Part shown: positions 1 through 26,589 of the stretch, in pieces | Numbering within the stretch: position 1 is the stretch's first letter | How the letters are laid out: each line of letters begins with the position of its first letter | The notes under the pieces: generated by a model | Seen by the model: only the letters and a program-made list of their open reading frames with translations | What the model was told of the DNA's origin: nothing | The model's database searches: none | Virus record (IMG/VR): IMGVR_UViG_3300032240_000604 | Coordinates: 1 to 26,589 of that record | From: a virus | Taxonomy: Duplodnaviria > Caudoviricetes | Length of the DNA: 26,589 bases | Direction: 5' to 3' (one strand) | Position numbers and translations under genes: made by a program

Positions 1-60
1 ACAAAACAGACCTAACTTGTTCAAAACGACCGCTATGACGGACCTTAAGGAGAAGAACAC

Positions 61-228
61 ATGATTCTTAACCAAGGCAAAGTCGCTGGCGGTTTGGTAG
101 ATGAACTGCTTGAAGTGATACACAAGTATGACGAGACGCTGTACACATCCACTGTGATTGGCGTATTAGAGTTAGTAAAGCGTCAGTTAGTTGACGAAGC
201 AATGTGGGGAGAAACAGAAGATGACTAA
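61..228 (+). CDS. small hypothetical phage protein (55 aa)
   Basis: Read manually: MILNQGKVAGGLVDELLEVIHKYDETL...WGETEDD*. AAGGAG lies upstream and the stop overlaps the next ORF. Below the ORF-track cutoff. Confidence 0.7.
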   Translation: MILNQGKVAGGLVDELLEVIHKYDETLYTSTVIGVLELVKRQLVDEAMWGETEDD

Positions 229-418
229 ACGCATAGAAATAGAGTACGAATTAAAAGCAGAAGAAGATGATGACATCCAAGACTACAAGAAACCTTGGGT
301 AGGGCTGACGGATGAAGAGATTGAAGCAAGTAAGCCAACCTCATCAAATGATGCGGTAGTTTGGGAGCTTGCTGTTGAATGGGCAGAAGCCAAACTAAGG
401 AGTAAAAACAATGCTTGA
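221..418 (+). CDS. small hypothetical phage protein (WVGLTDEE...EAKL type)
   Basis: ATG at 221 with GGAG upstream, in frame with track ORF 191-418. PWVGLTDEEI and AEAKLRSKN motifs are recalled from small early phage ORFs. Confidence 0.75.
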   Translation: MTKRIEIEYELKAEEDDDIQDYKKPWVGLTDEEIEASKPTSSNDAVVWELAVEWAEAKLRSKNNA

Positions 419-512
419 AACAATCGCATGGGTAGCGTTACTACTGTGTAGTGGTGGTGCAATAGTCGTCACCGTTGCTGTGGCAATCTTTATGCTATCG
501 GAGGACAAATGA
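411..512 (+). CDS. 33-aa single-TM membrane peptide
   Basis: AAGGAG SD; MLETIAWVALLLCSGGAIVVTVAVAIFMLSEDK*; ATGA overlap with the next gene. Confidence 0.65.
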   Translation: MLETIAWVALLLCSGGAIVVTVAVAIFMLSEDK

Positions 513-727
513 AAACTTTGATCCATGTCAACCAACATGTAATTAAAGCCAACGCTAAGAGCGGCAAACAAGACCCAGTCTTAACAGTCAAAACATACAA
601 GAGCAACACATACGCTAACAGGGTGAAGATACATGGAAGCAGCTCGATTGTGTATTCACCCGACAAACCATTGTCTTGTGGTGCTAAGGTATGGATTGAA
701 ACAAACGCAGTGGTGGAGGTGGAATGA
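509..727 (+). CDS. conserved hypothetical phage protein
   Basis: GGAGG SD; ATGA coupling on both sides; IHVNQH...PVLTVK...PLSCGAKVWIET. Confidence 0.8.
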   Translation: MKTLIHVNQHVIKANAKSGKQDPVLTVKTYKSNTYANRVKIHGSSSIVYSPDKPLSCGAKVWIETNAVVEVE

Positions 728-969
728 AGTGCCCCGTATGTAACACTTGGACATCAGTAATCACAACAAGAGAATCGCCCACATTTGGATATACAAGAAG
801 GAGAGAGTGCGCTAATGAACACAGATTCACAACCCAAGAAATCGTTGTCCCGCAAGAGGCAATTGATGCAGAGAGAAGAAATCATCTCGAAAATAATCTC
901 GAACGACTGGAATCCATTCGAGCGAGTAGACCCAAAGTTGTTAGAAAAAGTAAAGCAAAAATTTACTAA
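724..969 (+). CDS. NrdR/Ogr-like zinc-ribbon protein
   Basis: MKCPVC...TRRRECANEHRFTTQE resembles the NrdR N-terminal Zn ribbon. No ATP-cone follows. GGAGG SD. Confidence 0.75.
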   Translation: MKCPVCNTWTSVITTRESPTFGYTRRRECANEHRFTTQEIVVPQEAIDAERRNHLENNLERLESIRASRPKVVRKSKAKIY

Positions 970-1006
970 GATGAAAAATCACGAGTACGAGGATGCTTTG
1001 CTATGA
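866..1006 (+). CDS. small hypothetical protein overlapping the Zn-ribbon gene (+1 frame, 46 aa)
   Basis: GAGG upstream of ATG 866; MQREEII...WNPFERVDPKLLE...YEDALL*; its TGA overlaps the polymerase ATG (ATGA). Confidence 0.5.
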   Translation: MQREEIISKIISNDWNPFERVDPKLLEKVKQKFTKMKNHEYEDALL

Positions 1007-2853
1007 ACCTAATCACGCTTGACTTTGAGACTTACTATAGTAAAGACTATGGCCTTAAGACATATACGACAGAACACTATATCCGTGACGGGCAATTTCA
1101 AGTTATTGGCTTTGCGTACAAGATCAATGATGGTCAAACTTACTGGGTCACAGGGACAGACAAAGAGATATCCCAAAAACTTCACAGCCTCAACATTGAA
1201 CAGTCCTACCTTATATGTCATAACTCGGTATTCGATGGGGCGATACTTGCTTGGAGGTACGGGATTATCCCGAAGTATTACCTTGACACGTTATCGATGG
1301 CGCGGCCAATCACAGGGCAAACAGTTGGCGGATCATTAGCCGCACTCGCTAAGAAGTTCTTGTCAGGCGAGAAAGGCACTGAAGTTGTCAATGCCCTAGG
1401 TAAACGACGCGAAGACTTTACTGCAGAAGATTTGGCTCGCTATGGTGACTACTGCCGTAATGATGTGCAGTTAACCTTTGAGTTATATCATGTGCTCAAA
1501 CAGTGGAATCCGCCAAAGGAGCTATATATACAGGACTTGATGGTTCGTATGTTTACCGACCCCATACTGCAGTTAGATAAGAAGGTACTTACCGATCATC
1601 TATTCAAGGTGCAAGATAACAAAGCCAAGTTGATGGAGCGTATTGATACATCCATTGGACGTGACGCGCTGATGTCTAACCCCAAGTTTGCAGAAGTTCT
1701 AAAGAAATTAGGTGTTGAACCGCCTACCAAAATAAGTCTGCGTACTAACAAGGAAGCCTATGCGTTTGGCAAAACAGATCAAGCGTTCAAGGCTCTCGCC
1801 GACCATCCAAATACAGCAGTGCAAGCCGTCGTTGCTGCGAGGCTTGGCATTAAGTCTACGTTGGAAGAAACCCGCACAGAATCTTTCATTGGCATTGCTG
1901 AACGCGGGTTGTTACCGATCCTACTTAACTACTGGGGAGCGCATACTGGTAGAGCGTCTGGTGGCGACAAGATGAATCTGCAAAACTTGCCGAGGGGAGG
2001 TTCTTTGCGTAGGTCAATAACTACACCTGAAGGGCATGTCCTTATCGCAGTTGACTCAGCACAGATCGAAGCGCGTGTCGTTGCATGGTTGGCTGGTGAA
2101 GACGATTTGCTTGAGAACTTCCGCAACAACGAGGACATCTATTCCAAGTTTGCCTCTGAGGTATACAGCAAGCCAGTGACTAAAGCCGACAAGGTTGAAC
2201 GCTTTGTTGGTAAGACCTGCATTCTTGGTCTAGGGTACGGCATGGGTGCTGACAAGTTCAAAGCCACACTCAAGGTTGGTATGGGCGGTATCTCTGTGGA
2301 CATGCCGCTTACAGAAGCCAAGAGCGCGGTTGATCTGTACCGCACTAAGTACGCCATGATTGCCCAGTTGTGGAAGGATGCAAACAACGCACTGGTGCAG
2401 ATGTCTCGCGGACTAGAGACTGAGTTCGGTGTAGGTATAGCACTTAAATGCACACCTGATGGTATACATCTACCTAACGGCACGATGATCCGATACCCTA
2501 ACCTACGCAAGTCTACAGATGGCTATGAGTACGAAGGTCGCTACGGTCCTGTCAAGATATACGGTGGTAAGGTAGTAGAGAACGTGGTGCAAGGGTTAGC
2601 ACGTATTGTGGTGTTTGATCAGATGGCAAAGATCGACCAAGAGATGCGACTAAACGACAACCCACAAGCCGACTCTCGGTACAAGGTAGCCCTGACTGTC
2701 CACGACGAAGTAGTTGCAGTTGTACCTAAAGCGGCTGGCCAGTGGGCACTTGACTTTATGCTCAAAACGATGTCTACTCCACCTAAATGGTGTAGCGATT
2801 TACCTGTGTCTTGCGAAGGCGAGATTGGTATAAACTACGCAGATGCAAAATAA
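1003..2853 (+). CDS. phage DNA polymerase, family A, with 3'-5' exonuclease domain
   Basis: ExoI LDFETY, ExoII HNSVFD, ExoIII YCRND; motif A DSAQIEAR; motif B RFVGKTCILGLGYG; motif C VHDE. Confidence 0.95.
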   Translation: MNLITLDFETYYSKDYGLKTYTTEHYIRDGQFQVIGFAYKINDGQTYWVTGTDKEISQKLHSLNIEQSYLICHNSVFDGAILAWRYGIIPKYYLDTLSMARPITGQTVGGSLAALAKKFLSGEKGTEVVNALGKRREDFTAEDLARYGDYCRNDVQLTFELYHVLKQWNPPKELYIQDLMVRMFTDPILQLDKKVLTDHLFKVQDNKAKLMERIDTSIGRDALMSNPKFAEVLKKLGVEPPTKISLRTNKEAYAFGKTDQAFKALADHPNTAVQAVVAARLGIKSTLEETRTESFIGIAERGLLPILLNYWGAHTGRASGGDKMNLQNLPRGGSLRRSITTPEGHVLIAVDSAQIEARVVAWLAGEDDLLENFRNNEDIYSKFASEVYSKPVTKADKVERFVGKTCILGLGYGMGADKFKATLKVGMGGISVDMPLTEAKSAVDLYRTKYAMIAQLWKDANNALVQMSRGLETEFGVGIALKCTPDGIHLPNGTMIRYPNLRKSTDGYEYEGRYGPVKIYGGKVVENVVQGLARIVVFDQMAKIDQEMRLNDNPQADSRYKVALTVHDEVVAVVPKAAGQWALDFMLKTMSTPPKWCSDLPVSCEGEIGINYADAK

Positions 2854-2892
2854 CTTAAGCCTAGTGGTTTTACCACTTTGGGCGGAACCTCT

Positions 2893-3546
2893 ATGACTAT
2901 ACCCGCTTGGACATACTCACAACTCGACAAGTTCGAGACGTGCCCTAGACAGTTCTACCACGTGAGGGTGAAGAAAGACTTCCCCGAACCGCCAACGGAA
3001 GCAACGATATGGGGAGAGCGTGTTCATAAAGCGATGGAGTTGCGTATCAAAGATGGTACGCCTTTGCCTGAAGGTATGACTCAGTGGGAAAACATTGCAG
3101 GTAAGTTTGCTAGATTGTCAGGAGAGAAACACTGCGAGATAAAAATGGCAGTGGACAAAAACTTTCAACCTGCTGACTGGGACAACGCATGGTCTAGAGG
3201 TATCGCTGACTTGGTCATCATCAATGGAAACAAAGCGGCTATCTTTGACCACAAGACTGGTAAGCGAAAACCAACGGAACAACTGATGTTATACGCGGGT
3301 TATACATTTGCAATGTACCCCGATGTGGATTACGTAACGACAGGGTTCGTGTGGTTAAAAGATAAAAAGATTGACAAGCAAGAATTTACAAGAGAACAAG
3401 TTTCAGAGATATGGCTTGAGTTCTTACCAAGAGTCCGCAAGTTAGAGTTGGCCTACGAGAAAGACAATTGGCCTTGCCGTCCATCGGGCTTATGTCATGG
3501 ATGGTGTCCCGCAAAGAGTTGTGAGTTTTACCGGAGCAAGAAGTAA
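2893..3546 (+). CDS. PD-(D/E)XK (Cas4/RecB-like) exonuclease
   Basis: WTYSQLDKFETCPR; GERVH; E...GIADL...DHKTG; QLMLY; C-terminal Cys cluster LCHGWCPAKSC. The ATG at 2893 is preferred over the TTG at 2878. Confidence 0.85.
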   Translation: MTIPAWTYSQLDKFETCPRQFYHVRVKKDFPEPPTEATIWGERVHKAMELRIKDGTPLPEGMTQWENIAGKFARLSGEKHCEIKMAVDKNFQPADWDNAWSRGIADLVIINGNKAAIFDHKTGKRKPTEQLMLYAGYTFAMYPDVDYVTTGFVWLKDKKIDKQEFTREQVSEIWLEFLPRVRKLELAYEKDNWPCRPSGLCHGWCPAKSCEFYRSKK

Positions 3547-3839
3547 TGGCTCAGACTCCTGAGGGTAGAGTTAAAGATGCGGTCAAAAAAGAATTAAAGG
3601 CTAGAGGTATTTGGTACTTCATGCCTATGCAAAATGGTTTTGGTGTAGTTGGAATCTCTGATTTCATTTGTTGTTGGGGCGGAACATTCTTGGCTATTGA
3701 AACCAAGGCTCCCGGAAAGCGAAACAACACAACGCCAAACCAAGATCGGGTGCTAAAAGAGATCGAGAAACACGGTGGAATTTCAATCGTGGTCGATGAT
3801 GTAAATCAACTTATTGAATTTTTGGAGGACATTAAATGA
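3546..3839 (+). CDS. VRR-NUC domain nuclease
   Basis: TPEGRVK...GISDFICC...AIETKAPG...TPNQ; TAATG coupling with the upstream gene. Confidence 0.85.
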   Translation: MAQTPEGRVKDAVKKELKARGIWYFMPMQNGFGVVGISDFICCWGGTFLAIETKAPGKRNNTTPNQDRVLKEIEKHGGISIVVDDVNQLIEFLEDIK

Positions 3840-4099
3840 ACAAAGGCGGACCAACTAAAGCAGCGTACGACAAAGCGTACAACGCTAAACCAGACCAAGT
3901 GAAAAAGCGTGAGATGCGCAACCAAGCTCGCGCCGAGTTAATGAAAGATGGCAAAGTTAAAAAGGGAGACGGCAAAGATGTTGACCATAAGCAAATGCTT
4001 GACGGCAATGGAACAAATTCAAAGAACAACCTACGCGTGGTTGATAAAGAAACTAACCGTGGCTGGCGTAAAAACAATGGCAGCGCGTACGGAAAGTAA
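3836..4099 (+). CDS. small HNH endonuclease-like protein
   Basis: DGKDVDHK...GTNSKNNLRVV...NRG; GGAGG SD. Confidence 0.75.
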   Translation: MNKGGPTKAAYDKAYNAKPDQVKKREMRNQARAELMKDGKVKKGDGKDVDHKQMLDGNGTNSKNNLRVVDKETNRGWRKNNGSAYGK

Positions 4100-4313
4100 C
4101 GTACTACGCGAGATCGACACAGGGGTCTATTTAATATTTGGCTATCGGACTCCTGACAATATTGTGCATGTAGAACTAAGCATGGATATGCAGGACAACA
4201 GTAGAAAGTTTTCTTGGATATGTAGGAATAGTTCTATTCACTCTATGAACATTGACGAGTTCACCCACGAATCAATAACAGCGTTAATCGCGGCAATGAG
4301 GCTTTCATGCTAA
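4077..4313 (+). CDS. hypothetical protein (78 aa)
   Basis: Fills the gap between the HNH and HTH genes. ATG 4077 is in frame with track ORF 3948-4313. Confidence 0.55.
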   Translation: MAARTESNVLREIDTGVYLIFGYRTPDNIVHVELSMDMQDNSRKFSWICRNSSIHSMNIDEFTHESITALIAAMRLSC

Positions 4314-4579
4314 TAACACGTGAAGAAATCAAACAGCGGGACGAACTTGTTATAAAACTTCGAGACGAGTGTCGCACGTTTGCTGAAATTGGACTGGTCT
4401 TAGGTGTTAACGCTTCTAAAGCAAGGAGCATATACCGAAGCGCTTTCGTGAAAAAGGTCCGAGCAAACATGTGTCTGGAGGAACCTACGGGGTCATTGTG
4501 CCCAACGGAGCTCAGATTACTTGCTATGTACCCTTACATTACCGAAGCTGCAAAAGCAATCAGCGAACTGAAAATATGA
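4307..4579 (+). CDS. helix-turn-helix protein (sigma70 region 4-like)
   Basis: RTFAEIGLVLGVNASKARSIY HTH pattern; ATGA overlap with the helicase. Confidence 0.65.
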   Translation: MLITREEIKQRDELVIKLRDECRTFAEIGLVLGVNASKARSIYRSAFVKKVRANMCLEEPTGSLCPTELRLLAMYPYITEAAKAISELKI

Positions 4580-6141
4580 TAATTAGAAAAGATAAACGCG
4601 CAATTATTCTAAAGTTGCGCAACCCCTCAAGAGTAACAACAGTAGTCCCGACCGCCAAACTGGTAACACACGAAGGCGACACACTGGTAGCAGTACCACA
4701 TAGGCCAGACGAGGTTAAGGTTCTTAGAAATCTTGGTTTCAATCCACCTGATCCTATGGAGTACTACTACAAGTGGCCGGGGCGCTTCAAACCATTTGCC
4801 GCGCAAATCGAGACTGCTAACTTCTTATCTATGCACGACAGAGCATTCTGTTTAAATAGCATGGGTCTTGGTAAAACAGTTACATCATTGTGGGCGTTTG
4901 ACTTCATGCGTGACTGCAAGATGATTAAGAAGGCATTGATTGTGTGCCCTCTATCCACGATGGAACGCACATGGGCAGACGAAATATTTAAAACATTTCC
5001 ACACCTAGATGCAACCGTTGTGTATGGCTCGCGTGATAAACGTAAAAAGTTATTGGCACAAAAGTCTGACCTCTACATCATCAACACGGATGGCATCAAG
5101 ACCATTGAAGAAGACTTAGCATCGCGTGACGATATTGATTTGATCATCGTAGATGAGATTGCTATGTTCCGTAACGCGGGAACCGAACGGTGGAAAATTC
5201 TAAACAACATATGTAACAAACAAACTCATCGCAGAGTATGGGGTTTAACTGGCGCACCCACGCCACACGAACCAACAGACGCATGGGCGCAATGTCGTAT
5301 TGTTGTACCCGCTAGTCCTGATGTGCCGAAATACTTTGGTAAGTTCCGCGACTTAGTAATGAAACAGTTGACGCAGTTCAAGTGGGTGCCACGAAGTAAC
5401 GCCGTGGACATAGTGAAACAAATCATGCAACCAGCGGTACGCTTTGCATTAGATGACTGCATTGACTTACCTGAGCAGACATTCACAACTCGTGATGTCG
5501 AGATGACTAAGGAGCAGAAAGAAGCATACAAGAACATGCTAGACAAACTCATCATGGAATACCAAGGTGGCGAAGTACTAGCAGTAAACGAAGCGGTCAA
5601 GGCTAACAAACTAGTTCAGATCGCTTGCGGTGTGGCGTATGGTAAAGATGGCGAGTACATCCACATCCCTAACAAACCTCGCATAGACGTACTCAAAGAA
5701 CTGATCGCAGAATCAGAAGGCAAAGTATTAGTGTTTGTCCCATTGACTGGTGTGCTTGAGAATCTAATCGATGAACTCAAAGATGAGTGGGACGTAGCGG
5801 CAGTGCATGGTGCAACCTCTAAACATGAGCGAGATGAAATCTTTGGCGAGTTCCAAAAAACAGATCGTATTCGTGTGATCGTGGCTAACCCCGTAACTAT
5901 GTCACATGGTCTGACATTGACTGCCGCAACAACAATCATATGGTATGCCCCCATACATAGCAACGACGTGTACGAACAAGCATGTGCTCGAGTACGCCGA
6001 CCCGGACAGACACGGACTACAGTTATCGCCCACATCGCTGGGTCAGATATTGAACGCCGTATTTACCAACGACTGCAAGCAAAACAAAAATTGCAAGGGT
6101 CGCTCTTAGAAATAATGAAAGGAATTGAAACTGATCAGTGA
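4576..6141 (+). CDS. SNF2-family (SF2) helicase
   Basis: MGLGKT (Walker A), IIVDEI (Walker B), LTGAP (III), SHGLTL (V), QACARVRRPGQ (VI). Confidence 0.9.
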   Translation: MIIRKDKRAIILKLRNPSRVTTVVPTAKLVTHEGDTLVAVPHRPDEVKVLRNLGFNPPDPMEYYYKWPGRFKPFAAQIETANFLSMHDRAFCLNSMGLGKTVTSLWAFDFMRDCKMIKKALIVCPLSTMERTWADEIFKTFPHLDATVVYGSRDKRKKLLAQKSDLYIINTDGIKTIEEDLASRDDIDLIIVDEIAMFRNAGTERWKILNNICNKQTHRRVWGLTGAPTPHEPTDAWAQCRIVVPASPDVPKYFGKFRDLVMKQLTQFKWVPRSNAVDIVKQIMQPAVRFALDDCIDLPEQTFTTRDVEMTKEQKEAYKNMLDKLIMEYQGGEVLAVNEAVKANKLVQIACGVAYGKDGEYIHIPNKPRIDVLKELIAESEGKVLVFVPLTGVLENLIDELKDEWDVAAVHGATSKHERDEIFGEFQKTDRIRVIVANPVTMSHGLTLTAATTIIWYAPIHSNDVYEQACARVRRPGQTRTTVIAHIAGSDIERRIYQRLQAKQKLQGSLLEIMKGIETDQ

Positions 6142-6199
6142 AAACCACTATAGCCATGAGCCCATTTAATGATAACCTTCATCCCCCCTCGGAGAAAAA

Positions 6200-6580
6200 A
6201 TGAAACTATCTGAACTAGTAGCCAAATACATAGAACTGCGAGATAAAAAATCTCAGATAAAAGCAGAATATGATGGCAAAGTAGCTAAGTTGGATGACAT
6301 CTTAGACAAGATTGAATCAACTTTACTTAAAACGTTTGACCAAGCTGGTATGGATTCAGTTAAGACTGAGTTTGGAACAGCCTATACTTCTACTCGTACC
6401 ACTTCATCGATAGCCGATCCGGATGTCTTTATGACGTTCTGTAAAGCAAACGATGCATGGCACATGCTAGAAAAACGTGTCTCTAAAATTGCCGTAGAGC
6501 AATACAAAGCGGAACACAACGACGTACCTCCCGGTGTCAACTACCGTGCTGAACGTACTGTGAATGTCCGTAGATCGTAA
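6200..6580 (+). CDS. conserved hypothetical coiled-coil phage protein
   Basis: GGAG SD; N-terminal coiled coil then SVKTEFGT; position next to the SSB-like gene. Confidence 0.8.
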   Translation: MKLSELVAKYIELRDKKSQIKAEYDGKVAKLDDILDKIESTLLKTFDQAGMDSVKTEFGTAYTSTRTTSSIADPDVFMTFCKANDAWHMLEKRVSKIAVEQYKAEHNDVPPGVNYRAERTVNVRRS

Positions 6581-6607
6581 TTCCCTTAACCACTGGAGAA
6601 CTTAAAG

Positions 6608-7519
6608 ATGAGTAATGTCATCCCCTTCGATTCAAGCAGTTTACCTGCTTACCTTAAAGCCCCTAACCGCGTCATTGCAAACGATGACTTAACGTCCCAC
6701 GCTGGGTCTGGTGGGTTTCCTGTTATGTCCATTAAAGGTAAAAACTTTACTGTGGTTCGTGATGGTGACCGTACCGTTCTGACTAAAGAAGTCGATGGCG
6801 ACACAATGGCTGTTCAGTCTATTGAAGTTGTCTTAGTCAAGGCCAACAAGGGCACATCAAAAGTGTTCTACTCTAAAGGCTACCAAGAGGGGACAGAGGC
6901 TACCAAGCCAGACTGTTTCAGTAACTTTGGCGATCGTCCCGATCCATCTGTTGCCACACCTCAAGCCAAGTCCTGCGCTGTCTGCCCTAACAACCAATGG
7001 GGTAGCAAGATCGGTGACAACGGCGGTAAAGGTAAAGCCTGTCAGGATTCAGTAAGAATGGCTATCGCTACGCCTGATCTGATTAACGATCCCTATCTAT
7101 TGCGTGTTCCTCCTGCGTCTATCAAGTCCTTGGGTGAGTACGGCAAGATGTTGGCTAAGCGCGGTGTTGGATACAATATGGTCGTCACCAAAGTTGGCTT
7201 TGATATGGAGTCCCCAACTCCTAAGCTGACGTTCAAGCCTACAGGCTTATTAAGTGACGCGGCATATGCACAACTCCAAGAGGTTGTAGCGTCAGACACA
7301 GTCCAAGCGATCCTTGGTTCTGAAGGTATGGCCGCCGCCCAAACGGAAGCACTTGAAGCGCCCGATGAGTTGCCAGTTGTTGAACTACCAAAGTCAGCAC
7401 CAGTTGTTGAGAAGCCTGCGGCAAAACCAAAAGCAGCAGCGAAAGCAGCACCAGTTGTTGCAGAGCCTGAGATAGCAGTGACCGACTTGAACCTCGATGA
7501 TCTGAACTTCGACGACTAA
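6608..7519 (+). CDS. putative ssDNA-binding/annealing protein
   Basis: GGAG SD; Cys cluster (PDC, CAVC, KAC); Ala/Pro/Lys linker; acidic aromatic tail DLNLDDLNFDD typical of SSBs. Function is inferred. Confidence 0.6.
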   Translation: MSNVIPFDSSSLPAYLKAPNRVIANDDLTSHAGSGGFPVMSIKGKNFTVVRDGDRTVLTKEVDGDTMAVQSIEVVLVKANKGTSKVFYSKGYQEGTEATKPDCFSNFGDRPDPSVATPQAKSCAVCPNNQWGSKIGDNGGKGKACQDSVRMAIATPDLINDPYLLRVPPASIKSLGEYGKMLAKRGVGYNMVVTKVGFDMESPTPKLTFKPTGLLSDAAYAQLQEVVASDTVQAILGSEGMAAAQTEALEAPDELPVVELPKSAPVVEKPAAKPKAAAKAAPVVAEPEIAVTDLNLDDLNFDD

Positions 7520-7524
7520 GCATT

Positions 7525-7591
7525 TGGGGGAAAGCGGATGCTGAGGTCGCTGTGCCCATAGCACAGAGGGACGCAGTGCAGCGAGTACCCA
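7525..7591 (+). ncRNA. candidate structured RNA (long interrupted hairpin with loop-E/S-turn motif)
   Basis: GGG/CCC closing stem; GAA opposite AGUA; GC/GC; UGC/GCA or CUG/CAG; GUC/GAC; apical CUGUGC-ccaua-GCACAG. Confidence 0.45.
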
Positions 7592-7599
7592 CCTCTTTT

Positions 7600-7620
7600 A
7601 GCCCTTCGGGGCTTTTTATT
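7600..7620 (+). terminator. rho-independent terminator
   Basis: AGCCC-TTCG-GGGCT hairpin (cUUCGg tetraloop) followed by a T-rich tract. Confidence 0.85.
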
Positions 7621-7632
7621 TCTGGAGAAAAT

Positions 7633-7884
7633 ATGTCATACCAAATCGATCAACAAAAGGTAGCCGGAGTTGTCATTGAAGCAAACCTCGCTCTTAGCGA
7701 CAAAGGGTTTAATCACGGAGAGATCATCCTTGGACTTGGAGAATTAGCTGGGCGCATCATTGTTGAAGCAGCTGACACGCCTATACAGGCACAAGAATTA
7801 GTAAAGGTTGTGATGGCCCACATGGACCGAACAATCACTATTGGTGCGCACGTCGCAGGAAAATCAATTATCGAAAAGGTCTAG
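7633..7884 (+). CDS. hypothetical protein (83 aa)
   Basis: GGAG SD before ATG 7633; MSYQIDQQKV... Confidence 0.75.
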   Translation: MSYQIDQQKVAGVVIEANLALSDKGFNHGEIILGLGELAGRIIVEAADTPIQAQELVKVVMAHMDRTITIGAHVAGKSIIEKV

Positions 7885-7885
7885 T

Positions 7886-10870
7886 ATGGACACACTCAGC
7901 TTCCTACGGGCGATCTTGCCGGAAGATGGGTATAAGTACGTTGGTCTAAGTCGCGCTGGAACCCCCGGCATTGCCCACAAAGCATATGACTCATTGGAGA
8001 CGATGGCACAAGCCATTGCTTCATACGATAATCAAACTAACTTAACTGTCTACCACGCATGCGCTGCATATAAAGAACCCTACTTTGAGGTTGAAGTTGA
8101 TGGAGCACTCAAGAAAAAATACCGAGGCCAACAAAACTGGTACAAGGCCAAATCTTTTTGGGCAGACATCGACTGCGGAGAAACCAAAGCGCAAGAAGGA
8201 AAGGGTTACGCGACTAAGAAGGATGCGGCTACAGCGATCATCTCGTTTTGCCGGAGTAACAGCTTACCTGATCCTATGCTTGTGGATAGTGGCGGAGGTA
8301 TCCATTGCTATTGGCCTCTTACCCAGCCCATTGGACCAAACAGTTGGCGTACTATCGCCGCTTCTTTTAAGGCTGCTTTGGCTGGCGCTGGTCTGTTGGT
8401 TGACCCTACTCGCACGGCTGACTTATCTTCAGTCCTTAGACCAGTTGGATCACATAACCGCAAACCCGGGCGGGACGTACGACAAGTAAAGGTAGTGCGC
8501 GATGGTTCACCTATCACGCCGCAAGAATTCCATACTGCAATCAAAGCTGCAGTTGCCAAGTACAACGTAATACCTGCACGTATTACACAAGCGGCTAACT
8601 TAAATGATGACTTAACGGCTCACCTTGGGCCTCAACTAGAGTCCTCTGCTGACGAAGCGGCTAACCACTGCAGTCAAATGCGCGTAATGCGCGACACACA
8701 AGGAGACGTCGACTATGAAACGTGGCGCGGTGTTATTGGGATTATCAAACATTGTGTTGAAGGTTACGACCTTGCTGAACAGTGGAGTGCAAATCGTGCG
8801 GCTACTGGGCACAGCAACACAGATACTAAAACACGCTTTGATACTTGGAGCGCTGGCCCTGCTACTTGTGAATATTTTCAAGGCTGTAACCCGACAGCCT
8901 GCGATGGATGCACCCATAAGGGAAATATCAAGTCACCAATCGTGTTGGGACGACTACTGCCTGAACCCGCTGAAACCACAGTAGAAGTTGTCAATGAAGC
9001 CAAGCCTGATGAAGTCTTGGAAGCCACTGTGCCTCCAATGCCTGAGGGGTATGAGTACAAATCAGAGCGCATGCTTCGGTTTATTAAAGATAAAGATGGC
9101 GTATTACAGCCCTATACGTTTTGCCATACATTGTTCTATCCAATTCAACGGATCAAGAAATCTGATGGGTCATTTGCGTTCACTATCCGTATGCACTTAC
9201 CTGACCAACGGGTACGAGATTTTGAAGTAGACACTGCGGCACTAGCTTCACCGGGCGATATGCTTAAAGCACTGTCCAAGTATGAACTTATGCCCTCTAA
9301 CAATAAGGATTCAACGATGCACATGACCGCGTACATACGCGACTCTATCCGTAAACTAATGGCTGAACAGCGTGAGACTGATACCCTGACTGCGTTTGGC
9401 TGGCGCGACAACATGAGTGGAGTATTGCTTGGAGACAGGCTATATCATCAAGATGGTTCTATCCGCAAGGTCTTTATTGGTGGCGCTGCTGCTGATCATC
9501 GCAACGCCTATCCTGAGCCTAGGGGTAGTCTTGCTGCTTATAGTCAAGCCGTCAACTACATATACAACCGCGAAAACAGCCAAGCCGCCCAGTACGTGTT
9601 CTGCAATGTGTACGGCTCCCTCATCACGCCATTCGGAGAAGACAGTTACAACGGCGCGTTAGTGGCTGTTAACTCAGGTGCATCTGGTAAGGGTAAAACT
9701 TCTGTGTGGCGCGCTGCGCTATACGGTATCTGTGATGCTAACAAGATGATCTTTGCTGGCAAAGAAGGTGCGACCCGTAACGCTCGTTGGGCTATCGTGG
9801 GTGCCCACAAGAACATACCAGTTGTGTTTGATGAGATGACGGACATGGACCCAGCCGAAGTAAGTTCAATGGCTTACACCACGTCACAAGGCACAGACCG
9901 AGCACGCCTTACATCATCAGGTGGCAAGGTAGGTTTTGCTGAGCAACACACGTGGAAGACTGTGGTTGGTTTAACTGCTAACGAAGACATGCACGCCAAG
10001 CTCGCATCACACAACGCCAATACACAGGCAGAAGCTGTGAGGATGATCGGGATCAACTTTGCGTCTTATAACGTGCCAATCATTGACCCCGCAGTGGAAG
10101 TATCCAATGCTATCGACACGATGCGCGAGAACATGGGCAATGCTGGGCATGAGTTTGTTAAGTACATTGTTACCCACCAACCGCAAGTTGCTGATCTATA
10201 CGCCAAGATAGAGAACAAGATGAGCCGCTTGATGCCGCAGTCTGAATATCGTTTCTTCCGTAGTCATGCAACTTGTACTTTGGTAGCGGCACGTATCTTG
10301 AATGACCTAAGCATCGTGGATTTTGACTACAACTTGCTAGAAGACTTTACTGTGCGTCTGATGACTGACCTAACTGCCGCAGTATCTAAGGGCAACATGA
10401 CTGACCCTGCAGAAGCCATCAATAGAATGGTGCGTGAGTTGTCTGGCCGTATCATAGTTACTGTTGGCTATCGTGACGTACGCACTGATGCTCGTGGCCC
10501 TGAAGAGTCTTTATCCCGCATCATGGGCGTGGCGGCTGGACGACGCATACTAGGCTCTCCCAACAAGAACAAAGGCGAGACGCTTGATCCCAAAATGGTT
10601 GGTAAATTATTTATCGCCAAGAAGGAGTTTATCGACTGGTGTTCCAAGAACCGTATGGAGCCAAAGGAAGTTATTAACTTTGCCAAAGAGCAGAAGTGGC
10701 TTGTCAAGGCACCGGATCGGTTCAACATTGGGCGGGGCACTGCGCACTCAACTGGCGCATGCGCTTGTTATTGTTTTGACTTTGCCGCTATGGAAGGCAC
10801 AGCAGAAAAAACTAGTGGCCCAGCTATTGTAAATATGGAAGAAGCTGCGGTATCATCCGTTGGCCAGTGA
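7886..10870 (+). CDS. primase-helicase (RepB/AEP-like primase, PriCT-2, DUF927, SF3 helicase)
   Basis: WADID and VDSGGGIHCYW primase motifs; DYETWRGVI (PriCT-2-like); Cys cluster CEYFQGCNPTACDGC; FGW; Walker A SGASGKGKT; Walker B VVFDE. Confidence 0.85.
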   Translation: MDTLSFLRAILPEDGYKYVGLSRAGTPGIAHKAYDSLETMAQAIASYDNQTNLTVYHACAAYKEPYFEVEVDGALKKKYRGQQNWYKAKSFWADIDCGETKAQEGKGYATKKDAATAIISFCRSNSLPDPMLVDSGGGIHCYWPLTQPIGPNSWRTIAASFKAALAGAGLLVDPTRTADLSSVLRPVGSHNRKPGRDVRQVKVVRDGSPITPQEFHTAIKAAVAKYNVIPARITQAANLNDDLTAHLGPQLESSADEAANHCSQMRVMRDTQGDVDYETWRGVIGIIKHCVEGYDLAEQWSANRAATGHSNTDTKTRFDTWSAGPATCEYFQGCNPTACDGCTHKGNIKSPIVLGRLLPEPAETTVEVVNEAKPDEVLEATVPPMPEGYEYKSERMLRFIKDKDGVLQPYTFCHTLFYPIQRIKKSDGSFAFTIRMHLPDQRVRDFEVDTAALASPGDMLKALSKYELMPSNNKDSTMHMTAYIRDSIRKLMAEQRETDTLTAFGWRDNMSGVLLGDRLYHQDGSIRKVFIGGAAADHRNAYPEPRGSLAAYSQAVNYIYNRENSQAAQYVFCNVYGSLITPFGEDSYNGALVAVNSGASGKGKTSVWRAALYGICDANKMIFAGKEGATRNARWAIVGAHKNIPVVFDEMTDMDPAEVSSMAYTTSQGTDRARLTSSGGKVGFAEQHTWKTVVGLTANEDMHAKLASHNANTQAEAVRMIGINFASYNVPIIDPAVEVSNAIDTMRENMGNAGHEFVKYIVTHQPQVADLYAKIENKMSRLMPQSEYRFFRSHATCTLVAARILNDLSIVDFDYNLLEDFTVRLMTDLTAAVSKGNMTDPAEAINRMVRELSGRIIVTVGYRDVRTDARGPEESLSRIMGVAAGRRILGSPNKNKGETLDPKMVGKLFIAKKEFIDWCSKNRMEPKEVINFAKEQKWLVKAPDRFNIGRGTAHSTGACACYCFDFAAMEGTAEKTSGPAIVNMEEAAVSSVGQ

Positions 10871-10904
10871 AGCCAACACTGGTCTTTTCTCTAGATGAGG
10901 GTTA

Positions 10905-10936
10905 CCCCCCGACGTAAAAATCGGGGGGCTTTTTAT
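10905..10936. terminator. terminator between the convergent early and late blocks
   Basis: CCCCCCGA-cgtaaaaa-TCGGGGGG 8-bp stem followed by CTTTTT on the + strand. Confidence 0.8.
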
Positions 10937-11181
10937 TTACCCCAGTTAGAAAAATTATGGACTATTTGAGTAATGATCGCACCAATAACACCGCCAGCGC
11001 CACCAAACATCATCAATACTTTCCAACCGCCCTTGGCTTCAGACAATGTGTTGTTAATTGATTGAAGAGTCTTTTTAATGTCGTCTATGTCAGAGACAAG
11101 CCTGTCCATGTCTTCTTGCAGATGTTTAATATCTGCGGCATGCGTGGCTAACTCACGAGCGGTTTCAATGGCGTCTGACAT
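10933..11181 (-). CDS. coiled-coil protein with C-terminal TM (XhlA/holin-like architecture)
   Basis: Heptad region followed by GGWKVLMMFGGAGGVIGAIIT. Confidence 0.7.
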   Translation of the reverse strand: MSDAIETARELATHAADIKHLQEDMDRLVSDIDDIKKTLQSINNTLSEAKGGWKVLMMFGGAGGVIGAIITQIVHNFSNWGK

Positions 11182-11182
11182 A

Positions 11183-11428
11183 TCAGCACTTCCATGCCCG
11201 TAGGCTTTTGTTAATCCTAGAGTTCGGGTCTTTCGCTGTTTTTTCGGACGTCAACTTCTTCTTCATCCCTTCCATGCGAGCACAGAATGAGTCTTTTCTT
11301 GATCCGCCTTCTGGTTGCGGCGGTTTCAAGTTGTGCCCTTCTTTCTTGGCAGATGCTCGCCCCTTGGCGTTCAAGCCGCCGTTGGGGTTCTGGCCTTCCT
11401 TGCGTTGCCATGCTGGTGATTTAGCCAT
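11183..11428 (-). CDS. small basic phage protein (DUF6321-like)
   Basis: MAKSPAWQRKEG...GGLNAKGRAS...SFCARM...SRINKSLRAWKC. The family name is from recall. ATG 11428 is preferred. Confidence 0.75.
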   Translation of the reverse strand: MAKSPAWQRKEGQNPNGGLNAKGRASAKKEGHNLKPPQPEGGSRKDSFCARMEGMKKKLTSEKTAKDPNSRINKSLRAWKC

Positions 11429-11430
11429 GT

Positions 11431-11721
11431 TTATTTCCCGTAAAAAATAGTTACGTTGTAACCAGCAGGAAATGTGACATAACAATCTGTTTCAAACAAA
11501 ACGCCGGGGCCGGGAATAATCACGTTACTAATATTATTTGCATTTCCGGGGACATCAATAATTATTGACGAAGTTCCGCCTGAACCACCATCTTTAAAAG
11601 TAAGCGTTCCTGCTGTTAAAGTACCAAGGCAGTTAATACTTTTTAAGTAAAAAGGGCCTGTAAATAATGTAGTACCAGAGGTACTGGTATGTGCTGACTT
11701 TATGCCTACTGGATCACTCAT
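11431..11721 (-). CDS. hypothetical beta-rich (virion?) protein
   Basis: GGAG SD; Gly/Thr-rich, beta-strand-like 96 aa. Confidence 0.75.
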   Translation of the reverse strand: MSDPVGIKSAHTSTSGTTLFTGPFYLKSINCLGTLTAGTLTFKDGGSGGTSSIIIDVPGNANNISNVIIPGPGVLFETDCYVTFPAGYNVTIFYGK

Positions 11722-11730
11722 GGTTTACTC

Positions 11731-14700
11731 CTAAATAATATTTGCAACAAATTGTTTGTTGGACTTTGAAGTTTCTACTCCATTGACCACAGAACGCTGG
11801 CGCTTACCTGCCGCCGAGACAGCCATAAACAGTTCAGACATTGGCTGAATTTTATACCCATTCTTGCGACGAGATGCTTGTAAGTCTTCCCAATCTTTAC
11901 GGGCATCAGCCATAGCACCTGAATCTCCGTCGCGGCTTGCGTCTACATACGCACCTTTAATCTCTGTCGCTTTGTCGGCATAGAACTTATCAAACTCAGC
12001 CTTAACATTCTGAGTATATTGGCGGTTTGTAATAGCCGTCGTGGGTAACCCAACAGCTTGGAACGCAGCGTCCACTATGCTGATATCTTCGGGTTTCATA
12101 ACCACATCACCGTTACGCATAGTAATACCTTCGTTTGCGTAGCGCACGCCCTTCATCGCATTGCCGATACCGTTGGGCATTAACAACTCCAGACCTTTGT
12201 AGTATTCACCCTTGCCAATCATGCCAGCGCCATCAATGAACTTGGGGGCTAAACCACCAAAGAATGGGCCCATCATTCCAACCATAACTTTTTCGTAGCC
12301 TGAACGGCTACTCAAGTCAACGTCAGTAAATGGCAGAATAGATGCGACGTTACCCATACCGAGTTTGCCACTGAGGTTTACACCCATAGCTGCAGGTACG
12401 CCGTTCAATAGCAAGTCTGCAAGCGTTTTATCACCAATGGCTTGGCGCAATTTGTACTCAAGGTCATCCGGTTCATCTTCGTCGCCGAATAACTTAACCA
12501 ATAGGTTTCCTATTTGCATAACAAACGGAACCCCAAGAGCGCCACCCAATACTGCCATGTGCCCTGTAATGAAAGACAGTGCGCGACGAGCAACCATTTT
12601 CTCCTCAGCTGACGCACCTTTGAATGATGTGTGGATGAGCTTGGCCAGCATGGATAACTGGATAATTTGGAAGCGCTTGAACTGACCAACCACACGACCT
12701 ACGTCAGAAGACAACACACGTGGGGTATTAAATCCGTCGTAAGAACCATGCGAGTTAGAGACAACTTCAGCAGCAAACTTAGTAGCCGCCTCTGTATTGT
12801 TAGCGCCATAGCGTTGGAGGTAGCCACGGTAGGCTGCGATGGCAGCTGTTGCGCGGTTGATTGTCTCAATGCGGTTGTTCACACCTTGGAGTTTGCGCAC
12901 TACCTTACCTAGTGTGCCTTGCTCTCCGGCACGGGCTTTGGCATCTGAATCAATACTAATATCAATCTTGCCCATACCCACTAGGGTTTGGAGCATACCG
13001 CGTACATCCGCCGGAGCCTTGCTAAAGTCAACATGGTCAGTAACTCCAAGACCTTTTACTAATGCACCTATGTCACTGTAAGCAGCTTTGATCGCACGGG
13101 CAGAACGGAAGTACCCAAGTCGCCCAGCCATGTAGGGTAAAGACAACACCCCAGTTTGGAGAATCTGTTGTAGGTAGAACGCAGGGCTAGTGGACAAGAA
13201 CCACAAAGATGTTGCCTGAGTTAATGCACGACTCAACAATGCAGGCTGCTTGTAATCCATGCTGTTGGATTGACGTGTGTACAACTCGTTGTACAGAGGC
13301 ATAGCCTCTTTGTAGTTACGACGGGCTTCTTCCCGCATTTTCTCAAGCGACCCAGTGATTTCGTCGTTGTGCTCCATCGTGGACAAGAAGTGAGCATCAG
13401 CCCGGCCGCTAGTGGCCAAGTTACGCATCATGTTCTCATTAGCACCATAGACATACTTACGGGCAATCTCAGACTTACGCGCACTGTTCTCAGCCGCAGT
13501 CATCAAGTACAAGTCACCGAGCAATTTATCTAGTTCTTCAGAGCCTTCACCCTTTTGGCGGTTGGCAAGGTTACGTGCACGGGAAACAGCAAGGTGTAAG
13601 TCATCCCCAATATAGGAAGCTGCAGCTTCTTTTGGCCCGGCCTCGGTGCCGTCCATATCAAACTTACCAGTAGCAATTAGCTCAGACGCTAGCTGGTCAG
13701 CCTCTCCTTGGGTTTCAGCAAACTGTACAACATAGTGATCAGGACTAGATACGTGATCATCCAACCATGCTTTGGCACGCTTAACGTCGAAGTCATTTAA
13801 CTTAGCGCGCTCTTCCCAGTGCTTGAACTCTTTGGACTTGGCTACAACGATATAGTCCCCATAACGTCCAAGGTATGCGTAAGGCACAGTAAAGTCGATG
13901 TTCTGCAATCTAGTCAGTCTAGACACCATCTCTTTGCGTTCTTTTTGCAGTTGCTCTAGGGCATCTGCATCACCAATAGCAGCACGTTCACGCTCAGCAA
14001 ACTCACGCTCCACTGCTTTGGACACAGCATTCTTCTTTAACTCAAGCGCGGTATACCCGTGATCAAACACATCTTTGATTATTTGCTGGGCATCATCAGG
14101 GAACGCATCGAACCTTGCAGCTAAGTCTTGGTCAGCTTCAAACAGTTCAGTACCAACACGATCTTCGCCGGGGTAGTAGCCCCATTTGCGTTTCATGGTG
14201 GAGTCAAGAATGTACCTATTAACGCTGTCTGCGCCAGTGCCTTGCAAGTTCTTAGGCAGTTTGTCGAAGTTTTCCAAGATACGCTCGATGCGCATCTCAA
14301 ATTCAAGGCGTGTCTTCTGACGGGCATACTGGGCATCAAGATAGTCTTTAGCCGAGCGCATGTACTTGCCAGCCATGTTGACCACATCTTCAGTAATAGC
14401 TGCGCTAAGCAGACCATTTCGGGCCGCAGTAATAATATTTGTAACTACAGACTTGGCAGGTCTAGCTGCCGCTGGAGGTAAGTAGTTGTCTAGCCCTTCG
14501 GAGAAGGACGCGCTTCGACTGGCAAGGCGCTCTGTTTCTCTTCGTCTTTGAATAGGATTGATACGGGCTTGACCGCCCGCGCTGGTGTTACGATTTCTGA
14601 ACGCGAGGGTTCTTTGCGCAGAAGTTGCTGCTGTTTGGATTTGAAGCGATTTTGTAGACTGGACATGTTTAATTACCTCTGCCATGAATGCGGCTGTTTG

Positions 14701-17700
14701 GGGGGCTACCTTTTCAAGTTTAGCTCGTCCCTTTGGATTTACATAGACACTAAATAACTGGGCAAACAATTCACCTTCAACCACTACATGGTTATCTATC
14801 TCTTTAAACTTTGAAGTGTTAAATGGATACTCAAGGTAGTCATTCCATCCAGCGTTTGTGTTGTATAGGTTGTACATCTCACGGGCAACTACACCCACTG
14901 GAGTAATCTTACCGTCCTTAACCACAACACTCATCTCAGGTTGGCCAGAGTAAATACCGCCATGAGGTGCCATATCTACAGCATGACCGACCTCATGGGT
15001 AACAGTTTCTATTGCGTGATCTGACGATGTCAATTTGGCTTGGTTTAGTACAACTTTGTACCGACCGCCCTGAGATACGATTTCGCCGTTGATAGCATCT
15101 TCAGCAGGGTCATTGATGGTTTCCCAGTCAGACACATAATCCATTGCATGGCCAATCCCCATGTCTTCTAGTTGTTTATTGGCGGCTTCAACACCGTCAA
15201 AATCAGCAGCTAAATCTTCTACAGCATAGAAAGACTTTGACTTACTGGCTAAACGCTCTTCCTCTTTGGCCACAACAGAACGAGTCTCAGCTTTACCTGT
15301 AACACTACCTTCGGTTGTCTCAATCGTTTGAGTCATTGCAGGGAATAGCTGAGCAATACCTTCATTGTTCTCCGGCATAACAAACATCAATGAACCATTA
15401 AGTTCATTTTTAGCGGGGATAAGGGTATCCACCATATTTTTATTGCTGACGTTAATACAACCCCAACTAATGCGGTTATCTGTTGGCGTCGGAGTAGCTA
15501 ATCGTTCTGGTCGTTTTTCAGAAGCCTCGCCTGTATATACAGCGTGTATAGCAATAATGCCATCGACTTGTCGGGTTTCAGCAAGGTCGTACCGGAAACC
15601 GCCATAGTATTCTGGGTCAGCCGTAAACTTTAAAGTAAATTTTCCAGCGGGGGTAATCTTTTTACCGCCTTGTAACGTATCACCTACATCACCGCCCAAC
15701 AAAGACGGGGCTTGCAAAATAGGGTTTCCATCTGCATGGAATACATGTAGCTGAGCATTGACTTTGTCAACAATCATGAAAGCTTTGTTGGCTTGCTTAG
15801 CAATGGGTGCTACGGCGGAGTAAGTAACTTGTGCAGCCTCAGACATCTTGGCTTTAGCAACATCCGGCACCGCAGCCCTGACTTCAGTAGTTTGTGAAAC
15901 TACACGAGGTAAGTTGAACTGGAAATTTACTTTGGCTAACGTAGGGTTAACCACTATGGCAGCAGCTAGTACACCTTGAGCCACCACTCGAATAATGTCA
16001 CGAATAGCAGCAGAAACTGCTTCAGCACCTTTGCTGGCGTAAGCAACTACATCTTCGCCTAGTTTGCTAAAGAAATCATCAGTGCCACGCTTGGCACCAT
16101 AGTGTTGTTCTAATCGAGTAGCCTGACCTTCGGTAAGTTTTTCTACCTCAGGTGCTAGCGTCTTAGCATCTCCAGTAATGCTTGGTGTTTCAGTGGTCCC
16201 CGCTTTGACAGTAGTCGTAAGCACCCGATTGGCAGCCGCAAGATTAGCCACGCCACGAGACGCGACATCATCCCATCTAATTTTTTCATCTTTGGTTAGT
16301 CCTTCATATGGAGGCATACCGGGGAACTGATCAGCCAAAGCCATCCACTGTTCTTCAGGTGTTTTTACTTCTTGCTTGACTTCTTCGACTGGCTTGGCTT
16401 CGACTTTGACCCTACGTGCTCCGGCAAGCTTTTTGGGTTTGGCGTTAGCTTTGCCCACTTCTTCGCCACTTCCGGCTGGTTGGCGAACATTTCCCTCATC
16501 TGTGCTTTCGACTTGAACGGCATTTTCAGTTTCCTTTGGTGCTTGTTTACCAGCTGTTGCGCGGACGCGAGCTTTTTCTTTCTTCTCAGCGTCAGCAATT
16601 TTTGCAGTTAGTTCTGCTACTTGCTTTTCTAAATCTTCTACACGCCCGTCATTGGCTTCGTTGGCAGCCTCCAGCTCATTGGACAAGTCCAAGTATTGCT
16701 GCATCAAGGCTTCCATCTTATTGCCTTCTTCGGCCAAATCAGATACGTTGGTCCGGTCTATTTTTCCGGTACCCTTACCTTGGTTATCGACACGCTCTTT
16801 AACATTCTGGATTTCCATGCCAGTGTTGATAAGGTCGCCCTCATCTACTGTTGTACCCAGAGCCCCATTAGTTGCATTTTCTGCATAGGCTTCACGAATA
16901 GTCTCAAGCCCATCCAATGCTTCCAATAAACTGACGTTCATTGTTTCGGCTTGGTAGTTAACCGCTTCTAAAAACTTGTCGAGGTTCTTTGTAATAAAAC
17001 GAGGATGCGTTTCACCCTTGTCTGTAATAGCATCAGACGCTAGTTCTTTGACGTACTGTTCAGTTACGCCGTACTCTTTAGCCAGTTCACCATAGTTACC
17101 ACGATTACCCTCTTCGGTAAGATACAGTAGAAGTTCAACTTTGCGATCTGACTTATAGATCATCCGCAACGCATTGCGTATTAGATTGGGGACCTCTTGG
17201 ACCCGTTGCTCTTCGTCTGACTGAGCTTGTAACTCTGAAGGAATTGCCCCAGTATATTCATTAGCTTGTCGTTCTGTGGCGTTTTGGGCGGTACTTGAAA
17301 CAGCTGCTTGCTGTTGACCAGTGGTTCCTTGGGTGGTTGCATTTTGTGCTCCGCTTACTTGCGCGTTCTGCGTGGGCTGACCAACATCATTGGCAACGGC
17401 GCTGCCATTGGCTCCTGCCCGTACTCCTTCTGCTGATAACTGTCCAGTTTGGAGACCAAGCGATCCCTCTCCGAGACCTGCTGTTCCGATGGGTTGAACT
17501 TGAGCGGGTCGTACAGGCCCATTTCCTCCATTGCTTGTTTCTCTTGCTCCGCCTTGGACTGGTACTTTTCGAACCCCGGCGTTGTTTTGCAGTTGTAGTT
17601 TTCCATTTTTAGCTCCTTTAGCTACTTCGGATTGTTGGCTGGCTATATAGCCAGAAGTATCCTCACCCGTTAAGGCTTGGTGAATTGCGTTAATCTGCTC

Positions 17701-19320
17701 AAGTTCATTCTTCTTGGCAGTTTTAGATTGCTCATCAAGGATTGCTGCGGCTTCTTCCACCGATTGCACGTGCGCAATTTGAAATTTGTTAGCCGTTTTA
17801 GCTACCGCTTCAAAACCCTTTTGAACAGATGCTTGTGGATTATTAGCATTAAAAGTAAAGCTGACAAGTTTATTTCCTGTTTCAGAGTTGGCTTGAATAA
17901 TAGCTTTAGTAATGTCGCGCTGGTGTGGCTCCATCGCTTTGTCTAGAGGAACAACCGCATCAGCTACAGCATTAACACTTGGGCCAAAAAGTGGCTTACC
18001 TAAGAACTGCCCTTGCTTTGCTGCAGGATCAGTAGTAATACCAAAATCTTGCATGGCTTGTTCGCGGGCTGCTTGTTGTGCTTGTGCTTGCTGAATCTTT
18101 TGAGACTCAGCCTGTGCTTGTTGCTGAGCAACTGCAATATCTGTTGACCCACCAGTAACTGCCGGAGGTAATTCACCACCAATAAGTTTAGAGCGCCCAG
18201 CCAAGGGATCAGCACCACGGCCAGTTAGTCCAGCCATAATCCCAGCAGACGGCGCAGGCGGCAATGGCGCAGGTGGAGTGAACTGTTGTGTTGTTAATGG
18301 TGGTTTAGATTGGTCATCACTAGCAATAGCCTGAGACACATCGTTTCCAGAACGACGCCATCCGCCAAGGGCTCCGCCAGCAACACCGCCTAGCGTAGCG
18401 CCGCCAATGAAAGATTCTTTAAAACGTTCTTGGGCAGCATCACTAAAAAATTGCTCGTTTTTATCAACCGACATGCGGCCAATTTGATTAAGCATTTCTT
18501 GGCCAGTTTCAGACGCGCCTTCTTTTAAACCAACGCCAGTGGCAGTAGCTGCAGTACGAGCAGCAGCACCTTTGAGCCCAGTTCCTTTATCAAGAAGGTT
18601 GACTGAATTTTTAAATAAGTTACCGCGCATCAATGCGCTTTCCACACCAACTGCATTTAAGGCAGCGTATGGGACGGCTAGGGCTGCGGCTACGCCACCA
18701 CGAGTTTCGCCAGATTGTTCTCTTTGGTTACTTAGTACATCACCAACAGCCGATGGATACGAAGCAGCAACACCGCCAACCTCAGAACCAATATTAAGAG
18801 CGCGTTTGGCTTTGGCAACAGCCGCAGTATCACCAGCAAGTTCCGCAGCAGAAAGGGCTGCACGAGTTCCCGTCATAGCACCACGGGCGGCAAGTCCGCC
18901 AACTAAAGCTTCTGCGGCATAAGGTACAGATTGAATAGCCAGATTCTTGGCGTAACTACCAAAGTCACCAACCCCGTGGACATTCTTCCACTCATCGACA
19001 GCACCAAGCTCACGAGCGCGTTCCGCAGCAATATCTGCCTGCAGTTCGTTTTCTTGTCTATTACCCCGTAGGTATTTACTGACACCAGTAAGGCCAACAC
19101 CCTTGGCTACTTCCTCTCCTACACCGTAAAGTCCTGCTTGGTAGCGGTCAATAGACGACGAGAATTGTTGTGAAGTCAGTCCGCCCTTTGGGACCTTATA
19201 CCCAACCTCAGACGAAATTTCTGCTGGGTCAATTCCAAAGTCTTTGGAGGCTCTGCGAATTAAATCAGCGTCTGACTCTGCATCTGGAAATAACGCACGT
19301 AGTTGATCTAGTGTGGCCAT
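11731..19320 (-). CDS. giant internal virion/ejection polyvalent protein (HTH-like, L,D-transpeptidase-like, zincin, PLxRFG-like regions)
   Basis: 2529-aa ORF, third in the internal-virion cluster. Motifs: AIHAV...SWGCINV; THEVGH...ELFA; YAYLGRYGDY; Gly/Ala-rich hydrophobic N- and C-terminal segments. Confidence 0.85.
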   Translation of the reverse strand: MATLDQLRALFPDAESDADLIRRASKDFGIDPAEISSEVGYKVPKGGLTSQQFSSSIDRYQAGLYGVGEEVAKGVGLTGVSKYLRGNRQENELQADIAAERARELGAVDEWKNVHGVGDFGSYAKNLAIQSVPYAAEALVGGLAARGAMTGTRAALSAAELAGDTAAVAKAKRALNIGSEVGGVAASYPSAVGDVLSNQREQSGETRGGVAAALAVPYAALNAVGVESALMRGNLFKNSVNLLDKGTGLKGAAARTAATATGVGLKEGASETGQEMLNQIGRMSVDKNEQFFSDAAQERFKESFIGGATLGGVAGGALGGWRRSGNDVSQAIASDDQSKPPLTTQQFTPPAPLPPAPSAGIMAGLTGRGADPLAGRSKLIGGELPPAVTGGSTDIAVAQQQAQAESQKIQQAQAQQAAREQAMQDFGITTDPAAKQGQFLGKPLFGPSVNAVADAVVPLDKAMEPHQRDITKAIIQANSETGNKLVSFTFNANNPQASVQKGFEAVAKTANKFQIAHVQSVEEAAAILDEQSKTAKKNELEQINAIHQALTGEDTSGYIASQQSEVAKGAKNGKLQLQNNAGVRKVPVQGGARETSNGGNGPVRPAQVQPIGTAGLGEGSLGLQTGQLSAEGVRAGANGSAVANDVGQPTQNAQVSGAQNATTQGTTGQQQAAVSSTAQNATERQANEYTGAIPSELQAQSDEEQRVQEVPNLIRNALRMIYKSDRKVELLLYLTEEGNRGNYGELAKEYGVTEQYVKELASDAITDKGETHPRFITKNLDKFLEAVNYQAETMNVSLLEALDGLETIREAYAENATNGALGTTVDEGDLINTGMEIQNVKERVDNQGKGTGKIDRTNVSDLAEEGNKMEALMQQYLDLSNELEAANEANDGRVEDLEKQVAELTAKIADAEKKEKARVRATAGKQAPKETENAVQVESTDEGNVRQPAGSGEEVGKANAKPKKLAGARRVKVEAKPVEEVKQEVKTPEEQWMALADQFPGMPPYEGLTKDEKIRWDDVASRGVANLAAANRVLTTTVKAGTTETPSITGDAKTLAPEVEKLTEGQATRLEQHYGAKRGTDDFFSKLGEDVVAYASKGAEAVSAAIRDIIRVVAQGVLAAAIVVNPTLAKVNFQFNLPRVVSQTTEVRAAVPDVAKAKMSEAAQVTYSAVAPIAKQANKAFMIVDKVNAQLHVFHADGNPILQAPSLLGGDVGDTLQGGKKITPAGKFTLKFTADPEYYGGFRYDLAETRQVDGIIAIHAVYTGEASEKRPERLATPTPTDNRISWGCINVSNKNMVDTLIPAKNELNGSLMFVMPENNEGIAQLFPAMTQTIETTEGSVTGKAETRSVVAKEEERLASKSKSFYAVEDLAADFDGVEAANKQLEDMGIGHAMDYVSDWETINDPAEDAINGEIVSQGGRYKVVLNQAKLTSSDHAIETVTHEVGHAVDMAPHGGIYSGQPEMSVVVKDGKITPVGVVAREMYNLYNTNAGWNDYLEYPFNTSKFKEIDNHVVVEGELFAQLFSVYVNPKGRAKLEKVAPQTAAFMAEVIKHVQSTKSLQIQTAATSAQRTLAFRNRNTSAGGQARINPIQRRRETERLASRSASFSEGLDNYLPPAAARPAKSVVTNIITAARNGLLSAAITEDVVNMAGKYMRSAKDYLDAQYARQKTRLEFEMRIERILENFDKLPKNLQGTGADSVNRYILDSTMKRKWGYYPGEDRVGTELFEADQDLAARFDAFPDDAQQIIKDVFDHGYTALELKKNAVSKAVEREFAERERAAIGDADALEQLQKERKEMVSRLTRLQNIDFTVPYAYLGRYGDYIVVAKSKEFKHWEERAKLNDFDVKRAKAWLDDHVSSPDHYVVQFAETQGEADQLASELIATGKFDMDGTEAGPKEAAASYIGDDLHLAVSRARNLANRQKGEGSEELDKLLGDLYLMTAAENSARKSEIARKYVYGANENMMRNLATSGRADAHFLSTMEHNDEITGSLEKMREEARRNYKEAMPLYNELYTRQSNSMDYKQPALLSRALTQATSLWFLSTSPAFYLQQILQTGVLSLPYMAGRLGYFRSARAIKAAYSDIGALVKGLGVTDHVDFSKAPADVRGMLQTLVGMGKIDISIDSDAKARAGEQGTLGKVVRKLQGVNNRIETINRATAAIAAYRGYLQRYGANNTEAATKFAAEVVSNSHGSYDGFNTPRVLSSDVGRVVGQFKRFQIIQLSMLAKLIHTSFKGASAEEKMVARRALSFITGHMAVLGGALGVPFVMQIGNLLVKLFGDEDEPDDLEYKLRQAIGDKTLADLLLNGVPAAMGVNLSGKLGMGNVASILPFTDVDLSSRSGYEKVMVGMMGPFFGGLAPKFIDGAGMIGKGEYYKGLELLMPNGIGNAMKGVRYANEGITMRNGDVVMKPEDISIVDAAFQAVGLPTTAITNRQYTQNVKAEFDKFYADKATEIKGAYVDASRDGDSGAMADARKDWEDLQASRRKNGYKIQPMSELFMAVSAAGKRQRSVVNGVETSKSNKQFVANII
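14490..14666 (-). CDS. nested +1-frame ORF D (58 aa)
   Basis: GAGGT-8 nt-ATG; MSSLQNRFKSKQQQLLRKEPSR...RPSPKG*. Confidence 0.4.
   Translation of the reverse strand: MSSLQNRFKSKQQQLLRKEPSRSEIVTPARAVKPVSILFKDEEKQSALPVEARPSPKG
16365..16523 (-). CDS. nested +1-frame ORF C (52 aa, MPFKS-type small basic phage protein)
   Basis: AAGGA-8 nt-ATG; MPFKSKAQMREMFANQPEVAKKWAKLTPNPKSLPEHV... Confidence 0.65.
   Translation of the reverse strand: MPFKSKAQMREMFANQPEVAKKWAKLTPNPKSLPEHVGSKSKPSQSKKSSKK
17181..17342 (-). CDS. nested +1-frame ORF B (53 aa)
   Basis: GGAG-6 nt-ATG, 12 nt after the stop of ORF A; MQPPKEPLVNSKQLF...SPI*. Confidence 0.45.
   Translation of the reverse strand: MQPPKEPLVNSKQLFQVPPKTPQNDKLMNILGQFLQSYKLSQTKSNGSKRSPI
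17355..17606 (-). CDS. nested +1-frame ORF A (83 aa)
   Basis: AAGGAG-6 nt-ATG; MENYNCKTTPGFEKYQSKAEQEKQAMEEMGLYDPLKF... Confidence 0.55.
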   Translation of the reverse strand: MENYNCKTTPGFEKYQSKAEQEKQAMEEMGLYDPLKFNPSEQQVSERDRLVSKLDSYQQKEYGQEPMAAPLPMMLVSPRRTRK

Positions 19321-19333
19321 GCAATACGCCTAG

Positions 19334-20929
19334 TTAATCTCGTTCAAGTGCGGAAGAGACTTCAGCCTCTCGCCGTTTCTTTTGCGCCTCTTGTGCTGCT
19401 TTTTCTGCATCAGCTTTAGTTTTGTAAGTAGATGGTAACCCACTAACAGTAAATATACCTCGCCCACCTTTAACACTAAAGTCTGGAGTTGCCGTTTTCT
19501 TTGTTGGTAAAGCAGAAGTTGGTTTTTCTGGATTAGCTTCAGGGGTAGATTTATTCTTGTCGGCTGCAAGCTTCGCAGCGATTGCTTTATCAAGGCTTGA
19601 AGGGCCTATACCAGTAGCAGGTTTATACGCACCGGGTTTATTAGGATCAGGTACATACAACGCACCACCTTGAGTAACTGTGCCATCAGGGTTAACAGTA
19701 ATTTTGGTATCAGCGTCTGGTTTCTTGAGTGAGTTAATGATCCCAGTAATGTCCCCAGTCTTACGAGCGGCAGCAGTAGCAGCTTGAGTAAGCAACGATT
19801 GGCCTTTTGTGCCAGCTTGCTCTTCTGGTGTAAGCATTTTGAATTCTTCAATAAACGGCTTCATGGCTGCGCCAGCTTCAGCATTGTCTTTAGCCAATTT
19901 AAGCATGTTACCGTAGACGGCAGCATGTGCATTAGAAGCGTTAGCAGCACCCTTGGCTTGAGAAGCTTGAGCACCAAACAAATCAACTTTCAATTTAGCA
20001 GCCAATTCGTTTTCTTGGACAGCCACACCGCGCTCAGTAGTATATTGTTTGCGGGCTTCCATGTATTTGCCGGGCAACGCAGAATACTTATCAAAAGCCA
20101 TATGTTGAAGTGCTTCAGCAGCTGAACTACGGTCGATAGGGGTGCTACCAACAATTTTACCCTTGGAGTCTTTTTGTACAAAAGAAAATGTTTTGCCGTC
20201 AGCAGATGGAACAACTTCAGCAGTCTTGCCATCGTCAAGGTGTGACCCTTTCTTGGCATTGTTATAAGCCGATAAGTTTTCTTTCATCCAACCAACGGGG
20301 TCAGCGTCAATTTTTTTCTGTTGGGTTTGATGCCATGTAGCAAAATCGTCTTCGGCTTGTAATCGTTTAAGTTCAATGCCACTCTTCTTTACATCCATCA
20401 AACCTTTTTCAGCAGAAAGCCCTTTTTCAAAATCAATCCCTTTAAGGCGATTAGCATAATCTTTCTGTGCTTGTTCTTCAGTGTATTTACTTAAAGTTGG
20501 TGCTAATGCAGTGCGTTGTTCTTCAGTTGTAGGAAGCCCAGCCTGAGACCCTTGAGCCAAACGTGCTTGCACATCAGGTCTGTTTTGATACTCAGTATTA
20601 CTACGCAACGTTTGCGCTTGTTGTTGGCGATCGTATGCATCAAAATTTGCATCACCTGACCCTGTATTTAACATTGCCGCTTGTTGTGGGCCAATACCAG
20701 TAGTCTGTGCTAATGGAGCAGTTAAGTCTTCTTGGCCTACTTTACCGTATGTATCTTTAGCAAGCCCCTTAATAGCCGATCGGTCTTCCATGTTTTGCTT
20801 CATCTCTTGCATTTGAAGCTCAAGTAAAGCATCACGTTTTTTTTGTGACTCAATAGATTCCAACATCTGGTATGTATTCATACCTGAAGTAGCAGCGCCG
20901 CCAGCGAAGGCTCCGAAATTAAATCCCAT
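19334..20929 (-). CDS. internal virion (ejection) protein
   Basis: MGFNFGAFAGG start; Ala/Gln/Lys-rich helical composition; position between the other two internal proteins. Confidence 0.7.
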   Translation of the reverse strand: MGFNFGAFAGGAATSGMNTYQMLESIESQKKRDALLELQMQEMKQNMEDRSAIKGLAKDTYGKVGQEDLTAPLAQTTGIGPQQAAMLNTGSGDANFDAYDRQQQAQTLRSNTEYQNRPDVQARLAQGSQAGLPTTEEQRTALAPTLSKYTEEQAQKDYANRLKGIDFEKGLSAEKGLMDVKKSGIELKRLQAEDDFATWHQTQQKKIDADPVGWMKENLSAYNNAKKGSHLDDGKTAEVVPSADGKTFSFVQKDSKGKIVGSTPIDRSSAAEALQHMAFDKYSALPGKYMEARKQYTTERGVAVQENELAAKLKVDLFGAQASQAKGAANASNAHAAVYGNMLKLAKDNAEAGAAMKPFIEEFKMLTPEEQAGTKGQSLLTQAATAAARKTGDITGIINSLKKPDADTKITVNPDGTVTQGGALYVPDPNKPGAYKPATGIGPSSLDKAIAAKLAADKNKSTPEANPEKPTSALPTKKTATPDFSVKGGRGIFTVSGLPSTYKTKADAEKAAQEAQKKRREAEVSSALERD

Positions 20930-21971
20930 GATTCATCACCTTTGAGTAGTCGACGAGTTTGTACCCGTCAGCATGGATAGAAACTGCGCCGGGGATATGC
21001 TCAACTTCATGAGCCATCACACCAATCTGTGGCCCGTGGCCCCATGTGTCGCGGTACTCTGGTTTGTACTGATATGCGTAGAACGGCAAACCGTTATTCA
21101 ATCTGCCAATTGGTTGGATATCTTGCTTGATGCGGATATCAGATGCTTTTAAATACAAAGCAGCGCCAGTACCAAGAGCGGAACCAAGTCCAGCAGCACT
21201 TGCATTAGAAGCATTAGCTGCAGCAGTAGCAGCATTGACATCAGCGTTGTACTTACCAACCCCAATTTGGCCAACGCTGTTCCAACCACCCATAGCAGTT
21301 TGTGCCGCAGAATTAAGCGACCCGCTTGTAGCACCGTAGTTACTAAGAGCAGCTTGACCACCAGCAAGACCTTGACCAGATGCGCCTAGAGCAATACCAG
21401 TACTAGCATTACCTTGCGCTGGGAGTCCGGCATACATGTTGTATACGTTGGCTTGTTTTTGTAGGCCCACATCTTTAGCAGCTTGACGTGTTTGATTAGC
21501 GGCTTGCGCACGCATCAGTGCTTCACCAGCACTAGTTTGTCCACTAGACATCTGGGATACGCCAGACGTTGGATCAATACCATAAGCCTGCTGGCGCATA
21601 GCCTGTTGTTGTCTTTGCTGCTGCATAGCCGAAGTAATGTCAGCAGTAGCACCTTGGGCAAGCTGTTCTTGATAGGCTTCAGTGTTGTACTGGTCAGCAT
21701 CGGCTTTAAGTTTTTCCATCGCTGGAATACCCCCGGCCTCATATCTGGCACGGTCTTGAGTTGCGTATTGTTGTTGCTGTTTAGCAATGCTGGAAGTTAA
21801 ATCGTATTGATCTTGTGCACGCTTCTCTTGTGACTGAGATTGTCTAAGCATCTCTGGATAGATGTCTTTATTGAACATATCCCACTGCTTGGTAGCCAAG
21901 TCAGCTAATTGTTTTTGTGCAATACCGATATTCGGGTCAGCGGCCGGTGCGTTGTACGTCGATTTACCCAT
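20919..21971 (-). CDS. internal virion/DNA transfer protein with C-terminal peptidase S74 (intramolecular chaperone) domain
   Basis: Gln/Ala/Gly-rich body; ASDIRIKQDI...YAYQYK...IGVMAHEV...GYKLVDY. Confidence 0.8.
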   Translation of the reverse strand: MGKSTYNAPAADPNIGIAQKQLADLATKQWDMFNKDIYPEMLRQSQSQEKRAQDQYDLTSSIAKQQQQYATQDRARYEAGGIPAMEKLKADADQYNTEAYQEQLAQGATADITSAMQQQRQQQAMRQQAYGIDPTSGVSQMSSGQTSAGEALMRAQAANQTRQAAKDVGLQKQANVYNMYAGLPAQGNASTGIALGASGQGLAGGQAALSNYGATSGSLNSAAQTAMGGWNSVGQIGVGKYNADVNAATAAANASNASAAGLGSALGTGAALYLKASDIRIKQDIQPIGRLNNGLPFYAYQYKPEYRDTWGHGPQIGVMAHEVEHIPGAVSIHADGYKLVDYSKVMNHGI

Positions 21972-21973
21972 AG

Positions 21974-22390
21974 TTAACTCCTAATCCACTTGCATTCAGA
22001 TTTGAGCATTCCGTATAGGATAGCATCTTCGCCGTCCTCAAACGCTTGTCGGATCACACCTTCTTGGATGAACCCCACATGCTCATCAAATTTTCTTGCC
22101 GCCATGTTACTAGCCCGAACAAGTCCTGTGACTCTGTTGCAGTTAAGCTGCAAGAACGGGTAAGCAAAAAAGCGGAACATAAATTCTTTGGTAGTCCATC
22201 GTTTGCCCGGTTCTGCTGCAACATGCATTGAGACCGAAGCCTTTGTAAACATATTGTAGACAACTCCAGCAATTAACTGACCGTTTTCTTCTATACCTAT
22301 AGCTACGTCAGAGTCCCCAAGTTCTTCACCCATTCGTTCCGATACCCATGAGCGGACTCGAGCGTCCTGACCATATACCATAGACTTCAT
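21974..22390 (-). CDS. GNAT-family acetyltransferase
   Basis: IAGVVY...YPFLQLNCNRVTGLVRASNMAARKFDEHVGFIQEG, a RimJ/RimL-like C-terminal motif; usual position before podovirus internal proteins. Confidence 0.85.
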   Translation of the reverse strand: MKSMVYGQDARVRSWVSERMGEELGDSDVAIGIEENGQLIAGVVYNMFTKASVSMHVAAEPGKRWTTKEFMFRFFAYPFLQLNCNRVTGLVRASNMAARKFDEHVGFIQEGVIRQAFEDGEDAILYGMLKSECKWIRS

Positions 22391-22399
22391 GTCTATAGT

Positions 22400-22603
22400 T
22401 TAACCTGAGCGGTTAATTCTTGAAAGAATTAAATTTACCTGCGTTATTACTTGTGCTAGTGTGGCTGTTGTGGCTAGCGGCGACAGTTCAGTAGACCCCG
22501 GACGAGCACCAGTAATCAACTCCACGTTTTGTTTTAGTGGTTCAATGATCTGCGCCATGTCTAGTGGAAGGGACGCTGTACCGGGAATAGCTGGTTTTCT
22601 CAT
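22400..22603 (-). CDS. hypothetical virion-associated protein
   Basis: ATGA overlap with the upstream tail gene; KPAIP...LKQNVELITG. Confidence 0.7.
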   Translation of the reverse strand: MRKPAIPGTASLPLDMAQIIEPLKQNVELITGARPGSTELSPLATTATLAQVITQVNLILSRINRSG

Positions 22604-24432
22604 GAGTTACGTAACTCCCCAACAGCGTTGGCCATAGCAAATTCACGCAAGCCGACGTTACCTGTAATTTTAATTTCCCATAGGTATTCTTTGCCGCCAG
22701 CGGGTAAGCGGATCGGTTCTTGGCTAGTTACACCAGTGGAATACACCTGAACGCCGTTAGCAAACAAAAGAATCTGGACGTTTCTAACATCTTGCGTAGT
22801 AGGAATTGGCTCTAAAACGCTACCATTGAGGCGTATGCCATTGAGAGGAACGCGGTTGACCGTACTAAAACGAGTGGCTCCGGTAGCCCAGTATGCTTGG
22901 TTAGCCGCAATAATTTGAGCAACAACGGCGTTGTAAGCCGCTACGCTATTGATCGCATCCCAGTCAACTTGGGCTTTCATTACGGCAAAGTTAGTAGGCT
23001 CAGGCAGAATGAACTTCTTAGACTGCCATTGGTAAAACATGTTGTTTACCGTGTCGCCATCCAGTGTGTATAGCAAGTTATCGTTAGGGTCAACGTAGTA
23101 AACAGTTGCAGTTGATCGAGCCACAAACACTGCTTGAGCGGCTACGCTAAGGTTAATTAGAGGCGGAGAATCCCCGCGCATTATCACCAATGCGGCTTTA
23201 GTAGAACCAGACTGGTAGAACCCAAGGTACATGTTTTGGTAAATCACGCCTACCAATAGGGAAGAAGCATAGAGTTGCCACTCGTCGCGGGTAAATAACT
23301 GACGGGTAACGACATCTGCCTGCCCCGGAGCAATAGATACCAAACCATTGGGGCTAGCGTAAAGCACACCAGACTGGTCAGAAGTAATTGATTTCTTAGA
23401 AATACAAGGCTCTGGAAGTGGAACCTTCTCTTGAGACATAGCCCCCGGCTGAGAACCGGTAAGGAGATATGGAGTCTGTGTAGTACAAACTACTAGGGTT
23501 TGCCCGAATACACCAAGACCAACAATAGGTGCACCCACGGTCATCATGTAAGCCACTGGCCACGCATGAGGTAAATATGGCTCACAGAACCATACTTGGT
23601 TGTTTGTAAACCCAGCCAAAATGCCGTTAGGCATGGCAATTAAACCTTGTAATTTGTCTGGCGGTGGCGAATATGTTAACGAAGGTATTACTACGCCAAG
23701 GGCTGCGGCCAGTAAATTGTCTGAGAAAGAACCAGATGCCGCACCCGTTGCTGGATTAACCGTTACTTGGCCTACGTATAAATACGTAGCATTTGATGCG
23801 CTAGTAACTGACCTATAAATCCGAATGGCTGTGATGTTGTATCCAGCGGAAGATGTAGGGGCAGTGCTAAACGCGCTGACTGTAACTGTTGCACCAGTTA
23901 CGTATGTATTGATTGATGCTGCTGGGCTAGGCGCTGATTCTTCAAGAACCGCACCAAAGGTACTAATGTATGTATATACATACGAGCGAGTCTCAGTCGT
24001 TGTACCAACTGTAGTAGACAGTGTCGGAGCCGCAGCAGGAGCTGGAACCCCTAAGTTGTAATAGGCATCGGGAAAAGGTTTTGTACCTGTACCGCTAGTG
24101 GTTGCTAATGCCCAGTTTGTTTTCTTAGGGATAACCCCATCTGTGTAGTACACACGAAAGTCTGTGGTATCAGCCACAGGGCCGGGAACTACGTCTACAT
24201 CTGTACCCCACTCAAGCCATGCTTCTGTAGCCAGCGTAGTGTTTTCTAGTTTGTAAATGGTTTTTACATCAGACAAACCGGGTGTGTATGTTACTAGCGG
24301 CTTTCTCCAAGGGCGTATTTCCCCTGATTGGAGTTTGACGTTGTTGGCTATCTGCGCTTGATTTGGCGCAAGGTTAGTTGGCCCAGTGCGGGGCGAGAGT
24401 CCAGAAAAGTTATTTAACTTCAACGATGGCAT
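22600..24432 (-). CDS. tail tubular/nozzle (head-tail stabilisation) protein
   Basis: FSGLSPR...AQIANNV; YVYTYI...ESAPS; MPNGILAGF...VWFCEPYLPHAWP; YASPNGLV; beta-rich; podovirus gene order. Confidence 0.7.
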   Translation of the reverse strand: MPSLKLNNFSGLSPRTGPTNLAPNQAQIANNVKLQSGEIRPWRKPLVTYTPGLSDVKTIYKLENTTLATEAWLEWGTDVDVVPGPVADTTDFRVYYTDGVIPKKTNWALATTSGTGTKPFPDAYYNLGVPAPAAAPTLSTTVGTTTETRSYVYTYISTFGAVLEESAPSPAASINTYVTGATVTVSAFSTAPTSSAGYNITAIRIYRSVTSASNATYLYVGQVTVNPATGAASGSFSDNLLAAALGVVIPSLTYSPPPDKLQGLIAMPNGILAGFTNNQVWFCEPYLPHAWPVAYMMTVGAPIVGLGVFGQTLVVCTTQTPYLLTGSQPGAMSQEKVPLPEPCISKKSITSDQSGVLYASPNGLVSIAPGQADVVTRQLFTRDEWQLYASSLLVGVIYQNMYLGFYQSGSTKAALVIMRGDSPPLINLSVAAQAVFVARSTATVYYVDPNDNLLYTLDGDTVNNMFYQWQSKKFILPEPTNFAVMKAQVDWDAINSVAAYNAVVAQIIAANQAYWATGATRFSTVNRVPLNGIRLNGSVLEPIPTTQDVRNVQILLFANGVQVYSTGVTSQEPIRLPAGGKEYLWEIKITGNVGLREFAMANAVGELRNS

Positions 24433-24447
24433 ACCCGCCCCTTTACT

Positions 24448-24684
24448 TTACTCAGCCGCAGGAACGTCTGCTTCGGCGTCAGCTTTTTTACGACGGCTGG
24501 TTTTCTCAGCAGGTGCAGATTCGATCTGCTCAGCCAAGGCTTTGCCGTCGTCGTTCAAACTAAATACACCATCATCACCAAGCGAACCTACTTTTTTGCG
24601 GGTTGCCATAATGCCAACAATAATGTTGCCAGCCACCAGCTCAGCGCCAGTTGCTTCCATAAATTGCTCATAGCTTAATGCCAT
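24448..24684 (-). CDS. hypothetical protein
   Basis: GGAG SD; 78 aa with a charged tail. Confidence 0.75.
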   Translation of the reverse strand: MALSYEQFMEATGAELVAGNIIVGIMATRKKVGSLGDDGVFSLNDDGKALAEQIESAPAEKTSRRKKADAEADVPAAE

Positions 24685-24716
24685 TTGAGTCTCCAGATGA
24701 GTTGAACACGTGTGTA

Positions 24717-25193
24717 TTATGACAAGAAAAGGGCACGCTCGTCTCTACGACGTGTTACCAGACCTTTAAGTTCTTTGCCGCCTGCCTTGGTGTATTTCAA
24801 GAACTCGTCTGCCGCACCTTGAATATCGCCGCGAAGAACCTTTTGACGAAGCGTACTACGCTGGAGGGTCCCAAGACCGACGTTAAAACTAAAAGAAACA
24901 AGCCCGTCAAAGTTGCCTTGTGTAAGAGGGACAGGACAGAAATTAGAGACGCCTCGTTCAAACCTTGCCAAATCTGCTCTAAGAATTGCATCGACTTCTT
25001 CCATTGAAAATACACGGTTGTCTTCTGGGCGCAGTTGGATAGCCGCCCTCTGGTCTACAGGCAGCCTAGCCTGTGAGTCATACATCAAGTGACCAACGCC
25101 CACCGTCCATAGATAGACCGAGTCCCGATAAGGCTTTTGCCTCACCCCTTCGTGGTGCTTGATGTCTTCAATACAACGGGCGCTGATGTTCAT
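24717..25193 (-). CDS. endolysin, GH24 lysozyme
   Basis: HHEG...YRD...WTVGVGH (E-x8-D-x5-T triad); FDGLVSFSFNVG; GLVTRRRDE. Confidence 0.95.
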   Translation of the reverse strand: MNISARCIEDIKHHEGVRQKPYRDSVYLWTVGVGHLMYDSQARLPVDQRAAIQLRPEDNRVFSMEEVDAILRADLARFERGVSNFCPVPLTQGNFDGLVSFSFNVGLGTLQRSTLRQKVLRGDIQGAADEFLKYTKAGGKELKGLVTRRRDERALFLS

Positions 25194-25717
25194 TTCTTCT
25201 CAAATGCCTGTGAGCCAAACCAGAAAGCCACGATGGATGCCCAGATTAACTGAGTGTCGTTATCCCACAACTGGTCTAAGCACTCACCAAATGGGACATT
25301 GCTGTGCCACGCATATAAGAATCCAGCCACATCTACAAACACAAGTAAGGCAAACATGCCATATGTAAGGACGGGGCGAACCATTGCTCTAGCGTTAATA
25401 ACCCAAGGAGAAGCGCCTTTGCTGATCTCTATGTCGTGTGCATACAACGCTTGACGTTCTTGCAGTTTGGCGCCAACCATAGCCACATTAGCCTGCTGAG
25501 TAGCCACTTCCGCCTGTACTTTAATCTCATCTAGGTGGATAGCCTCAATGTGTTCTTGGGCTTCTAGACCAGCTTTTTTTAGAGTGAGCTCGCGCTCGGT
25601 CTGCATTTGTGCTAAAGCAAGTTCATGCTTCTTATCCGCACGGTCTTGGAAGAACTCCAATAGTTTGGGCAAGCCCCCCATAAGGAAGGACAGCAGTGTT
25701 GATAGTAATGTAAGCAT
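25190..25717 (-). CDS. putative holin (3TM GTA-holin-like)
   Basis: N-terminal hydrophobic helix; DKKHEL; VRPVLTY; TM segments; FWFGS; ATGA-coupled to the lysozyme. Confidence 0.7.
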   Translation of the reverse strand: MLTLLSTLLSFLMGGLPKLLEFFQDRADKKHELALAQMQTERELTLKKAGLEAQEHIEAIHLDEIKVQAEVATQQANVAMVGAKLQERQALYAHDIEISKGASPWVINARAMVRPVLTYGMFALLVFVDVAGFLYAWHSNVPFGECLDQLWDNDTQLIWASIVAFWFGSQAFEKK

Positions 25718-25881
25718 TATTTTTCCTTTATTTCCCGTTTAAGTTTGCGTAATTCTTTGATCTCTTGCTTGAGCTGCGCTTTCATGTATAGCGTTTCTAT
25801 ATACGCCATTGAAGTTGTCCCCACAATAAGGCATAGGGCAACACCTATCACAATCCATCCGATAAGCCTCGCAGTTGCCAC
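25717..25881 (-). CDS. small TM + coiled-coil protein (about 54 aa)
   Basis: Read manually: (GTG)ATARLIGWIVIGVALCLIVGTTSMAYIETLYMKAQLKQEIKELRKLKREIKEK*. TAATG-coupled to the holin. An alternative GTG lies at 25890. Confidence 0.65.
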   Translation of the reverse strand: MATARLIGWIVIGVALCLIVGTTSMAYIETLYMKAQLKQEIKELRKLKREIKEK

Positions 25882-26567
25882 ATCATCCACCCAAAAAATA
25901 GAGACACAAACACTGTTGCAATTATCCCACTTATTGTTTCAATCAGCCTAATCTCTTCTTGCTCTTGCTTCCACCTAGCCAACCTAACTCTGCGTATCGT
26001 TTCTGCCCTAGCCCACTCTTGTTCTTGTTCTATCTTGTTGTACATTTTTAAGAACCTGCTATACAAGTCTTTTAGTTCAGGCGGGGCATAGACCATTGCC
26101 TCTCTGGTTTGCTCCATCAACTTTTCCATTTGCAACTCAATCAGCGCCCGCTCTATAGCTTTCTTACTGGTGTTTTGCGTTGGGTCGTAGTTAGTCTTTG
26201 ATGTCTCTTCTAACTCATGGTAGTGGTTGTTGATTGCTTGTTGCGTGTCGAATAGGACGCCAAGGTTTGCGCCAATCTCGCTAATGAGTTTGAGTTCAAG
26301 TTCTTCGTAGGACTGTTGCTTGGCTGCGGTTTTCTTTTGCGCCACAGACTTGGGCGGCACTGTATACTTATTTTCGGGGACTGTATACTTAAAAAGCCCG
26401 ACGACCCAATCCCATATACCCTTGATAGCCTTGACGTCATCAATGACGCCCTCGACTGTTTTCTTGGCTCCTTCAAGTTCCATGCGTCCATCGTGGAGCA
26501 TGTCGCATCCTGCTTTAATAAAGCCGACGGCAGCTTGGGCTGCCATGAGGAGAGAGAATGGATCCAC
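25848..26567 (-). CDS. hypothetical coiled-coil protein with C-terminal TM
   Basis: MDPFSLL start (GTG); helical; TM IIATVFVSLFFGWMMW. Confidence 0.75.
   Translation of the reverse strand: MDPFSLLMAAQAAVGFIKAGCDMLHDGRMELEGAKKTVEGVIDDVKAIKGIWDWVVGLFKYTVPENKYTVPPKSVAQKKTAAKQQSYEELELKLISEIGANLGVLFDTQQAINNHYHELEETSKTNYDPTQNTSKKAIERALIELQMEKLMEQTREAMVYAPPELKDLYSRFLKMYNKIEQEQEWARAETIRRVRLARWKQEQEEIRLIETISGIIATVFVSLFFGWMMWQLRGLSDGL
26359..26391. repeat. 12-bp direct repeat, period 21 bp
   Basis: ACTGTATACTTA at 26359-26370 and 26380-26391, encoding KYTVP twice. Confidence 0.8.
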
Positions 26568-26570
26568 ATC

Positions 26571-26589
26571 TTAGGTCTTGATGATGTAG
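26571..26589 (-). CDS. 3' end of a tail-collar/tail-fibre gene (partial)
   Basis: ...YIIKT* is the characteristic C-terminus of tail-collar-domain proteins. Only 5 codons are visible. Confidence 0.45.

Follow-up and report, generated by a model that had tools for sequence, protein, structure and literature searches.

The 26,589-nucleotide window analysed here, positions 1 to 26,589 of IMG/VR record IMGVR_UViG_3300032240_000604, contains a giant gene with several low-complexity stretches, and the question it raises is whether these stretches are linkers of one long protein or the out-of-frame shadows of smaller genes. The original prediction named four small ORFs, A to D, each led by a Shine-Dalgarno (SD) motif and an ATG. 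Our recheck agreed exactly with its coordinates, lengths, SD motifs and spacings and placed all four in the +1 frame of a 2529-aa ORF running from 19320 to 11731 (Table 1). The explanation that we favour, with a probability of about 0.8, is that A, C and D, and probably B as well, are small genes in their own right, over which the giant frame would be a low-constraint spacer.

Table 1. Giant gene, host domains and +1 ORFs, in window coordinates
Feature	Position	Strand	Remarks
Giant polyvalent virion-module gene	11731..19320	-	host frame, 2529 aa
Nested gene A, 83 aa, net charge 0, basic tail	17355..17606	-	+1 frame
SD of A, AAGGAG, 6 nt upstream of ATG	17613..17618	-	sequence
Nested ORF B, 53 aa, basic	17181..17342	-	+1 frame, directly behind A
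SD of B, GGAG, 6 nt spacing	17349..17352	-	sequence
Helix-turn-helix-like host domain, aa 715-800	16921..17178	-	directly after B
Nested gene C, 52 aa, pI 10.5	16365..16523	-	+1 frame, phrog_1375 member
SD of C, AAGGA, 8 nt spacing	16532..16536	-	sequence
SD-led 44-aa +1 ORF	16155..16289	-	rejected as shadow of conserved host domain
YkuD-like L,D-transpeptidase domain of giant protein	15430..15777	-	Pfam PF03734, E=1.5e-4, slightly below cut-off
Zincin metallopeptidase (MPTase) domain, aa 1385-1553	14662..15168	-	intact HExxH plus downstream Glu
Nested gene D, 58 aa, basic	14490..14666	-	+1 frame, starts at peptidase domain end
SD of D, GAGGT, 8 nt spacing	14675..14679	-	within codons of the peptidase's last helix

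Internal-virion and virion-structural genes lie upstream of the giant gene in a record that is 46% complete, with the capsid and portal genes outside it. The C-terminal part of its product matches phrog_10089 (DarB-like; E=3e-53 in a PHROGs profile search) and giant proteins encoded by cultured podoviruses, and its relatives contain LPD23, ART-PolyVal and ParB domains. The protein thus has the features by which polyvalent proteins are recognized, namely large size, multiple domains, MPTase or LPD domains and a virion-gene context. Its neighbours and family matches make "ejection protein" a reasonable putative label, and the gene context suggests that it is packaged in the head and injected. 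The 39 full-length relatives were gathered through the giant protein's C-terminus only, without use of the nested ORFs; L058/L060, a 701-codon open frame between two genes, was left out of the giant-host counts, and since the loci are related, the counts below are of non-independent events. The host frame stays open for 2138–3120 codons in 38 of 38 full-length relatives, and the YkuD-like domain is variable among relatives (present in 15/47 hosts).

By chance alone, conserved linkers rich in lysine, glutamate, glycine and asparagine might give rise to motifs resembling SDs, to ATGs and to open +1 frames, and the window taken by itself leaves room for this. In 3000 synonymous codon shuffles within the giant gene, SD-led ATG ORFs of at least 50 aa in the +1 frame averaged 1.04, against the four observed (P=0.009, a post hoc value, as the thresholds came from the observation itself); without the SD filter the count was ordinary (6 vs 4.1, P=0.18). 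Because of these two limits, the single genome points only weakly to nested genes, and the comparative data decide. The SDs are also partly forced by host residues, to the extent that A keeps an SD of at least four bases in 100% of shuffles, and the giant gene does contain other SD-led +1 shadows. Two that the original list lacked, of 43–44 aa (one in Table 1, the other starting at 11906), behave as such: over aa 1001–1080, which bears on the first, host third positions are the most variable, and many relatives have +1 stops there.

Frame-specific selection and start signals

The comparative data argue against a chance-shadow origin for A and C. Among 39 full-length hosts, A is present with its frame, SD and start in 35 and C in 37, never in another frame; across all 47 hosts, A occurs in 39 and C in 43, each time in +1. 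Changes that are silent in the nested frame are four to five times commoner than host-silent ones, at 0.316 vs 0.065 changes per site for A (14 independent close pairs) and 0.382 vs 0.090 for C (15 independent close pairs); D contributed two close pairs only. Variability by codon position likewise follows the +1 frame over A (0.37/0.27/0.45) and C (0.32/0.27/0.44), whereas the giant gene's C-terminus, used as a control, follows the host frame (0.39/0.30/0.61). Across the whole giant gene this inversion is confined to windows 561–640 and 921–960; the signal is weaker for D than for A and C. Where it overlaps A and C, the host frame encodes 0.2–0.4% aromatic residues, compared with 8.1% in the C-terminal domain. 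Codon usage separated neither the two frames nor the older from the younger. Purifying selection in the nested frame is therefore evident for A and C and weak for B, for which identity among six sequences was 0.53 nested vs 0.37 host in a nested-guided alignment and 0.47 vs 0.42 in a host-guided one.

Taken together, conservation, start signals and frame-specific selection indicate that A and C are real nested genes. The evidence thus supports the proposed dual coding of A and C; for D the support is good and comes from position, and for B it is moderate. With selection tracking the +1 frame, chance shadows are already ruled out for A and C; as an account of the whole set they are exceedingly improbable.

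The nested start signals are stronger than the giant gene's own, with median SD energies of −7.9 for A and C (n=22 and 21) vs −4.45 for the giant gene (n=24), which predicts synthesis of the small proteins in excess. Each would have a separate ribosome-binding site for its translation on the late mRNA that also encodes the giant protein, and the giant frame over the nested genes would merely have to remain open. A scan for internal promoters gave 8 sites vs 12.3 expected, with no sign of any. The same strong internal SDs and weak giant start could also mean that the ORFs act on translation, by loading ribosomes, protecting the mRNA or pacing synthesis of the giant protein, their products being irrelevant, and the B and D slots do accept unrelated-looking sequences. 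This is very unlikely, given that purifying selection acts on A and C at the amino-acid level and that D is predicted to bind specifically, as described below.

Families of the nested genes C, A and B

Independent small genes might also be found outside the overlap, and C is such a case. Residues 3–42 of C match positions 17–61 of the 70-position profile phrog_1375 (E=4e-4), and C of this type occurs at no fewer than 431 viral loci. Among the best 80 of these at least 431 loci, in which status was scored, C is free-standing in 54, starting at the same Met as nested C, and in 9 it makes up the N terminus of a longer protein; it is also free-standing in 49 of 59 loci. An SD with ATG or GTG precedes C in 42 of 43 homologues, the remaining one having an ATG after GGGGA, and in one clade the start switches to GTG, as starts do. 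In a scan of 67 neighbour ORFs hand-picked from 132, plus four giant hosts, free-standing C adjoined terminase, portal and capsid genes. Nested C also lies inside unrelated giant genes, including one in a cultured Flavobacterium phage (Elemovirus, NC_055852). An unrooted and weak tree of 52 C proteins (40 columns) requires six changes of the nested label, two of them forced by strong branches, and 0 of 200 bootstraps had a single change.

Since the family is mostly free-standing and the giant frame over it nearly unconstrained, these observations fit an older gene that was read through or captured, one of two origins that had been proposed for the set, and the C frame is apparently older than the giant frame over it. 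A free-standing family is also difficult to reconcile with a chance shadow. We give about even odds to C being a basic head protein that is present in many copies, probably binds nucleic acids and was captured more than once by giant genes. Its AF2 model has two short helices (6–15 and 17–26; pLDDT 79) and a Lys-rich tail; Foldseek and VIA-align found no PDB fold match for it, and a PDB sequence search with C returned only designed-repeat and chance matches. An assignment of C to DUF3008 (PF11450), whose sole lead was an Atlas match at 0.85, was rejected, as 0 of 56 C-family members match it in Pfam.

A differs in that 62 of its 63 loci are nested and none is free-standing. It has an SD and start in 60 of the 63, two of the remainder being cut by the contig start, and 14 residues are invariant among 28 sequences. 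Judged by this distribution, A is a lineage-restricted family, and with no free-standing copy among 63 loci it may have arisen de novo or be an orphan. It had no Pfam match at cut-off, no PHROG match, no usable Atlas match and no real match among GenBank phages, 12 representatives found in a large protein library were uninformative, and its structure model is poor (pLDDT 66).

The slot behind A holds an SD-led ORF in 11 of 23 cases vs 3.4 expected. The B family itself occurs in 4 of 47 hosts, all with the B-adjacent helix-turn-helix-like subtype; this subtype occurs in 5 of 47 hosts, the fifth of which has a weak B match (E=0.06). B is one of several families in a conserved but fast-changing slot. 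Relatives have Sigma70_r4-like matches, below cut-off, at the helix-turn-helix-like site. A partnership of A and B with the host domains next to them is a weaker suggestion, at well below even odds.

The nested segments might alternatively be reached by programmed +1 frameshifting and serve as alternative C-terminal tails of shortened giant proteins. All of them are in +1, C tolerates fusion (in those 9 of the best 80 loci), and an internal SD can stimulate +1 shifting, as in prfB. Nonetheless, the SDs stand 5–9 nt ahead of a start codon that is ATG or GTG, +1 stops precede the ATG by five codons in A and two in D, many other ORFs behind A begin TAAATG on A's own stop, and free-standing C opens at the shared Met, which makes frameshifting highly improbable.

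Gene D and the neighbouring metallopeptidase

For D, the evidence comes from its position and its predicted partner. D had been placed, with the others, over a low-complexity linker; instead, its SD and ATG lie within the helix that ends the peptidase domain. In this domain, H58, E59, H62 and E133 are invariant in 33 sequences, and an Asp stands three residues past HExxH. Its profile matches ATLF/Pro-Pro endopeptidase structures over about 35–50 residues, and its Pfam ATLF match is below cut-off. All 15 hosts that have this peptidase subtype carry a D-slot ORF, and none of the 32 that lack it does. We kept 49 of 57 peptidase loci, leaving out four near-duplicates, one truncated locus and three weak 33-aa matches, and 40 of these entered the expected-count test after nine further near-duplicates were dropped. 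An SD-led +1 ORF occupied the slot at 37 of the 40 vs 5.4 expected, again contrary to a chance shadow, and a positional control gave 3.4% of 1342 windows; slot counts for A and C from the same test are conditional on their presence and were unused as evidence.

A model of the D–peptidase complex scored 0.86, the best of three controls reaching 0.04. The score mark was reached by 116 of 157 solved vs 2 of 215 mismatched pairs, counts that are a rough guide in this case. At least 96% of contacts agree between runs, and the partner pLDDT is at least 74. The predicted interface is large (126–136 contacts) and takes in H58, E59 and H62 together with D's four invariant residues, R7, F8, S23 and P28; an N-terminal helix of D would cover a side pocket, an extended strand would run through the catalytic cleft, and the docking would include a second site outside the cleft. 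Such a model can't discriminate an inhibitor from a substrate, and it may score through likeness to solved peptide-bound ATLF/Pro-Pro endopeptidase structures.

These results are consistent with a role for D as dedicated partner of the peptidase, in line with the suggestion that the giant gene hides partner proteins. We lean slightly towards a model in which D binds the neighbouring zinc peptidase and would silence it in the producing cell, to be removed only at packaging or injection; the alternatives are that D serves as a substrate or assists folding. It is less probable, although by no means negligible, that the genes are real but that D acts as a substrate or simply travels as a passenger with the peptidase cassette. 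Substrates also bind as a strand through the cleft, Pro-Pro endopeptidases are among the peptidase's nearest solved relatives, the cleft segment of D contains a conserved Pro, and D-slot peptides diverge widely, sharing about 20% identity across peptidase loci with Met the sole invariant residue. However, the extensive modelled contacts with docking outside the cleft, and a slot gene retained down to 26% peptidase identity, speak against this reading. Linkage of D, B and A to their neighbouring domains could also be mere adjacency on a recombining cassette.

More broadly, we tentatively suggest, at somewhat less than even odds, that effector modules carry a nested +1 safety catch and that many "disordered linkers" are shadows of older small genes, shuffled as effector-plus-inhibitor cassettes. 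Linkage and a model bear on such a catch for the peptidase and D; for A and B it is suggested. Inhibition by D would be a candidate answer to how the MPTase, the commonest polyvalent-protein domain, stays quiet before injection.

Comparison with known nested genes

The lambda spanins Rz and Rz1 provide a precedent, in which a +1 embedded gene with its own start encodes a product that binds the host gene's product, and a separated form is known. They are, however, membrane lysis proteins with one nested gene and no likeness to A–D in sequence or context. Phage polyvalent proteins with MPTase domains and an Asp three residues after HExxH have been described (Iyer et al. 2017, PMC5512222), and the retrieved passages of that paper portray, as here, giant multidomain late-gene products with a zincin MPTase and the same Asp; its main text contains neither "overlap" nor "linker", and those passages name no nested genes or MPTase inhibitor. 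In phage ShiLan, an out-of-frame HNH insertion in a methylase has its own start, and its in-frame reading is a tolerated loop in the host protein (PMC11855218). That insertion is a selfish homing endonuclease, whereas the four small proteins here are non-nuclease (A–D matched no nuclease family in Pfam or PHROGs) and one is predicted to bind a neighbouring domain. Excerpts on comS in srfA of Bacillus subtilis and gndA in gnd of E. coli (PMC11230408) likewise describe frameshifted, same-strand microproteins wholly within, and functionally tied to, a larger gene. These are single cellular cases, and GndA is proposed there to have emerged in a tolerant region of an older gene; here, in contrast, the nested frame appears constrained and, for C, the older. 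De novo overprinted genes, as described in PMC8227390, have a younger nested frame without outside homologues, and C departs from this in having homologues outside the overlap. The usual picture of overprinting would thus be reversed, with a constrained small nested frame and the giant frame as filler.

A title- and abstract-level search of the open-access literature turned up no account of genes nested inside polyvalent or giant virion genes. The expectation that standard gene callers miss all four ORFs proved mostly true, nested C being without annotation in at least one RefSeq phage, although some relatives of A and C exist as called proteins; aquatic phage annotation would thereby overlook several conserved genes per giant gene. 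The claim is open to laboratory testing, since nested C is present in the cultured phage NC_055852.

Reading frames within the giant gene

The original prediction placed four Shine-Dalgarno (SD)-led ORFs in the +1 frame of a giant virion gene (Table), and the ORFs, SD sequences and spacings that it described match the sequence exactly. A shuffled null bears out only part of that case: four SD-led +1 ORFs of ≥50 aa were rare (P = 0.009; 3000 synonymous shuffles, with thresholds set post hoc), but the count was ordinary without the SD filter. Evidence from homologues shows that nested genes A and C are real, and supports D and, less firmly, B. Relatives were collected with the last 599 aa of the giant protein, without use of the nested ORFs, giving 46 loci that together with the window formed 27 clusters at 92%. 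When profiles of A–D were applied to all three forward frames of these 47 hosts, A was found in 39 (35/39 full-length hosts) and C in 43 (37/39 full-length), whereas D proper was present in 10/47 and B proper in 4/47; all matches fell in +1. The SD and start of A and C are kept, A beginning in most hosts with AAGGAG-6-ATG, and C begins with GTG in one clade. Other SD-led +1 ORFs occupy the same linker positions in hosts lacking A or C (L132 host aa 553-596 and 836-901; L103 host aa 421-487), and further nested families probably exist.

Coordinates of features in the window and of nested C at two further loci
Feature	Coordinates	Strand	Length	Remark
Giant ORF	19320-11731	-	2529 aa	downstream of internal-virion and virion-structural genes
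A	17606-17355	-	83 aa	+1 of giant frame
B	17342-17181	-	53 aa	+1 of giant frame
C	16523-16365	-	52 aa	+1 of giant frame
D	14666-14490	-	58 aa	+1 of giant frame
Zincin peptidase domain	14662..15168	-		aa 1385-1553 of giant protein
DUF6321 protein	11428-11183	-		free-standing, small, basic; two genes downstream of giant gene
Hairpin	10862-10928			GC-rich, with T run
Nested C, L135 (NC_055852.1)	9001-9129			within KNV10_gp21
Nested C, L136	9001-9132			

Selection follows the nested frame over A and C. Variability there peaks at the nested frame's third codon position, and the nested peptide is more conserved in identity than the host peptide for both A (0.56 versus 0.40) and C (0.59 versus 0.42), an order unchanged under host-peptide-guided alignment. 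Control regions vary normally, and scanning the entire gene in sliding windows showed inversion only at aa 561-640 and 921-960, the B and D windows having too few comparable rows. In independent close pairs, nested-silent, host-altering changes occurred at 0.316 per site in A and 0.382 in C, whereas host-silent, nested-altering changes reached 0.065 and 0.090. This second class matches in rate the changes that affect both frames, and the host residues therefore contribute little constraint over A and C. Nonetheless, the host frame must stay open, and both frames are thus used, because recoding of the nested frames leaves it open in ≤0.13% of 3000 trials and its equivalent is open in only 10/34 free-standing C genes.

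The phage record (26.6 kb, estimated completeness 46%) has its replication genes on the + strand and its virion block on the opposite (-) one. The giant protein matches DarB-like giant proteins at its C-terminus, and its relatives exchange LPD23, ART-PolyVal, ParB and YkuD domains. It is consistent with the polyvalent proteins described in PMC5512222, and would be packaged and injected. The hairpin between the converging replication and virion blocks is likely a terminator.

Genes A and B

Of 63 A loci, 62 are nested, one is cut by a contig end and none is free-standing; Pfam (at cut-off), PHROGs and Atlas searches found no family or fold for A. A is present in each of the 34 hosts that have the host domain just before it (aa 470-565), and the four full-length hosts without A lack this domain, but three full-length hosts have A with no detectable domain. 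A might possibly be a partner of this domain. The slot behind A is empty in about one-fifth of loci and usually holds a basic ORF of 43-75 aa, beginning on A's stop (TAAATG) or 4-5 codons further with its own SD. An SD-led ORF fills the B slot in 11/23 hosts versus 3.4 expected, and B is probably real. The B family follows one subtype of the helix-turn-helix domain next downstream, a linkage that adjacency alone could explain.

Gene D, the zincin peptidase and expression

D starts within the last helix of the peptidase, and its slot holds an SD-led ORF in 15/15 hosts with the HEx[GA]HxxD subtype and 0/32 without it (47 hosts). In a second set of 49 loci, found by the peptidase alone, 46 have a +1 SD-led ORF starting -9 to +12 codons from the domain end and none has one in +2; with near-duplicates removed, the count is 37/40 versus 5.4 expected (control windows, 3.4%). 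These peptides form several divergent families, between which a hydrophobic segment gives no more than a loose alignment.

Modelling supports a predicted binding of D to the peptidase. The complex with zinc scored 0.86 (best control, 0.04), a mark reached by 116/157 solved versus 2/215 mismatched pairs, although these counts are only rough here; contact agreement between runs was ≥96% and partner pLDDT ≥74. In the model, a D helix (R7, F8, K11, L15) sits on peptidase residues 66-76 and the last helix, residues 18-41 pass across H58, E59 and H62, and the interface includes all four invariant D residues. The peptidase is distantly related to Pro-Pro endopeptidases and ATLF of solved structure, so the cleft pose may stem from likeness to them. 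Most simply, D would descend from a cassette of peptidase plus partner that lost its own stop when it was fused; no free-standing pair of this type occurs in the 49 loci.

The giant start is weaker than the nested starts, both in the window (-2.4 versus -5.6 to -7.9 kcal/mol) and in medians across relatives (-4.45 versus -7.9 for A and C). A single late mRNA could give both the giant protein, at its weak start, and the small proteins, at internal starts that are stronger, and D in excess might keep the peptidase shut during assembly. PMC5512222 proposes that such peptidases process polyvalent proteins, either inside the head or once injected.

Precedents and the distribution of gene C

Rz1 is a known nested gene. 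So are ShiLan (PMC11855218) and comS and gndA (PMC11230408). Searches of the open-access literature, with PMC5512222 covered by its main text, turned up no description of genes nested within genes for polyvalent or giant virion proteins. Family A, the presence of four nested genes within one gene, the strict D–peptidase linkage and a predicted active-site model are new here. TnpV (PF14198) may occupy the +1 frame of giant genes for helicase-methylases in conjugative elements of Firmicutes; if so, the nested +1 pattern reaches beyond phages.

C matches phrog_1375, and among viral sequences it has at least 431 matching loci. The best 80 of these comprise 54 free-standing copies, 9 that make up the N-terminal part of a longer protein and 17 with +1 nesting (two with doubtful frame); 59 loci in genome assemblies divide into 49, 1 and 9, and neither set contains a +2-nested copy. 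Outside C's shadow, BLASTP detects no similarity between this giant protein and hosts L011, L037, L055, L135 and L136, and a weak tree suggests that nesting may have been gained or lost more than once. C would be an older gene, captured or read through. Free-standing C adjoins terminase, portal, capsid and other small basic genes, and its AlphaFold2 model, a basic tail with two short helices, gave no match in fold searches; we infer a basic head protein. The DUF6321 family also flanks free-standing C in other phages.

C lies unannotated in a cultured Flavobacterium phage, Elemovirus elemoA (L135), whose giant structural gene (3694 aa) contains it in the +1 frame. In L135, L136 and several Flavobacteriaceae-linked copies (L278, L281), the SD is absent and leaders are A-rich, which would fit the SD-free initiation of Bacteroidetes. 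In six loci (L018, L019, L023, L027, L033, L074), C is the N-terminal domain of 192-507-aa proteins, where it might resemble a targeting or packaging tag.

Follow-up and report, generated by a model that had tools for sequence, protein, structure and literature searches.

Within the largest gene of a phage genome fragment, and out of frame with it, lies a short open reading frame, ORF C, which encodes a member of a family that we call MPFKS after its first residues. At ORF C the nested +1 frame is the selected frame, and taken together our data argue that ORF C is a real, separately initiated gene with a nested architecture, a reading to which we give a probability of about 0.88 apart from the matter of its function. 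The window, by which we mean the whole stretch of DNA analysed (26,589 nucleotides), is a 26.6-kb virus record with an estimated completeness of 46%, in which replication genes occupy the plus strand and virion and lysis genes the minus strand. ORF C is read in +1 relative to the 2529-codon ORF that encloses it, hereafter the host gene, and overlies host residues 933-984 (Table 1).

Table 1. Positions in the window of the giant host gene, ORF C and the other nested reading frames (SD, Shine-Dalgarno).
Feature	Position	Strand	Remarks
Giant host gene, 2529-aa protein	11731-19320	-	Largest gene of the window
ORF A, second nested +1 gene, 83 aa	17355-17606	-	AAGGAG; well supported
ORF B, probable nested +1 gene, 53 aa	17181-17342	-	SD -5.8; starts 10 nt after the ORF A stop; weaker
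AAGGA, SD-like, of ORF C	16532-16536	-	8 nt 5' of the ATG; duplex energy -4.9 kcal/mol
ORF C, nested gene of the MPFKS family, 52-aa basic protein	16365-16523	-	Translation, homologues, selection
ORF C conserved core, codons 1-37	16413-16523	-	Lys/Ser tail beyond it variable; stop TAA
ORF D, possible nested +1 gene, 44 aa	16155-16289	-	Weak
ORF E, possible nested +1 gene, 58 aa	14490-14666	-	SD -7.1; weak

Residues 1936-2494 of the giant host protein match phrog_10089, 'DarB-like antirestriction' (E 3e-53), together with three unknown giant families, and the genes that precede it match internal-virion and virion-structural families. Based on the PHROG 10089 match and on this position, the giant protein is probably an internal, ejected virion protein. 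Two further matches were weak and fell below the Pfam cut-off, one YkuD-like (residues 1182-1297, about 15777-15430, minus strand) and one zincin-like with HEVGH at residue 1442 (residues 1415-1547, about 15078-14680, minus strand). Parts of 15266-16191 are exchanged for other sequence in strains related to the window, which suggests a swappable domain in the giant gene. The host linker under ORF C is hydrophilic, with 17% hydrophobic and zero aromatic residues. Additionally, a gene for a small basic DUF6321 protein lies two genes after the giant gene (11183-11485, minus strand), its true start probably being at an internal ATG. A promoter and terminator scan of the window gave 6 promoter-like sites against 9.4 expected and 13 terminator-like sites against 8.8 expected, none of them tied to ORF C.

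Translation of ORF C confirmed the very basic 52-residue nested peptide of the preliminary description (13 K/R against 3 D/E; pI 10.5), and the host-frame text was as quoted there. The range that had been assigned to it, 16365..16536, holds as far as its coding part is concerned, its remainder being upstream sequence with the AAGGA. The predicted structure consists of two helices (6-15 and 17-26; mean pLDDT 82) and a tail modelled with low confidence (about 60). The host gene contains 23 stop-free +1 stretches of at least 35 codons, so the openness of ORF C alone proves little. Its homology and its substitution pattern, in turn, are far beyond chance.

Searches with the ORF C peptide returned 36 homologous proteins among 51 candidates, and 431 matches among 600 stretches of viral contigs. 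A profile built from 54 sequences of the family recovered 4713 clusters at 50% identity; ORF C scores 83 bits on it and carries the core features of the family (M-P-F-K-S-x-A-Q ... A20 ... L33-P34 and a basic tail), and the family consensus of the alignment agrees with the MPFKS pattern of the preliminary description. ORF C weakly matches PHROG 1375, a family without function (E 4e-4), which is matched by 46 of the 54 family members with a best E of 2e-8; the library behind it is made of called genes. No Pfam match was found for ORF C or for the family. No solved structural relative was detected either by sequence, where two chance matches appeared (E 0.64), or by Foldseek, a VIA-align search gave no structural relative at Z 2 or more, and among viral predicted structures only uncharacterised proteins matched, none at E 0.001 or better. 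By features, the nearest named Atlas clusters are of DUF3008 (PF11450), with scores of 0.85 (37% of members carry it) and 0.89 (18%), and scores below 0.9 are leads only; none of the 54 family members matched the DUF3008 Pfam model at E up to 1, and neither did ORF C.

ORF C had been taken for a relative of free-standing phage proteins, and many free-standing homologues were indeed found. In the nesting census, 356 loci gave 336 profile matches and 240 distinct cores, of which 140 had a stop in the would-be host frame, 30 had a short open span, four were truncated and 66, including the window, lay in long frames (at least 390 codons); the proportions reflect the patterns searched and should not be taken as population frequencies. 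Across the 52 colinear free-standing copies, stops averaged 3.4 per 37 codons of the would-be host frame. One of the 66, L130, was dropped as a nested copy, leaving 65, because the long frame there belongs to a terminase gene whose start probably lies beyond the small gene; it was excluded from the start-signal and nested-ORF counts and kept in the 44-sequence comparison described below, where it is in 1 of 22 pairs. A separate metagenome sample, partly overlapping the same phages, gave 47 cores with stops, 15 in long frames, 13 with short spans and one truncated among 76 distinct ones. Nested copies are all short (41-98 aa).

Several further features of the family emerged from these searches. 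The MPFKS unit also leads diverse longer proteins of up to 1225 aa (P0038-P0186; L074, L284, L286, L298), and DUF5661 is also present in four of 82 scanned longer proteins that bear it. A subfamily with a longer loop was found in contigs of soil bacterial genomes (L160, L167, L169, L172, L174, L176, L178, L179, L181, L183), with ordinary bacterial genes around nine of the ten genome loci and an integrase nearby only in L176. Among phages, 68 Flavobacterium phage records were matched by the family, with nesting checked in one. In both GenBank phage records examined (Elemovirus elemoA_7-9A, L081:12001; and L082:10001) the nested copies are unannotated; the former is a cultured phage.

To avoid choosing loci by the ORF C peptide, 52 loci were picked by the C-terminal domain of the host protein. 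ORF C was present in the +1 frame of 43 of them (34 distinct cores), with the host frame open in all 43. Two of the remaining loci were cut too short to judge and seven with a complete N-terminus lack ORF C; in all five of these records that were checked, one of them 99% complete, no free copy was found elsewhere, indicating that ORF C is not essential in all relatives. Selection was then evaluated in 14 close pairs, with the window used twice and 12 pairs consisting only of the window and loci chosen by host domain. Host-silent differences were 0.047 per site in the ORF C core; elsewhere in the host they were 0.53 in the N-terminal region, 0.47 and 0.49 in the 60 codons flanking the core on each side and 0.37 over the C-terminal domain. 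In the core, those silent for ORF C alone amounted to 0.346 per site, which gives a ratio of ORF C-silent to host-silent differences of 7.4; this ratio is 1.3 for the tail and 0.24-0.59 for other host regions. Furthermore, in a comparison of 44 colinear nested copies, 936 of the 946 pairs showed higher conservation of the small protein than of the host text; the pairs are not independent and include those of L130. Indels or divergence left 22 of the 66 nested and 88 of the 140 free copies out of this colinear comparison. Entropy at ORF C codon positions 1, 2 and 3 was 0.67, 0.51 and 1.03, respectively. Three control +1 ORFs of the host gene showed the opposite pattern and contained stops, and a fourth control had no matches.

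One could also see in ORF C no more than the shadow cast by a conserved motif of the host protein, or else a dead relic; in favour of this, the host-frame text is recognisable across nested copies (mean identity 0.45), and +1 frames above hydrophilic linkers are often open in any case. This explanation is nevertheless barely credible, because the host-silent sites are the most constrained class of all, the three controls from the same gene reverse the pattern, and the family occurs without any host frame. The conservation is better explained by the +1 frame, in which homologues abound, as the preliminary description had suggested. Its additional proposal that the host text is a by-product is right as to sequence; that text is, however, not wholly unconstrained. 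Codon pairs that create a host stop were found in 0 of 880 cases in nested copies and in 437 of 2035 in non-nested ones, a difference that follows in part from the definition of nesting. For T at the remaining third positions, the counts were 58 of 1330 and 615 of 3779, respectively. The avoided third-position T would encode host aromatic, Leu, Cys or Ser codons, so that the avoidance of stops and of T together indicates a constraint on the host frame to remain both open and hydrophilic.

Nested copies start with ATG (63/65) or GTG (2/65), and the host residue above the start varies (N, D, S, Y, H). Judging from the sequences, the start signals follow the host group, being Shine-Dalgarno in one and A-rich in another. 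A Shine-Dalgarno site of -4 kcal/mol or lower precedes 44 of 44 nested copies in the host group of the window, compared with 11.7% of 3176 other +1 ATGs. In the 17 Bacteroidota-type nested copies, a group defined by Flavobacterium phage records, record titles and BLAST links with two members added by hand, only one has such a site and all 17 have A at -13 and -12, a combination seen at 18% of the other +1 ATGs (n = 1180) and, among 94 presumed gene starts, at 35%, although kinship and Lys/Glu-rich host codons may inflate this A-rich signal. The available text of PMC6847099 reports A at -13/-12 as an initiation signal for Flavobacterium johnsoniae. The conservation of both start codon and ribosome site also speaks against a programmed frameshift into or out of ORF C, which would need no start of its own and would yield a shortened host protein with the basic domain at its end or a C-terminal half led by the small domain. 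Fusions of the MPFKS domain to larger proteins do occur, and a heptamer, CCCAAAA, is present at codon 29 in the window. Slippery heptamers, however, are confined to 14 of the 65 nested copies, where their codon positions are scattered, so that none is conserved, and in most copies the +1 frame is open just a few codons upstream, all of which makes a frameshift very unlikely.

The giant gene contains other candidates for nested +1 genes (Table 1). ORF A has homologues led by a Shine-Dalgarno site in 31 of 44 related hosts, with an identity of 0.58 in +1 against 0.43 in the host frame and zero stops in 2666 aligned codons, a substitution pattern like that of ORF C; it is nested in all eight loci found to carry it, and no PHROG match was found for it. 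At the position of ORF B, a Shine-Dalgarno-led ORF family is present in 16 hosts, with only three direct BLAST matches. The ORF D family is found in eight hosts, 72 codons after ORF C (seven matches; +1 identity 0.54 against 0.48 for the host), and ORF D resembles a truncated version of a 57-aa ORF present in relatives. The ORF E family comprises seven hosts including the window (four matches; 0.49 against 0.42). Relatives that lack ORF C can carry other frames of this kind: L220 (host codon 537) and L228 (host codon 498) have another Shine-Dalgarno-led +1 ORF of about 60 aa, alike in both, and L225 has a relative of ORF A. The presence of ORF A or other Shine-Dalgarno-led ORFs in hosts without ORF C indicates that nested content varies like a cassette.

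Masking the overlap separates the hosts into groups that BLAST does not link: 44 related to that of the window, nine Bacteroidota-type large proteins, six of about 400 aa, and singletons. The giant hosts of separate groups could be very distant homologues, but the hosts of about 400 aa are of another kind. These shorter hosts (L168:5871-7049, L171:5823-7112, L175, L177, L180, L184) have the nesting in their acidic N-terminus; in the two loci read they lie after terminase-like and portal-sized genes and before a capsid-like gene, which is the scaffold position, an assignment made by position and reading, the PHROG search having given no match. One peptide subtype is common to giant and scaffold-position hosts. 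In a tree of 76 rows, nested copies as one clade were rejected (p-AU 0.00014), as were the copies of the window's host group (p-AU 0.0012), and nested and free labels changed 18 times against a shuffled mean of 23; with some 40 alignment columns and a simple model behind it, this tree counts as supporting evidence, not as decisive. According to the accessible part of PMC8227390, overprinting predicts that the inner frame is narrower in distribution. A de novo origin, with a narrower inner frame lacking free homologues, does not fit the 140 of 240 cores with host-frame stops or the 4713 clusters, and the simplest reading of the sequences is that different hosts would have repeatedly captured an existing gene, rather than that it was born by overprinting. 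Free copies also lie 4 and 13 nt past the stop of giant genes of about 2000 aa (L300:6001 and L303), which may possibly represent the state before capture.

The best explanation of these data is that an old, widespread small-protein gene came to sit within the linker of a giant virion gene. Ribosomes would initiate internally at the ORF C site on the late structural mRNA, giving a product of 52 aa whose core has two helices and whose tail is basic; for ribosomes coming from the start of the giant gene, these bases, taken one frame back, would encode a hydrophilic spacer. From its sequence we infer that ORF C is translated in this phage. Its product would be made with the same timing as the virion proteins, bind nucleic acid and enter the particle. 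We propose only tentatively, at somewhat less than even odds, that it is a small basic head-associated nucleic-acid-binding protein going into the particle. In 26 of 71 non-redundant free-standing loci the nearest long neighbour, defined as the closest ORF of at least 120 aa on the same strand and no more than 1.5 kb away, is a portal or terminase gene. A neighbour could be named in 37 of these loci, and in 29 of them there is a head or packaging gene; both counts were made without a control set.

Homologues in mycobacteriophages give further information on this point. Patience gp10, Barnyard gp9, Papyrus gp8 and cluster B gp73-78 share with ORF C the F-x-S-K-x-Q core, the two-helix spacing and the LP motif, Barnyard gp9 being identical to ORF C at 16 of 31 positions and matched by 486 phage records; unlike ORF C, they are free-standing and have a basic N-terminal extension that replaces the MP start. 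Barnyard 9, Papyrus 8 and Patience 10 are located at or just after the portal gene, and Patience gp10, a distant member of the family (hhalign probability 82%) whose expression is known from mass spectrometry, is listed as a virion protein in the available text of PMC4324244. An identification of the family with the Patience capsid accessory protein gp4 was considered and dropped, the match being gene 10 and the Barnyard accessory gene being 3, not 9. Alternatively, the product of the same nested gene could be a basic protein of the cytoplasm that, instead of joining the particle, acts during infection on the nucleic acid or ribosomes of the host. In favour of this role, the cluster B homologue sits in the non-structural right arm, the stringent spectra of Patience gp10 are more numerous in cells (early 4, late 2) than in particles (1; PMC4324244 Table S1), and the chromosomal subfamily has non-phage surroundings. 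The family also occurs in very different phage types, with look-alike structures in jumbo Pseudomonas phages, which speaks against one capsid partner. We consider a cytoplasmic role rather unlikely in view of the head and packaging neighbours of the free-standing copies and of the virion or scaffold-position genes occupied by the nested ones; besides, a Lys/Arg-rich peptide would be expected to yield few tryptic spectra.

The longer members of the family raise yet another option, namely that the core is a head-loading tag analogous to the T4 capsid targeting sequence, empty or a decoy when alone and carrying cargo into the prohead when N-terminal in larger proteins. Among the 149 best new representatives, 73 exceed 100 aa, the domain begins within the first 10 residues in 132 of 145 placeable cases, and the attached parts are diverse and mostly unannotated. 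After the domain, K-x-A is found in 48 of 73 compared with 19% elsewhere, an excess inflated by the Lys-rich tail, and x-x-E-S in 10 of 73 compared with 1.3%, motifs that may be prohead-protease-like. The T4 internal proteins and their capsid targeting sequence resemble the family in being small, basic and head-linked, with an N-terminal unit on diverse cargoes, as far as described in the accessible text of PMC9026906. The likeness is for now one of analogy rather than of demonstrated kinship in sequence or structure, and the T4 tag is a cleaved propeptide of 10-19 residues (PMC9026906, same portion), much shorter than the MPFKS core and not a folded unit of 37 residues. In addition, a role as tag only would leave the short nested copies without cargo, and we regard this option as quite improbable. 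Our preferred, still tentative, reading stays with a head-associated protein that would bind nucleic acid.

Embedded phage genes are already known. In lambda, Rz1 lies within Rz. The phiX174 gene E lies within D, as described in the accessible part of PMC8227390, and the available text of PMC4324244 mentions unexplained out-of-frame ORFs or products in Patience gene 20 and its polymerase gene. In all these cases, as in ORF C, the inner gene is on the same strand and has its own start. ORF C nevertheless differs from usual overprinting, where the younger and more narrowly spread frame is the inner one, in that the inner gene is the widespread and conserved one and the outer text a derived spacer, and in that the family uses several unrelated outer genes and one outer gene holds several inner ones. 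In the open-access literature searched, neither the MPFKS family nor its nesting was described; a description could exist in subscription papers, in bioRxiv supplements or in supplementary tables outside that search.

Lastly, these results have consequences for how giant phage genes are understood. ORF C is a real nested gene that reverses the usual order of overprinting, a stretch of the giant virion protein being the by-product. On this view, what recurs as a 'motif' in many giant phage proteins does not belong to the host protein at all, and several small genes per genome escape gene callers. The MPFKS family is very large and has no assigned function. In a broader and doubtful extension, giant-protein linkers and acidic scaffold-position N-termini might serve as +1 landing sites for whole small genes, up to five per host, with exchange between nested and free pools, and MPFKS might be a very widespread head-loading or genome-binding module of tailed phages that is missed when nested. 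Testable systems exist in a cultured phage group with the nested form and in tractable mycobacteriophages with free forms.
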